Assembly (NCBI GenBank): GCA_963665275.2 | Contig: CAXXIN010000007.1 | Location: 288,001-352,000, forward strand | Source of the DNA: Negativicutes bacterium | GTDB lineage: Bacteria > Bacillota > Negativicutes > UBA1444 | Direction of reading: 5' to 3' | DNA: 64,000 nt | Shown here: positions 1 to 64,000 of the stretch, piece by piece | How positions within the stretch are numbered: the stretch's first letter is position 1 | Layout of the letters: each line of letters starts with the position of its first letter | The notes under the pieces: model-generated | Databases searched by the model: none | What the model saw: the letters and a program-made list of their open reading frames with translations, nothing else | Told to the model about the DNA's origin: nothing | Made by a program: the position numbers and the translations under genes

Positions 1-66
1 GATACCCGTCAAATCCATTGATTTTACTGAATTCTTCAAAGAGCAGAAGATTTCCGAGTAACATCT

Positions 67-960
67 CTACAATTTCCATTCAATCGTTGAAAGAAAGTTC
101 TCCAGCTGTTCTTCAAATAATTCCAGGCCACGGTTTTGCCCCGGTCGGCCTGCCTTGTTGGTTATTTTGTAGCAAATTCGGTTCGGTGGCGGACTCAGGA
201 TACTATGAACTTCAAAATCGGCCATCTTCTCGAAAACCTTGACAATAGAGGCCGGGATGATCGTCCAGATATTTGGGTGTTGTAGAAAATTGAAAACGAT
301 GGAAGGGGAATTGATGTGAATAAACGGCCTTACTTCCGGATTCAGCCAATAATCATGCCATCGACGATAATCGGGCCCCCAGTCAATATATAACTCGTTT
401 CTGGGATCGAGTTCACTCGGATGGACGGCGCTGGTCTTGAACGCACTTGGTTTTGAGCAAACAAGAAACATCGGCTCACTCAATATGGGTTGTGAGACGA
501 TATTGCGATAATTGATTTGCACATTAACCAACCCGATATCGATCTCCCGTTTATCAAGCAGCGGATAAGTCAGCAGCGAGTGGTGCGATTTCACCCGCAG
601 GTTGATTGGAACATGCTTCATCAGGATTTGGTTGTACAATTCGGTAAAGATATAAAGATTCATGCTGTCAATGCAAGCGATTGATACTGACGGGAACGCA
701 TTGGTCGTCTTCAGTTGCATCGTGTCCCGGTGCAAAGACATCCATCGATTGGCGATAGATATGAATTCCTCGCCCTTTTCAGTGAGCATGATCGTTCGGT
801 GGCCTTTGCTTCTATCGATCAGAACCGTTTCTAGAGCTTCTTCAAGCGACTTCAGACGCTGGCTGATCGCGGACTGGGATAAGAATAACAGATTGGCCGC
901 TCCAGTGATACTCCGGGTATCTACGATGGCGAGAAAGGCTTCGACTTCCGGCAGATTCAT
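67..960 (-). CDS. LysR family transcriptional regulator
   Basis: N-terminal LysR HTH (SITGAANLLFLSQSAISQRLKSLEEAL), 297 aa, divergent from the ABC operon. Confidence 0.95.
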   Translation of the reverse strand: MNLPEVEAFLAIVDTRSITGAANLLFLSQSAISQRLKSLEEALETVLIDRSKGHRTIMLTEKGEEFISIANRWMSLHRDTMQLKTTNAFPSVSIACIDSMNLYIFTELYNQILMKHVPINLRVKSHHSLLTYPLLDKREIDIGLVNVQINYRNIVSQPILSEPMFLVCSKPSAFKTSAVHPSELDPRNELYIDWGPDYRRWHDYWLNPEVRPFIHINSPSIVFNFLQHPNIWTIIPASIVKVFEKMADFEVHSILSPPPNRICYKITNKAGRPGQNRGLELFEEQLENFLSTIEWKL

Positions 961-1180
961 ATGCGAGCGCCTCCCAAATCAAAACAACTGAAAAAAATCA
1001 AATCAGAAGAGATGCTTATAATATATATCAAAATTATCTGATATTCAATTTAAATAGGCCGTGATAGCATATAGAAAAGCACCCTACAGAATTTCGAGAC
1101 TAATCTTGGCGTATTATCCATCCGCCTTGCGGCTCAAGGGGCCTCGCGGTGAGCAATAACTAAGAAAGGATAAAAATATA

Positions 1181-1831
1181 ATGCTTGGATTAAATTTTAA
1201 TTGGCTGGGGAAATACTATTTATTTTATTTAGAGGGGCTGTCAATGACAGTTCGGCTGGCATTATGCGCTGTTGTACTGGCGACCGTTCTCGGTGTCATT
1301 ATTGGACTGATGCGGGTTTCCAATAATAAACCGATGGTGATGTTGGCCAATGCCTGGGTGAATTTCGTTCGCGGCGTTCCGGTGATACTCCAGATTTACA
1401 TAATATATTATGGGCTATCCCTGAATTTTTCAGATTTTTGGGCGGCAGTCATTTCGTTGACAGTCAATAGTTCGGCCTATATCGGCGAAACGGTGCGTGC
1501 AGGGATTCAAGCTGTTGACAAAGGTCAGATGGAAGCGGCCCGCTGCATCGGCATGAGTTATTCGAAGGCGATGCGGCTCATCATCATCCCCCAGGCTATC
1601 AAAAAAATTCTGCCTGCCCTGGGGAACGAGTTCATCATTTTGATCAAGAATACTTCGCTGGTTTCAATCATTGGTTTACATGAGCTGACCTATCTGTCCA
1701 ATACGATCCGGGCGAATACCTATCTGGCGTTCGAGCCCCTGATCATTACGGCGATTGTGTACTTTGGCTTAACGTATATCCTCAAAAAAGTGCTGGGTGT
1801 CATGGAAGAGAGGATGAGAGCAAGTGATTGA
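1181..1831 (+). CDS. Polar amino acid ABC transporter permease
   Basis: RGVP motif and EAA loop ([29 protein letters not shown]). Confidence 0.95.
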
Positions 1832-2546
1832 GGTACGCGGACTAAAAAAGAATTTTGGCAAGTTGGAAGTCCTGAAGGGGATCGACATCACCATCCGCAA
1901 AGGGGAGGTCGTCGTTGTCATCGGACCTTCGGGCTCCGGGAAAAGCACTTTTTTGCGGTGCCTGAATCTGTTGGAAGTTCCTACTGCCGGTGAAATTATA
2001 TTTGAGGGGATATCATTAACCAGCAAGGATGTTGACATTGACAAGCATCGGCAAAAGATCGGGATGGTCTTTCAACTTTTCAACCTGTTCCACAACCTGA
2101 ATGTCAGGGACAATGTTGCGATCGGCCTCATAGAGGTCAAAGGAATCGCAAAGGTGGAAGCGTATAAAGCAGCAGAAAAAATATTGGACAGGGTTGGACT
2201 GAGTGACAAGGTCAATGCTTTCCCCTCACAACTTTCCGGCGGCCAAAAACAGCGAGTCGCCATCGCCCGAGCTCTTGCAATGAGCCCCGATGTCATGTTG
2301 TTCGATGAAGCAACCTCGGCACTCGACCCCGAAATGGTGGGCGAAGTTCTCCAAGTTATGCGCGAGCTCGCTGCCGAAGGCATGACGATGGTAGTCGTGA
2401 CGCATGAAATGGGCTTTGCACGTGAAGTCGGCGACAGGGTCATTCTGCTTGATGACGGTAGAATCATTGAAGAAAATACGCCGAAGGAAATGTTCACAAA
2501 TCCCAAACACCCAAGAAGCAAGGATTTCTTAAGCAAAGTGCTCTAA
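1824..2546 (+). CDS. Amino acid ABC transporter ATP-binding protein (GlnQ-like)
   Basis: Walker A GPSGSGKS, signature LSGGQKQR, Walker [17 protein letters not shown]. Confidence 0.97.
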
Positions 2547-2592
2547 CGACGATAAGCATTATGCTTTCATATAAATAAAGGAGGGAGAAAAC

Positions 2593-3519
2593 TTGATGAA
2601 AAGAATAGCGATTTTCCTGGTGATGATCCTAATGGCGGCCTTGTTGTCGGCATGCGGAACCCAAACGACTACAGCACCCGCAGCACCCACTACAACCAGC
2701 GCACCTGCAATGGGGAAAATCCTGACCGATGTCAAGAACACAGGCATTCTTAAAGTCGGCGCTTTTGGCAACAGGCCGCCATGGTATTTTCAGCGCGTTG
2801 ATGCAAACGGGAAGAAAGAAATTTCCGGCTTTGAATACTATATGATCAATGATATCGCCAAAGAGGTCGGCAAAAAGGTGGGCCGGGAAGTCAAGGTGGA
2901 AATCCTGGAGACCGATGTTGCCGGGGTGCTGGCCGCTATTCAGGCTGGAAAGGTGCATTTCAGCTTCAGCCTTGCCGGGACGCCGGAGCGCAAAAAAAAC
3001 ATGGATTTCTCAACGGCTTATCACCGTTCGCTGCAGGTCATCGCAATCCGCGTCGCTGACAAGGATAACCCGAAATTCAAGCTGGAAAACAAGCTGAAAG
3101 GGGTCAAAATTGCCAGTATTCAAGCAAGTTCGACAACAGTTTCATTGAAAGAGCAGTATCCTGACTGTGAAGTGCTTGATCTTACCTCGGCTGCAGACCA
3201 GCTCCTGTCGCTAGCCAACGGCAAATGTGATGCTGCCGTATTCAATGAAAAAATCGGCATCCTCTATTCCAAAGCCAATCCATCGATCATGGTCGTTCCT
3301 GATTTGTCTTTCAAGGTTCCTCTTGATAGAGAGCTGGGTTCCAGCCTTGCATTCCAATATGGCAATGATGATTTCAAAGCACTGTGCGACGCTTATATTA
3401 CCCGTATCTTAAACGATGGCACATTCAACGGTTTTGAAAAGAAAGCGATATCTCTGCTGGATGATCCGAGCGTCCTAGATTCTTTTACTACCAAAAACCT
3501 AATTGACACAAAAAAATAA
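2593..3519 (+). CDS. Amino acid ABC transporter substrate-binding lipoprotein (family 3)
   Basis: Lipobox LSAC, Thr/Ala/Pro linker, TPERKKNMDFS motif, operon position. Confidence 0.9.
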   Translation: MMKRIAIFLVMILMAALLSACGTQTTTAPAAPTTTSAPAMGKILTDVKNTGILKVGAFGNRPPWYFQRVDANGKKEISGFEYYMINDIAKEVGKKVGREVKVEILETDVAGVLAAIQAGKVHFSFSLAGTPERKKNMDFSTAYHRSLQVIAIRVADKDNPKFKLENKLKGVKIASIQASSTTVSLKEQYPDCEVLDLTSAADQLLSLANGKCDAAVFNEKIGILYSKANPSIMVVPDLSFKVPLDRELGSSLAFQYGNDDFKALCDAYITRILNDGTFNGFEKKAISLLDDPSVLDSFTTKNLIDTKK

Positions 3520-3546
3520 GTTCACTGCAATCAAGGAGGAAATATA

Positions 3547-4293
3547 ATGGCAATCGATTATATCAAAAAAAATGATATCACCCTGAATTTCCAAAACGGA
3601 TACGCCGAGACAGAAGTGCTGAAAGAAGTATATGCCGGAGTCAGAACCTTCCGGTGCGTGCTGAAAGCCGGAAGCAAGATTACACCGGAAAATTTTGGCC
3701 AAAAGCTGCAAGTTCTTTGTATTACCAACGGTGAAGGGTACATCTCAACGCCCCAGAAGGCATTCAACATCGAAGAACTTTGCTTTTTCATCGCCGATCT
3801 TGATGAAGCGTACACCATTCATGCCGCCAAAGACATCATGATCACCAAGTTCGTCATTGACCTGACTGAGAACGACATGGAAGCCTTCAACAAGAGCCAT
3901 GTGGTGTTGCCTTTCTTCAGGAAAATTTCGGATTGTGTCGAATACTGGCAGGATTGCAAAGGCGAGAACACCCGCAGCTGGAGCGTTCTGAACTCCAGGC
4001 AACTTACCCGCATCTTGTTTGGCGTTGTCAAGGTTTCAGTTGGCGGAGAGGGCACGATTGAAAAAGGCCATCCTGCCGTCGCTCAGTGGAGTGTGGTTCT
4101 GGATGATTCCGAACTGGTGTATACTGTCGAAGATGAGAGCGTCGATCTAAGCAGCGGCGATATTGGTTACGTGACGGCAGGGCTTGACCATTCCCTAGTC
4201 TCCAAACCTGGGAAACAGGCCAACTATATCTGGTTCGAGCACTTTGTATTGAACAAAGATTACATCATCGTGAATCCTCAACGCCAGAAATAA
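3547..4293 (+). CDS. Hypothetical protein, probable cupin-like fold
   Basis: Strong RBS AAGGAGG; beta-rich pattern with GHPAVAQW and GDIGYVTAGLDHSL. Confidence 0.55.
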   Translation: MAIDYIKKNDITLNFQNGYAETEVLKEVYAGVRTFRCVLKAGSKITPENFGQKLQVLCITNGEGYISTPQKAFNIEELCFFIADLDEAYTIHAAKDIMITKFVIDLTENDMEAFNKSHVVLPFFRKISDCVEYWQDCKGENTRSWSVLNSRQLTRILFGVVKVSVGGEGTIEKGHPAVAQWSVVLDDSELVYTVEDESVDLSSGDIGYVTAGLDHSLVSKPGKQANYIWFEHFVLNKDYIIVNPQRQK

Positions 4294-4305
4294 GTTGTGC
4301 CATTC

Positions 4306-4374
4306 GCCGGACAACAGCGTCCAGCTCAGTTTCGATCGACGCAGAGTCTTTCGACCGCAGGGCTGTTGTCCGGC
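4306..4374. repeat. Intergenic stem-loop with 13-bp perfect inverted repeat
   Basis: GCCGGACAACAGC 4306-4318 and GCTGTTGTCCGGC 4362-4374. Confidence 0.7.
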
Positions 4375-4448
4375 CTTGTAAAAAGCTGATCATGTCTGTC
4401 GCCGATGCAGGAATGGGAGAAAGAATCTGATAAAGTGTGAAATGCAAT

Positions 4449-5288
4449 ATGAATGGGAAAATTGACAGAGACCGGTTTGCAGGAATGAATATACATTACT
4501 ATTTCTATCCTCTTAAGTACTTTTTGGATGCGCAATTGGAGTTGGGGTATCATACTATCGAATTTTGGGGCGGGTCCCCTCATGTTTGGGTGGACCATTT
4601 ATCCTGTTCAAGCCTTACCAGCATCAAAAAGCAGCTGAACATGCGAGAGCAACGCATCGCAGTCTTCACCCCCGAATATTCATCCTATCGATATTTGCTT
4701 TGTACCTCTGATCCAGTCCTTTACCGGAAGTCGATAGAGTACTATCGCAATTGCATTCAGCTGACAGCGGAGTTAGGCGCCAAAACCATGTGCATCAATA
4801 TTACAGGGCGATTTCGGGATGAAAGCTACGATTCAGCCTGGGAGCGGTGCGTTGAATCTGTCGGCCTATTGTGTGAGACCGCCGGCAAAGTCGGCGTTGA
4901 TCTGGCCATGGAAACATTGAGTTCCGACCAGTCGTGCATCGTGATAAATTTGGCTGAATTGCAAAAATTGTTCGCAGAAGTCAAGAGCAAACAACTAAAA
5001 GCGGTGATTGACACTGTCTCCATCGGAGCAGCCGGTGAGACGCTGGACCAATGGTTTGATGCATTTGGCCAGGATGTCGTACACGTTCATTTTGCCGACG
5101 GTAGAAATGATGGCAGCCATCTTGTTTGGGGTGAAGGATGTTTTCCGCTGGAAAGGTACCTGTCAAAATTGAATGACCGCGCCTATAAAGGGCTGATATC
5201 GCCCAATATATCTTCCCGCAAATACTTTAACGACCCGGCGGGAGCCGATGTGAAAAACCGAAATGCTTTGAGCCAATATTTTATTTAA
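4449..5288 (+). CDS. Sugar phosphate isomerase/epimerase, TIM barrel, FrlC-like
   Basis: ELGYHTIEFWGGSPH, LAMET, VIDT, HVHFADG, HLVWGEG motifs; start could be GTG 4437. Confidence 0.85.
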   Translation: MNGKIDRDRFAGMNIHYYFYPLKYFLDAQLELGYHTIEFWGGSPHVWVDHLSCSSLTSIKKQLNMREQRIAVFTPEYSSYRYLLCTSDPVLYRKSIEYYRNCIQLTAELGAKTMCINITGRFRDESYDSAWERCVESVGLLCETAGKVGVDLAMETLSSDQSCIVINLAELQKLFAEVKSKQLKAVIDTVSIGAAGETLDQWFDAFGQDVVHVHFADGRNDGSHLVWGEGCFPLERYLSKLNDRAYKGLISPNISSRKYFNDPAGADVKNRNALSQYFI

Positions 5289-5355
5289 TACCAATCTCGG
5301 CGAGTCAGTATCAGCGAAGCAATTGCATCGCATAATAAGCAGAAAGAGAAAAAAT

Positions 5356-6195
5356 ATGAGACCCTCAATCAGACGCTCGCAAATTGCCAATATGAATATT
5401 CATTATAAACAGTACTCGTTGGACTATTTTCTTGATGCTCAGCAAAAAATAGGGATAACGAGTATTGCATTCTGGGGCGGGCCGCCCCATTTCTGGATGG
5501 ACTACATGTCATACAGTGACTGTAAAACCATCAGTCAAAAACTCAGATCGCGTGATTTGAAATGTGTCTGCTTTTGCGCGGCGGCGACGCAATATCGGAA
5601 TCAATATTGCATCTATGAGCCTGAGCATCGGGAAAGAAGTTTCCGGTATTTTACCAATGGAATGAAAGCGGCAGCTGAGCTGGGCTGTCGTTCATTTCAT
5701 GTAAATTCGGGATGGGGATACAAGACGGAAAATCGTGAAGACGCATGGGAACGATCGAAGGATATGCTCATCAGGATGGCTGAGGTTGCAAAACAGGAAC
5801 AGATGGTATTGACGATGGAGTGCCTGCGGGCTGAGGAAACCGGACTGGTAGTCACATTGGGTGACGCAAAGAGGATGTTCGACGAAATCAATCATCCGGC
5901 ATTCAAGATCATGTTGGATACAAATCCCATGGCGGTTGCCGACGAAACGGCCGGACAGTGGTTCGAGACTTTCGGTGACAATATTCAAAATACGCACTTC
6001 GTAGATTGCAATCCATACGGACACTTGATTTGGGGCGACGGAACTCTGCCCCTGGAGAATATGCTGCAATGCCTGAACCAATACAATTACAATGGTTACT
6101 TATGTCAGGAGATATCTGACACCCGATATTTGAGTGATCCTATGGCAGCAGATATTCAGAACATGAAGGCTTTATGCCGTTATGTTGACGACTGA
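5356..6195 (+). CDS. Second FrlC-like sugar phosphate isomerase/epimerase
   Basis: FWGGPPH, LTMECL, MLDT, HFVD, HLIWGDG; paralog of the upstream gene. Confidence 0.85.
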   Translation: MRPSIRRSQIANMNIHYKQYSLDYFLDAQQKIGITSIAFWGGPPHFWMDYMSYSDCKTISQKLRSRDLKCVCFCAAATQYRNQYCIYEPEHRERSFRYFTNGMKAAAELGCRSFHVNSGWGYKTENREDAWERSKDMLIRMAEVAKQEQMVLTMECLRAEETGLVVTLGDAKRMFDEINHPAFKIMLDTNPMAVADETAGQWFETFGDNIQNTHFVDCNPYGHLIWGDGTLPLENMLQCLNQYNYNGYLCQEISDTRYLSDPMAADIQNMKALCRYVDD

Positions 6196-6324
6196 TTTTA
6201 TTTTTCTATTTCCTTGCACACACCCCACTTGACTATGTTTTAAAGCTAAATTATCAGATTCCATGTTCGCGTTCGTAGCAGTCAGCAACCACCTATCTCT
6301 CCGCACGGGGGTGCCCGGAAAATA

Positions 6325-7015
6325 ATGATCCCCCGGCGTAGCCGGGGGTATTTCTTTAACGGGCGTAGCCCTAATCTACTAGCCACGCTTAAAGAGCGTA
6401 CTCACGGTCTGCCACTTGCGATGAAGCTGTTACTTGCTACCCGTAAACGGGTCTTCCATGTTGAGGGTTAGTTGTTCGCCTGCCCGATCTTCGTCAAGCT
6501 GATGCTGAATATATTCCTTGACCTTTTTCGCATCCTTACCGGCTGTATCTACATAATACCCTCTGCACCAGAATTCTCTATTCCGGTATTTATACTTCAG
6601 GTTTCCCCATTTCTCATAGATCATCAAGCTGCTTTTCCCTTTGAGAAATCCCATAAAACTCGATACACTTATTTTCGGGGGTATTTCCAATAGCATGTGC
6701 ACATGGTCCGGGCATACTTCAGCTTCAATTATGTTTATCCCTTTCCACTTGCATAATTCCCGCAGTATGGCCCCGACTTCCAGCCGTTTTCCCTCATAAA
6801 ATACCTTCCGTCGATACTTGGGTGCAAAGACCACGTGATATTTACAGTTCCATTTTGTATGTGATAGACTGTGGGTGTCGTTCATTCCCTGAATGACCTC
6901 CTTTTGATATCTTCGTTGCAGTTGGCAGACCGCAACTCATTCTATCAAAAGGAGCTTTTCCGACTTCCCTATAGCTGTAAGCTTTTTGGAACCCCACGTC
7001 TAACGTGGGGTTTTC
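6325..7015 (-). mobile_element. IS200/IS605 family element (tnpA only); ends approximate
   Basis: tnpA flanked by subterminal hairpins 6330-6348 and 6991-7011. Confidence 0.8.
6430..6885 (-). CDS. tnpA: IS200-type HUH (Y1) transposase
   Basis: HTKWNCKYHVVFAPKYRR, HUH motif DHVHM, FWCRGYYV, YI.HQ. Confidence 0.97.
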   Translation of the reverse strand: MNDTHSLSHTKWNCKYHVVFAPKYRRKVFYEGKRLEVGAILRELCKWKGINIIEAEVCPDHVHMLLEIPPKISVSSFMGFLKGKSSLMIYEKWGNLKYKYRNREFWCRGYYVDTAGKDAKKVKEYIQHQLDEDRAGEQLTLNMEDPFTGSK

Positions 7016-7023
7016 TATATATA

Positions 7024-7063
7024 AGAAGAGGGAGCGAACGTTGTATCGTTCGCTCCCTCTTCT
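7024..7063. terminator. 17-bp perfect hairpin, probable terminator
   Basis: AGAAGAGGGAGCGAACG-TTGTAT-CGTTCGCTCCCTCTTCT. Confidence 0.6.
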
Positions 7064-7133
7064 AAATTATAATGTCAGTTACTCACGTTCTCGGATAGAG
7101 TAAAAGACCACCTATAAGGCGGCCTTTATTACA

Positions 7134-7478
7134 TCACCAATCAGAATTATCATCATTCGGCGGTATTGGTTTTTGATCATTATAATGTTGTTTTGCATTG
7201 TCTTGTTTTGGCGGTTGCCCATTCTGGTCATGGGGAGGACGTTTCATATTGTCTTGATTGGGAGGGGGTGCCTTCTGATCATCTTTTTTAGGATGCTTCT
7301 GTTTGTCAGTATCTCGGGGCGGTTCTTTTTGATCATTGGGAGGCATATTATTATTGTCATCAATTCGATGCTGATTGTCTACGTCTGGGCTCGGGTTTGC
7401 ATAAGCATTGTTCGTTGGCATAAAGCCTAAAACAATCAGCGCAAGCATTAGGATACACAATTTTTTCATAGTTAACAC
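7134..7478 (-). CDS. Secreted low-complexity Pro/Asp/Gln/Asn-rich protein
   Basis: Signal peptide MKKLCILMLALIVLG...AYA, repeated PPxDQ units. Confidence 0.7.
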   Translation of the reverse strand: MLTMKKLCILMLALIVLGFMPTNNAYANPSPDVDNQHRIDDNNNMPPNDQKEPPRDTDKQKHPKKDDQKAPPPNQDNMKRPPHDQNGQPPKQDNAKQHYNDQKPIPPNDDNSDW

Positions 7479-7729
7479 CTCAACATTTTTTGTTTTCTAA
7501 GATCATTCTAGCGAAACATTGTCACAGCATTGTTACGATACAAAGTCATTTTCGCTAACAATCTTGTGTTTTTTCCCTGCAAACTCTTCCCACCTGCCCA
7601 ACGCATCAATGCCGATGCGTTTTGGCCTTAATCAAAACTTTATACAACGTTAATGCTTACTGCAAAATTCGATGCTACCATGTAATTATCAACACTCATG
7701 CAGAGTGACAAAATGGAGGGAAAATACAA

Positions 7730-8203
7730 ATGGAAGGTAAGACAGTTGCTTCATCGTCTCTGACAATGTCCACCGTAATGCAGCCCAGTCACGCAAACCC
7801 TGCAGGTAACGTGCATGGAGGAGAAATCATGAAAATGATGGACACAACCGCAGCAGCTGTCGCGCAACGCCATGCTCGCACCAATGTCGTTACAGCTAGA
7901 GTGGACGAGTTAGTTTTTCATCAACCAATTTATGTTGGGAACTTGGTAACATGTCATGCTTTTCTCACATATGTCGGCCGATCATCAATGGAAGTCATTG
8001 TTACTGTTGAAGTAGAAGATCTCTATAGTGATGCATCCAAAAAATGTGCCTTGTCCGCATATTTCACGCTGGTCGCATTAAACGCTGGAGGAAAACCGAT
8101 GGAAGTTGCCCCTCTTGAATTGACTACCGATGAAGAACGGCAACGATTCGAGGAAGGACGTCAGCGTTATGAAATGTACAAATCCCAAAAATCCATGTCA
8201 TAG
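7730..8203 (+). CDS. Acyl-CoA thioesterase (hotdog fold, YciA-like); final codons supplied by IS21
   Basis: NPAGNVHGGEIMKMMD, VVTARVD, VGRSSMEV. Confidence 0.93.
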   Translation: MEGKTVASSSLTMSTVMQPSHANPAGNVHGGEIMKMMDTTAAAVAQRHARTNVVTARVDELVFHQPIYVGNLVTCHAFLTYVGRSSMEVIVTVEVEDLYSDASKKCALSAYFTLVALNAGGKPMEVAPLELTTDEERQRFEEGRQRYEMYKSQKSMS

Positions 8204-8290
8204 CCGGTTGTAAAATGAGCCAATAACGCCGGAGTAAAAATGAGCCACCTTCGCGAAATCCTCTAAGAGAATCCTTAGAGGAGGACAGCA

Positions 8291-9523
8291 ATGATTAAGA
8301 GGTGGCAGCTGATGGACATCTGGGATCTGGTCAAACAAGGCTATAGTGCCCGCAAAATTGCAAAGTTCACGGGCCTGGCTCGAAATACCGTAGCCAAATA
8401 CCTCGAAAATGGCAAACTTCCTCAATATAAATCACGTGAGAAGCGCGCATCTAAACTTGATCCCTTCAAAGAGCTGGTGCATGATCTGCTGTTTCAACGG
8501 AAGATCCTGAACGCTGAAGTTCTGTTCCGTAAACTTCGGGAACAGGGATATACCGGTGGTCGCACGATCTTAAAGGATTATGTTCAAGATCTCCGACCAC
8601 CCAGGCAGCCCAAGGCAGTGACACGGTACGAAACGGCCCCTGGCGAACAGGCGCAGGTCGACTTCGGGGAAGTCAAGTATGAGGATAGCGGCGGGATCGC
8701 GCATCGGCTGTATTGTTTTGTAATGATCTTAAGTTACTCCCGGGATCTGTACGTTGAGTTTCTCCGTAAAGCCAATGTCCTGGGATTCCTGGCTTGCCAC
8801 GTGCGAGCTTTGCAATACTTCCAAGGTACTCCAAAGAGGATCTTGTACGATAACGCCAAAGTGGTCCGTAGCGGCACCGATGCACAGGGAAAGCCGGTCT
8901 GGCAGGCAGGGCTCTTTGATTTAGCCGCAGTCTTCGGTTTTAGTCCGTCCGTGCATACTCCCTACCATCCGGCCAGTAAAGGAAAGGTCGAATCGTCGGT
9001 CAAGTATGTGAAGGGTAACTTTTGGCCCGGTCGTGATTTTAGCGATCTGGCCGACCTCAACCGCCAGACGCTGAAGTGGTGCGGCGAAGTGGCGATGCGT
9101 ATCCACGGGACTACAGGAGAACGGCCCGTTGACCGCAAACCCGGAGAACGACTGTTGCCACTACCCAACTATTCTCTATACCGCTCGTTTTTGACGGTTC
9201 GAACCAAGGTATACCGCGATGGCTATGTAACCTATGACGGAACGCGGTATGGAGTACCGTGGGCTTTTTGCGGCCAAGAAGTGGAGATAAGGCAAAACGG
9301 GGCGTATGTGGAAATATTTCAACATGAGGAACTGGTCGCCCGCCATCATCAGGCGCTTCCCGGACAGCGTATTTGCCATTTGGCCGGACAATGGACAGGA
9401 CTAGCGGCGATTAAGGCAGCCAGACCACTCAAAGATGCCATGGCTAAACAAATTTGCGACCCGGTTGTTGCCGTCCGGTCCTTGGATGAATACCAGCTTT
9501 TTTCCGGGGGTGATTGCCTGTGA
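8291..9523 (+). CDS. istA: IS21 transposase
   Basis: N-terminal HTH, RYETAPGEQAQVDFG, YDNAK, KGKVE (DDE). Confidence 0.96.
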   Translation: MIKRWQLMDIWDLVKQGYSARKIAKFTGLARNTVAKYLENGKLPQYKSREKRASKLDPFKELVHDLLFQRKILNAEVLFRKLREQGYTGGRTILKDYVQDLRPPRQPKAVTRYETAPGEQAQVDFGEVKYEDSGGIAHRLYCFVMILSYSRDLYVEFLRKANVLGFLACHVRALQYFQGTPKRILYDNAKVVRSGTDAQGKPVWQAGLFDLAAVFGFSPSVHTPYHPASKGKVESSVKYVKGNFWPGRDFSDLADLNRQTLKWCGEVAMRIHGTTGERPVDRKPGERLLPLPNYSLYRSFLTVRTKVYRDGYVTYDGTRYGVPWAFCGQEVEIRQNGAYVEIFQHEELVARHHQALPGQRICHLAGQWTGLAAIKAARPLKDAMAKQICDPVVAVRSLDEYQLFSGGDCL

Positions 9524-10308
9524 CCCCCTCCGACATGAAAGAGACGCTGATCCAGCTTGGCCTGCCAGCGGCGGCGCAGGTGCTGGAACAAATACAGGCA
9601 CGCGCGGTTGCCGGACAGATTACATATGCTGAATTTCTTGCCGATGTACTCCAGACTGAGCAAGCAGATCGGCGGACGCGCTATCTGGATACTCGGACGA
9701 AACTAGCAAATCTCCCATTTCATAAGCGGCTCGAGGATTTTGATTTTAGTATTCAGCCAACCATTGATGAACGACAGATTCAAGAACTGGCCTCGCTCTC
9801 CTTCATACCGGAAACCTCCAACATCTTTTTGTTAGGGCCACCCGGCGTCGGGAAGAGCCATTTGGCGGTTTCACTCGGGTTGCTTGCGATTGAACAAGGG
9901 TACTCGGTCTATTTTACGACTGCCGGGAAATTGGTGCAGGAATTGATGACCGGTTACCAGGAAGATCGCCTCCGGCGGCGTATGCGCAGGTATTTGAGTC
10001 CGAAGGTCCTGATTATTGACGAGATGGGTTACCAACCCTTCCCGCCAACCGCAGCGAATCTTTTCTTCCAGTTGGTTAGTGCCCGTTACGAACGCAGCAG
10101 CATCATCATGACCTCAAACAAGGCCTTTGGTGCTTGGGGAGAGGTTTTGGGTGACCCGATTGTGACATCCGCTGTTCTTGATCGAATATTGCATCATGCC
10201 TATGTTGTCAACATCCGAGGGGAAAGCTACCGAATGAGGGAGCGAAAAGCAGCCGGAATGTACCAATCTCCTCCGATAAAGACTCAGCAACTTGAAGACA
10301 AAAGATAA
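9520..10308 (+). CDS. istB: IS21 helper ATPase
   Basis: GPPGVGKSHLA, LIIDEMGY, TSN, LDRILHH, GESYR; start overlaps istA stop (GTGA). Confidence 0.96.
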   Translation: MTPSDMKETLIQLGLPAAAQVLEQIQARAVAGQITYAEFLADVLQTEQADRRTRYLDTRTKLANLPFHKRLEDFDFSIQPTIDERQIQELASLSFIPETSNIFLLGPPGVGKSHLAVSLGLLAIEQGYSVYFTTAGKLVQELMTGYQEDRLRRRMRRYLSPKVLIIDEMGYQPFPPTAANLFFQLVSARYERSSIIMTSNKAFGAWGEVLGDPIVTSAVLDRILHHAYVVNIRGESYRMRERKAAGMYQSPPIKTQQLEDKR

Positions 10309-10506
10309 GGTACTGGCTCAATTTTCAAACGGCGAAAGTGGCTCAATTTTAAACCGGCCTTGACATCCAATTAATCTAGTATCCGCTCGATAGCCAAATC
10401 GATGTCAACGGCAATGATAAAATGCAAAAAAGTGGCGATTAAAAAATGCATGAAAAAGGGGATGAGAAAAGCCTTCCGAGAAAAATCTCGGAAGGCTTAA
10501 TTTCAT

Positions 10507-10582
10507 TGGCGTCCCAGGTAGGAATCGAACCTACGACCAACGGATTAGAAGTCCGTTGCTCTATCCCCTGAGCTACTGGGAC
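10507..10582 (-). tRNA. tRNA-Arg(UCU)
   Basis: Cloverleaf, anticodon arm ACGGA-CT-TCT-AA-TCCGT, GGTTCGATTCC, CCA end. Confidence 0.96.
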
Positions 10583-10612
10583 ACTGGGCACCGCTTGTCC
10601 AGACAAAAAATA

Positions 10613-10686
10613 TGGAGCGGGTGAAGGGAATCGAACCCTCGTGATCAGCTTGGAAGGCTGACACTCTACCATTGAGTTACACCCGC
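10613..10686 (-). tRNA. tRNA-Gly(UCC)
   Basis: GCGGGTG acceptor stem, anticodon TCC, T-loop, CCA. Confidence 0.96.
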
Positions 10687-10696
10687 ACCTGATGTA

Positions 10697-10773
10697 TGGT
10701 CGGAGCGGCAGGATTCGAACCTGCGACCCCCTGCTCCCAAGGCAGGTGCTCTACCAAGCTGAGCCACGCCCCG
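10697..10773 (-). tRNA. tRNA-Pro(UGG)
   Basis: CGGGGCG acceptor stem, CCTGC-CT-TGG-GA-GCAGG, CCA. Confidence 0.96.
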
Positions 10774-10822
10774 TCGATGCGAGGTTTATTGTACTACAGA
10801 ATGTTTTCAAATGTCAAGCGCT

Positions 10823-12052
10823 TTATCGGCCGATACGAGCCGCAGCTCGCTCCCGAATGATTTCCGGGTCGATTTTTACACGAGCCACATCCGTTTCGAT
10901 CGCTACTTTCGCCACCGCTGCTGCAACAGCAGGTGCAACTCGGGGGTCGAACGCATCCACTACGACAAAATCATCCCGCAGATCTTTTTCCGGCAGCAGT
11001 TCGGCGATGGCATAGGCGGCGGCCAGCTTCATACCCTCCGTGATCCGGCGAGCCCGCACATCGAGAGCACCCCTGAACATACCAGGGAAAACGGTCACGT
11101 TGTTGGCCTGATTCGGCGCATCTGAACGCCCGGTCCCGACGACGCGGGCCCCAGCTTCCTTCGCTTCGGGGTACATGATTTCCGGCACCGGATTGGCCAT
11201 GCCCAGAACGATCGAATCCTTGGCCATTGTGCTGACGATTTCTTTGGTAAACAGGCCGGGCCCTGACGCACCGATCAAAACATCGGCGCCTTTAGCCAGG
11301 TCGACTAGGTTCCCTGTGAGTTTTCCCAGGTTGGTCGTCTTTGCCAATTGACTCTGAATGCGGTTCAAGTTCGGCATTCCATCATATAACGCACCCTGAA
11401 TATCTACCATGATCAGGTTTTTTGCCCCGGCACTGACCAGCAGCCGGCCGATAGCCGAGCCAGCCGCGCCAGCGCCGTTCATGATGATGCGTGCGGTAGC
11501 CAGATCCTTCTGGACCAGCCGCAATCCGCCAATCAATGTAGCCAGAGCCGCAATGGCCGTTCCGTGCTGATCATCATGAAATACCGGAATGTTCATCTGC
11601 TGAATCAGAGCATCTTCAATATCATAGCATTTGGGCGAAGAGATATCCTCCAAGTTGATGCCGCCGAAGGTCGGTTCGAGCCGTTTCACCATTTCAATAA
11701 ACTTATCCGGGTCTTTGGCATCGAGACAAATAGGAATCGCATCGACATCGCCGAACGTTTTGAACAATAAGGCTTTGCCTTCCATAACCGGCATGGCCGC
11801 GACCGGGCCGATGTCCCCCAGACCGAGGACACGTGTCCCGTCAGTCACAATGCCAACCATATTGCCCCTGCAAGTGAGTTCGAAAGAGAGGTCGGGATTC
11901 GCCTTGATGTCTTTGCAAGGCTCCGCTACACCCGGTGTATAAACTATGCTGAGGTCTTCCCTGGTAGCAAGCCTTGTCTTGGATCGGATCTCCAACAATC
12001 CCTGGTGCTTCCGTCGCAGTTTTAATGCTTCTTCGCGGATATCCATCTTCAT
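10823..12052 (-). CDS. NAD(P)-dependent malic enzyme
   Basis: YTPGVAEPC, GLGDIG, VMEGK, GGINLEDI, FHDDQHGT, GAGAAG, MANP, TGRSD. Confidence 0.96.
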   Translation of the reverse strand: MKMDIREEALKLRRKHQGLLEIRSKTRLATREDLSIVYTPGVAEPCKDIKANPDLSFELTCRGNMVGIVTDGTRVLGLGDIGPVAAMPVMEGKALLFKTFGDVDAIPICLDAKDPDKFIEMVKRLEPTFGGINLEDISSPKCYDIEDALIQQMNIPVFHDDQHGTAIAALATLIGGLRLVQKDLATARIIMNGAGAAGSAIGRLLVSAGAKNLIMVDIQGALYDGMPNLNRIQSQLAKTTNLGKLTGNLVDLAKGADVLIGASGPGLFTKEIVSTMAKDSIVLGMANPVPEIMYPEAKEAGARVVGTGRSDAPNQANNVTVFPGMFRGALDVRARRITEGMKLAAAYAIAELLPEKDLRDDFVVVDAFDPRVAPAVAAAVAKVAIETDVARVKIDPEIIRERAAARIGR

Positions 12053-12114
12053 CCCTCAGCTCTCGTCTTATTCGTCAGGCCAAGTCAAAGTTTCGCCTAA
12101 CGTTTAATTAATAA

Positions 12115-12141
12115 ATTCTACATGAAGATAACATTTCCTTT
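12115..12141 (-). promoter_or_regulatory. SigH-like promoter of the malic enzyme gene
   Basis: Minus strand AAAGGA-N17-GAAT. Confidence 0.55.
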
Positions 12142-12631
12142 AGATTATGGTAATAAGATGAGGAAGAATTCCTTCCCGCCCATCCTTTAACTCTATTACT
12201 CCGAAGGTTCGGTTTTTGCCGCGTCTCGGCATAGCGGCGCTGCCTGGGTTGATCAGCAACAGATTCGATTCCGTGATGATGCCAGGTTGGTGCGTATGTC
12301 CATAGACAACGATATCTGATTCATATTGGCGCGCCCAGTCCCTCAGTTCATCCAGATTTTGCTTCACGCCAAAGTGGTGGCCATGTGTCAGCCAGATGCG
12401 ATAGCCTGCCAATTCAATAAATTCATCCGGCTTCGCCTCACCCCTGCCGTCACAGTTGCCAGCCACTGATATTACTGGAATACCGGTGAGGGCAGTGAGC
12501 GAGCGCGCATCCCGGCAAAAATCTCCGGTATGCAGCCACAAATCGACCGGCTCCGTAAGAGCCACAGCCTGCCTGATGGAATGAATATCGCCATGAGTAT
12601 CGCCTATTATACCAACGAGCATTTCGGTCAA
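12140..12631 (-). CDS. Metallophosphoesterase, YfcE/YsnB family
   Basis: GDTHG, HTGD, GNCD, THGH, GHTH, NPGS. Confidence 0.93.
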   Translation of the reverse strand: MTEMLVGIIGDTHGDIHSIRQAVALTEPVDLWLHTGDFCRDARSLTALTGIPVISVAGNCDGRGEAKPDEFIELAGYRIWLTHGHHFGVKQNLDELRDWARQYESDIVVYGHTHQPGIITESNLLLINPGSAAMPRRGKNRTFGVIELKDGREGILPHLITII

Positions 12632-12633
12632 TC

Positions 12634-13227
12634 CTACCTATTTTCCTGCAGCAGTCGCCGTTTAAAAGCTTTGAGAGCATTTCCCCGGTGACTGATCCGG
12701 TTCTTTTCTTCGACAGTCATTTCAGCCAACGTCTTCTCATGATCAGGCATGAAAAACAAGGGGTCATATCCGAATCCGCCGGTCCCTCTCGCTTCAGCAA
12801 GGATCATGCCTTCACAGGCCCCTTCCGTCAGCAGCAAGCTGCCGTCCGGACCGGCAAGGGCCAGCACGCTTCGAAATCGTGCAGTTCTCTTCGCAGGCGG
12901 AACCTGTTGCAGCGCCTTCAATAGTTTTTGATTATTATCGGCATCGGATGCCCCTTCTCCGGCATAGCGGGCGGAATATACCCCCGGCTCGCCGCCGAGC
13001 GCATCCACTTCCAGCCCGGAATCGTCTGCCAGGCAGTACTCTCCGGTGCTTTGACAATACTGGCGGGCTTTGAGTATTGCATTTTCCTGGAAGGTCACGC
13101 CCGTCTCCTCAACATCCGGAATTCCATCATCCGGTAGGCCCACAACCTCAAACAGGCAATCTGCCAATGCCCTCTGAATCTCGCGGATTTTGCCGGCATT
13201 CCGGGTGCCGACGACGATTTTGTTCAT
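12634..13227 (-). CDS. rdgB: XTP/dITP diphosphatase
   Basis: TRNAGKIRE, ADDSGL, PGVYSAR, GFGYDP, SHRGNA. Confidence 0.95.
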   Translation of the reverse strand: MNKIVVGTRNAGKIREIQRALADCLFEVVGLPDDGIPDVEETGVTFQENAILKARQYCQSTGEYCLADDSGLEVDALGGEPGVYSARYAGEGASDADNNQKLLKALQQVPPAKRTARFRSVLALAGPDGSLLLTEGACEGMILAEARGTGGFGYDPLFFMPDHEKTLAEMTVEEKNRISHRGNALKAFKRRLLQENR

Positions 13228-13229
13228 TT

Positions 13230-13967
13230 TTATTTTCCCACCCGCTGTGCCAACGGCCCCAGCGCATCCCGCTGCATTTGCATCAGTCGCCCGATTCCCA
13301 GTTCTCCGAGCCGCAGCAGTTCGGTGAGTTCCTGTTTGTTGAACGGCGCCTTTTCACCAGTTCCCTGCACTTCGACGAAACTCCCCGCACCGGTCATCAC
13401 GAGGTTCATATCGACGATGGCCGACGAATCTTCGACATAGCAAAGATCCAATGCAGGCCCCTCAGGCAATACGCCGACACTTACCGCCGCCAAAAAATCC
13501 CGGACCGGGAAAGGCTTCGTCTCATCGAAACCCATTTTCACCAACGCATCGACCAGGGCGACAAAAGCGCCGGTTATTGAAGCAGTCCGTGTGCCGCCAT
13601 CCGCCTGGATCACATCACAGTCAATCCAGATCGTGCGTTCCCCCAACGCTTTCATATCGACGACGCTGCGCAGTGAGCGGCCGATCAGTCGCTGGATTTC
13701 ATGGGTCCGCCCCGTCAGTTTGCCCTTGACAGCTTCCCGTTGGTTCCGTGTGCCTGTCGAACGAGGCAATAGCGAGTATTCAGCCGTGATCCAGCCGCTG
13801 CCGCTTCCCTTGAGAAAAGGAGGCACCTTCTCCTCAACGCTGGCGCTGCACAATACACGAGTGTCCCCCACTTCGATCATCACCGATCCTTCGGCAAACT
13901 TCAGGTAATTTCGCATCATCGTCACCGGGCGCAGATCGTCATAGGCCCGTCCATCCACTCTGTTCAT
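13230..13967 (-). CDS. rph: Ribonuclease PH
   Basis: [38 protein letters not shown]. Confidence 0.97.
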
Positions 13968-13985
13968 AAATAATTTTCCACCTTT

Positions 13986-14750
13986 CTATCCATTTTGCGG
14001 CTGCATATTAACAGCACAACCAATCGCCCCATTCAGTTGAGGATACCGAGGCACGACCAGACATCCGCCAATCTCCTCCCGAACCCAGTGAGCTACCGCC
14101 TCTCCGATGGCGACACCTCCAGTGAAAACAATGGTATCGCTTGCCAGAGATACCAACATCGGCTTGATACGACGGAAAATGGAATAGTTCACACCAGCAG
14201 CCAGTTCCGGCAGAGGAGCCCCTTCCACGATCCTGCCGATCAATTCGGATTCGCCGAAAATGGCGCAGGTCGCGGACAGCTCCACGGGATTCTCATAATA
14301 GCCGCTGAGTTCATCCAGTGAGATACCCAGGACCGCGGCCATATTTTCCAGATAGCGCCCCGTACTTGCCGCACATTTATCGTTCAGCAGGAAATCATCC
14401 ATCCGACCGTTTCTCACGCGAATTACCTTGCTGTCCTGCCCGCCGAGATCAAGCAGCGTAAAATCCTTCAGCCCGGTTTGCCATACGGCGCCGAGCATAT
14501 GCGCCTTCAATTCGGAAATAATCGTTGCCCCCGCGATATTCAGAGAGTTGCGGCCATAACCGGTCACGGTAACGGCTGTAGGCGCCTCCGACAACAATCC
14601 CGCAAAATCGACCGTGAACCCAGCCTTGGTATAAACGCCGCATTTTTTGTAAAAATGGGCAGTTTCGACTATTTTTTCTTCCCGCAGCTCCCCGCCGTCA
14701 AACAAAACCAGCTTAACAGCGCGACTGCCGAGGTCCATCCCACAGAGCAC
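13986..14750 (-). CDS. 2-hydroxyacyl-CoA dehydratase activase (HgdC-like, ASKHA [4Fe-4S])
   Basis: GMDLGS, TGYGR, DLGGQDSK, NDKCAASTGRYLE, CAIFGESE, TGGVA, GAIG. Confidence 0.93.
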   Translation of the reverse strand: MLCGMDLGSRAVKLVLFDGGELREEKIVETAHFYKKCGVYTKAGFTVDFAGLLSEAPTAVTVTGYGRNSLNIAGATIISELKAHMLGAVWQTGLKDFTLLDLGGQDSKVIRVRNGRMDDFLLNDKCAASTGRYLENMAAVLGISLDELSGYYENPVELSATCAIFGESELIGRIVEGAPLPELAAGVNYSIFRRIKPMLVSLASDTIVFTGGVAIGEAVAHWVREEIGGCLVVPRYPQLNGAIGCAVNMQPQNG

Positions 14751-14760
14751 GAGTCATCCC

Positions 14761-15738
14761 TCACTTCAACATTTCAATAAATCCATCGACTCGCAGGCGT
14801 GTCCGCGCATCCATACAACCGGGTTTATCCCCTTCAATCGTCAGGATGGGAACCTTGAGCTTTTTCCGTACAATGATATCCTCGATCTGTCGGTAGCAAA
14901 AGCTCTGCACGTAATGAATCACACCATCCAGCTGCCGTCGCTCGATTTCGGCCTGGATATCGTCGAGTCGGCCAAAGATTCCGTACGGATAAGTGTACCG
15001 CCGATACTGCTCAATGATATCCGGCTCATCGTACGGCATGGCGAACTGTCGCTGGACCTCGTTGAACACCACACGCGCATCCATGGATTCGACATAGGAG
15101 TATAGGTCTGTAAAAATCGGCGGCACCCCGATGTACCCCAGACGCAGTCCTTCCCGCCTGACCGGGGCCTGCGCAGCCTGTTCCAGAAACGAGTCCACCT
15201 CTGCTTCAAATCGGGTTACGTCGCTGTTGAAATCGCTGCAGCTGACCTGGAACAAATGGTTGTCTGTTCCACTCACCCTGTTTTCCTGCCAGGTCAGGCG
15301 GTCGATTTCAGCGACCTTGCGGCGCAGTCGGTCCACATCCGCTTTGACGGCCATGACCCGATCCCAGTCGGTTCCCATTGCTTCCAGCATTTTATTCATC
15401 TGCAGGCGCAGCAGGTCCACATCACGATCAAACGGATAGGCGAAAGGGATCACGCGGACACCCGCCATCTGCCAGGTTTCCATCAATGCATGCGTGTTGC
15501 TGCAGTCTCCCTGGGTCACGGCAATCACCGCATCCACGCAGTCTGAACCGACGACCGTAGAATACAGGCCTTTGATCCAGCCGCAAATGTTGCGGGGATA
15601 GCCTGCGTCTTCCGCCGCTTCTACCCTTCGGGCCGGTTCCGCACCCGTTATGAATACATTATTCAGGTCAACTGGGACATGCCCTGCCGCCAGGATGACC
15701 TCCACAGGCACTGTTGTTGTCATGCCGATCCGAGCCAA
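14761..15738 (-). CDS. 2-hydroxyacyl-CoA dehydratase family protein (HgdD-like)
   Basis: NICGWIKG, QGDCS, QSFC, IEGD, RTRLRVDGFIEML; adjacent to the activase. Confidence 0.88.
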   Translation of the reverse strand: MARIGMTTTVPVEVILAAGHVPVDLNNVFITGAEPARRVEAAEDAGYPRNICGWIKGLYSTVVGSDCVDAVIAVTQGDCSNTHALMETWQMAGVRVIPFAYPFDRDVDLLRLQMNKMLEAMGTDWDRVMAVKADVDRLRRKVAEIDRLTWQENRVSGTDNHLFQVSCSDFNSDVTRFEAEVDSFLEQAAQAPVRREGLRLGYIGVPPIFTDLYSYVESMDARVVFNEVQRQFAMPYDEPDIIEQYRRYTYPYGIFGRLDDIQAEIERRQLDGVIHYVQSFCYRQIEDIIVRKKLKVPILTIEGDKPGCMDARTRLRVDGFIEMLK

Positions 15739-15807
15739 ACCATTCGCCCCCTCTGGTATCCAATTATACTATGCTTTGCCATAAATAAAAAAAGAGGATA
15801 GCCGGCG

Positions 15808-16479
15808 CTATCCTCGGGCTGCGGCAGCTGCCGCATAATTTTTGATGATAACGATCGGGGTCTGCTGGTTCGCATTGCCGAAAGGATTATCGATGAGGAT
15901 CCGAGCCAGTTCCTTGGGGTCCAGCCCCTGGGAAACTCCGAGCACCGCCGCGCGCTTCAGGTCGTTGACATCTGCCACGGCAGCTCCGTAGCAACCCAAC
16001 CGCTCCCGTATCGCTTCAGCTACCTTGGACGGTTCTTTCGGTCCGAAAACCAGAACCTTGTCAAACGGCGGCATCGTGCCGGTTACATCATCAATCAGCG
16101 CCGCCTGTTCTCCCGCCATCATGTAAAAAACCCCCGCTTTGCCGAAAACCTTTGCAATACCGCCAGCCAAAAACGCCATGACCACCCGCAGGGTTCCCCC
16201 CTCATCCATCGTCGCCTGCATCCCGCAAGGGCTCGAACAGCTCGAATCTCGATGGACAAAACGGCTCAATACGATTGCCAGCGTGCTGGGGTCCATATCC
16301 TCCGGCCTCCGGTAACGCCCCTGGGTAATAGCCAGAACGCTTTCCGCGACGGAAACCACATCATCCGGCCCCATCTGGGGGCCCGCATATTTCTCTATCA
16401 CATCCACAATATCGTCCCGTTTGGTAACAATATGGGTTTTAACCGGTATCAGTTCCACTTTCCCTTGTTCCACTGCCAT
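15808..16479 (-). CDS. CofE-like (F420-0:gamma-glutamyl ligase family) protein
   Basis: VSVAESVLAITQG, IDDVTGT, ADVNDL, DNPFGNANQQTPIVII. Confidence 0.75.
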   Translation of the reverse strand: MAVEQGKVELIPVKTHIVTKRDDIVDVIEKYAGPQMGPDDVVSVAESVLAITQGRYRRPEDMDPSTLAIVLSRFVHRDSSCSSPCGMQATMDEGGTLRVVMAFLAGGIAKVFGKAGVFYMMAGEQAALIDDVTGTMPPFDKVLVFGPKEPSKVAEAIRERLGCYGAAVADVNDLKRAAVLGVSQGLDPKELARILIDNPFGNANQQTPIVIIKNYAAAAAARG

Positions 16480-16484
16480 GCCTC

Positions 16485-17030
16485 CTACTTCTGCCCCCCG
16501 GCGGTTTTGATCGCGCTCTGGAATTCCTCTATTGGAAGGTCAACCATCACCTTCGTAATATACCAGTCGGAACGGCCCACTACCTGATAAATAACATTGA
16601 GCGGCAAATCCACCATCTGCTCCATCGCCTGGCGGATATCACCGCCGCGGGCATCGAATCGCAGCGTGATCAGCGCCACATCGTTGTCAATCTTGTCCAT
16701 TGGGAATAATGCCGACTCCCAGTACCCATCATTACGGGGGCAGGAGACAGCCGTAACCCGGGTCGTCAGTTCGGCCGCCGAAAACTGTTCACAGGGCAGC
16801 CAAGGCCGCGCCAATACATCCATGAGAGTCCCCTGTTGAGATCCCCGGTTGCGAAAAGGCAACTTGAAGGAAAATTCCATTTGATCGGCGGTTTCCGATT
16901 CCAAAACCAATTTGGACCGATTCGCCACATCAAAGACAAAATCAGCATCCCCTTGTTTCCAGATAAACAATGCTACAGCCAGTATCACTAGTCCCACAAA
17001 TGCCAAACCGTATCCCAAAATCACCAGCAC
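16485..17030 (-). CDS. Membrane-anchored hypothetical protein
   Basis: Single N-terminal TM helix; tight coupling to both neighbours. Confidence 0.7.
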   Translation of the reverse strand: MLVILGYGLAFVGLVILAVALFIWKQGDADFVFDVANRSKLVLESETADQMEFSFKLPFRNRGSQQGTLMDVLARPWLPCEQFSAAELTTRVTAVSCPRNDGYWESALFPMDKIDNDVALITLRFDARGGDIRQAMEQMVDLPLNVIYQVVGRSDWYITKVMVDLPIEEFQSAIKTAGGQK

Positions 17031-17452
17031 TATGCCACTCCCCCATTTTCAGCTTGCCGCGCAGCGCTAATCCTATCATAGTAAATCTGCGGCAACCGGA
17101 TAATCCGGCCTTTCTCATCAGTGAATACATTCTGTGTCGATCCCTCTGCGAGCAATACGTCATCTTCGTCTCGCAGTACACGGTACGAGAAGCACAACTT
17201 GGCCCGGGAAAAATCAGCCAGCGTCGCTTCGATGCGGATCGTCTCGTCAAAATGAGCCGATTGTCGATATTTGCACTGAACATCGGTTATAGGAAACAAT
17301 ACGCCGTCCGCTATCAAATCCGGCAACAACACATTGGCTCTGCGCAGATATTCTACGCGGGCCATCTCAAACCAGCACAGATAATTGGAGTGATGAACTA
17401 CTCCCATCATGTCTGTCTCGACGAAACGGACTCTGTCCCGAACCACAATCAT
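17030..17452 (-). CDS. Acyl-CoA thioesterase, YbgC/FadM family
   Basis: VRFVETDMMGVVHHSNYLCWFEMAR. Confidence 0.93.
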   Translation of the reverse strand: MIVVRDRVRFVETDMMGVVHHSNYLCWFEMARVEYLRRANVLLPDLIADGVLFPITDVQCKYRQSAHFDETIRIEATLADFSRAKLCFSYRVLRDEDDVLLAEGSTQNVFTDEKGRIIRLPQIYYDRISAARQAENGGVA

Positions 17453-17456
17453 CGCT

Positions 17457-17888
17457 TCACCCCTTTTGTCCTTTAGGTCCGGCAGCGATTTCCAGGATCC
17501 GGGCGGCGGCTTCTCGAATATTACTCACGAGAGGCCTGTTCTCCATGCCGACGATTTCGAAATGCCCTTGGCTAACCGGCACCAACACTTTCCGAGCATT
17601 GGAAGAGGCAATCGCGTCCGCCATGCGAGGCGTGATTTCACCCATTAACGCATTGGGCATAACGATCCCGATCGGTCCGGCGATGACATCGGCGCTGCCG
17701 GCCATCACGCAGACGGAGTTTTCTCCCGTGGCGCCTCGCGAAGCTCCGGCTTTTATCATCGCCTGGGTTGCCCAGGCGTTGGTACCGACGCATACAATTT
17801 CAGTTCCGACGCCCAGCTGGCTGGTTAGTTGCGACACCAGCTGGGCGCCGATGCCTCCACCCATACCGTCAATCACGACGATCAGCAT
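17457..17888 (-). CDS. DUF3842-like protein
   Basis: IVVIDGMGGGIG, GTNAWATQAMIKAGA, GATGEN, GEITP. Confidence 0.8.
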   Translation of the reverse strand: MLIVVIDGMGGGIGAQLVSQLTSQLGVGTEIVCVGTNAWATQAMIKAGASRGATGENSVCVMAGSADVIAGPIGIVMPNALMGEITPRMADAIASSNARKVLVPVSQGHFEIVGMENRPLVSNIREAAARILEIAAGPKGQKG

Positions 17889-17965
17889 GTCCGTCACCCC
17901 CTGTCCCATAGGCAAATCACCTGCAATGTAAAAAAAGCACGCTTCCGCATGCACTTAATGACTTT

Positions 17966-18040
17966 TGGTGCGCCCGGCTGGAATCGAACCAGCGCTCCCG
18001 GCTCCGGAGGCCGGTGCTCTATCCCCTGAGCTACGGGCGC
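17966..18040 (-). tRNA. tRNA-Arg(CCG)
   Basis: GCGCCCG acceptor stem, CCGGC-CT-CCG-GA-GCCGG, CCA. Confidence 0.96.
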
Positions 18041-18178
18041 AATCAATAATGTTGTCTATTGCCGGAATTGATTATAGCATAGGAAATCCGGCCTGTCCAT
18101 CATCGAGGTTAAATCCGTAAAAAAATAACAACATCATGCTATAATATTACGCAGTAAGGTTTCGGAGGTTTTTTTACA

Positions 18179-19363
18179 TTGTTTAACTTTAACTCAAAAG
18201 TTTCTTGGCGGCCTCAGCCCTTGTTATTGTTGTCCCTAAGTCACATGGTCACAGACCTGAGCCAGGGAGCTCTGCCAATCTTATTACCTTCACTGAAAAC
18301 AGCCCTGGATCTCTCTTATACACAAATCGGCATTATTGTACTGGTTCAAAACATCACTTCTTCCATTATTCAGCCAATTTTCGGGATGATTACGGATAAA
18401 GTATCGTTACCCTGGCTACTGCCCCTCAGCGTGTTCCTGTCCGGATTAGGAATGGCGATCACCGGATTAATGCACACTTATGGGATGGTATTGCTGGCGG
18501 TGGTTATAGGCGGGCTGGGTGTCGCCGGCTTCCATCCGCAGGCTTCCAAATCGGTCCATTTCGTAAGTGCGGAAGCGCTTCGTGGAAGGAGCATGGGACT
18601 GTTCTCCGTCGGCGGCAACTTTGGCATGGCCATAGGTGCTACGTTCATGATGTTGCTCATTACGTTGCCGGGAGGGCTTTACAATACGGCCTGGTTTATG
18701 ATTCCCGGTTCCATCACTGCCTTGTTGCTGTGGCGCCATCTCGACAAAGTATCGCCCCAATCCTTTCATCGACCCGGAACTAAATCCCCTGCCTCCGCGA
18801 AATCAATCAAGATGACTCCCCTGCTGGTCTTGTTGACCTTTATCTTCTGCCGCTCGACGCTGCACTCCGGCTTATCGACTTACATCCCCATCTATTACGT
18901 CAATTATTTGAATGGTAGCCCTGTCTATGCCGGGTACCTGCTGTCCCTTTTCCTCATCGGCGGTGTCTTCGGCACCTTCATTGGTGCCATGCTGTCTGAT
19001 AAATTCGGCCGCAAAACCATCATCACCCTATCCATGGCGGTCGTTTTCCCGATGGTTGTAGCCATCCCTTTCACCAGCGGAATCATGACGATGATATTAT
19101 TGATCTTTACCGGCTTTGCCCTGATTTCCTCCTTCGCCACCACCTTGGTTCTCTCGCAGGAGCTGATGCCTGGCTACGAAGGAATGGCCTCCGGGTTGAC
19201 GATCGGTCTTACCATAGGTCTCGGGGGCGTCGGGGTGACTGCGCTGGGCTATATCGCAGACCTATCAGGAATTCCCGCAGTATTCAACGTCATGCCGGTC
19301 CTGCCGGTTCTGGGCGGCCTGCTGGCAATGTTTTTGCCAGGACGATTATTTCACCGCGATTGA
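18179..19363 (+). CDS. MFS transporter (Fsr-like)
   Basis: About 12 TM helices, QPIFGMITD, GFHP, GGNFG, LSDKFGRK. Confidence 0.9.
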   Translation: MFNFNSKVSWRPQPLLLLSLSHMVTDLSQGALPILLPSLKTALDLSYTQIGIIVLVQNITSSIIQPIFGMITDKVSLPWLLPLSVFLSGLGMAITGLMHTYGMVLLAVVIGGLGVAGFHPQASKSVHFVSAEALRGRSMGLFSVGGNFGMAIGATFMMLLITLPGGLYNTAWFMIPGSITALLLWRHLDKVSPQSFHRPGTKSPASAKSIKMTPLLVLLTFIFCRSTLHSGLSTYIPIYYVNYLNGSPVYAGYLLSLFLIGGVFGTFIGAMLSDKFGRKTIITLSMAVVFPMVVAIPFTSGIMTMILLIFTGFALISSFATTLVLSQELMPGYEGMASGLTIGLTIGLGGVGVTALGYIADLSGIPAVFNVMPVLPVLGGLLAMFLPGRLFHRD

Positions 19364-19380
19364 TTCTGCGATTTGAGACA

Positions 19381-19408
19381 AAAGGATTTTCTTTTTTGCG
19401 CGTCGAAT
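19381..19408 (+). promoter_or_regulatory. SigH-like promoter
   Basis: AAAGGATTTT...GTCGAAT about 50 bp before the next start codon. Confidence 0.6.
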
Positions 19409-19457
19409 GAATGTTTGTTCCCAAAGAAATACATAGAAGTATAAGGAGGCCGCACAG

Positions 19458-20104
19458 ATGAAACAATTTATCCAATGGCACAATGACACCTTCGGTGAAA
19501 AAGTTGTCAAGGCTCTCGAAAAAAACAATTTCCAGGCCTATTACGTTGCAACCCGCGCAGCTGCAATTGAAAAAGTTAACTCCCTGATTCCCGCCGGCGC
19601 CACTGTCGGTGTAGGTGGATCCTGGACCCTAAAAGAGATGGGCATCCCCGAACAATTGGAAAAAGACGGCCACGAAGTATATGACCATAACAAACCCGGA
19701 CTAACCATGGAAGAATCCATGTCGCTACGGCGCAAGGAACTTCTGTGTGACGTCTTCCATCTCCGGCACCAATGCGATCACAATGGATGGTCAGCTGGTG
19801 AACACGGATGGATCAGGCAACCGGGTCGCAGCCATGAGCTTCGGTCCGAAGAAAGTAGTCGTCCGTTGTCGGTGTGAATAAAATCGTTTGCAGATCTAGA
19901 CGCAGCCATGGAACGCATCGAAAATGTACGCCGCCCCCATCAACAATAAACGTCTCGACCGGGCCCAACCCCTGCACCGTCACCGGGCACATGCATGGAT
20001 TGTCAGGGTGCGACCCGCATCTGCAATATTACGACCATTCTGCACAAAAAACCGCCGACAATTGATTTCCATGTTGTCATCGTTGAGAAGAACTCGGCTT
20101 CTAA
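19458..20104 (+). pseudogene. LutC/YkgG (LUD domain) protein, broken by several frameshifts (likely sequencing errors)
   Basis: Motifs [33 protein letters not shown]...CMDC...RICN are spread over different frames. Confidence 0.75.
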
Positions 20105-20281
20105 GAAATGGTTCTGACCCCTTATATTTTCAGATTTAAAGGCGCTTCGGTTCAGGCTTGAACCGAAGCGCCTTTCATATACACTATTATCACAGATCTT
20201 GGCCTCTGTCTTACTGCGATACATCCAAAATCTTACGAGTTTTTTCACACAATATTCATTTCGTTAAAACCAGAAATCGAT

Positions 20282-20644
20282 TCATATTTTTTTTGCTGCG
20301 TCCGCCACCAGTTGAGGATCGCTTTCCAGTTGATAAGAATTGAGGATGTTTTTGATTCGCTCATTAAAACCGTTATCAACGGCTTCGGCCAGAACAGGGG
20401 CTTGAACCTGCGCCGGAGCGACCTTACTCTCCTTGCTTTTCGTGTTGACGGTATATCCGGACAAATCTTTTCCGATGATTTTACTGGCTTCCACCATATT
20501 CGCTTCGCGCAGAAACTTTTTGAACTGTGTCTTGGTATCATTCGAAAGGCTCTTATAATCCCGCATGAAATCTTCGCGTTCATCCTTCGGAACCTGTTTG
20601 CGTATATTGCGAATTTCAGCAGGGTAATCAAAAAGTCCAAACAT
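20282..20644 (-). CDS. Hypothetical protein
   Basis: 120-aa ORF with RBS AGGAG and natural composition. Confidence 0.65.
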   Translation of the reverse strand: MFGLFDYPAEIRNIRKQVPKDEREDFMRDYKSLSNDTKTQFKKFLREANMVEASKIIGKDLSGYTVNTKSKESKVAPAQVQAPVLAEAVDNGFNERIKNILNSYQLESDPQLVADAAKKI

Positions 20645-20755
20645 CTCCTATATTCCCCCCGTCACTATCCTTCGTAAAGGATGCCTACAATTTATTTATC
20701 GCAATCTAGCCCAGGGAACATAAGAGTTAAGCGTAATATTTCAACTTTCGCCCCA

Positions 20756-22432
20756 TTAATAGTTTCCGTTTCGACATATAAATTTGCAATAGAAGCTAAG
20801 AATAGGACCCCTGAAAAAGACACCGGGTTTCCTGCAGCGAAGCTTGCAGGTATACCGTTGAGACACAGGGGTCTGAATCATAGAGTCTGCCAGGCCTTGG
20901 TTTATGCTTGCCACCTCTGTAGTCACTGTCGAGATTTCTGGCAAGCGTCCGAACATGAACGCGGCCAGTTCCGGCTCTCCGTCAGAGTATACAAATCCTT
21001 CTTCACCAGATTCAATATTTTCAAGTGTTCCCGCAACAACCACACCAGTTTCCAAGCCCCACTCTTCCAGAGCCGGCACTTCCTCAATAACATCAACGGT
21101 GCTTTCTACCTCAGTAGAGGCTTCTTCCTCAACGATTTCTTCTACCGCAACGATTTCCTCTGCCGCAGCGACTTCCTCTACCGCAGCGACTTCCTCTACC
21201 GCAGCGACTTCCTCTACCGCAGCGACTTCCTCTACCGCAGCGATTTCTTCTACCGCAGCGATTTCTTCTACCGCAGCGACTTCCTCTACCGCAGCGACTT
21301 CCTCTACTTCAGCGACTTCCTCTACTTCAGTTGCAATATTCTCGAAAACTTCGTCCACTATGCGTTCTGCCGAGTTCTCTGCTTCTGTGATTGTGCCGCC
21401 GGCAACTGCTACTGCGAATGGCGAAATACCGAAACCTTCCTGTGCAAAGTTTTCCATATCCTCCATATCTGATTCCATGGCAAGATCGACAACTGTGGTC
21501 ATTGCAGCTTCCGCAGAGGCTTCGAAATCAATTTCGATACCGGTGAAATCTTCCGCCAAAATCCAACTTAAATCCTCAGACGCAATATTTAGATGCCCTG
21601 TTGGGACTTCTGTTTCATTTTCAGGTTTGGTTTCTTCTGTGACCAGGATTTGGATTTCATCACTTTCAATTATGCATGCTTCAACTTCAGGAAGCGACTC
21701 ATTCTCAACCAAAGCGAACGTTTCATTCAAGGAGTTTTCCGCTGGTGTTTCCATGACTGTTTCTTCCACCAGCGCAACAGCTTCCATTTCATCAACCACT
21801 GTTTCAGGTACCAACGTCAATTTGCGGATCGCCATGATGAAGTTCGGATCCAGCAATAGCACCAATCCACGAATCGCCGCCAGGAATTCTTCATCGTTTG
21901 CCTTCGCCAGTTCAGTTTCAGTTGGCTCGATTACAACTGCATCCAGAACTTTCTCAGGCAAAGCTACTGCCGGAGGCAACAGTGTCAATCCACGAATCGC
22001 CGCCAGGAATTCCGCCTCACTTACCAGCTTTGGTTCCGGCTTGGGTTCCGGCTTAAGTTCCACCGGCTTGCTTTCTGTCATCGTGGTTGCGTTGACTATC
22101 GTTAAAACAGGAACTTCTTTATTAGGAACAATGTCCTGTTCACGCTTTTCAGGAGCTGTCATCATTCCTGTCGAAGCAAACGACAGTTGCATCCCTCCCC
22201 CAAAATGCTCATGATCCAATGCAGCTGTTCGCCGGAAGACACTTCCCCATTCGGACATGTGTAGCCAGATATAAGGAATGATCTGTGTCAACAGAATGTA
22301 GGCGAACAACATCGCAACATATAATTTTATAAACAGCAGAATATTCCCTATCGGAAGCAACCACGGATTGGCAGCAAAATGACCTACCAGAAAACTTGCC
22401 AGGAATAATCCGGACCATCCCACAGTCTTCAT
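20756..22432 (-). CDS. Membrane-anchored, very acidic repeat protein; C-terminus possibly frameshifted
   Basis: RBS AAGGAGG, two N-terminal TM helices, Glu/Ala/Val-rich body; composition changes abruptly in the last ~40 aa. Confidence 0.7.
   Translation of the reverse strand: MKTVGWSGLFLASFLVGHFAANPWLLPIGNILLFIKLYVAMLFAYILLTQIIPYIWLHMSEWGSVFRRTAALDHEHFGGGMQLSFASTGMMTAPEKREQDIVPNKEVPVLTIVNATTMTESKPVELKPEPKPEPKLVSEAEFLAAIRGLTLLPPAVALPEKVLDAVVIEPTETELAKANDEEFLAAIRGLVLLLDPNFIMAIRKLTLVPETVVDEMEAVALVEETVMETPAENSLNETFALVENESLPEVEACIIESDEIQILVTEETKPENETEVPTGHLNIASEDLSWILAEDFTGIEIDFEASAEAAMTTVVDLAMESDMEDMENFAQEGFGISPFAVAVAGGTITEAENSAERIVDEVFENIATEVEEVAEVEEVAAVEEVAAVEEIAAVEEIAAVEEVAAVEEVAAVEEVAAVEEVAAAEEIVAVEEIVEEEASTEVESTVDVIEEVPALEEWGLETGVVVAGTLENIESGEEGFVYSDGEPELAAFMFGRLPEISTVTTEVASINQGLADSMIQTPVSQRYTCKLRCRKPGVFFRGPILSFYCKFICRNGNY
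21135..21330. repeat. 18-bp coding tandem repeat, about 11 units (EEVAAV)
   Basis: TCTACCGCAGCGACTTCC and close variants in tandem. Confidence 0.92.
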
Positions 22433-22650
22433 CTTCGGCCCTCCTTGACACAATAAACTCACAGCAAAGCCCACTTGTACCTATTATTTTACAGAGCGCC
22501 CTGCTCATTGGCATTCTAACATTGGCATAATGAATGCTAAAAAAACGCAGCGATTATTATACGGGTTCAATAACAGGTTCTTTCAAACGATCTCAACACA
22601 AAAAAGCTTCTCGCCAAATCACGAGAAGCTTTTCAGTATGAACAACGATG

Positions 22651-23170
22651 TCAGTAGGAAGCCTTTCCTTTCATCAAAACCGTTTTGAAATGCCAGCCTT
22701 GGTAACTTGCCACTCCCTCGATGATCTGGCGTACCTGGGCATAGTCCCAGCTGTAGTCAATCACCTTGCCGCCAATCCCGTAGCCGGTTTCATTCACAGT
22801 ACCGGAACGGGCCGTTCCATCGGTTCGGTAAGTCTCAGTCTTGAAACTGAAAAAGGCCCCCAGCCCCTGACCGGTCTCCTTGATGATTTCCCAGAAGATG
22901 ATCGTTCGTGTCCCTGAATCCGCCAGCAAGCGTGCCGAGTATTCGACTTTCTTCTTGCCCACCCCCCAATTCGCATTTGCCAACTCATTCGAAATCTCAA
23001 GGTCGGCTTTCTGTCCCCAGACCAGAGAAAGTTGCGGATACGGCGACAATGCCGTCGCAATGGATTGCAAGAGGGTTTGCCTGTCATCGGAGGACAGCCA
23101 CTCGCGCACCGCAGTTACTGCAAAAACTGTCTGAGTTCATGACGGGCTGACCACATTGATTACAGAACAT
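22651..23170 (-). CDS. Zinc-ribbon domain protein, one frameshift near 23090
   Basis: MFCNQCG...FCSNCGA starts at ATG 23170 behind RBS GAGGAGGG; body continues in ORF 22651-23109. Confidence 0.7.
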
Positions 23171-23199
23171 AATACGTTCCCTCCTCGTATAATTATGTT

Positions 23200-23420
23200 C
23201 GGGATAAACAGGGAAACCTGTTGAACCTCTCCGCTTGTCTCCCGAGGAACAATCGGAGATACTAATAGCAGAGGACAGAGGAGATCGTCTTCCTCCTTGA
23301 GGTTGAACCTCGAAATTGAGAGTGATCCCTCTGGCCCTGCGGTCCATCACGAATGAGCTGGATGTTGGCCGGTACGACTGGTACTTCGCATGTCTCACGA
23401 GGTTGTGTGCCGCAGCTGCT
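23200..23420 (+). ncRNA. Predicted IS110 bridge RNA (ends approximate)
   Basis: Internal loops matching target flanks (CTTCCTCCT 23289-23297, AAATTGAG 23313-23320) and donor junction (AGCTGG 23356-23361, ACGAG 23397-23401). Confidence 0.75.
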
Positions 23421-23452
23421 GGAGGTTATCTGTCCCAAAGGGAGGTGCGCAC

Positions 23453-24634
23453 ATGATCATCGTCGGCATCGACATCGCCAAGCGCAGTCATGAGGCCTGT
23501 CTGATGAATGAATCAGGCGGTTTGCTGGGAAAACCATTTTCGTTCCCCAATTCTCTCGCCGGAGTTGAGCTTTTGTTCAAGCAGGTTCAAAAACTCAATC
23601 CCACTTTGCTGCCTGTTGTGTTCGGCATGGAAGCAACCGGTCATTACTGGCTGCCCCTTTATTCCCGGCTGATACAGGATGGCCATGTCGTCCATGTGAT
23701 CAATCCCATTCAGTCCGACAGCCTTCGCAATCTGTACATTCGCCAGACTAAAACGGATGCAGTCGATTCCTTTCTCATCGCTGAGGTCATTCGCTTCGGT
23801 CGGTTTACGCAAACCACCCTGGCCGAACCCGATTTAATTGCGTTGCGTCAACTTTGCCGCTATCGTTTCTCACTGGTAGATAATATATCCGATCTCAAAC
23901 GCAAGGTAATCGCCCTCTTGGATCAAGTGTTTCCGGAATATGAGTCCCTATTTTCTGATCTGTTCGGAGCCTCTTCCCGCCAGATGCTGGCGGAGTTTTC
24001 CACTCCGGAGGAGTTTTTAGCGGTGGATTCTGGGAAGTTAGCTGGCTTGCTTGAACGAACCAGCCGTGGCCGCTTCGGCCTAGATCAAGCTCAACGGATT
24101 CAGAATGCCGCAAAGCATTCGTTTGGAGTCAAATTGGGGATAGACGCCCTGGCCTTTCAATTGCGCCAGCTGGTGGCTCAGATTGTGTTTCTGGAAGAGC
24201 AATTGGCTGAGCTTGGCGAACAAATCAGTGCCTACTATGACCGCTTTTCTTGCACGTTGCATACGGTTCCCGGTATCGGCAAAGTCTTGGCAGCAGCCAT
24301 CCTCAGTGAGATTGGCGATGTTCATCGTTTTTCCGCTCCTGAGAAATTGGTTGCCTTTGCTGGGATGGATCCTTCAATAAAGCAGTCCGGCGAATTCACC
24401 GGCAGCCAAAGCCATATGTCCAAACGGGGCTCGCCGTATCTGCGCAGAGCCGTTTGGTTAGCAGCGTTCCCCGCTTCTAAATTCAATCCGGTCTTTGCTG
24501 CGTTTTATCATAAGAAACGCGAAGAGGGCAAAGCCCATCGTGTTGCTCTGGGCGCGGTTTCTCGCAAGTTGCTTTATACCATTTTTGCTCTTCTCAAATC
24601 TGGTCAAGCCTATGATCCGATGTTGGCACGCTAA
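23453..24634 (+). CDS. IS110 DEDD recombinase/transposase
   Basis: VGIDIAK, GMEATGHYW, KTDAVDS, TVPGIG, AGMDP...QSG, SKRG.PYLR. Confidence 0.96.
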   Translation: MIIVGIDIAKRSHEACLMNESGGLLGKPFSFPNSLAGVELLFKQVQKLNPTLLPVVFGMEATGHYWLPLYSRLIQDGHVVHVINPIQSDSLRNLYIRQTKTDAVDSFLIAEVIRFGRFTQTTLAEPDLIALRQLCRYRFSLVDNISDLKRKVIALLDQVFPEYESLFSDLFGASSRQMLAEFSTPEEFLAVDSGKLAGLLERTSRGRFGLDQAQRIQNAAKHSFGVKLGIDALAFQLRQLVAQIVFLEEQLAELGEQISAYYDRFSCTLHTVPGIGKVLAAAILSEIGDVHRFSAPEKLVAFAGMDPSIKQSGEFTGSQSHMSKRGSPYLRRAVWLAAFPASKFNPVFAAFYHKKREEGKAHRVALGAVSRKLLYTIFALLKSGQAYDPMLAR

Positions 24635-24685
24635 ATTCAGTCGCACCTGTTGACTTTTCATAGCTGGTCTCAATTTTCCTGAAAA

Positions 24686-25441
24686 TCACCCGAAAAGATT
24701 CTTAATTTGATTGTTCTTTTTGCAATAGTCATACCCGATTGAATACAATTCTTCAGCGCGGCTGGTATCTAGAATATTATATTTCTCCAGTCCCGCAGGT
24801 TCTATTAATAAGTCGCATTCATGCTCCAATATTTCTTTATTGATCCCGATACTCAATTCAAAAGTTCTCATCGCCACTTCAATTAAGTTGCCGATCTTGT
24901 GAGTTTCTTTCGGTGAGAGAATATTGATGGCAACAATCTTATCGCACTGACCAACAAGAGGCTTATATGGCAGGTTATCCAGCAATCCTCCATCAACATA
25001 CAGCTGCCCATTGATTTCTACCGGTGCAAACAGAATCGGAATAGAACATGAAGCCTGAAGTGCAGGAATTAAAGCGCCCTCGTTGATGTACTCAACTTTT
25101 CCATTATACAAATTCGAAACTGCAACATAAAAAGGCAGCTTTAAATCGGAAAAATCACTGGCTGATAACTGTTTTTCAATATTTTCCTCGAACTTATCCA
25201 GTGTGAAAAAGCCTGTAATTGGCAACCGCACTTTCGCATAATCCAGAAACTTATTATCTTTCATTAGTGCCATTATTTCATCCGGTTTCTTGCCGGAAGC
25301 AATAAATGCGCCAACAATCGCGCCGGAGCTGACGCCGGAAACAACATCGGGGATAACGCCTTCTTCTTCCAAGGCTTTCAGTACGCCAAGATGGGCAAAC
25401 CCTCTGGTCCCTCCGCCGCCTAAAGCTATTCCTATTTTCAA
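24686..25441 (-). CDS. Patatin-like phospholipase
   Basis: LGGGGTRG, GVSSG nucleophile elbow, ASCSIP, VDGG. Confidence 0.95.
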   Translation of the reverse strand: MKIGIALGGGGTRGFAHLGVLKALEEEGVIPDVVSGVSSGAIVGAFIASGKKPDEIMALMKDNKFLDYAKVRLPITGFFTLDKFEENIEKQLSASDFSDLKLPFYVAVSNLYNGKVEYINEGALIPALQASCSIPILFAPVEINGQLYVDGGLLDNLPYKPLVGQCDKIVAINILSPKETHKIGNLIEVAMRTFELSIGINKEILEHECDLLIEPAGLEKYNILDTSRAEELYSIGYDYCKKNNQIKNLFG

Positions 25442-25484
25442 TTTTCCTACACTCCTCTGCGTCCTCTATATCATCCGGTCAAAA

Positions 25485-26663
25485 TCATCTCCGCGGCCAC
25501 CACAGGAAAAGCGAGATACAAAATGCCAACCACATACCGCCGGCAAAATAGCCTGCAACTACATCAGTCGGGTAATGGACCCCCAGGTAGACACGGCTAA
25601 CACCAATTGCGACAACCAACGCCATTGCCAACCCAATTACAACCAACCGCCACCGCCAACTTTGGACATGACGCGCGACCAGAAAAGTGATCATGCCATA
25701 AAGGCAAAGCGACACCATGGCGTGCCCGCTGGGAAAACTGTATCCAGCCTCTGTCACCACCTGGAATAAATCCGGGCGAGTGCGTTCAAACATGTTTTTG
25801 AGAAAAAAGTTTAATAGTGCTTCTCCGACCAGACATACGATCAGCCCGGCGCTCTCCAGCCACTGTCGGTAATAAGCGAGAATGAGCAATACAGCTAAAA
25901 TTATCGTCCAGAACGGATACCCAAACCCGAATTCCGATATCATTATCATTACTTGGTCAAGCTCTGGACGAGCCATATATCGAACCAACCAAACAAACAC
26001 ATTGTCAAATAAGTCCATTTGATTGCGAATCAACGTCTCATAAGCCATCTCGGCAAAAAAAACAAATAGGAGTGTGCCTAAAGATAATGCGAATGCGATA
26101 TAAAATATTGACCAATCACGTTTCAACAGTAACAAATGTTCTCTCATCCATAAATAGGGTGGAGATCTTCTGACGATTCGGGCTACCAGCAATACCAATA
26201 TGGGAAACACGACCAAGCTAGCAATTCCTAAAACTATGAAGCCAAGTACCAAAAAATCAGCGACAGGCCGTGGCCCCGGAGCCACTGCCAGCATCAATTT
26301 CTCTACTCGCGCCGCTGAATCACGGTTAACATATCCGCCCAAGACTACCACCGACCCTTTAATATGGGCGCCTGGTGTCAAAAGCAGATTACCATCCACT
26401 ACAACGATTCCTTTCTCCACCACACCGGATACAGTAGCGTTGCCACCAGCAACCAACAGTCTGCCAATTATTTGACCCGCTTCGATATGAATATCCTCGC
26501 GGGAGAACACATCACGATAGGCGGATCGCGAACCATCCAGGGCCAAAGCGCTACTTTCGGCAATTAGAAGCCCTGCAACCAAGAGCGCAAACCAATAAAT
26601 ATATCTGTAAACCGAATTCTGTCTCGGCAAACCCTGACTGTTTTTTTGTTTCCTTTTCAACAT
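25485..26663 (-). CDS. PAP2 family membrane phosphatase with N-terminal beta-helix-like domain
   Basis: K...RTRP, SFPSGH, SRVYLGVHYPTDV; N-terminal VAGGNATVSG/VVVDGN/VVVLGG repeats. Confidence 0.88.
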   Translation of the reverse strand: MLKRKQKNSQGLPRQNSVYRYIYWFALLVAGLLIAESSALALDGSRSAYRDVFSREDIHIEAGQIIGRLLVAGGNATVSGVVEKGIVVVDGNLLLTPGAHIKGSVVVLGGYVNRDSAARVEKLMLAVAPGPRPVADFLVLGFIVLGIASLVVFPILVLLVARIVRRSPPYLWMREHLLLLKRDWSIFYIAFALSLGTLLFVFFAEMAYETLIRNQMDLFDNVFVWLVRYMARPELDQVMIMISEFGFGYPFWTIILAVLLILAYYRQWLESAGLIVCLVGEALLNFFLKNMFERTRPDLFQVVTEAGYSFPSGHAMVSLCLYGMITFLVARHVQSWRWRLVVIGLAMALVVAIGVSRVYLGVHYPTDVVAGYFAGGMWLAFCISLFLWWPRR

Positions 26664-26870
26664 GATCCCTTTTGAACAACTCCAATAACACTTCATAATC
26701 AAAGGCATGCTTTCATTGCTGGAGCGCCCTGCTTCTTCAATATACTAAAATGTTCTCGCTCTATTATCTCTATCCCTTTTTACCTGCTTAAGTCTTTATT
26801 CGGACAGAAAAAAGCTCCCCGTCTTGTGCAATTTCGCAGTTGACGAGGAGCAAGGTATTCTGGGTGTTTT

Positions 26871-27431
26871 TTATTTGATGAAAGTGACTGTGCCGAGCTT
26901 GCGCGGGGCTGCGGCCGGAGCAATGCCTGAGTTATAACCGAAAGCTCCCGAACCATAGATGACGTATCCTGCAGGAATCTTCAATTCTTTGTTCAGTGCT
27001 TTCCCTTCCTCGGTATCAAACAGGGAACGCAGGGAATGAATCCACACGGAGCCAATCCCCAGGGCGTAAGCCGCCATGAACATGTTCCCCAACGCCAGGC
27101 TGGAATCCGCTTCCGGGGCGACCACTTTCGCATCGGCGGAAACAATAATCAAGGTTGGCGCATGATAAAAAGGACTGAAATTGTCAGCTTTGGCACGCTC
27201 GACAAAAATGGGATCGCCGGAATTGAGAAAGGTCTTTTGAATAACCTGGTTGATTTTCGCCTGCAACTCCTTGTTTTGTACGACAGTGAAATGACAAGGC
27301 TGCTCATTTCGGGCGCTAGGAGCGAATTGGCCCGCTTCGATGATTTGTTGAAGGTTATCATCACTGATTTGCTGTGGTTTGAACGTACGTATGCTTCGGC
27401 GTTGCCGAATGGATTGCAAAACTCCACTCAT
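26871..27431 (-). CDS. Nitroreductase family protein
   Basis: RRSIRTF, APSARNEQP, ALGIGSVWI. Confidence 0.93.
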   Translation of the reverse strand: MSGVLQSIRQRRSIRTFKPQQISDDNLQQIIEAGQFAPSARNEQPCHFTVVQNKELQAKINQVIQKTFLNSGDPIFVERAKADNFSPFYHAPTLIIVSADAKVVAPEADSSLALGNMFMAAYALGIGSVWIHSLRSLFDTEEGKALNKELKIPAGYVIYGSGAFGYNSGIAPAAAPRKLGTVTFIK

Positions 27432-27681
27432 GATAGTATCCTCCTTATTTTTACATGATTAAAAAGATGAATCACGTTTGAATCTATTTATAATTATATA
27501 CCTCGCTGGCCACATTATCAAAAACGACCCAAATGACTGCCAGGCTTAGAAACCGGATTTGAAAGAAAAGCCCGAAGGAATTTAACGATTCGAAGAGAAG
27601 TACATTTATTAATGTCTTTGCTCAACCTTGCTCGCAAAAATAGGTCTTCGCACTGGCTGCGGAAAAGGGGAGAAATACGTC

Positions 27682-28026
27682 ATGATATTTCCCGAAAATA
27701 CGATTTACATTGTCGGAAATGCTAAAACGCAACAAACGAATCCCATTACGCATCACTTTGGGCAGTTTTTTGTCAGCTTCATTATTGAACGGGAAACCGC
27801 TAAAATTTTAGCCTGCGGCGTTTCAGTCACCATAAGCGTAACCAATGACTTTATCAGTAGTCTCTTCGTGGATCGCAGCCTGCTCGATGATGCGGAAACC
27901 ATTCGACAAATATTGGAAACCCGATATTTCGGCTCTTCACAAAAAGCAATTTTGGTAGCATACAAAGATGCGCAAAAAAAATACAACCGGATTATTAACG
28001 GTCAGCCCATTGATTTGAGCGAATAA
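27682..28026 (+). CDS. DUF3870-like protein
   Basis: TIYIVGNAK...NPIT and RYFGSSQKAILVAYKDA pattern. Confidence 0.7.
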   Translation: MIFPENTIYIVGNAKTQQTNPITHHFGQFFVSFIIERETAKILACGVSVTISVTNDFISSLFVDRSLLDDAETIRQILETRYFGSSQKAILVAYKDAQKKYNRIINGQPIDLSE

Positions 28027-28110
28027 CGCCATATAGCAAAAGCTCTTGCCAATAAAAAAGGATTTTCTCTGTCAATGTCAAATAATATGATTTAGAAAAA
28101 TATAATAATA

Positions 28111-28212
28111 AGCTGCTTTGTTTACCCGCATGCCGGAATATCCCGGTATGGACGTAAGTAAAATCCAGCAAGCAAGCCTTATCGCAAGGTTTTAGCTTGT
28201 TGGATTTTTTTA
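28111..28212 (+). promoter_or_regulatory. Structured 5' leader with intrinsic terminator (candidate attenuator)
   Basis: Hairpin 28129-28150, long hairpin 28160-28208 plus T-run, ending ~35 bp before the ATG. Confidence 0.55.
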
Positions 28213-28245
28213 TTTTCCACCAAAATCACGAAAGGAAGTGTATTC

Positions 28246-29370
28246 ATGAACAAAAATGGTGCAACTCAACGACTCGTGGATCAGTTTATCGACATGGTCA
28301 AGATTGCTAGTCCATCCCGCCAGGAAGGAGCATTCGCCACCTATATGCGAAAAGAGCTGGAAGCTCTCGGGTTTTCCGTAGAAGTAGACTCGGCCGGCGA
28401 CAGCGTGGGTGGCAATACCGGCAACCTCATTGCCACGCTAAAGGGAACCAAAGAGGCGGAGCCGCTCATGTTCTGCTGTCATATGGATACTGTTCTGCCA
28501 TGCACCAATATCCATCCCGTCATCGAGGGTGATGTTATTCGTTCCGATGGCACGACGATCCTCAGCGGCGATGACAAAGCTGGAATCGCAGCGATTCTTG
28601 AAGGCGTCCGCCGGATACAGGAACGGAATGTGAAGCACGGGTTATTGCAAGTCGTACTAACAATCTGTGAAGAAGTCGGCATGTATGGATCCAAAGGGCT
28701 TGATTATAGCAAAATCAAGGCCAAACGCGCTTTCATACTGGATTCGAGCGGTCCCCTCGGGAAAATTGTCATTCAAGGACCGGCGAAAGATGTCATCAAA
28801 GCAGTGATCCACGGTCGATCCGCCCACGCGGGTCTCACGCCCGAAAAAGGGATCAGTGCCATTCAGGTGGCTGCTCGCGCCATCGACCGGATGAAACTGT
28901 TGCGCATTGATGAAGAGACCACCGCCAACCTGGGCACGATCAGCGGCGGCAGCGCCACCAACATCGTGGCAGAGCAAGCGGAAATCGTGGCCGAAGCCCG
29001 CAGCCTCGTCAATGAAAAGTTAGACGTTCAAAGTGGACATATTCGGGAATGTTTCGAACAGGCCGCCCGCGAATTCGGTGCAACCGTCGATGTGACTATT
29101 GATCGCAGCTACGCGGCATTCCAATTGACGAAGGATACACCGGTGGTGCAGCAGTGTCTGGAAGCCATGCACCGCTTGGGCGTGGAACCCAAACTGCTTT
29201 CCACCGGCGGCGGCAGCGACTGTAACGTGTTCAACGCCCGCGGACTGACAGCGGTCGACTTGGCCATCGGCATGACCGACGTTCATTCCAAAGAGGAAAC
29301 AATCAAAATTTCCGACATGGAGACGGTTGCTTGTTTAATTGAATCAATCATCGAACACAATAATATTTAA
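28246..29370 (+). CDS. M20 family metallopeptidase (peptidase T-like)
   Basis: HMDTV, GDDKAG, CEEVG, HAG..PEKG, GGGSD, VHS.EE. Confidence 0.93.
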   Translation: MNKNGATQRLVDQFIDMVKIASPSRQEGAFATYMRKELEALGFSVEVDSAGDSVGGNTGNLIATLKGTKEAEPLMFCCHMDTVLPCTNIHPVIEGDVIRSDGTTILSGDDKAGIAAILEGVRRIQERNVKHGLLQVVLTICEEVGMYGSKGLDYSKIKAKRAFILDSSGPLGKIVIQGPAKDVIKAVIHGRSAHAGLTPEKGISAIQVAARAIDRMKLLRIDEETTANLGTISGGSATNIVAEQAEIVAEARSLVNEKLDVQSGHIRECFEQAAREFGATVDVTIDRSYAAFQLTKDTPVVQQCLEAMHRLGVEPKLLSTGGGSDCNVFNARGLTAVDLAIGMTDVHSKEETIKISDMETVACLIESIIEHNNI

Positions 29371-29385
29371 TAAGGATGTGGTCCA

Positions 29386-30477
29386 TTGAAGATCCAGGAG
29401 ATAAAGATCGGCAAAGTCAGCATCCCTTTAAAGAAGCCCTTCAAAACGGCCCTGCGACAGGTGAATTCGGCAGAAGACATTATCATAAAAGTAATTGCAG
29501 ATACCGGCGAAGTCGGTTTCGGCAACGCACCGCCAACGGCTGTGATTACCGGTGACAGTCAGGACTCCATCATTGCTGCCATTCGGAACACCCTCGGCCC
29601 CAAGATCATCGGTATGGAGATTGACAACCTGGAAGGCATCATGACGACTCTGGATAGCGGCATGCTACACAACCAATCCGCTAAAGCCGCACTTGACATC
29701 GCTGTTTACGACCTGTTCGGCAAGCGTTATGGCATCCCTCTCTACAAATTATTCGGCGGTCACTGTCACAGCATGGAAACTGACCTGACGATCAGCCTAA
29801 ATGAGCCGGAAGAAATGGTGCGTGATTCGTTGGAGGCAGTGGCAGAAGGCTACACCGCACTTAAACTCAAAGTCGGGAACGAACCGGCGTTGGATATCCG
29901 GCGGGTACAGGCAATCCGCAACGCCGTCGGCCCGAACATCAAAATCCGACTCGATGCCAATCAGGGCTGGAGCGCCAAAGAAGCCGTCCGCACTATTCGA
30001 AAATTCGAGGCGGATGGTCTCGATATCGAGCTTATAGAGCAGCCGGTGAAGGCCCACGATTGGGAAGGACTCAAATATGTAACCGACCGGGTGGAAACCG
30101 ACATCATGGCCGACGAATCCGCTTTTGGTCCGTTTGAAGTATTTCAACTCTTGTCCATGCGCGCCTGCGACCTCATCAATATTAAGCTGATGAAAGCCGG
30201 TGGATTGCACAATGCTCTGAAAATCGCCAATTTCGCTGAGACAATGGACGTCCAGTGCATGATGGGCTGCATGTTGGAAAGCAAAGTCGGCATCACTGCC
30301 GCCGCCAGCATTGCCGCCGGCAAGAAAATCGTCACCCGCGCAGACTTGGACGCGGCAGTATTATTGGCGGAAGATCCGGTCGTTGGAGGGGTGAGCTTCT
30401 GCAAGAATCAGCTCATCATGTCTGAGGCGCCGGGCCTGGGCATTACCGATATCATGGGTTGGCAGCAAGTAGATTAA
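29386..30477 (+). CDS. Dipeptide (L-Ala-D/L-Glu) epimerase, enolase superfamily
   Basis: KLKVG, DANQGW, EQP, ADES, NIKLMKAGG, GCMLES, DLD. Confidence 0.92.
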   Translation: MKIQEIKIGKVSIPLKKPFKTALRQVNSAEDIIIKVIADTGEVGFGNAPPTAVITGDSQDSIIAAIRNTLGPKIIGMEIDNLEGIMTTLDSGMLHNQSAKAALDIAVYDLFGKRYGIPLYKLFGGHCHSMETDLTISLNEPEEMVRDSLEAVAEGYTALKLKVGNEPALDIRRVQAIRNAVGPNIKIRLDANQGWSAKEAVRTIRKFEADGLDIELIEQPVKAHDWEGLKYVTDRVETDIMADESAFGPFEVFQLLSMRACDLINIKLMKAGGLHNALKIANFAETMDVQCMMGCMLESKVGITAAASIAAGKKIVTRADLDAAVLLAEDPVVGGVSFCKNQLIMSEAPGLGITDIMGWQQVD

Positions 30478-30483
30478 AAGAAG

Positions 30484-31869
30484 GTGGTGTTACTGTTGGG
30501 TATTGTTCTTTCGCTCATTGTAACCTTTTGGGCGGGTTATCTGATCGTCAAAAAATTCAAACCGCAACCTGTGTTATTCATTGCCGGAATGGCACTCATG
30601 TTTTTCGCAGTATTTTTTGGCTTGGGAAACATTCTTCCTGCCAAAGAAAGCACCGGATTTGTGATTTTTGATGCCTTTGAGTTCATCAAGAGGACCTTCA
30701 GTTCCCGTGCCGGCGGGCTAGGTCTCAACATCATGGCGGTAGCGGGGTTTGCCCGTTACATGGATCATATCGGCGCCAGCAAAGCCTTGGTCAAACTGAC
30801 CATTTCGCCACTATTGGCGCTGCGCGCTCCCTACCTCGTCATGGCCGGAGCATGGATTTTAGGTATGTTTCTTGGCCTAGCCATCAATAGCGCGTCCGGT
30901 CTGGCGATGCTACTCATGGTCACGGTATTCCCGATTCTGATCAATTTGGGAGTAAGCCGACTCTCGGCAACAGCGGTCATCGCCACCACCCTCTGTCTAG
31001 ACTGGAGCCCCAGCGACACCGGAACGCTGTTGGCAGCAACAACTGCGGGAATCGACCCTGTGGTGTATTGGGTGAAGTATCAGATCCCCATTGCAGCTGT
31101 CACAATTCCGGTAGTCGCGATACTGCACTTTTTTACCCAAAAGTGGATGGATGCCCGAGACGGACATATAGTCAAAGCTGCTGAAATATTGGCTCCAAAA
31201 GATAAAGATCTGGAGCCGGAGAAATTACCGCCGATGTTTTACGCCATCCTGCCAGTCATTCCGCTGGGCCTCATTCTGGTGTTTAGCGACTTGTGGATTT
31301 CCTGGATCAAAATGGACATCATCAAAGCCATGTTCATTGGTTTGGCAATCGGCATGCTGGTGGAATATATCCGTTTGCGGGACGGGAAAAAGGTTCTGTC
31401 AGACATTCAGGTATTTTTCGACGGCCTGGGCATGCAGATGGCCAACGTTATCACGCTGATCGTGGCGGGCGAAACCTTCGCCAAAGGCTTGGTGACCATC
31501 GGAACCATCGATGCCATCATCACTTCCGCCCAAACTTCCGGATTTGGCGCGGCCGGAATGATCCTGCTCATGATCACGATCATCGCAGTTTCGTCGGTTA
31601 TCATGGGTTCAGGCAATGCGCCGTTCTTTGCTTTTGCCGCATTGACGCCGACTGTCGCCGCCAAAATGTCCGTACCGGCGGTAGTGATGCTGCTGCCGAT
31701 GCACTTTGCAGCCAGTGCGGCCAGGGCCATGTCGCCAATCACTGCGGTTATCGTGGTTTCTTCCAGCATGGGTGGAGTTTCACCGTTTGATGTTGTCAAA
31801 CGAACCGCCATTCCAATGGCTGGAGCGTTAATCACCCTAGTAGCCGCTAACTTTATATTCTTCTACTAA
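30484..31869 (+). CDS. dcuC: DcuC family transporter
   Basis: GLNIMAVAGFARYMDHIGAS, MGSGNAPF, RAMSPITAV, VVKRT. Confidence 0.88.
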   Translation: MVLLLGIVLSLIVTFWAGYLIVKKFKPQPVLFIAGMALMFFAVFFGLGNILPAKESTGFVIFDAFEFIKRTFSSRAGGLGLNIMAVAGFARYMDHIGASKALVKLTISPLLALRAPYLVMAGAWILGMFLGLAINSASGLAMLLMVTVFPILINLGVSRLSATAVIATTLCLDWSPSDTGTLLAATTAGIDPVVYWVKYQIPIAAVTIPVVAILHFFTQKWMDARDGHIVKAAEILAPKDKDLEPEKLPPMFYAILPVIPLGLILVFSDLWISWIKMDIIKAMFIGLAIGMLVEYIRLRDGKKVLSDIQVFFDGLGMQMANVITLIVAGETFAKGLVTIGTIDAIITSAQTSGFGAAGMILLMITIIAVSSVIMGSGNAPFFAFAALTPTVAAKMSVPAVVMLLPMHFAASAARAMSPITAVIVVSSSMGGVSPFDVVKRTAIPMAGALITLVAANFIFFY

Positions 31870-31924
31870 AGCACAGCATTGTTGTGTAAACTAGTCGTCA
31901 TTCCCCAAAGACACCGACCTGCAG

Positions 31925-31961
31925 CAAAAAGGCTTCCGACGTAATAGTTGGAAGCCTTTTT
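31925..31961. terminator. Bidirectional intrinsic terminator
   Basis: AAAAAGGCTTCCGAC / GTTGGAAGCCTTTTT. Confidence 0.8.
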
Positions 31962-32040
31962 GATCGACCGAAAGTGTCCCGTAAAGTGTCCCCTGAAAAA
32001 AATAGGTTCCTCATCCTAAGATGAGAAGCCGTGTTTTACT

Positions 32041-32086
32041 TGGTGGGCGATGACGGGATCGAACCGCCGACATCCTGCTTGTAAGG
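32041..32086 (-). repeat. att core: 46-bp copy of the 3' part of tRNA-Val
   Basis: Identical to 44006-44051. Confidence 0.95.
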
Positions 32087-32170
32087 TCCAAAAATGGGTT
32101 TTTTTCTATATTTTCCCATACTATACTTTCCTTTATTATCTAAGATTCTCCGCGTTTTCATGTTTTATTT

Positions 32171-33631
32171 TCATCTTTTGTTATTCCTAGTTTTTTTCTG
32201 TTCATGTCCCATGAAGTGTCCCATGGGTTTTACCTCACCAACCGCTTTCGGCTGCACTTCTGTCTGTGTGAATACCCCTTCCAAAACACTCGTTTCCATA
32301 AGTTCAGGCATCAAGTGACAATATGTTTCAAGTGTCAGCGTTATATTTGCGTGTCCGAGAATGGCTGAAACCTTCTTGATAGGTTCACCTTTCGCCAATG
32401 CCAGTGTAGCGAATGTATGTCGTATATCGTGGAATCTAAAATGCGGCAGCTCTGCGCCGTCCAGGTGTCTATAAAAGACCTTGGCGATATAATCCGGGTC
32501 CAGCGCCGTCCCGTCCTCCATACAGAACACAAGGCCGGTGTCCTGATAGTATTTGCTTCGATCCACTTCAACCCCGTATTTTTTCTCATGCTCTGCCGCC
32601 TTATTATAGGCAGCTATCTTTTCCCCGGCCTGCCTTGCTTTGTGTTTTTTCAGTTCAGCCACAACATCTTTAGAAATTGGGACCGTTCGCCTGCTCTTTG
32701 GGGTTTTCAGCTTTTCAAATATTGGCATCCTGCGCACTGAAGGGTTTTTTTCTTTGTTCTCCGTTTCATCTGGTTTCTCAGCCTTGATTTTCACCTCTCC
32801 AGGTTTCTCGTCCTTTTGATCTTTTTCGTCCGGTTTCTTTTTCTTCGGCTTCGGTTCCATACGCGTTATTTGCCGCCATATTTTCGCGGTTCCCTGTTTT
32901 AAATCTATATCATTCCAGGACAGGGCGACCAACTCCCCGCGCCTTAATCCCGTTGCAAAGTCCAGAAGAATCCCTGCATACAGTCTGTCATTCTTGGCCT
33001 GATGTAGCACCGCTTTAGACTGTTCTTCTGTCAGTGGCCGCACTTCTTGCCGGATAACCTTCACGGGCTTGGTGTCCAATACTGGGTTCTTCGGAATCAT
33101 CCCCTGTTTAACCGCCTGCGTGAACGCCTTCCGCATCATGTTATGGATCTTCCTAATGGAACTTGGCGAAAGTCCTTCGGGCGCTTCCGTTTTCTTCCCC
33201 TTGGCCTTGCCAACCTTCAATAGGTCTGCATACATTCCCTGAATATCATCCGTTGTAACCGCTGTCAGCAGAATTTTGTCCATTCTTGGCTTGATATGAA
33301 CCCTCAAACTGCCTTCATAGAGTATATATGTACTTGGCGCGATTGCCGGTTTCTGGTATTCTTCCAGCCACCTGTCCAGCCATTCGTACACCGTCAAGCG
33401 GTCCCGCTTCCTGTGCTCGTTGCCGTCCTCAATATCCTTGATTGCAGCAAGGGTATTTTTCTTTGCTTCGCCGCCGGACTTACCCGATCGTTTAATAGTT
33501 CTATCTTGGCCGGTCCTTTGGTCAACAAAACGAATCTTGCAAGATATTAACCCGCTTGGCAACGTCTCAAAAGTCCCTTCTCTGTGGCCCCGATTGTTAT
33601 TCACTTGTTTTGGTTTTCGTCCGGCCATCAT
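32171..33631 (-). CDS. Tyrosine recombinase/integrase
   Basis: TGLRRGE, LKTPKS, FHDIRHT, LGH, TLETYCH all intact; adjacent to att. Confidence 0.96.
   Translation of the reverse strand: MMAGRKPKQVNNNRGHREGTFETLPSGLISCKIRFVDQRTGQDRTIKRSGKSGGEAKKNTLAAIKDIEDGNEHRKRDRLTVYEWLDRWLEEYQKPAIAPSTYILYEGSLRVHIKPRMDKILLTAVTTDDIQGMYADLLKVGKAKGKKTEAPEGLSPSSIRKIHNMMRKAFTQAVKQGMIPKNPVLDTKPVKVIRQEVRPLTEEQSKAVLHQAKNDRLYAGILLDFATGLRRGELVALSWNDIDLKQGTAKIWRQITRMEPKPKKKKPDEKDQKDEKPGEVKIKAEKPDETENKEKNPSVRRMPIFEKLKTPKSRRTVPISKDVVAELKKHKARQAGEKIAAYNKAAEHEKKYGVEVDRSKYYQDTGLVFCMEDGTALDPDYIAKVFYRHLDGAELPHFRFHDIRHTFATLALAKGEPIKKVSAILGHANITLTLETYCHLMPELMETSVLEGVFTQTEVQPKAVGEVKPMGHFMGHEQKKTRNNKR
32205..32226. repeat. Putative integrase arm-type sites (TGTCCCAT direct pair)
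   Basis: TGTCCCATGAAGTGTCCCATG; the same pair occurs at 43939-43959 and in degenerate form at 31975-31992. Confidence 0.65.
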
Positions 33632-34039
33632 CGCCACCCCACAGTTTGATTCTATCAACGAAGTATATTATTTATATATCGCTTGGTAAAAAGGGTATTA
33701 AGGGTAAAGACCCATCGTTACTGACTTTATGACTACCCGCACCGTGTGGTAATAAGGGGGTAAAAAGTCCGACCGCAACCGGTGGCGGAATCTTGGGTCC
33801 ATGGCGATCGCCGCCACCACTTTTGAAATTGTACTCTGGCCAACAAACAATTCTGGCGCCACCCGCACCTTAACTTACACCCCCGTTTGAAACAACAGCT
33901 TGAACTGTGTTGGGAAGCAACACGGGGAAGTGCGCCTTACTGAAAAAATCACCAACAGTTCTGCCGAACACCATTTTTCATCTCAGCACCTGGGCCAACT
34001 CTGGCATGGCTGCCACCTCCTTTTATTGAGAGGAGGAAC

Positions 34040-34414
34040 TCACAACATTTTTTCCGGAATTGGCTCAATGACTGGCCTGCAATCACGGCCATAATGCTTG
34101 AGCACTGACACTGAATATCCCTTGTCGCTTTCGCTCTGAAACCAGTCAAGCAGAGCCGCTTCATCAAAAAACAAGCGACCATCTAACTTGAACGAAGGAA
34201 TTTTCCCCAATTTCGCCAGTCGGTAGAGCTTTGTTGCTGAAATCTTGTACTCGCCGCCTGGAAAAACAGGCTTGAAAAAGATTTCAACAACCTCATCTGC
34301 ACTCAGGATACGCGTTCCCATCCTTTTGGCTGCGCTCCTCGCCAGTTCAGCCAGGACTTTTTCACGTTCATCAACGCGAACTGCTTCAATTAATTTTTCT
34401 ATACTGTCTGCCAC
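34040..34414 (-). CDS. Excisionase-like HTH protein
   Basis: ISATKLYRLAKLGKIPSFKLDGRLFFDEAALLDW, upstream of int. Confidence 0.8.
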   Translation of the reverse strand: MADSIEKLIEAVRVDEREKVLAELARSAAKRMGTRILSADEVVEIFFKPVFPGGEYKISATKLYRLAKLGKIPSFKLDGRLFFDEAALLDWFQSESDKGYSVSVLKHYGRDCRPVIEPIPEKML

Positions 34415-34485
34415 ATTTCCACTTCACTTTCACAATTTATTGGATAGGGCGACCTACCACGATAGTGCCGCCCTTACTTCCTTCC

Positions 34486-34773
34486 TCAATCTCGATGCAT
34501 GGCCGCCTGTAGAATCATGCAGATCGCATCAGCAAAGCCGTTTTTATATTCCACGTCTTCCGCTAAAGCAAGACATCCACCAACAGCATCGTCGACTTCA
34601 TGAATCGCGCTTCTATCGTCACATACTTCGTGCAGCTTTCCTATTGCATCATTAAGGGTTTTGTTAGCGTGATCGTATTTTTCTTCTGGACTATGAACCC
34701 CTCTCATTTGCTGCGCCATTAAATCAAAAAAATCTGTTCCCCTTGTAACAAGTGTATGACTACGAAACCGCAT
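34486..34773 (-). CDS. Hypothetical protein
   Basis: 95-aa helical ORF with RBS AAAGGGG, co-oriented with neighbours. Confidence 0.6.
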   Translation of the reverse strand: MRFRSHTLVTRGTDFFDLMAQQMRGVHSPEEKYDHANKTLNDAIGKLHEVCDDRSAIHEVDDAVGGCLALAEDVEYKNGFADAICMILQAAMHRD

Positions 34774-34996
34774 TTACCAAAGGCCCCTTTCGTTTGTGTT
34801 GTTTCAACAGTTTACTGATGTTATGCAGATTACGCCCTTTGCGCAAACCCTTGCAAAATATTGTCCCGCCCGTATTCCTCAGCCTGGCATTCGATCTGTT
34901 CAGCAATTTGCTTCGCCTGCCGAAAATTACCTGTTTCAACGGCTTTCTTTAGTCGCTCATAAAGAGTTTTGCGGTGCCAATAATAGTCCTGATAAG

Positions 34997-35308
34997 TCAT
35001 AGCGACTGCCTCCTTTTAATCTCCCTGGTGGCGACTCTGATGCCGCGGAAAACGTCCCAAGGCTCCACCTGCCTTGTCCATGGTCTATGAATAATCATTG
35101 TGAACGTGCCATCTTTTTCTTGGATTTCTGGGGTACCCAAATCCTGATCGTCAAATGAAATCTGTGCACCAGAGTTATAGATTCTCAACAGTAACTTTCG
35201 CGCAATCAAACCTACTCGAGTAATCCATTCTTCATCTGCCGCCGAAATCGCTGCCTCTTCTTCATCAGCCCGGGCATCGGCGTCGGCGGCCTGCTTATTG
35301 ATCTCCAA
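34997..35308 (-). CDS. Hypothetical protein
   Basis: 103-aa ORF, RBS AAAGGGG before TTG. Confidence 0.55.
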   Translation of the reverse strand: MEINKQAADADARADEEEAAISAADEEWITRVGLIARKLLLRIYNSGAQISFDDQDLGTPEIQEKDGTFTMIIHRPWTRQVEPWDVFRGIRVATREIKRRQSL

Positions 35309-35471
35309 AAAATGTTACCCCTTTCACATTCCCCGCCTACCGTGATATTATAAAAGAGCAGACGGGCAGAATTTTGCTGTTCTCGCCATGTTTTTGCACA
35401 AGTCCAAGCCTGGTACCAACAGGTCTGGACTTATTTTTTTTGCGGCCCTGCCCGAATCCGTTCTGCCACCA

Positions 35472-35903
35472 TTACGCCGCCCCTCCCATCTTGTAGGATA
35501 TGCTTAAGCCTGCATTAAGCCCAATCGTTCCGCCTGTGATGTCCTCAAGGGTGGCGCCGATCTTGCCGCCCAGCTTGTTCAAAACTCTGGCCAACAGAGT
35601 GGCCATTTCTCTGGCAATGTACCCGATCTTATAGGATCCCTTGCCGGCCACTTCCACAATCACCGCCACCGCGTCCCGATCTGCAGGATTCCCGGCTTCA
35701 CACACCAGGGCCACTCGAATGGAGTCCCGGCCATATCGTGCCAGACGCCGCAGAGCTTCCTGCCGGTTCCCTACTGTCACACCCACAACCTTGGCGAATT
35801 GTTTTGCCTTGGTAAGGTTCCACGCTTGAATGAATGCCTGGTGGCGATTCCAACCTTTCCCGACCAATGTGTTTCCGAGTGTGGTGGCGATGTTTTTCAG
35901 CAT
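35472..35903 (-). CDS. HIRAN domain protein
   Basis: KVVGVT..RQ, LVCEAGNPADRDAVAV, KIGYI. Confidence 0.8.
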   Translation of the reverse strand: MLKNIATTLGNTLVGKGWNRHQAFIQAWNLTKAKQFAKVVGVTVGNRQEALRRLARYGRDSIRVALVCEAGNPADRDAVAVIVEVAGKGSYKIGYIAREMATLLARVLNKLGGKIGATLEDITGGTIGLNAGLSISYKMGGAA

Positions 35904-35927
35904 GATTGCGGCCCCCTTGTCATCTAT

Positions 35928-36036
35928 CATTGTATTTTTTACTAACTTCATTGTACATTATACATTGTAGTTTGTCAATACTTCATTGTACTTTTTCTGC
36001 ATTTTATTTGCTTTTCTACAGTCATTAATGTACAAT
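35928..36036. promoter_or_regulatory. Divergent sigma-A promoters with four CATTGTA operator-like repeats
   Basis: Minus TTGACA(35978-35973)-N17-TACAAT; plus TTGCTT(36008)-N17-TACAAT(36031); CATTGTA at 35928, 35949, 35963, 35984. Confidence 0.65.
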
Positions 36037-36068
36037 TTTTATAGAATGATAAATGAGGAGTTGCGGGA

Positions 36069-36308
36069 ATGGTTAAGTTCACTTTAGATCGCCTTATGTT
36101 TGAAAAAAATCGGATGAAGATACCTCAACTGCAGGAATTAAGCAGCGTAAACAAAAATACTCTTTACGCAATATATAACAATTCCGCCACCCGAGTTGAC
36201 CTTTCTGTAATTAATCGCATCTGCGCTGCGCTCAACTGCCAGCCCGGCGACCTCTTGGAATACGTTCCTGGCGGTCCGGTGGCGATTCCTATCAATCAAC
36301 CAGAATAA
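36069..36308 (+). CDS. XRE/Cro-C1 family HTH regulator
   Basis: LQELSSVNKNTLYAIYNN...ICAALNCQPGDLLEY. Confidence 0.9.
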   Translation: MVKFTLDRLMFEKNRMKIPQLQELSSVNKNTLYAIYNNSATRVDLSVINRICAALNCQPGDLLEYVPGGPVAIPINQPE

Positions 36309-36347
36309 GCCTAAGCCATCACATCCCCGGCCATCATCGCAACCGCA

Positions 36348-36372
36348 GCCGCCCCGCTTGGGCGGTTTTTTT
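36348..36372 (+). terminator. Intrinsic terminator after the XRE gene
   Basis: CCGCCC-CGCTT-GGGCGG-TTTTTTT. Confidence 0.75.
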
Positions 36373-37040
36373 AACGCCAATATTCCGAAGTTAATTTTCC
36401 GTAATGCGCACTTCCTCGTTTCTCCGGCTACAGCCTATAAACGATCGATAAACAATTCAGCGTTGAACAAATTTCTGTAATGCGCACTTAGGGGTTTCTC
36501 CAAAACCATCCTCTCTGTCCTCCGGATTTCCCGCCATGCTGGGAAAAGATCACCCTGGATAAACATGATTCTTCTTTTTATCTAGGCAACTCATTAAGGG
36601 GCAGCTTTTTGTGTGCACCCTTTTTTCACCTTTTTAGGGTGCAAAGGGTGCACACTTTTCGAGAGTTTGTGTGCACTGATGTCCCTTCTGGATGCCTGTT
36701 TCTTCGTTGATCGTTTTGAAGCGCTCCCTTATTCGAATGGGAACGATTTCATCCTCTTCTGAATACGCAAAACATCGAAACTCCAGTATTTTATATAATT
36801 GTTTAAGTTGGTTCCAGAAAATGCGCCATTATCACCCGCCTGCACCAGCAAGGCTATTGGAAGCTCATCGTCTTATTCCACCGCCCGAAAACGGGCGGTT
36901 TTCATTTTGTACCCGTTTGTCCCCTTTTTTAATTATGGGTACATCGGGTACATGCTTTACCGGGATGATATAGTTTCATTCTTCATCACGCCAATACCAA
37001 CCGCATTCCACCACGATCTTTTCAGGATGCTGCTCATCAA

Positions 37041-37499
37041 TCACAAGACCGGGCGGCTGCTCGTTTGGATACTGGCAGAGACACGCCCATGTTCGCCTAG
37101 CGCAGTCCCAGCAAAGCGAATCATCCCCTTCACCATCCGTTGCCACCGTTCTGCTATGGTCTCTCCTTGCCCGAGATACCGGCGTTCGATCTCGGCCGAA
37201 GGAACACGTCTCCATACACTGATGAGAAGGATACGGTCCTGCGCAGCTAGTCCGGCTGTGATCCATTGTTCCACCACCTTGAGAATGTTTTCATCTCCGT
37301 CCAGTTCTATCAGCCTTGCAGTCTTTTTGAAAGTTTCGTCACTGTGGCTACCGCCACCGCCCTGGTAGCCGTGATCACCCGAATAAGCATCGACAATCGT
37401 TTGCCTCTGCTCCTGCCACGATCCCCAGAGAGTAGGATAGTCAAGCAGAATATATGCTGCTGCACTTTCGGTCACTAAACCAGCACCTTTCCATTCCAT
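37041..37499 (-). CDS. Hypothetical protein, possibly a RinA/ArpU-like late activator
   Basis: GGGGSHSDETFKKTARL..LD followed by a C-terminal HTH-like segment. Confidence 0.5.
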   Translation of the reverse strand: MEWKGAGLVTESAAAYILLDYPTLWGSWQEQRQTIVDAYSGDHGYQGGGGSHSDETFKKTARLIELDGDENILKVVEQWITAGLAAQDRILLISVWRRVPSAEIERRYLGQGETIAERWQRMVKGMIRFAGTALGEHGRVSASIQTSSRPVL

Positions 37500-37658
37500 A
37501 TCGGCTCATAATGTGGCTGTTATTATTTATTACCGGTGGCGGAAGCGTAAGCGCCATATGCGGCATGACACAATGGTACCGATCAGCCGCCCTTCTTCGA
37601 TGAGAATTCAAATCCGCAAGCGCTTGCGGATTTGAATTACAACCAAGTGGTGGCGGTC

Positions 37659-38030
37659 TTAACCATCGCTCACCTTTTTGAACCATTCATTTACTGACGT
37701 ATCATCCAGCCAACCCCGCGAATATACCAGCTCAACGAAATCACCAGCTGCCTTCACCTTGTTTTGAAAGCCGTTAAGAAAGCTTTCCACCTGCTCCGCA
37801 AAGCTTTGCCTGGAGCTCATCTTGTGTTTGCACCCCACTAAGTCATTCTCACTAAAGCCTTTGGAGATAAGCACTTCAGCCAATGCTCGTTTGGCCGGTC
37901 GAATCTTCGGAGTATTGGCATTGCTGCAAACCAATGTGAACTGCAAAGTTTGTCGGGGTGTTACCGGGATTTCTAGGGACTTCTGGATGATGGATGCACG
38001 AGCGGCGCTCAGACGGCTATTTCTTTTCAT
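37659..38030 (-). CDS. Hypothetical protein
   Basis: 123-aa ORF with RBS AAGGAGG. Confidence 0.65.
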   Translation of the reverse strand: MKRNSRLSAARASIIQKSLEIPVTPRQTLQFTLVCSNANTPKIRPAKRALAEVLISKGFSENDLVGCKHKMSSRQSFAEQVESFLNGFQNKVKAAGDFVELVYSRGWLDDTSVNEWFKKVSDG

Positions 38031-38051
38031 GATCTTACCCTCCTTTGAACG

Positions 38052-38663
38052 CTACCGCCCCATGTAATTTCTCCCGGCGGCATGGAGTATCGATTCGCTT
38101 TTCTTTTTCGTGTTATCACTTGGTGGGCTCTGATTTGAATCGCCACCGTCTTTGTTTGTTTGCCCCGCGCTATCCTTCACGCCTGCAGAAACCAGCCCTT
38201 CTGGGATGTCGGTGGTCTTAGCATTTACCTTCCGAATCTGAACAAATTCACACGGGATCCGGAGAAGGTTTTTATTATCAACATTCCGTGGAAAGGCGGC
38301 GCTCGTCATCACCATATTGGAATAGATATCGGTCGGTGTGACAATCGTGATTGGCTGCGCGTCCTTATAGATGCGCTTAAACTCCATAAGCGCATTGACC
38401 ACCTTGTCCTCTTTCTGCCCGAGTTTATCGAGCCAGGTCACCGGGCTCTGAGTAATGCCGACAACCATCGACAGCTTGATCGGCTTCCGGATGACATGAT
38501 CAGCTACTGGAAAGCCATCTTCGACTGGATGCTCGCATACCTCGGATTCGAGTTTATGTTCTTGTTCGACAAGAATATCCAGTTCAATGCTGTCGATTTT
38601 GCTCGGCGCCGTCAGCGATGGCCAGAAGATACTGCCCTTTTTCTCTGATTTCGTTTCTGCCAT
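38052..38663 (-). CDS. Phage Dit-like/baseplate hub (tail tube initiator-like) protein
   Basis: EQEH.LESEVCEHPVEDGFPVADHVIRKP and T.TDIYSNMVM...FVQIR; 12 bp downstream of the TMP gene. Confidence 0.8.
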   Translation of the reverse strand: MAETKSEKKGSIFWPSLTAPSKIDSIELDILVEQEHKLESEVCEHPVEDGFPVADHVIRKPIKLSMVVGITQSPVTWLDKLGQKEDKVVNALMEFKRIYKDAQPITIVTPTDIYSNMVMTSAAFPRNVDNKNLLRIPCEFVQIRKVNAKTTDIPEGLVSAGVKDSAGQTNKDGGDSNQSPPSDNTKKKSESILHAAGRNYMGR

Positions 38664-38675
38664 TCTATCGCCCCC

Positions 38676-40445
38676 TTAATCACCACTGAACTGCAGATCT
38701 CTAGTCATCTTCTCAAGTGCATCGGTAGTTGCCCCAGCCGTCGAATCACCGATAGCGCCAGGCTGCAGATTGGCGCCGGCATTATTTTGCTCGATATTAA
38801 CCGTTTGGTGCACTGTGATCGGGCCCCGATTACTACCGCCACCGACCGCAGCCGGAGTGATTCCTCCAAAGTTTCCGCCTGCTCCCATTGCAAACCATCG
38901 CTGCAAGCCGTTTTCTACTTCGTTTAGCTTGGGAAGCAACCACCGGTCTATTGAGCTACAGATCGAAAGAATGAAGGCCTCTGCCACCCTTGAAAAACCC
39001 ATTAAGAACTTCAATGCCGACTCTATGGCCCCGGAAAAGTTACCATCAAACAGCTGACGCCATGAAGTAATGGCTTGTGCCATAATTTCCATGAGGCCCG
39101 TCGCCCACGAAAAAGATTTTGCCGCATACTGGCTTCCGGCGATGCCTAGAGGGCCGTCTTTTTCCGTATTACCCTTGTCACCTTCAAGGCCTCTTTCGTA
39201 GTATGGCTTTCCGGCGATGCCTAGAGGCTCTTTTTTCAAGCCCATGATGAGCATTGCTTCGTTATATGCGGAAACCGCTTTTTCTATGGAGACCGCAAAT
39301 TCTTTCATCGCTTCGGTGAGCGGACCAATCGTTGCATCCAATCGCCTTTTAAACTCATCCCATGGCCCCAGGAAGTCACCGATCACACTCTCGCCATCAT
39401 TCATCCATACATAAACATCTTCAAGCGCCAAACCTATCGCTGCAATCGCTGCGGCAATGGCGAGGAACTTCCACCCTATCGGCGACAGAAAAAAGAGCGT
39501 CAATGCCTCCTTCAGCAGTCCCAGTCCTTTTGCAATAGCCGCCCACTTGATAGCCACCAAGGCGGTACCGAATGCCGTGGCCAATATAGCCGCCGCCTTC
39601 ATCACATTTCCATACCCACCCACCTTTTTGGACAGCGCTTCAATCCTGTCGCCAATCCAGTCGGCCGACCGAACAATCCCGCCTGCAATGGCCTGGAAAA
39701 CGCTCGTTTCTTTGTTCAGGTTGAAGATCAATTTGCCAATCCGATTCATTGCATAGGTGACGGATTGTGCAATGGTCACCGGCATTTTCCCGAACTCTTT
39801 ATCCATCTTGGATTTCGCCTTCAGAATGGCCTTAAACACGCCTTCGGCTGTGAGTTCCCCCTGGGCTCCCATATCCTTCAGTTTGCCAATCGTCACGCCG
39901 TAATAGTCGGCGATGGCTTGGAATAACAGCGGCGCATTCTCAGATATTGATCGTAGTTCATCCCCTGCCAGCCGACCGGACGCCAGTGCTTGTCCAAGTT
40001 GTAGAATGGTTGCCTTCGCTTCGGTCGTACTCGCGCCACCAATGACGAGAGCCTTATTAACGGTTTCGGTGGCGTTAAGAACATCCTGCTGTGTGGCGCC
40101 CAACTCTTTTGAGTTGCGGGCCATTTTTACATACAGATCTGCTGTAGTGCCGTATTCTTGTCGCGTTTTCTGTGCAATCTCATAGACCTTTTCTTGCATC
40201 TCTGCCTGCTCAGCAGTGCTTTGCGTTACTAGGCCGATCCTGGAATACATATTGGTCCATTCATCGGCCGCTTGGATGATTTCACGAGCCCCCAGCACAA
40301 CACCAACAATGGCAGCCAGTTTGCCGAAAGTCCCGATAACAGAACTGGCACGTGATTTTAATTTCTCAAGTCCCTGATCGGCTTGGTTCAGTTTTGCTTG
40401 ATCGATGTTGAACCCAATCCCGATAACCAACTCTCGAATCATCAT
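38676..40445 (-). CDS. Phage tail tape measure protein (589 aa)
   Basis: Tape-measure domain ADEWTNMYSRI...QLGQALASGRLAGDELRSISENAP, Ala-rich helices, central hydrophobic segments, ALED...G.SVIG. Confidence 0.92.
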   Translation of the reverse strand: MMIRELVIGIGFNIDQAKLNQADQGLEKLKSRASSVIGTFGKLAAIVGVVLGAREIIQAADEWTNMYSRIGLVTQSTAEQAEMQEKVYEIAQKTRQEYGTTADLYVKMARNSKELGATQQDVLNATETVNKALVIGGASTTEAKATILQLGQALASGRLAGDELRSISENAPLLFQAIADYYGVTIGKLKDMGAQGELTAEGVFKAILKAKSKMDKEFGKMPVTIAQSVTYAMNRIGKLIFNLNKETSVFQAIAGGIVRSADWIGDRIEALSKKVGGYGNVMKAAAILATAFGTALVAIKWAAIAKGLGLLKEALTLFFLSPIGWKFLAIAAAIAAIGLALEDVYVWMNDGESVIGDFLGPWDEFKRRLDATIGPLTEAMKEFAVSIEKAVSAYNEAMLIMGLKKEPLGIAGKPYYERGLEGDKGNTEKDGPLGIAGSQYAAKSFSWATGLMEIMAQAITSWRQLFDGNFSGAIESALKFLMGFSRVAEAFILSICSSIDRWLLPKLNEVENGLQRWFAMGAGGNFGGITPAAVGGGSNRGPITVHQTVNIEQNNAGANLQPGAIGDSTAGATTDALEKMTRDLQFSGD

Positions 40446-40532
40446 CGACGGTTCACCCCTTTCTTCTTTCATACAGAAAACATCATTTCGCGTACACGCG
40501 CACACGTACGCGAGGGAAAAGGTCAACAAAAG

Positions 40533-40817
40533 TCAACTTATCTTCTTCACCTCCAGCTTCCGGACGATTGTCTGGAACATCTCCAATGCGGCCTCTCGAT
40601 GCTCTGAATCCGCCATGGCCGGAAGGTTTAGCACCACCGTCTTGCCTTGTCGAGGGTGTCCATCAGGCCCTCCCCACTCCGGCTTGCTGATCGACAACAT
40701 GCCTGCCTTTGGGTACCATTCCATGCGATTTTTCTCGCTAAAAAGCACAATTGGATGTTCTTCCTCCCAATAATTCGGGGACTTTTCTATCCGTTTTCCG
40801 TTTACTCGCATTGTCAT
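40533..40817 (-). CDS. Hypothetical protein
   Basis: ATGA overlap with the upstream ORF; globular beta-rich sequence. Confidence 0.65.
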   Translation of the reverse strand: MTMRVNGKRIEKSPNYWEEEHPIVLFSEKNRMEWYPKAGMLSISKPEWGGPDGHPRQGKTVVLNLPAMADSEHREAALEMFQTIVRKLEVKKIS

Positions 40818-41065
40818 TGCCTTCCGCTCCTTTTCCGCCGAATATCCCATTCTGCATTGGCCAAGGCTTTTATGATCTCTTCACCACTTGCGGCATTCAG
40901 CCATTCGGCTGGAATTATCAATATGGGGCCCGAGTCTTCCTGCAGGACGGGTTCATTAAATTTCGAGGTATCCATCAAGATTCTGCCGCCGTCCCTATAT
41001 ATTCGTCTGATGCAGACGGCTGCAATGTTTAGAATCCGTTCAAGTTCGTCTTGCTTAATTTTCAT
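40814..41065 (-). CDS. Hypothetical protein
   Basis: 83-aa ORF, RBS GAGGAGG. Confidence 0.65.
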   Translation of the reverse strand: MKIKQDELERILNIAAVCIRRIYRDGGRILMDTSKFNEPVLQEDSGPILIIPAEWLNAASGEEIIKALANAEWDIRRKRSGRQ

Positions 41066-41273
41066 CTGGTTCCCTCCTCAGTTAGCATTGTTAATCAATC
41101 TGGAATTGCTCCACACATATGTCCAATATGTCCGGAACCGGTGGCGCGAATCTATCAATCCAGAGGGCTCCTGTAGCTGTTACAGTCCTATTAGACTCCA
41201 TTACTACGGGTCGTCTTGCCCATCGCCTAGGATGCCTATTCCTTCTCCATTTCGTCACACTTCCATAATCTGA

Positions 41274-42023
41274 TCATGTCATGTCGATTTGCTTTGCATG
41301 GGCAATGCGTTTATTCCCCATCTGTTTGGATCGCTGAGATGGTCCCGAGAAATTAATCTGAATGCAACTATTGCGAAGACGATCGATCACGCGTTCGGAA
41401 TAGGCTTTTTTCAGTTCATCAGCTGTGAGGTTGGTAGTTATAATGATCGATTTTTCTTCATGCCATCGATCAGTGATTAATCCGTCGACCTTTCCCGCCA
41501 CCCATCTTTCTAACCCTTCGCCACCAAAATCGTCCATCAACAATAACGGCACAGATCGGAGACGTTCCTGGAATCGCGCATACTCTTCACGATTAGTTTT
41601 TGCCTGAGTTCCAAAAATATCCGGCAAGCCTGGCATTGACACAAACAGCCCGCCAATTCGCAATTCAATTGCAACCCGAATAACTGCAGTCGCAATTGTC
41701 GTTTTCAACGTGCCTGGTGTGCCGGCAAGAATCAGCCCCGTCCCTGCTTGAACATTAGAAATAATTTCATCGGCATAGGTTCGCGCTTGTTCAAACTGCG
41801 GCTCACTATTGGCGTTAATACCTCGCCGCTTTATTTCGTCAAAGGTAATTGACCAGAATCGTTTTGGAATCCTCGCCACCCTTAAGCGCTCCTCGAGGTC
41901 ACGCCGAGCAGCGCTTTGTTCTTCCGCCACCATTGATGCTAATTCTTCATCTGTCAGTTGTCGCCGGTTCCTCATCAAGCGATCAAACACCGTTCGAAGC
42001 TCCGGATCGATGTCGCCTTTCAT
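41274..42023 (-). CDS. DnaC/IstB-like helicase loader ATPase
   Basis: IPKRF, GLILAGTPGTLKT, LLMDDFG, IITTN, RVIDRL. Confidence 0.9.
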   Translation of the reverse strand: MKGDIDPELRTVFDRLMRNRRQLTDEELASMVAEEQSAARRDLEERLRVARIPKRFWSITFDEIKRRGINANSEPQFEQARTYADEIISNVQAGTGLILAGTPGTLKTTIATAVIRVAIELRIGGLFVSMPGLPDIFGTQAKTNREEYARFQERLRSVPLLLMDDFGGEGLERWVAGKVDGLITDRWHEEKSIIITTNLTADELKKAYSERVIDRLRNSCIQINFSGPSQRSKQMGNKRIAHAKQIDMT

Positions 42024-42041
42024 CTGTTCTTGCTCCTTTTT

Positions 42042-42800
42042 TCACAGCTCGTTATTTGTCCAGTCCTGTTCAGAAGGCCGATATCCTGGCTTTGCACTTC
42101 TGTTGGCATATGTCCCTTCCAATATTTTCACGGCATTTTTCATAACAAAATCGAAGTTTGCCACGAATGGCTTCTCTTGGATCCGACCACACAAAAAATC
42201 TGACGCCACCGCGGTCTTGAAAAGATCCTGAAACCAATCTATTGAGGAATGTTTCTTCCAATGTGCCTTTACCGCTCGCTGCCGTTTTGGGTCGACTTCA
42301 CGGATTGCCGGCATTGATCCACGATTTGAGTTCCAGCACTCCATGATTTCACCGAAGGGAATGACTGTTTCTTTAATTATTACATTCTTTAATTCTTGTT
42401 TAGGTACCGTCAGTGGTCCGCCATTGGTACCGGGTGCGGTCTCATTATCGGTATCATCAGCGGGCTCAACATCTTGCCCGGACGCATAATTTATAAGGGT
42501 TATGATGGTCCCGTCAGAGGTCTCATTTACTGAACACATTTCGTCATTTTTGAGCCTGAAAATGAAACGTCTGACTTTTCCACGGCTCCAGCCCCATTCT
42601 TCAGCCAAGTTGCGCGTAGATATTAGAGTTTGGCCTCTTTCAATTGTGACAAACCCTGATTTTGCCCGAATACGCCGTTGGGCATGATTCGCACGCAGCA
42701 GCAAATCAATCCAGGCTTGTCCATCAGAAAAGGGGCGTGACCAGAGCCAATGTTCGCGCAAAGTCCTATAAAGTTTGATCCAACCCTTTGAAGTATCCAT
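42042..42800 (-). CDS. Phage-type replication initiator
   Basis: GWIKLYR...W, LLLRANH, RGQ..IS...LAEEWGWS; C-terminal ANFDFVM...KILEG.Y. Confidence 0.85.
   Translation of the reverse strand: MDTSKGWIKLYRTLREHWLWSRPFSDGQAWIDLLLRANHAQRRIRAKSGFVTIERGQTLISTRNLAEEWGWSRGKVRRFIFRLKNDEMCSVNETSDGTIITLINYASGQDVEPADDTDNETAPGTNGGPLTVPKQELKNVIIKETVIPFGEIMECWNSNRGSMPAIREVDPKRQRAVKAHWKKHSSIDWFQDLFKTAVASDFLCGRIQEKPFVANFDFVMKNAVKILEGTYANRSAKPGYRPSEQDWTNNEL
42361..42470. other. Putative replication origin inside the initiator gene
   Basis: GGT-led units about every 12 bp (42403, 42415, 42426, 42438, 42450) beside an AT-rich tract with TTCTTTAATT twice. Confidence 0.5.
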
Positions 42801-42842
42801 AAATCAACCCCCGTCATAGTTACCAGGATTTCCAATCAGAGA

Positions 42843-43022
42843 CTACGCACCTCGCTGCCCTGGCTCTTCTGAAAGTTTTCTAAGGTACCATGCCGGAATC
42901 AAAATTCGATTCCCCATTCGAATAGTGGGAACCTCGCTTTCTGCCACTAATTTGTAGGCCAACGCTCGGCTGATCCCCGTTTTGTCCATAAACTCTTTGA
43001 CAGTGAAGAAGTCTTTCGTCAT
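42843..43022 (-). CDS. Small excisionase/AlpA-like HTH protein (59 aa, below ORF track cutoff)
   Basis: MTKDFFTVKEFMDKTGISRALAYKLVAESEVPTIRMGNRILIP, RBS AGGAGGTG. Confidence 0.85.
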   Translation of the reverse strand: MTKDFFTVKEFMDKTGISRALAYKLVAESEVPTIRMGNRILIPAWYLRKLSEEPGQRGA

Positions 43023-43105
43023 TATGTTTTCACCTCCTATATTTTTACAATAAAAAAGCCCTGGACATTTGTCCAGAGCGTTAGTAGAGCATGAAAGAAA
43101 ATGAA

Positions 43106-43693
43106 TTAGCGTCTAATTTGTTCTATCGTTGCAAAGTTTATTTTTTTCAGCACATCATAGGAATCTCGTGTTCTTTTACAAAGCCATAATTCATCAGTAT
43201 CATCAACATATTCGGCATCAGGATCCCGTGTTTTGGGGTGCCTGCCAAGGAATACCATGAAATAATCACCGTTGGCAGTAAGCGAAACAAGTCTTTCATC
43301 ATTCGGCACAACATCGTCTCCAAAAAACTCAAAAAAAGTCGCCATCCATTGAACCTTTTCACCTATAGAATGAAAAAGGTAAGCCTGGCAAAAAGCTTCA
43401 GACCATATGTTTGAAGGAGACCAAATGAATGAATTTAGCGGCTTACTTATCGATTGCGCCAATGATCGTTTAACCCATTCTGTGCTCGCTTGAATCTCGT
43501 GAAGCATGAACCAAACTGCGTACGCCTCATATAGTGCACGCTCAGGATAGTCCGAAACTCTTCCCTCCTTTCGCCCTCGGCTTGTAGTTGTTGGTTTGGC
43601 CACAAGCCCTTTTAACACGTAACGATCTAATGTTGAATAGGCAACCTTTGCTCCTAATTGTTTCAACCCGTCAAGAAGTTCGTTCTTTGTCAC
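43106..43693 (-). CDS. Hypothetical protein with MerR-like N-terminal HTH
   Basis: STLDRYVLKGLVAKP...GRKEGRVSDYP; probable GTG start at 43693. Confidence 0.55.
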   Translation of the reverse strand: MTKNELLDGLKQLGAKVAYSTLDRYVLKGLVAKPTTTSRGRKEGRVSDYPERALYEAYAVWFMLHEIQASTEWVKRSLAQSISKPLNSFIWSPSNIWSEAFCQAYLFHSIGEKVQWMATFFEFFGDDVVPNDERLVSLTANGDYFMVFLGRHPKTRDPDAEYVDDTDELWLCKRTRDSYDVLKKINFATIEQIRR

Positions 43694-44005
43694 GCCGCGC
43701 ACATCCTTTATTAGAAAGTTAGGGAATAATGCGCCAGGAAGATCCCTGCCTTTTTTGCAATAGCCTGGGCGCAGCATGTTTGCCCACTCGATCTGTCCTT
43801 TATATGCTCGCTTTGCATCAGCGTTCGTTATAGCTCCAACATAAAAACCCCCAGTATAATTTTTATAATCCTCACTATGTAATGATTATAAATCATCTTT
43901 CCCGATATATCAAGTTATCCACCGTATTTTTTTGTTTATGTCCCATAAAGTGTCCCATGGAAAAAAATAGGCTCCCCATCCGAAGATGAGAAGCCGTGTT
44001 TTACG

Positions 44006-44081
<76 letters not shown>

Positions 44082-44086
44082 GGAAT

Positions 44087-44161
44087 TGGTGACCCGTGGG
44101 GGAATCGAACCCCCGATACCGCCGTGAAAGGGCGGTGTCTTAACCGCTTGACCAACGGGCC
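44087..44161 (-). tRNA. tRNA-Glu(UUC)
   Basis: GGCCCGT acceptor stem, CCGCC-CT-TTC-AC-GGCGG, CCA. Confidence 0.96.
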
Positions 44162-44316
44162 CTGAATTGCTTTTTTATTATAAAGGACCTTAGCAGAAAA
44201 ATCAATGCCATATCGGCAAAACAACAAAATAAGTTTTTTTGAACCAACATGATATAATTATAATAATGGAAATAACCTTCGCAGTCATCAGTTTGGCATT
44301 AGTTATGGAAAGGAAG

Positions 44317-45435
44317 ATGATCATGGATATACGTACGCTTACCTTGGCTCAGAACTTGATTCGTTATTCCACCAACCTTCAACCCGGCGAGAAAATATTG
44401 ATTGAGATGTTCGACGACGCGCACCCCCTGGCTCAGGCGCTGGTGGACGAAGCATACCGCGCAGGCGGCGTTCCCTTTCTGTCGCTCAAGAACAACCAAC
44501 TGCAACGCAAACTATTATTGTGCGCATCCAAGGAACAAATGCAATCGATCGCCAGCTGGGAGTCGGCAAGAATGCGAGAAATGCAGGCATACCTTGGAAT
44601 TCGCGCCAGTCATAATATCAGCGAGCTCTCCGATGTTCCGCCGGAAAAGCTCAAACTTTATCAACAATATTGGTCCCAGCCCGTCCACTCAGAAATCCGA
44701 GTCAAAAATACCAAATGGTGCGTCCTTCGCTGGCCCAACCCCGCCATGGCTCAACTGGCCGGTATGAGCAGTGAAGCGTTTGAAGATTTTTATTATAATG
44801 TTTGCAACTTAGACTATGCCAAAATGGACAATGCCATGACCCCTTTGGTCCAACTCATGGAAAAAACCGACCGGGTTCGCATCATCGGACCGGATACCGA
44901 CCTCAACTTCTCCATCAAAGGCATCCCCGTGATTAAATGCTCCGGCCTCCGCAACATCCCGGACGGAGAAGTATATACCGCGCCAGTCCGCAACTCTGTG
45001 AATGGAACACTGACCTATAACACCCCTTCCATCTATCAGGGGACAACTTATGAGAATATACGCCTCACGTTTGAAAACGGACATATAACCAATTCCACCG
45101 CCAACCTGACTGATCGAATCACCGAAGTATTCAACACAGACGAGGGCGCGCGTTTTATCGGCGAATTTGCTCTCGGCGTCAATCCATTTATCACCACGCC
45201 AATGAAAGACACCCTGTTCGATGAGAAAATCCAGGGAAGTTTTCATTTCACGCCGGGTAATGCTTACGACGAAGCGGACAATGGAAATCGGTCGGCAATA
45301 CATTGGGATTTGGTTTGCATCCAGACTCCCGAATGGGGCGGCGGCGAAATCTGGTTTGATGACCAGTTGATCCGCAAAGATGGCCGTTTCGTAATGCCCG
45401 AATTGTTCGTTCTGAATCCAGAGAACCTCAAATAG
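44317..45435 (+). CDS. Aminopeptidase, M29 (AmpS/aminopeptidase II) family
   Basis: NIPDGEVYTAP, GEFALG, LFDEK, H.TPG.AY, SAIHWD. Confidence 0.93.
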   Translation: MIMDIRTLTLAQNLIRYSTNLQPGEKILIEMFDDAHPLAQALVDEAYRAGGVPFLSLKNNQLQRKLLLCASKEQMQSIASWESARMREMQAYLGIRASHNISELSDVPPEKLKLYQQYWSQPVHSEIRVKNTKWCVLRWPNPAMAQLAGMSSEAFEDFYYNVCNLDYAKMDNAMTPLVQLMEKTDRVRIIGPDTDLNFSIKGIPVIKCSGLRNIPDGEVYTAPVRNSVNGTLTYNTPSIYQGTTYENIRLTFENGHITNSTANLTDRITEVFNTDEGARFIGEFALGVNPFITTPMKDTLFDEKIQGSFHFTPGNAYDEADNGNRSAIHWDLVCIQTPEWGGGEIWFDDQLIRKDGRFVMPELFVLNPENLK

Positions 45436-45510
45436 TTATGAAAAAGGGGCGTCGTTACGACAGCCCCTTTCATTTTCTGATACTTACTGAAACTTAAGTT
45501 ATCCAGCTCA

Positions 45511-46344
45511 TCAGTCAATCAGTTTGCGGACAAAATTGGGCAAGGCAAAACAGCTTCGGTGCAAATCCTGATTATAATAACGGGTAGTAAACGGCAATTG
45601 CGCCGGTAGTGTCGCCGTCGTCGGATCATACTTCTTTGATCCCAGAGTGAAGCTGTGCAGCCCGCCCGGATAGAGGGGAATATTCGCCAGATACATCTTC
45701 GTCACCGGAAAAAAGTCGGCGATATCCTTATGAATCCGAGAAATCAGGGGCTGGTGATAAAACGGTGACTCGGTCTGTTGAACGAACAGTCCATCCGGTT
45801 TCAGTGCGCGGTGCACATCGTTAAAGAAGTCCCTGCTGAACAATCCCACACCGGGGCCGATTGGATCGGAGCAATCAACGATGATCACATCGTAAAAATT
45901 CTCAGCGGCCTTCATATAGGCGATTCCATCCCCAATTTCAAGCTTGAGTTTAGGATGGTTTTCAATCATGGCTGCGCTGATCTCCGGCAGATATTTCTTG
46001 CTGATATCCACCACCATACCATCAATTTCGACCATTTCAACAGTCTCAACCGCCTGATGTCGAACGATTTCACGGACGGCTCCGCCATCGCCCCCGCCGA
46101 TCACCAATACCTTTTGAGGATGGGGATGGGTGAAGAGCGGCACATGCGCGATCATCTCATGGTAGATGTACTCTTCAAAAATCGATGTTTGGAAAACCCC
46201 GTCCAGCACCAACATGCGGCCAAATTCGTAAGAATCGACTACTGAAACAGTTTGAAAGTCGGATTGACCCGAAAACAAGGTTTCTTTGATTCTACAGGTC
46301 ATCCCCAGGTTTTCCGTTTGCTTCTCAGTTAACCACAGTTCCAT
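45511..46344 (-). CDS. speE: Spermidine synthase
   Basis: LVLDG, YHEMIAHVP, VLVIGGGDGG, VEID, DVIIVD.SDP. Confidence 0.95.
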   Translation of the reverse strand: MELWLTEKQTENLGMTCRIKETLFSGQSDFQTVSVVDSYEFGRMLVLDGVFQTSIFEEYIYHEMIAHVPLFTHPHPQKVLVIGGGDGGAVREIVRHQAVETVEMVEIDGMVVDISKKYLPEISAAMIENHPKLKLEIGDGIAYMKAAENFYDVIIVDCSDPIGPGVGLFSRDFFNDVHRALKPDGLFVQQTESPFYHQPLISRIHKDIADFFPVTKMYLANIPLYPGGLHSFTLGSKKYDPTTATLPAQLPFTTRYYNQDLHRSCFALPNFVRKLID

Positions 46345-46346
46345 AG

Positions 46347-46997
46347 TTAGCCTCCTGCTTTGGCTCCGCATTCAGGACAAAATTTGGCGCCAGTCGCCAT
46401 TTTTCCACCACATTGGGAGCAAAAAGCCATTTGTTTTATTTTCGCGCCGCATTCAGGACAAAATTTGGCATTACTGACCAACGGCGCCTCGCATTGTGGA
46501 CAACTTGCCCGAATCCCTTCTCGCCAGTCCTCTTCAGCCAAGTGCTTGTCTTCTTCAGCCATTTGAGCATGAGCCCAAACTTCCTCCACAGATTTGCTCG
46601 CCTGGGCCGCAGCCATTTCCACACCCAAATCCGGCGCGCATTCTTTGCACAAGCCTTTTTTGGTGTTCCAACAACTTTTACGGCACACCCATGCCGAACA
46701 CCGAGGGCACTGAATGAAATCGGGGCGTAATTCTTCTATAGCCCCAATGAAAGCTTCGTCATGAGCCTTCTCCCATCCGGCAGAGCGAACTCGTTCACTG
46801 ACATTTGCAGCCTGTCCGAACAGTCCGCCAAACAGGCTTCCTGCCGTTTCCAGTGCATCTGTCACCAGACCTGTTGCCGAAGATTGAAACCTCGTCCGAT
46901 ATCCGGTACCGCATCGATCACAACAGAATTCAAACTGAAACCCTTTACTGGTACTATGATCATTGTAATTCCTGGTAAATTGGAAATGGTCGCTCAC
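46347..46997 (-). CDS. Multi-zinc-ribbon protein
   Basis: Eight CxxC/CxxxC pairs, duplicated AKFCPECGAK. Confidence 0.85.
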   Translation of the reverse strand: MSDHFQFTRNYNDHSTSKGFQFEFCCDRCGTGYRTRFQSSATGLVTDALETAGSLFGGLFGQAANVSERVRSAGWEKAHDEAFIGAIEELRPDFIQCPRCSAWVCRKSCWNTKKGLCKECAPDLGVEMAAAQASKSVEEVWAHAQMAEEDKHLAEEDWREGIRASCPQCEAPLVSNAKFCPECGAKIKQMAFCSQCGGKMATGAKFCPECGAKAGG

Positions 46998-47170
46998 CCG
47001 ATGCAGCTCCTTTCATCTTTCAAGTTCACTTTTTATCTTCGTCGCATTCCCTGCAGAATCCTGCTGAAAAATCCACTATTGCAGAATCACTACCGGGGGC
47101 AAGCGATTGTTAATTTTTCGTTATAATTGTCCCAGATCTATCCACCTTTGTCCAATTGCTATAGGATGAT

Positions 47171-47261
47171 GCAGGAATCAAGAGGAAAATGGTGAATAGA
47201 AAACTATGAAAACAGTTTCATTTTTCCCAAAACAGGAGGAACCCAGACAACTTCGTCGAAT
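47171..47261 (+). promoter_or_regulatory. Two tandem SigH-like promoters and a cre/LacI-like palindrome upstream of gap
   Basis: GCAGGA-N17-GAAT (47171-47197), AGGA-N17-GAAT (47237-47261), TGAAAACAGTTTCA (47207-47220). Confidence 0.5.
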
Positions 47262-47305
47262 CCTATACCTCTGTAGACAATTTGTCAGACAAGAATAAAA
47301 ATTGA

Positions 47306-48328
<1,023 letters not shown>

Positions 48329-48364
48329 AAAAACTATACTGGTTCTATAGAGGAGGAATTGACC

Positions 48365-49550
48365 GTGAACAAAAAAAACGGTCCGCGATGTCGATTTTAA
48401 GGGCAAACGCGTTTTTGTGCGCGTCGATTACAATGTGCCGATGGACAAGGCGGGAAAAATCACGGATGATACCCGGATGCGCGCCACCCTGCCGACCTTG
48501 AACTACTTGCTCGATCAAGGGACTTCACTTGTACTGGCAGCCCATCTCGGTCGCCCAAAGGGCGGTCCGTCGCCGGAACTTTCGCTTGCGCCGGTGGCTG
48601 CCAGTCTTACTTTGCTGCTGGGCCGCAAAGTAAAATTCGCCGCCGACTGTGTCGGGCCTTTAGCAGAGACTGCTGCTGCCGCACTGCAGCCAGGGGAAGT
48701 ATTGATGCTCGAAAACCTCCGCTTCCATCCGGAAGAAGAGAAGAACGATCCTGTGTTTGCCAAAGGACTGGCCGCCCTGGCCGATGTCGCGGTCAACGAT
48801 GCCTTCGGGGTCTCTCATCGGGCGCATGCTTCGGTGGAAGGCATCACGAAATTCTTACCGATGGTCGCCGGCTTCCTGATGGAAAAAGAGCTCGATTTCC
48901 TCGGCCGCGCCGTTACCAACCCCGAACGCCCCTATGCCGCGATTATCGGCGGCGCAAAAGTATCGGATAAAATCGGTGTAATCGCCAATCTGCTGACCAA
49001 AGTCGATGTCCTCCTGATCGGCGGCGGTATGGCCAATACCTTCTTTGCGGCCCAAGGATATGACGTCGGCAAATCCTTGATAGAACCCGATAAAATTGCT
49101 CTGGCGAAAGAACTGATCACGCAAGCGAAGGAGCTCGGTGTCAAGCTCCTGCTGCCAACCGATGTTGTCGTAGCCGACAAGTTTGCTGCCGATGCCGCCT
49201 GCCGCGTGACTTCAGTCGATACGATCGGCCCGGAAGAAATGGCATTGGATATCGGTCCCGCTACCAGCGTTGCGTTCCGCACTGCACTAGACGGAGCCAA
49301 AACAATTGTCTGGAACGGACCGATGGGCGTGTTTGAAATGGATGCATTCGCCAAAGGCACCGAAGCCGTTGCTCTGGCAGTAGCCAACTCCGATGCCGTC
49401 AGCATCGTGGGCGGTGGCGATTCGGTCGCCGCACTGGAAAAGATCGGACTAGCGGGTTCTATTACCCATATTTCCACAGGCGGCGGCGCTTCGCTGGAAT
49501 TCCTGGAAGGGAAAATACTGCCAGGCGTAGCTGCACTCTCAGACAAATAA
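48365..49550 (+). CDS. pgk: Phosphoglycerate kinase (one extra A in the run at 48371-48378)
   Basis: [36 protein letters not shown]; true start GTG 48365 is one base out of frame. Confidence 0.95.
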
Positions 49551-49559
49551 GAACAGGAA

Positions 49560-50339
49560 GTGACGAAACCCTTGAGTAATAAAAGAATTCCGGTCATAGC
49601 CGGTAATTGGAAAATGTACAAAACCATTCCCGAAGCCATCGCTTTGGTTCAAGAACTCTCCGGAGCTGTCGCAGGCGCCATCGATCGCGAAATCGTTATC
49701 TGCCCTCCTTTCACCGCTTTGGCTGCTGTCAAACCTGCACTTGCAGGTACGAATATCAAGCTGGGCGCGCAAAATCTAAACTGGGATCCCCAAGGGGCCT
49801 TTACTGGTGAAATTTCCGCTCCCATGCTGAAGGATGTCGGCTGTGACTATGTTATTATCGGCCACTCTGAAAGGCGCCAGTATTTTGCTGAAACAGATGA
49901 AAACGTCAACCGCAAGTTAAAGGCCGCCCTGGCCGCCGACCTGATCCCTATCGTCTGCGTTGGCGAGTCACTCTCCGAACGCGAAGCAGGCATCACCTCC
50001 AGCGTGGTCAGCCGCCAGGTGAAACTCGGGCTGGCCGGGCTGTCGCCTGACGAAGCCAAAACCATTATCATCGCTTACGAACCCATCTGGGCAATCGGAA
50101 CCGGGCGGACCGCCACGGCTGAAGATGCCAATGCGATGTGCGCTTTTATCCGCCTGACGGTGACCGGCATGTTCGGAACCCCGGTTGCGGACGCCATGCG
50201 CATCCAATATGGCGGCAGCGTGAAACCGGATAACGTTGACGAATTAATGTCAACGTCCGACATCGACGGCGCACTGGTTGGCGGAGCCAGCCTCAAAGCT
50301 GCAGACTTCGCCCGCATCGTCAACTTCACTGCGAAGTAA
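49560..50339 (+). CDS. tpiA: Triosephosphate isomerase
   Basis: [28 protein letters not shown]. Confidence 0.98.
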
Positions 50340-50365
50340 CTCACAATCAAGAGGAGAATGAAATT

Positions 50366-51907
50366 TTGTCGCGTTTGAAATCGCCGATTTTGCTTGCGAT
50401 TTTAGATGGATGGGGCATCGGTCGTTCTGATGACCCATCCAATGCTATTGTCCAGGCAGGCACCCCGCAAATTTCCCGCCTGATGGCCGAGTATCCCTCC
50501 ACCGCACTCGAGTGTTCCGGCGAAGCCGTCGGTCTGCCGGAAGGGCAGATGGGGAACTCTGAAGTTGGACACCTGAATATGGGATCAGGACGCATCGTGT
50601 ATCAAGAACTGACACGCATCTCCAAAGCAATCCGGGATGGCGACTTCTTCACCAATCCAGTCTTGCTGGATGTCATGCAAAAGGTGAAGAGTTCTGGTCG
50701 CGCCTTGCATTTGATGGGCCTGCTGTCTGATGGCGGAGTCCACAGCCACCTTGATCATGTCGTGGCCTTATTGGAGCTTGCCCATCGTCAAGGACTCAAG
50801 TGCGTCTATGTGCACGCGTTTCTGGATGGCCGTGATACCGCACCGTCTTCCGCCAACACTTTCGTCGATACGCTGGAAATGAAGATGCAGGAGATAGGGA
50901 CCGGACGCATTGCAAGCATCATCGGGCGTTATTACGCCATGGACCGTGATAAACGCTGGGAACGCACCCAGAGCGCCTACGAAACGTTGGTCTGCCGCAG
51001 TGGGTTCCACTCACCGACAGCCCACCAGGCCGTAGAAGACGCATATGCCAGAGGCGAAACCGATGAGTTTGTAAAACCGACCGTTATATCGACTTGTCCC
51101 GACTGTGGCATTCAGGCTGAAGACGGGATCATCTTTTTCAATTTCCGCCCCGACCGGGCTCGTCAACTCACTCGGGCGTTTATTTTTGAGGATTTTAACG
51201 ACTTCCCTCGCTGCAACGGATATTTCCCTGTTCATTACGCTTCGCTGACGCAATATGATGAAAAATTCCCGGCGCCGGTTGCCTTTCCTCCCCAATATCT
51301 CAAGGACACCTTGGGAGAAATATTCAGCCGCAATTCACTGACTCAGTTGCGAATAGCCGAAACGGAAAAGTATGCCCACGTCACTTACTTTTTCAACGGC
51401 GGGGAAGAAACACCCGTAGCAGGCGAAGACCGTCAGTTGATCCCCTCACCCAAAGTCGCCACCTATGACTTGCAGCCTGAAATGAGCGCTCCGGAACTGA
51501 CGGAAGCGATCTTGGCTGCGATCCATTCCCGCAAGTACGACTTAATCGTCTGCAACTACGCCAATGGCGACATGGTCGGTCATACAGGTATCATGCCCGC
51601 CGTTCTGAAAGCTGTCAAAACCGTAGACACCTGCGTGGGAGGTCTGGCTGATGCTATTTTGGAGACAGGCGGCTCCATGCTCATCACTGCCGATCACGGC
51701 AACGCCGATATGATGCTTGATCCTATAACCGGCGAACCGTTTACGCAGCACACAACCAACGAGGTTCCGCTGACATTGGTTTCCAACTCCTATAAAAACA
51801 GCCGGTTAAACCATGGAATTCTGGCTGACATCGCCCCGACCATCCTTGATCTGGCCGGGCTGCCGCAACCAAAATCCATGACTGGTCACAGCTTAATTCA
51901 AAAATAA
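50366..51907 (+). CDS. gpmI: 2,3-BPG-independent phosphoglycerate mutase
   Basis: [27 protein letters not shown]. Confidence 0.98.
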
Positions 51908-53212
<1,305 letters not shown>

Positions 53213-53377
53213 TAATCACCGATCTCAGCAGCACCTCGAGACGAGGCCGGGTTTGACGCCCGGTCTCTTTTTATTTGGTATTGCAGGCAAACCTGAAATA
53301 TTTGTCACAAAATTGATTGTCAATGCGAAACCCCTTGTGATAAAATGTACAAGTAAAGTTAGGGGGGTGCCGAAATT

Positions 53378-53608
53378 TTGATTACAGCATTGATGATCCT
53401 GGAAGCGGTCATCTCGATTGCGTTGATCGCCTCGGTCGTTCTCCAGTCCGGCAAGAGCGCCGGTCTGTCTGGATCGATCGCCGGCGGAGCCGAAACGCTT
53501 TTCGGGGGAAAGAAAAAAGGAATGGATGAACTGTTGGCCAAGGGTACGATGATACTGGGCATAATGTTCGGCGTAGTGACATTGGCCCTGGTCCGCTTGA
53601 TGCAGTAG
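53378..53608 (+). CDS. secG: Preprotein translocase subunit SecG
   Basis: VLQSGKSAGLSGSIAGG, two TM helices, follows eno. Confidence 0.93.
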   Translation: MITALMILEAVISIALIASVVLQSGKSAGLSGSIAGGAETLFGGKKKGMDELLAKGTMILGIMFGVVTLALVRLMQ

Positions 53609-53779
53609 GCAGTTTAGTTCCATAAGTGGTGGTGCATTCGTGCCGCCACTTTTTTGCGGAAACATAAGGATACATATTTCCACCAAATCGCAGTATGGCA
53701 TATTCTATATACTTCATTTAAACCGCAAAATTAGCCAGAATTTATTAAATATTCAGCCAATAAAAAGGGGGAAATTATT

Positions 53780-55803
53780 TTGGAGAAACTACCTTATCCT
53801 GGTCAACGCTAAGTGGTGTACTGGCTCTGGCATTCGCGTATTACCTGAGCATTGGCATCAGCAAGGCCGATCCCGGCAATGCGCGTATGCAGGAGATCGC
53901 CGGCTACATCCACGAAGGCGCCATGGCCTTTCTGTATCGCGAGTATCGTTACCTCGCCGTTTTTATTGTAGTTGTTTTCGGTGTACTATCAATCTTTATT
54001 AGTTGGCAAACTGCAGTCTGCTTCCTCGGTGGCGCTTTTTGCTCCATCCTGGCCGGCTACTTCGGCATGCAGGTCGCTACCAAAGCGAACGTTCGGGCTG
54101 CCGCCGCAGCGCAGTTCGGGATCAGCCCTTCGCTCAGAATCGCCTTCTCCGGCGGTTCCGTCATGGGTATGTGCGTTGCCGGATTGGGCATGCTCGGGCT
54201 GGGCAGCTTTTACCTGTTATTCAACCAGAACATTGAACATGTGACCGGCTTTAGCCTGGGCGCCAGCTCTATCGCGTTGTTTGCCCGTGTCGGCGGCGGT
54301 ATCTATACCAAGGCTGCTGACGTCGGCGCCGACCTCGTCGGCAAAGTGGAAGCCGGCATTCCGGAGGACGATCCCCGCAACCCGGCGGTTATCGCTGATA
54401 ACGTGGGTGATAATGTCGGCGACGTAGCCGGCATGGGCGCTGACTTATTCGAGTCTTATGTTGGTTCTATCATTGGTGCGTTCACGCTTGGCGCCATCCT
54501 CTTCAAAAACGGCGAAGGCGTCCTGTTTGCTTTCTCATTATGCGGACTCGGCGTTATCGCCTGTATCCTCGGTATCCTGATTGGCCGTGACAGCAAATCC
54601 GCCAACCCTCAGACGGCATTGAACCTCGGCACCTATGTCGCTGGCGGCATTACGGTCGTTGCCTCCGCAGTACTGAGCAAAATGATCTTCGGCGACTTCA
54701 AAGCTTTTGCCGCTCTCAGCGCCGGCCTGCTCGCCGGTCTGGCAATCGGCAAGATCACCGAGATCTATACCTCAGCTGATTATCAATCAGTCAAAAATAT
54801 CGCTTTCCAATCCCAGACCGGGCCAGCTACCACGTTGATTTCCGGCATGGCTGTCGGCATGTATTCCACCATGTGGCCGATGATCTTCATGTGCGTTGGC
54901 ATGTTGGTTTCCTATTACGCCATGGGCGGAGCTCAGAACGCACTGCTCGGTCTGTATGGCATCTCGCTGGCTGCAGTCGGCATGCTGTCAACCACCGGCA
55001 TTACCGTTGCCGTTGATGCTTACGGCCCGATCTCCGATAACGCCGGCGGTATCGCCGAGATGGCGGGACTTCCCCACAGCGTGCGCGAAGTCACTGATAA
55101 ACTGGATGCGGTCGGCAATACCACTGCTGCCATCGCCAAAGGCTTTGCCATCAGTTCCGCCGCCCTCACCGCCTTGGCCCTGTTCGCCTCCTACGCTCAA
55201 GCAGTCAAACTCGATACCATCGATCTACTGGATCCGTTAACTCTGACCGGACTCTTCATCGGCGCGATGATCCCATTCCTCTTTGCCGCCCTGACAATGG
55301 AAGCAGTCGGCGATGCCGCCAATGAAATGATCGAAGAAGTTCGACGCCAATTCCGCGAGATTCCAGGCATCATGGAAGGCACCGGCAAACCGGACCATGC
55401 GAAGTGCGTCGATATTTCAACGGCTGCCGCGCTGAAAAAGATGGTTCTTCCCGGTTCTCTGGCGGTCATTCTTCCTCTGGTAATGGGCCTCCTTCTCGGC
55501 GCAGAAGCCCTGGCTGGATTCATTGCCGGCGCAGTCGTTACCGGTGTGTTGCTCGCGATATTCATGGCAAATGCAGGTGGCGCCTGGGATAACGCTAAGA
55601 AATTTATTGAAGGCGGCGAATACGGCGGCAAAGGCAGTCAGGCTCACAAAGCGGCTGTTGTTGGCGATACCGTGGGCGACCCCTTCAAAGACACTTCCTC
55701 TCCCGCCATGAACATCCTCATCAAATTGATGACAGTTGTGTCGTTGGTCTTCGCGCCGGTCATTTACCAATACGGCGGTTTCTTGGTCAAATTCATGAAA
55801 TAG
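53780..55803 (+). CDS. hppA: Membrane-bound K+-dependent (Na+ or H+) translocating pyrophosphatase; 5' end frameshifted
   Basis: [45 protein letters not shown]. Confidence 0.93.
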
Positions 55804-55813
55804 AAGGTTTCGC

Positions 55814-55848
55814 AAAAACCCCGGCTTCAAATTGAAGCCGGGGTTTTT
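55814..55848. terminator. Bidirectional terminator between hppA and ppaC
   Basis: AAAAACCCCGGCTTCA / TGAAGCCGGGGTTTTT. Confidence 0.85.
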
Positions 55849-55877
55849 ATTTGACCAAACTGCTGTATTGAAATGAT

Positions 55878-57522
55878 CTAAACTAGTTCTTCCGCCCTTG
55901 CCGCTTCAACCAAAGGCGGCACAACCTGCTTTTTGCGCGACATCGTCCCTGGCAGCACGAACGTCGTATCCGTACTTTCCTCGCCGAAAGCCCTGCGCAA
56001 TAAACTGACCGGCCTCCCCGCATGCAGTAAGTGGGTCGTTTCCTGCATAATATCCGTGACCATCAGCAACGCCAGATCATACCCTTCCTTCTGGCGCACC
56101 AGTCGACAGCGCGCCGCCCAGCTCTTCCCAACGATTGGCCAGCATGTCCGCCGCATCCATCACAGAGATCTGGCTGATTGATACCCGATAATCCGAGATC
56201 TGAAACTCCTTCAGATCGTAGCGAATGATCTCTTCGGGTTCGATCCCATTGAACCTGGATCCTGCCCGTACTACCGCCATCCCGAATTCCTGCACCTCAA
56301 CCCCTGCAGCCAAAGCCAGCCGTTCGGCCATCTCCCGGTCCTGGGGTGTGGATGTTGGCGATTTGAACAGCAATGTGTCGGATAATATCCCCGCAAGCAA
56401 GACGCCGGCAATCGCCTGCGGCATTTCCACGTTGCGATGCCAGTGCATGCTGGCCACAATTGTGGAGGTGGAGCCGACCGGGTCATGACGGATAAAAATC
56501 GGTTCACCCGTTTCTAGCCCACCCAGGCGGTGATGATCAATGATTTCAATAATATGAGCTTCCTCGATACCAGCCACAGCCTGTGTTTTTTCATTATGGT
56601 CCACCAAAATTACTTTCTCACGTTCCGGCACAATCAAGCGATCCCTGTTAATCATCCCGATGATCCTACCACTCTCCGTCACCGGATAATTACGGAATCG
56701 GGTCCGCACCGTCGTCTCGCGAATATCACTGACCAAATCAGATGGCCGGAAGGAAACGACCTGATCCTGCATGACCACCCGCACCGGTATGCTCTGGTTG
56801 ATCAGACGGGCTGCCGTATAGGTGTCGTACCGGGTCCGAAATACCAGCGTTCCCCGGCTGGCAGCCGCTTCCCGCAGTGCATTTCCAGCTCGGGCGTTCC
56901 CTGTCAGCACTAGTGCATCAATCCCGCATTCCAAAAGAGTCAGTTGTGCTTCGTCCCGGTCACCGGCGAGTGCGATGTCGCCCTGACCGATCAGTTTACG
57001 AAAGGTTTCCGCTTTGGCGGCGGCAATCCAGATCTTACCCCGAACCGTGCGATCCATATTGCCGGCAACTTCGATTCTCCCGTCCAGCACAGCCAGCAGT
57101 CCCCGAAAGGTTACGCCAGCCGAAGCCAAATCTGGCATTTCCAGTTCTTCGAAATATCGTCGGGCTAGATCGCCAAGCGATACGATCCCCAGCAAAATCC
57201 CTTTTTCATCAATCACCGCAGCCGATTTGCCATTGCTCTCCCGCATCAGTTGTCCCAGCTCACGGATCGTTTGATCCGGATTGATTGTCACTGCAATCGG
57301 CGACATGATGTCGCGCGCCCGAGGATACAAATCCGTAATCAGAACGGGAGCCTCCACCCCAAATCTTTCGAGCACATACCGAGTTTCCGCGTTAACTTTG
57401 CCAGCCCGAGCTGCCACCGCCGGCTCTCCCAGAGCCTGTTTGAGATGAGCATAGCCGATCGCTGCGCAGATAGAATCGGTGTCCGGGTTGCGGTGCCCTA
57501 TAACATATAATGGTCTCGCCAT
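55878..57522 (-). CDS. ppaC: Mn-dependent family II pyrophosphatase with CBS-DRTGG insert; frameshift near 56130
   Basis: GHRNPDTDS, LVDHNE, IDHH, ILSDT; terminal SRKKQVVP lies in the next frame. Confidence 0.9.
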
Positions 57523-57637
57523 TTAGTACCTCCATCATGCAGTCTTTAATGTAATGTATTATACTATACTTTATGCAGGGTTTGTGCGTCTCTTCGTGGA
57601 ATGCTTACAAAGGAACATTTGAAGGAGATCTATCGGC

Positions 57638-58408
57638 ATGAAGTCCATGCGAATTATGACAGGCGCTGAACCCTTTCTGCTGAAAAGCGGTCCGCGTGGC
57701 GTTCTATTGATCCACGGATTCACAGGAACCCCATCGGAAATGCGCCTTCTAGGGGAATATCTTTACCAAAAAGGCTTCACCGTTTTAGCCGTCCGATTAC
57801 CGGGTCACGGCACCGAGGTCCGGGACATGGAATCGACAACCTGGCGGCATTGGTATGGCGCGGCTATTGACGGCTTCAATTTATTGACGGGAATTTGCGA
57901 TGAAGTGAACGTTGTCGGCTTGTCGATGGGAGGCCTTTTGGCATTGAAACTTGCGGCGGAATATCCCGTTAAGCGGGTCGTCTCCTTGAGTACGCCAATT
58001 TATCTAGCAGAAACACGCATCCCTTTTCTCCCTCTCTATCGATTGTTTCGTCGTTTCATTCCCAAAAAGCGCCGCGATTATGATATTAATCCGCGTTATT
58101 TTGTCGGCTACGACAGTACCCCGTTAGCCAGTTTGTCCAGTCTGCTTGAACTCATTCAATCCGTACAGAAGGACCTCCCCCAGGTTCACTGCCCATCCCT
58201 GGTGGTACAGTCCCGACGTGAGCACACCGTTCGTCCTGAAAGCGCGACATTCATCTTGGAACGCTTGGGTTCAAGTCAAAAAGAACTCTTCTGGCTCAAA
58301 AATTCCGGCCATATCGTCACCGTGGATATCGAGCGGGAAACTGTTTTCGCCAAAGTGGCCAATTTTCTGGATTCAACGATTTCAAGGAGTGAATGCCCCA
58401 ATGATTAA
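57638..58408 (+). CDS. Carboxylesterase (alpha/beta hydrolase, YvaK-like)
   Basis: HGFTG, LPGHG, GLSMGG, SGH; conserved position before rnr. Confidence 0.92.
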   Translation: MKSMRIMTGAEPFLLKSGPRGVLLIHGFTGTPSEMRLLGEYLYQKGFTVLAVRLPGHGTEVRDMESTTWRHWYGAAIDGFNLLTGICDEVNVVGLSMGGLLALKLAAEYPVKRVVSLSTPIYLAETRIPFLPLYRLFRRFIPKKRRDYDINPRYFVGYDSTPLASLSSLLELIQSVQKDLPQVHCPSLVVQSRREHTVRPESATFILERLGSSQKELFWLKNSGHIVTVDIERETVFAKVANFLDSTISRSECPND

Positions 58409-59483
58409 CCGCAAGAACCTTTCGCAGGTTTTATCCGCCTGCTTTTGCCTGGCGCTCTTTTTCAGCGCATCCGTTACAGTTTCCTCCGCCCAGGCCGCGA
58501 CGAAACCTGCTGCCAAACCTGCTCCGACTGCAGCAACAACACCTGCTGTTCCCTTCACGATGGAAAAGCCTCCTGACTGGATTTTGTCGCAGGCAGGAGA
58601 ATGTGACACCCTCACTCTTTTTCTCCGCAGTCCGACAGAGCCAATGCTGCAGCTATTTTTCTTTCCCAGGTTCGGCCCAGTTTACATGACGCAGGAACAA
58701 AAAACCAATGATCTGCAGTTCGAAGTGATGAGCGGGCAAAAGATGAGCCGCCTGGATATGCCGGTCGTGGAACCGCTGACCCCGGAGAACTTCGCGCGTT
58801 TCCTGCCCCAAGTGCTGCAGATGAAAACGGTCCGCGAATTTCTGCCGGAACGACCGAAGGTCCGCGTTGTAGAACCCATCACTACCACAGTGCAAAAAAA
58901 GACTCTCGACTATCAGGATTCCCAGACTGCCATCATCCGGGTCCTGTTTGTGCAGGACAATCGATTGGGTGAAGCGCTGATTTCCCTGACTACCGTTCCC
59001 TCCCCAGAATTCCGCAACGCTCCTGGCGGGGGTATCGGCATGGGCTATATGCTCTACGGTCTGGCCGCGCCCAAAGGCGAGCTCTCGGCCCAACTGCCAA
59101 CGCTGCTTGCTGCCGGCCGTTCGTTCAAACTGGGGCCCGAATATGAAAAAAAATGTCGCAAAGATCGCGCTGAAGATTTGCCTACCTTATTACCTGACGG
59201 GCAGTCTTTAAAGGCGGTTCTGGATGCCATGGCCCTGGTATGGGAAAAGAGGTCACCCGCCGAGGACATGCAGACAGAAAAAAAAGCCGACAGCCTGCGC
59301 GGCGTCGAGCGCCTCTACCGACCCACGACAGGGGATGTTTACGAGTTTCCGCTCGGCTTCATCTCCTCTTATCTGGCGCAACCCGCGTCATATAATCTAA
59401 GTGACTTGCGCCCCTTGCCGGACGAGCCTGCACTATGGCTGAAAACCCCGCTGAGCGGCTCACAGTCCGTGACCAAAAAATAA
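58401..59483 (+). CDS. Secreted hypothetical protein
   Basis: Signal peptide ending AQA, Ala/Pro/Thr linker, RBS AAGGAG. Confidence 0.7.
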   Translation: MINRKNLSQVLSACFCLALFFSASVTVSSAQAATKPAAKPAPTAATTPAVPFTMEKPPDWILSQAGECDTLTLFLRSPTEPMLQLFFFPRFGPVYMTQEQKTNDLQFEVMSGQKMSRLDMPVVEPLTPENFARFLPQVLQMKTVREFLPERPKVRVVEPITTTVQKKTLDYQDSQTAIIRVLFVQDNRLGEALISLTTVPSPEFRNAPGGGIGMGYMLYGLAAPKGELSAQLPTLLAAGRSFKLGPEYEKKCRKDRAEDLPTLLPDGQSLKAVLDAMALVWEKRSPAEDMQTEKKADSLRGVERLYRPTTGDVYEFPLGFISSYLAQPASYNLSDLRPLPDEPALWLKTPLSGSQSVTKK

Positions 59484-59496
59484 AGGAGACTTTCCC

Positions 59497-59904
59497 ATGC
59501 AAAAAGAACTCGAAGCGCAAAACGAATGGTGTTTTGCCTGTGGCCGCCTGAATCCCTGCGGTCTCAAGCTCACTTTCGAAGAAATCGATGATACCTATAT
59601 CACCCATTTTACCGGTGCCCCAGAGCATCAAGGATATGATGGAATCATGCACGGTGGCATCGTCAGCACACTATTGGACGAGATCATGGCCCGTTACATC
59701 TATGCCAAAGGGGTCACTGCCGTCACCGCCCGCCTGGAGGTGCGTTACCTGAAACCTACCCCCATCGGAGTTCCCCTGCTGATCAAAGGACGCATCGCCC
59801 GCCACAAGGGCCGCATATACGAAACGACAGGCACGATCGAATTGCCGGACGGAACGGTGACCGCTGAAGGCGTGGCCAAAGTTTTCGTCACCGATCCATC
59901 ATGA
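59497..59904 (+). CDS. PaaI family thioesterase
   Basis: CFACG..NP.GL, HQGYDGIMHGGIVSTLLDE. Confidence 0.92.
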   Translation: MQKELEAQNEWCFACGRLNPCGLKLTFEEIDDTYITHFTGAPEHQGYDGIMHGGIVSTLLDEIMARYIYAKGVTAVTARLEVRYLKPTPIGVPLLIKGRIARHKGRIYETTGTIELPDGTVTAEGVAKVFVTDPS

Positions 59905-61985
59905 AAATGATTGAAGGACGCCTACAACTGTCGGGGCGGGGATTCGGATTCGTGATTCCGTCGATTCCGGAGGAACCCGATGTTTTCATCCCGCGCGAAG
60001 GCTTGCAGGATGCCATGCACGGGGATCAGGTGTCCGTGCAGGTACTTGATCGAGTCTCGACTGCCGGACGAAAGGCCGAGGGGCAGATCGTCAAAGTTCT
60101 GCGGCGAGCCAACACCCATATCGTCGGCTCCTTCACCGCCAGTCGCGGCGTTTTCAATGTTCAACCCTCCGATGTGAAGATTTCCACCACGATAGTAGTT
60201 CCCCCCAAAGCGATCAACGGAGCACGCGCCGGTGACCAGGTCATCGTTGAAATAACCCGCTGGCCGCAAAAAGGCGGACCTGCGGAAGGAAAAGTCACGG
60301 AGATTCTCGGCCGGATCGGTGAGCCGGGCGTTGACGTATTGACAGTCATTGCCGCCCACCAGCTCCCCCGCGACTTTCCTCCAGCTGTCGCCCAGGCTGC
60401 AGAGCGCGTCCCTGCCGCCATTTTACCGGCCGAACTCGAAGGACGCCGCGATTTGCGCGATCTGGCAACAGTCACCATCGACTCAGAAGACGCCAAAGAC
60501 CTCGATGATGCCGTTCACGTCGAGCGAATCGGGCCTGGCCAGTACCGGCTCGGCGTCCATATCGCCGATGTCAGTCACTATGTGCGGGAAAACAGCCCGT
60601 TGGACATCGAAGCCCGCTTGCGCGGCACCAGCGTCTATCTCGTGGACCGGGTCATCCCCATGCTGCCGCATCGCCTTTCCAACGGCATCTGCAGTCTGAA
60701 TCACGGCGAGGATCGTCTGACCCTCTCAGCCTCCATGGATATCGACGGCAACGGCCGTGTAACCCGCTATGAGATTTTCCCCAGCGTCATCCGCGTCAAT
60801 ACCCGCCTCAGCTACAAAATCGTGCGCGGCATTCTCGCAGACAAAGACGCCACGCTACGCCAGCAATACGCGCCCCTGGTTCCCATGCTCGAAATGATGG
60901 AACAGCTCGCCGATGTTCTGCGCAAAAAGCGTAGCCGCCGCGGCGCTATCGATTTTGATCTGCCGGAAATCAAAGTCTTGCTCGATGACCAGGGTCATAC
61001 GATTGGCCTCGATAAACGGATACGAACAGTGTCCGAATCGATCATCGAAGAATTCATGCTCGCCGCCAATGAAACGGTTGCCGAGCATATGGACCGACGG
61101 GATATCCCCTTCGTGTACCGGGTCCATGCCGATCCCGACCCGGAGAAAATGGCCAAGCTCGCAGACCTGTTGCGCAGTTTCGGCCAACACATCGGCGCAT
61201 GGACGGAAGTAAAACCGATGGACCTGCAAAAAGCACTCACCTGGATGGAAGGACGCCCCGAGGAAAAAATGGTATCCACCCTCATGCTCCGTTCTTTGAA
61301 ACAGGCGCGATACGAAGCGGAAAATGCCGGTCACTTCGGACTGGCCGCCAAATACTACACCCATTTTACCTCTCCCATCCGTCGCTACCCTGACCTCATC
61401 GTTCACCGCCTGCTGCATGAAACGATGCAAGGTCCCCTCTCCCCGGAACGTCGCGAGCAGCTCCTGCAATTGCTGCCGAAGATAGCCGCCGACTCCTCCG
61501 ACCGCGAACGGGCCGCGACCGAGGCGGAACGCGAATCGGTCGATATGAAGACAGCCGAATACATGGTACAATTCATCGGGGAAGAATTCCCCTCCACCAT
61601 CGCCGGCGTCACCTCGTTCGGATTCTTCATTGAGCTGGAAAACGGTGTGGAAGGTCTCGTTCATATCTCCTCCCTGGATGATGACTACTATCAATACATG
61701 GAAGATCAGCATTGCCTGATCGGAGATCGCCTGAAGAAAAGATACCGACTGGGGGATGCGGTCACCGTTCGCCTGATTCGCGCCAATCCGGCAGACCGGA
61801 CCATTGATTTCACATTGGCATCATCGCCAGTCTCGCGCAGACCGACCCCTCCTCGACCGCCAGCCGCAGGGCCCGCTGGTCGTAAACCATCCAAATCGAA
61901 AAGTTCAAGTCAAAGAAAAAAATCAGAGGTGAGCCCCAGTGTCGGAAAAACCAAAAAGCATAAAGATCGTCGCCGAAAACCGTAG
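59901..61985 (+). CDS. rnr: Ribonuclease R
   Basis: GFGFV, TIDSEDAKDLDDA, HFTSPIRRYPD, S1 domain, basic tail. Confidence 0.97.
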   Translation: MKMIEGRLQLSGRGFGFVIPSIPEEPDVFIPREGLQDAMHGDQVSVQVLDRVSTAGRKAEGQIVKVLRRANTHIVGSFTASRGVFNVQPSDVKISTTIVVPPKAINGARAGDQVIVEITRWPQKGGPAEGKVTEILGRIGEPGVDVLTVIAAHQLPRDFPPAVAQAAERVPAAILPAELEGRRDLRDLATVTIDSEDAKDLDDAVHVERIGPGQYRLGVHIADVSHYVRENSPLDIEARLRGTSVYLVDRVIPMLPHRLSNGICSLNHGEDRLTLSASMDIDGNGRVTRYEIFPSVIRVNTRLSYKIVRGILADKDATLRQQYAPLVPMLEMMEQLADVLRKKRSRRGAIDFDLPEIKVLLDDQGHTIGLDKRIRTVSESIIEEFMLAANETVAEHMDRRDIPFVYRVHADPDPEKMAKLADLLRSFGQHIGAWTEVKPMDLQKALTWMEGRPEEKMVSTLMLRSLKQARYEAENAGHFGLAAKYYTHFTSPIRRYPDLIVHRLLHETMQGPLSPERREQLLQLLPKIAADSSDRERAATEAERESVDMKTAEYMVQFIGEEFPSTIAGVTSFGFFIELENGVEGLVHISSLDDDYYQYMEDQHCLIGDRLKKRYRLGDAVTVRLIRANPADRTIDFTLASSPVSRRPTPPRPPAAGPAGRKPSKSKSSSQRKKSEVSPSVGKTKKHKDRRRKP

Positions 61986-62412
61986 GGCCCGGCACGATTA
62001 CCATATTCACGAAACTTTCGAAGCCGGTATCGTACTGACCGGCACCGAGATCAAATCTCTCAGGGGCGGACGAGCCAACCTGACGGATTCGTATGCGAAA
62101 ATCGAAAACAAGGAACTCTTCCTGATCAGCGCCCATATCAGCCCTTATGAGCAAGGCAACCGGTTCAACCATGAACCGCGGCGCAATCGCAAACTTCTGA
62201 TGCACAAGGCAGAGATCGTGCGTCTACTCAGTAAGACCCGCGAAAAAGGGTTTACCCTGGTGCCGCTCAAAATCTATCTGTCGCATGGCATGGCCAAAGT
62301 CGAACTGGCTCTGGCCAGCGGCAAGGATCTCTACGACAAACGGCAATCAGCCGCCGAACATGACGCCAAACGTGAAGTCGACCGGGTGATGCGGGATCGG
62401 GAACGCCAATAG
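61939..62412 (+). CDS. smpB: SsrA-binding protein
   Basis: NRRARHDY, EAGIVLTGTEIKS, RKLLMH, YDKR. Confidence 0.97.
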   Translation: MSEKPKSIKIVAENRRARHDYHIHETFEAGIVLTGTEIKSLRGGRANLTDSYAKIENKELFLISAHISPYEQGNRFNHEPRRNRKLLMHKAEIVRLLSKTREKGFTLVPLKIYLSHGMAKVELALASGKDLYDKRQSAAEHDAKREVDRVMRDRERQ

Positions 62413-62508
62413 GTGTAACCCACTCCCCTTCTCCCTCTCATTAAATTATGTTATAATAAGAATGCAAACGTGCAGCGATTCGTTTTTGCCAACCAACGAC
62501 CCTCATAC

Positions 62509-62859
62509 GGGGGCGTACTGGTTTCGACAGGGGCAGTTGTGGCATGGTAAGCGAGCCGGGATCCCACCAGCCCGCAATACGGTGGAAAAAGCATAACTGC
62601 AAACAACGAATACGCTTTAGCAGCTTAGTCTGCTAACGTTCAGCCCCCGCCCTTCTCGCGGCAGGGGATCTGAGCGCCGCAATGCGAGATACCTTAAGGC
62701 CTGACTCCCGGAGGGCCGACAGGGAAATTTTACTGGGATAGTGGAACCGGAGCTTGTCAGGGGGCGCTGGAACTGCAAAATTCAAATCACTGACTGCGCT
62801 CGGAGAAAGCCATGTGGCGACGCTTTTGGACAGGGGTTCGATTCCCCTCGCCTCCACCA
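62509..62859 (+). ncRNA. ssrA: tmRNA, tag peptide ANNEYALAA (62599-62628)
   Basis: GGGGGCG...GGTTTCGAC 5' end, T-arm and CGCCTCCACCA 3' end, follows smpB. Confidence 0.97.
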
Positions 62860-62878
62860 ATCAAATCCATCTATAATG

Positions 62879-62905
62879 AAAGCCCGCGAAATTCGCGGGC
62901 TTTTT
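62879..62905 (+). terminator. tmRNA terminator
   Basis: AAAGCCCGCGAA-A-TTCGCGGGCTTTTT. Confidence 0.85.
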
Positions 62906-63144
62906 GCTATATGCATGGGAATGGCTGGATATCGTTATCCTAAAGTTGCGCACATTTGAAAAAAGGGTTGGTGAAGGTAGGCGCGACCATGCAAAAAGAC
63001 ATACTTACTAAGGAAATAGTCCAATCGATACTTCCTTAAATAGTGTTAATTTGAAGGAAATACCTTTTTAATGTTTAATACTACACATCAAATCATAATC
63101 TTTACAAATGAAATTTTTCAACTTATGAGGGGTGATAATGGGAT

Positions 63145-64000
63145 ATGTGGAACGATGTTGAAACAACCCAAGATTTTCTTAACTTTTCCGTAATTGCAAA
63201 AACCGTTGCGGAACTGATTGCTGAGTCAGGCGGGCAACCTGTCTCCATTGGTGTTTCTGGCAGTTGGGGAGCAGGAAAATCGTCTATGGTAAAAATGATA
63301 GGCAATGCTCTTAAACTCCAAGATGATGGAAAGGATGACAAAGAAAAATGCTATGTTTTTTTGGAGTTTAACGCTTGGCTTTATCAAGGATACGATGATG
63401 CCAGAGCAGCCTTATTACAGGCTGTTTCAGATAAACTACTTGAAGAAAGTAAAAAACGTGATCCGGCAAAGGGAATAACGAAAAAGGTGGAAGGTTTCAT
63501 TCAGCGCGTCAATTGGTTTCAAGTTGCCAGAATGGCTGTTCCACTGTCCTTAGGGCTGATTCCAGGCGGCGCTGCTGTCGGAGGAATGGCATCCCTAATA
63601 GGTGCTGTTTCCAGCCTTTTTCAAAATGATGATATAGAAGCGCAAACTGCAAAAAGCGAAGCGGTCGGTATAGCATTTAATGCTCTAACCCCGGAAACGA
63701 AAGAACTACTCAAAGAAAATGCGTCAAAATCTACCCCTCAGCAGATAGAGAAGCTCAGAGCTGATTTTGCTGAACTTCTTAAAGAGTTGAACATTACACT
63801 GGTCGTCTTAGTGGATGACTTAGACCGTTGCTTGCCGTCAACGGCAGTTTCTACTCTTGAAGCAATGCGACTTCTGCTCTTTGTGGAGAGAACAGCATTC
63901 ATTATTGCCGCCGATGAGCAAATGATTCGTAACAGTGTAAAGGCACACTTTGCAGATGTGGAACTGTCCGAAGGGCTTGTAACAAGTTATTTTGATAAGT
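63145..64000 (+). CDS. qatA: KAP family P-loop NTPase, QatA-like (partial, runs off the window)
   Basis: MWNDVETTQDFLNF, GSWGAGKSS, EFNAWLYQGYDDARAALL, LVDDLDRC; absent from ORF track because there is no stop. Confidence 0.8.
   Translation, partial: MWNDVETTQDFLNFSVIAKTVAELIAESGGQPVSIGVSGSWGAGKSSMVKMIGNALKLQDDGKDDKEKCYVFLEFNAWLYQGYDDARAALLQAVSDKLLEESKKRDPAKGITKKVEGFIQRVNWFQVARMAVPLSLGLIPGGAAVGGMASLIGAVSSLFQNDDIEAQTAKSEAVGIAFNALTPETKELLKENASKSTPQQIEKLRADFAELLKELNITLVVLVDDLDRCLPSTAVSTLEAMRLLLFVERTAFIIAADEQMIRNSVKAHFADVELSEGLVTSYFDK

Follow-up and report, generated by a model that had tools for sequence, protein, structure and literature searches.

The window (the whole 64,000-nt stretch that was analysed) contains an insertion sequence of the IS110 group, in which a recombinase gene is flanked by a long left end of 267 nt and a short right end (Table 1). 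The element has no long terminal inverted repeats, as is typical of the IS110 group, and a predicted non-coding RNA lies upstream of the gene within the long left end, the arrangement by which this group is recognized (Durrant 2024, PMC11208160; Siddiquee 2024, PMC11187229).

Table 1. Features of the element and its insertion site (positions in the window).
Feature	Position	Strand	Remarks
IS110-group element, whole	23184..24670	+	1487 bp, CT core of both junctions counted
Occupied target, left half	23177..23183	+	TTCCCTC
CT core dinucleotide, left copy	23184..23185	+
-10 box	23188..23193	+	TATAAT; TAT makes up a short sub-terminal repeat with ATA at 24660-62
Bridge RNA (predicted), about 215 nt	23200..23415	+	predicted, with both ends, from fold, alignment and covariation
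Two 5' hairpins	23211..23259	+	ACAGG/CCTGT and CTCCG..CGGAG; from the single-sequence fold
Target-binding loop module	23273..23336	+	outer stem 23273-86/23324-36; inner hairpin 23299-23311
Left target guide	23289..23297	+	CTTCCTCCT; 7 nt plus CT core
Right target guide	23313..23320	+	AAATTGAG; reverse complement of CT-CAATTT
Donor-binding loop module	23337..23415	+	stems 23337-43/23409-15 and 23348-50/23405-07; inner hairpin 23364-72/23378-87
Left donor guide	23356..23361	+	AGCTGG; identical to right-end letters 24662-67
Right donor guide	23397..23401	+	ACGAG; reverse complement of CT-CGT at 23184-88
Recombinase gene, 393 aa	23453..24634	+	GGGAGG at 23440-45 precedes start
Right end, short, 36 nt	24635..24670	+	holds -35 box, ATA and AGCTGGT-CT
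-35 box	24650..24655	+	TTGACT; 17 bp from the -10 box only once the ends are joined
CT core dinucleotide, right copy	24669..24670	+
Occupied target, right half	24671..24676	+	CAATTT

Recombinase, copies and boundaries

The recombinase matches PF01548 (the N-terminal DEDD RuvC-like domain) over profile positions 1-155 of 155 (E = 6.8e-45, 153 bits versus a cut-off of 29) and PF02371 (the C-terminal Tnp domain; E = 4e-27), and its closest relatives come from Bacillota. A phmmer search matched the IS621 chain 8wt6_A in two stretches (E = 1.1e-24), aligning D7, E60, D102 and D105 with D11, E60, D102 and D105 of IS621 (residue numbers in the PDB chain are shifted by 2) and S312-G313 with the Ser-Gly that is the chain's equivalent of S241-G242. 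Each of the five catalytic residues of IS621 therefore has an aligned counterpart in the 393-aa ORF, in agreement with the IS110 recombinase identity proposed in an initial sequence-only reading of the window. A start at 23390, which would give a longer ORF of 414 aa, was rejected because the relatives start at the position of MIIVGID and GGGAGG precedes 23453.

Three copies of the element, 100% identical over exactly positions 1-1487, are present in the genome in unrelated flanks, and their identity stops at the CT cores. Beyond these three copies, no IS110 recombinase gene was found elsewhere in the genome. CT is present at both junctions in 3/3 copies and occurs once in a public metagenome contig that represents the empty allele, where 23183 is joined directly to 24669 to read TTCCCTC-CT-CAATTT, exactly the empty target that the sequence-only reading had reconstructed. 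Two further right junctions, at sites reading CAA.. and CAATT.., were recovered in run X6. In same-genus genomes the left-flank gene alone is conserved, at about 70%, and is followed by different sequence, making these genomes uninformative on the empty site. The boundary calls were also checked without the guides in 22 multi-copy pairs of relatives, 16 with ends called and six without calls. In 12 of these 16, identity on either side stops 0-9 nt past the predicted cores; among the others, two fitted on the right only, L077/L082 failed, and L043/L044 is one insertion locus in two genomes.

Predicted bridge RNA and split promoter

Downstream of the 5' hairpins, the left end is organized as two internal-loop modules, an arrangement backed by covariation in 53 relatives. 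In the target module, AGAGGAGATC (23277-86) pairs with GATCCCTCT (23324-32) and the inner hairpin is formed by GAGG/CCTC, and the donor module includes the stem GCGGTC (23339-44) with TGCCGC (23409-14). These elements, together with the 9-mer, the 8-mer, AGCTGG and ACGAG that serve as candidate guides, had all been picked out in the sequence-only reading and every one is present. Compensatory changes occur in five helices: both-sided changes were seen in 11/13 and 4/4 pairs of helices 1 and 2 of the target module, and in 7/7, 4/4 and 7/7 pairs of helices 3, 4 and 7 of the donor module. For the consensus structure, 83.2% of cells are paired in the relatives versus 67.9% after shuffling, and the covariation score is 0.443 versus 0.198 (0/500 shuffles as high), dropping to 0.10-0.14 when the partners are slid by 1-3 columns. 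RNAalifold also placed helices 5 and 6 within the donor loop; these were discarded as structure for want of a compensatory change at any pair. The single-sequence fold is weakly better than shuffles (z = -1.94), and an Rfam scan of 22900-24950 at E-values up to 10 returned no matching family. Metatranscriptome run X20 contributed one 181-nt contig (24037-24217), which lies inside the ORF and is uninformative on the bridge RNA. Raw-read run X23, the only one of its type, yielded no reads from the element, and no read across a circle junction was seen.

The two promoter boxes lie at opposite ends of the element, and by arithmetic the spacer across the joined ends is 13 + 2 (core) + 2 = 17 bp; this spacer, both boxes and the CT ends agree with the positions read initially from the sequence. 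No complete promoter-like site was found in the integrated left end. Among relatives, the right end carries TTGAC in 44/44 events, with 17-nt spacing in 43/44, and the -10 box is present by construction because a left end was called only where TATAAT was matched at 4/6 letters or more, four bases past the core. A sub-terminal repeat of the ATA/TAT type is described by Durrant 2024 (PMC11208160).

Guides and insertion sites

The left target guide matches the left targets of the three copies at 9/9 (L002), 8/9 (L001) and 7/9 (the window's own site) letters, and the right target guide matches the right targets at 8/8 (own site), 7/8 (L002) and 6/8 (L001). Taken together, the guides agree with the sites in 12, 11 and 10 of 13 non-core letters and, with the core included, in 45/51 letters overall, a total not reached once when the left end (267 nt) was shuffled 2000 times (maximum 40). 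The 7/9 match at the window's own site, with one difference a G:U wobble, was described correctly at the outset, and the L002 and L001 sites, which were new to that reading, are likewise loop-matching. Both outcomes named there as refuting it, different boundaries in an empty allele and copies at sites unrelated to the loops, were looked for and did not occur. On the plus strand of the element the 9-mer, the 8-mer and ACGAG occur once each and AGCTGG four times. Such sites are rare: relative to the 15-mer that the guides spell out, the occupied sites carry 1, 2 and 3 mismatches, and the whole genome (7.9 million positions) has only 2 sites with up to 1 mismatch, 23 with up to 2 and 219 with up to 3. 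The preferred target is probably about CTTCCTC-CT-CAATT, the opposite strand of which, AATTG-AG-GAGGAAG, is Shine-Dalgarno-like. The core is represented in three guides, as ..CT in the left target guide, AG in the right target guide and ..AG in the right donor guide.

The donor guides were compared with boundaries for which the three copies, together with the empty site, gave an independent definition. Six letters of the left donor guide match the right end, followed by AT instead of T-CT. In relatives, left donor guide variants AGCCGG, AGTTGG and AGTTAG follow the right end, and the right donor guide varies with the left end as ACAAG/CTTGT, AGCAG/CTGCT, AGGAG/CTCCT and AGTAG/CTACT. This agreement in relatives was set aside as evidence because the guides themselves were used to locate the ends; in the L077/79/80/82 subgroup, the right donor guide misfits the apparent left end.

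Natural variation of the guides among relatives

Covariation of loops with flanks across homologous copies, proposed as a check in the sequence-only reading, was assessed in 44 insertion events that fall into 34 guide classes, each class being represented by a single event in the count. Guides match their own flanks at 287/442 letters versus a permuted mean of 170 (sd 9.6, maximum 216; 0/20000 permutations), a significance that is overstated because the relatives are not independent. Ends were not callable in 20/66 aligned relatives, which were dropped (L005, L006, L010, L012, L013, L028, L029, L031, L033, L036, L037, L041, L042, L055, L065, L077, L079, L080, L082 and L083, including the L077/79/80/82 subgroup). 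The right target guide ends in AG in 34/34 classes and the left target guide in CT in 22/34. Covariation with the flanks extends over left target positions -1 to -5 and, on the right, is strong at +1 to +3 and moderate at +4 to +5. The 8-nt right target guide proposed at first is an exact reverse complement at the window's own site, but position +6 is without support in the clade-wide data; since these data support about five right-target positions, the working guide is probably about 5-7 nt including the core and not clearly 8. Right guides above the 4 nt of IS621 are already reported for other orthologues (Durrant 2024, PMC11208160). Of the letters that follow the right guides, one is A in 45/53 sequences and the other is G in 51/53; by analogy, this A and G could form 'handshake' pairs with the donor T and the target C.

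Proposed mechanism and alternative explanations

We conclude that the element is very probably an intact and recently active IS110-group insertion sequence that combines a DEDD/serine recombinase with a left-end bridge RNA, its transcription, circular form and catalysis being presumed by analogy with characterized systems. As in IS621, excision would place the right end ahead of the left end, joined at the CT core, giving a predicted circle junction of ...AGCTGGT-CT-CGTATAAT.... and assembling a sigma-70 promoter (TTGACT, 17 bp, TATAAT) that would transcribe the left end. The resulting RNA would fold into the two internal-loop modules, AGCUGG and ACGAG of the donor loop would hold the joined element ends, and the recombinase would exchange strands adjacent to CT. 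By the same analogy, the element may be programmable.

It is most improbable that, in a genuine IS110 copy, the protein or local DNA structure picks the target and the matches between loops and sites are incidental. Although recognition by other means is conceivable for CCTCCT, the simple C/T-rich motif common to the sites, and the bridge RNA is here a prediction from sequence, changes in the loops go along with changes in the flanks to either side of the core across the 34 guide classes. Furthermore, the matching segments sit in unpaired internal loops framed by covarying helices, and the same loops were reprogrammed experimentally in IS621 (Durrant 2024, PMC11208160). Virtually no probability attaches to the left-end RNA working mainly as a regulatory 5' UTR of the recombinase mRNA instead of as a free guide RNA: the structured region does end about 35 nt before the start codon, with no terminator-like site in between, but such a role leaves the tracking of target and donor sequences by the loops unexplained, and regulatory and guide roles are not mutually exclusive.

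A complete but immobile fossil, whose three copies arose through duplication of larger segments, is very unlikely. Identical copies in which identity ends at the CT cores between unrelated flanks, an empty allele of the same locus, the additional right junctions in run X6, and an open reading frame that keeps all catalytic residues argue against it, despite there being only three copies, the absence of the element from the 40 other genomes searched, and a circular form that is here a prediction based on the sequence.

Comparison with known systems

One of the closest known counterparts of the proposed bridge RNA-guided element is the IS621 bridge recombinase of Escherichia coli (PDB 8wt6; Durrant 2024, PMC11208160; Hiraizumi 2024, PMC11208158). 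As described there, IS621 shares the two-domain DEDD and Tnp recombinase with aligned D, E, D, D and S-G residues, the CT core, the long left and short right ends, a promoter split across the joined ends, which is predicted here, and a donor flanked by ATA...TAT. Its RNA resembles the predicted one in that 5' hairpin(s) precede two internal-loop modules, with left guides read as the top strand and right guides as the reverse complement. Nevertheless the relation is distant, and the protein is longer here (393 versus 326 aa), with the extra length between the two domains. The left end (267 nt) and predicted RNA (about 215 nt) compare with 177 nt in IS621, and the right target guide is about 5-7 nt here versus 4. 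Two further differences from IS621 are the contiguous 5-nt right donor guide and the target, which is Shine-Dalgarno-like here, whereas IS621 targets a REP-like site.

The ISCro4 transposase (PDB 9t56), the other IS110 recombinase of solved structure that was matched, aligns in the same two stretches (E = 5e-24) and is as distant as IS621. Judged by its description, CazIS110-1 of Caloranaerobacter azorensis is similar in being a multi-copy IS110 element in a Bacillota host, and its bridge RNA is reported from small-RNA sequencing together with in vitro transposition (bioRxiv 10.1101/2025.10.25.684509). The seekRNA elements ISEc11 and the IS1111 type are described as RNA-guided DEDD transposases with a circular intermediate that creates a promoter, as proposed for the present element, but in the IS1111 type the non-coding region is described as downstream of the gene with the guide order reversed, whereas here it lies upstream, as in the IS110 type (Siddiquee 2024, PMC11187229). 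Bridge RNAs are stated to be predicted in 85.7% of IS110 elements (Durrant 2024, PMC11208160), and the orthologue tables in the supplement of that paper may already include this clade. The element is a sound but unexceptional addition to the bridge recombinases, the RNA-guided systems described in 2024, and understanding of the family is unchanged. It adds a well-documented natural orthologue for which exact boundaries, an empty site besides the three occupied ones and a readable guide set are available, whose right target guide exceeds that of IS621 in length, and which has 34 related guide classes showing natural reprogramming; it could serve as a candidate for recombination assays.

Insertion next to ribosome-binding sites

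Elements of this clade tend to land just upstream of ribosome-binding sites. In the window, TTCCCTC at the left flank reads, on the opposite strand, as the ribosome-binding site of a leftward gene starting at 23170, and this element's left target guide contains CTCC, as do those of 15/34 guide classes of the clade. IS900/IS901-type mycobacterial IS110 elements insert in fixed orientation beside the ribosome-binding sites of host genes, a parallel to the tendency of this clade. A literature search on ribosome-binding-site targeting by IS110 elements found nothing specific; in PMC8141618 a ribosome-binding site comes up with regard to the hed ORF.

This landing pattern is the only part that might merit dedicated study. 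CTCC in these guides resembles the anti-Shine-Dalgarno tail of 16S rRNA, and the elements would therefore home to ribosome-binding sites, a reading that we offer tentatively and regard as somewhat doubtful. Insertion in a single orientation, with a start codon following within a few bases, would be part of such homing, which we hold to be possible but not probable, and, with similar reserve, the host gene would read away from the left end and keep its ribosome-binding site. If the pattern is selected and not incidental, the clade has a portable landing pad in a motif that precedes many genes in every genome, and a gene is separated from its promoter by each insertion.

Target guides match the sites of three identical copies

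The genome that holds the window (3.97 Mb, 20 contigs) carries three copies of the element, which are 100% identical over exactly positions 1-1487 and are surrounded by sequence that is unrelated between the sites; no IS110 recombinase gene besides the copies' own was found in it. All of the sequence features named in the sequence-only reading were located in the window (see table). The left target guide matches left target plus core at 9/9 letters in L002 and 8/9 in L001, the two other copies, and at 7/9 in the window, and the right target guide matches right target plus core at 7/8, 6/8 and 8/8, respectively. When the 267-nt left end was shuffled 2000 times, no shuffle reached this total of 45 of 51 letters (maximum 40). 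A 15-mer derived from the guides has no exact match in 7.9 million genome positions and has 2, 23 and 219 sites within 1, 2 and 3 mismatches; it differs from the occupied sites by 1, 2 and 3 letters. Thus, L001 and L002 sit at sites matching the loop guides, as the bridge RNA reading anticipated.

Features of the element, its ends and its junctions (window coordinates)
Feature	Position or sequence	Location
CT core copies	23184-85 and 24669-70	both junctions
TATAAT box	23188-93	left end
TTGACT box	24650-55	right end
First stem	AGAGGAGATC 23277-86 with GATCCCTCT 23324-32	
Left target guide	CTTCCTCCT 23289-97	within first stem
GAGG/CCTC hairpin	23299-23311	within first stem
Right target guide	AAATTGAG 23313-20	within first stem
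Second stem	GCGGTC 23339-44 with TGCCGC 23409-14	
Left donor guide	AGCTGG 23356-61	within second stem
Right donor guide	ACGAG 23397-23401	within second stem
Window example of upstream landing	23177-23183 with 23168-23170	left flank
L001 junctions	..CATCCTC/CT..CT/CACTTA..	
L002 junctions	..CTTCCTC/CT..CT/CAAATT..	
Window junctions	..TTCCCTC/CT..CT/CAATTT..	

Public sequencing runs were compared over window positions 22900-24950. A metagenome contig of run X6 joins 23183 to 24669, leaving out 1485 bases, with 3 letters assignable to either side, and its joint reads TTCCCTC-CT-CAATTT, the empty site that had been predicted. The same run contains two more right junctions, with flanks starting CAA/CTG.. 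and CAATT/ATT.., and in run X8 the element occupies a site resembling that of L001. Another X6 contig joins 23186 to 24691, which suggests a strain in which 20 nt to the right of the insertion site are missing from the intergenic region. Left of 24691, run X8 differs in sequence as well.

Among 40 other genomes (11 of the same genus), many of them fragmented assemblies in which absence is unproven, the element was not found except for a related 104-nt left-end fragment in genome G010. At locus L094 (~2027-2200, G010:C23), ~100 nt are 77% identical to the 5' part of the left end, and the right-end-like TTTTTCATAGCCGGT follows ~40 nt further on. The locus is devoid of a recombinase gene and may represent a miniature or decayed form of the element. 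The neighbouring 414-aa ORF encodes a glycosyltransferase and not a transposase.

Guides follow flanks across relatives

Of 148 relatives collected from one genome per species, the best 80 were retained; they come mostly from Bacillota and reach at most 56% identity. Flanks were long enough and upstream regions alignable at 66 loci, L003 (the window's own) among them; ends were called in 46 of these, representing 42 distinct insertion events, and 20 loci were dropped. Together with the two other copies of the window's genome, these amount to 44 events, which fall into 34 guide classes. When each class is represented by a single event, 287 of 442 positions agree between a guide and its own flank, compared to a permuted mean of 170 (sd 9.6, maximum 216, 0/20000), counts that overstate independence because the relatives are kin. 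The target guides were unused in calling ends, making this test an independent one. In a guide-free check on multi-copy relatives, identity stops 0-9 nt past the predicted cores on both sides in 12 of 16 pairs with called ends.

Own/cross match rates at left positions -1 to -5 are 0.95/0.91, 0.89/0.39, 0.82/0.51, 0.89/0.42 and 0.57/0.26, and at right positions +1 to +6 are 0.93/0.40, 0.84/0.27, 0.70/0.26, 0.43/0.29, 0.59/0.25 and 0.30/0.35. The right guide therefore spans ~3-5 positions plus the core, and not clearly 6; the 8-nt right target guide proposed earlier holds for all 8 letters at the window's site, but at its full length it is not backed by the clade. Four loci (L077, L079, L080 and L082) have the right donor guide AACAG, an apparent left end CT-TGTTATA and a left target guide ending in TT, and the simple rule does not hold for their core or junction. 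The right flank of L008 starts with CT followed by CGTATAATAA, resembling the left end of another IS110 element, and could be an insertion adjoining that element's end.

In the window, where the ends were fixed independently, the letters at 24662-67 are AGCTGG and those at 23184-88 are the reverse complement of ACGAG; the predicted RNA continues with AT after AGCTGG, where the donor reads T-CT. Among relatives the donor guides vary (AGCCGG, AGTTGG, AGTTAG; ACAAG, AGCAG, AGGAG, AGTAG) and change with the ends, an agreement that represents consistency only because those ends were found using the donor guides. The donor is flanked by ATA (24660-62) and TAT (23188-90), resembling the short sub-terminal repeat described in Durrant 2024 (PMC11208160).

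Covariation of the predicted RNA and a predicted promoter at the joined ends

An alignment of 53 distinct left-end sequences gave 12 pairs in RNAalifold at default settings, all 12 with compensatory changes. A fuller consensus is paired in 83.2% of cells (67.9% shuffled) and has a covariation score of 0.443 (0.198 shuffled, 0/500); sliding partners by 1-3 columns lowers it to 0.10-0.14. Compensatory changes occur in five helices, three in the donor part (two stems and its inner hairpin) and two in the target part (outer stem and inner hairpin); none were found across the 53 sequences in pairs predicted within the donor loop, as expected of guide segments. Folded alone, the window sequence is only weakly better than shuffles (z = -1.94), and it matched no Rfam family. 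A follows the right target guide in 45/53 sequences, G follows the right donor guide in 51/53, and target position -1 is C in 39/42 events; these would fit the handshake positions in Hiraizumi 2024 (PMC11208158).

When the ends are joined at the core, the spacer between TTGACT and TATAAT, the boxes of the predicted junction promoter, is 13 + 2 + 2 = 17 bp; as integrated, the left end lacks a complete promoter-like site. All 44 events carry TTGAC in the final 40 nt of the right end, and its distance to the -10 position is 17 nt in 43 of them. The only RNA-library contig covers 24037-24217, inside the recombinase ORF, a contig that is in itself no proof of a transcript, and the raw-read run yielded no matching reads.

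Relation to known bridge RNA elements

The recombinase ORF (23453-24634, 393 aa, GGGAGG ahead of the start) matches PF01548 DEDD_Tnp_IS110 (6.8e-45) and PF02371 Transposase_20 (4e-27). Its matches among solved structures are the transposases of IS621 (8wt6_A, E 1.1e-24) and ISCro4 (9t56_A, E 5e-24). A longer frame from 23390 was rejected because relatives begin at the MIIVGID position. Residues D7, E60, D102, D105 and S312-G313 align with IS621 D11, E60, D102, D105 and S241-G242 (PDB chain numbering is offset by two), which are named as catalytic in Hiraizumi 2024 (PMC11208158). With guides that track flanks, helices that covary and catalytic residues that align, the reading as an IS110 element with a predicted bridge RNA is supported, and, wherever sequence permits a test, features defining the IS110 group and IS621-type bridge RNAs appear to be present. 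The recombinase is distant from that of IS621 and 67 aa longer, and both the predicted RNA and its right target guide are longer; longer right guides are already reported for other orthologues in Durrant 2024 (PMC11208160). Since bridge RNAs are predicted there in 85.7% of IS110 elements, the element is ordinary in kind and belongs to a known family.

Insertion upstream of ribosome-binding-site-like sequences

Read on the opposite strand, the target is AATTG-AG-GAGGAAG. Each of the three insertions in the window's genome (3/3) is situated shortly upstream of a start codon and a Shine-Dalgarno-like sequence, with the gene pointing away from the left end. Across the clade an ORF starts ≤30 nt from the left side in 21/38 events versus 7/39 for the right side (Fisher p ~9e-4, kinship uncorrected), and CTCC is present in 15/34 left guides. 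The element and its clade tend to insert just upstream of ribosome-binding-site-like sequences. A similar insertion habit is known for IS900-type elements. In the literature searched, we found no description of such landing upstream of start codons for bridge RNA elements.

The gene left of the element (22651-23170, - strand) occurs as two ORFs, a zinc-ribbon ORF of 28 aa that runs from a start at 23170 to a stop at 23084 and a second of 152 aa (22651-23109) that is out of frame with it; its same-genus orthologue is a single 176-aa ORF (L088, 1483-2013). The split could be a frameshift beside the insertion or an assembly error. Also on the - strand, 20756-22474 encodes a 572-aa ORF that is strongly enriched in acidic residues and has a run of VAAVEE/IAAVEE repeats, and the gene right of the element (24686-25441) encodes a patatin-like phospholipase (PF01734, 5.4e-37).
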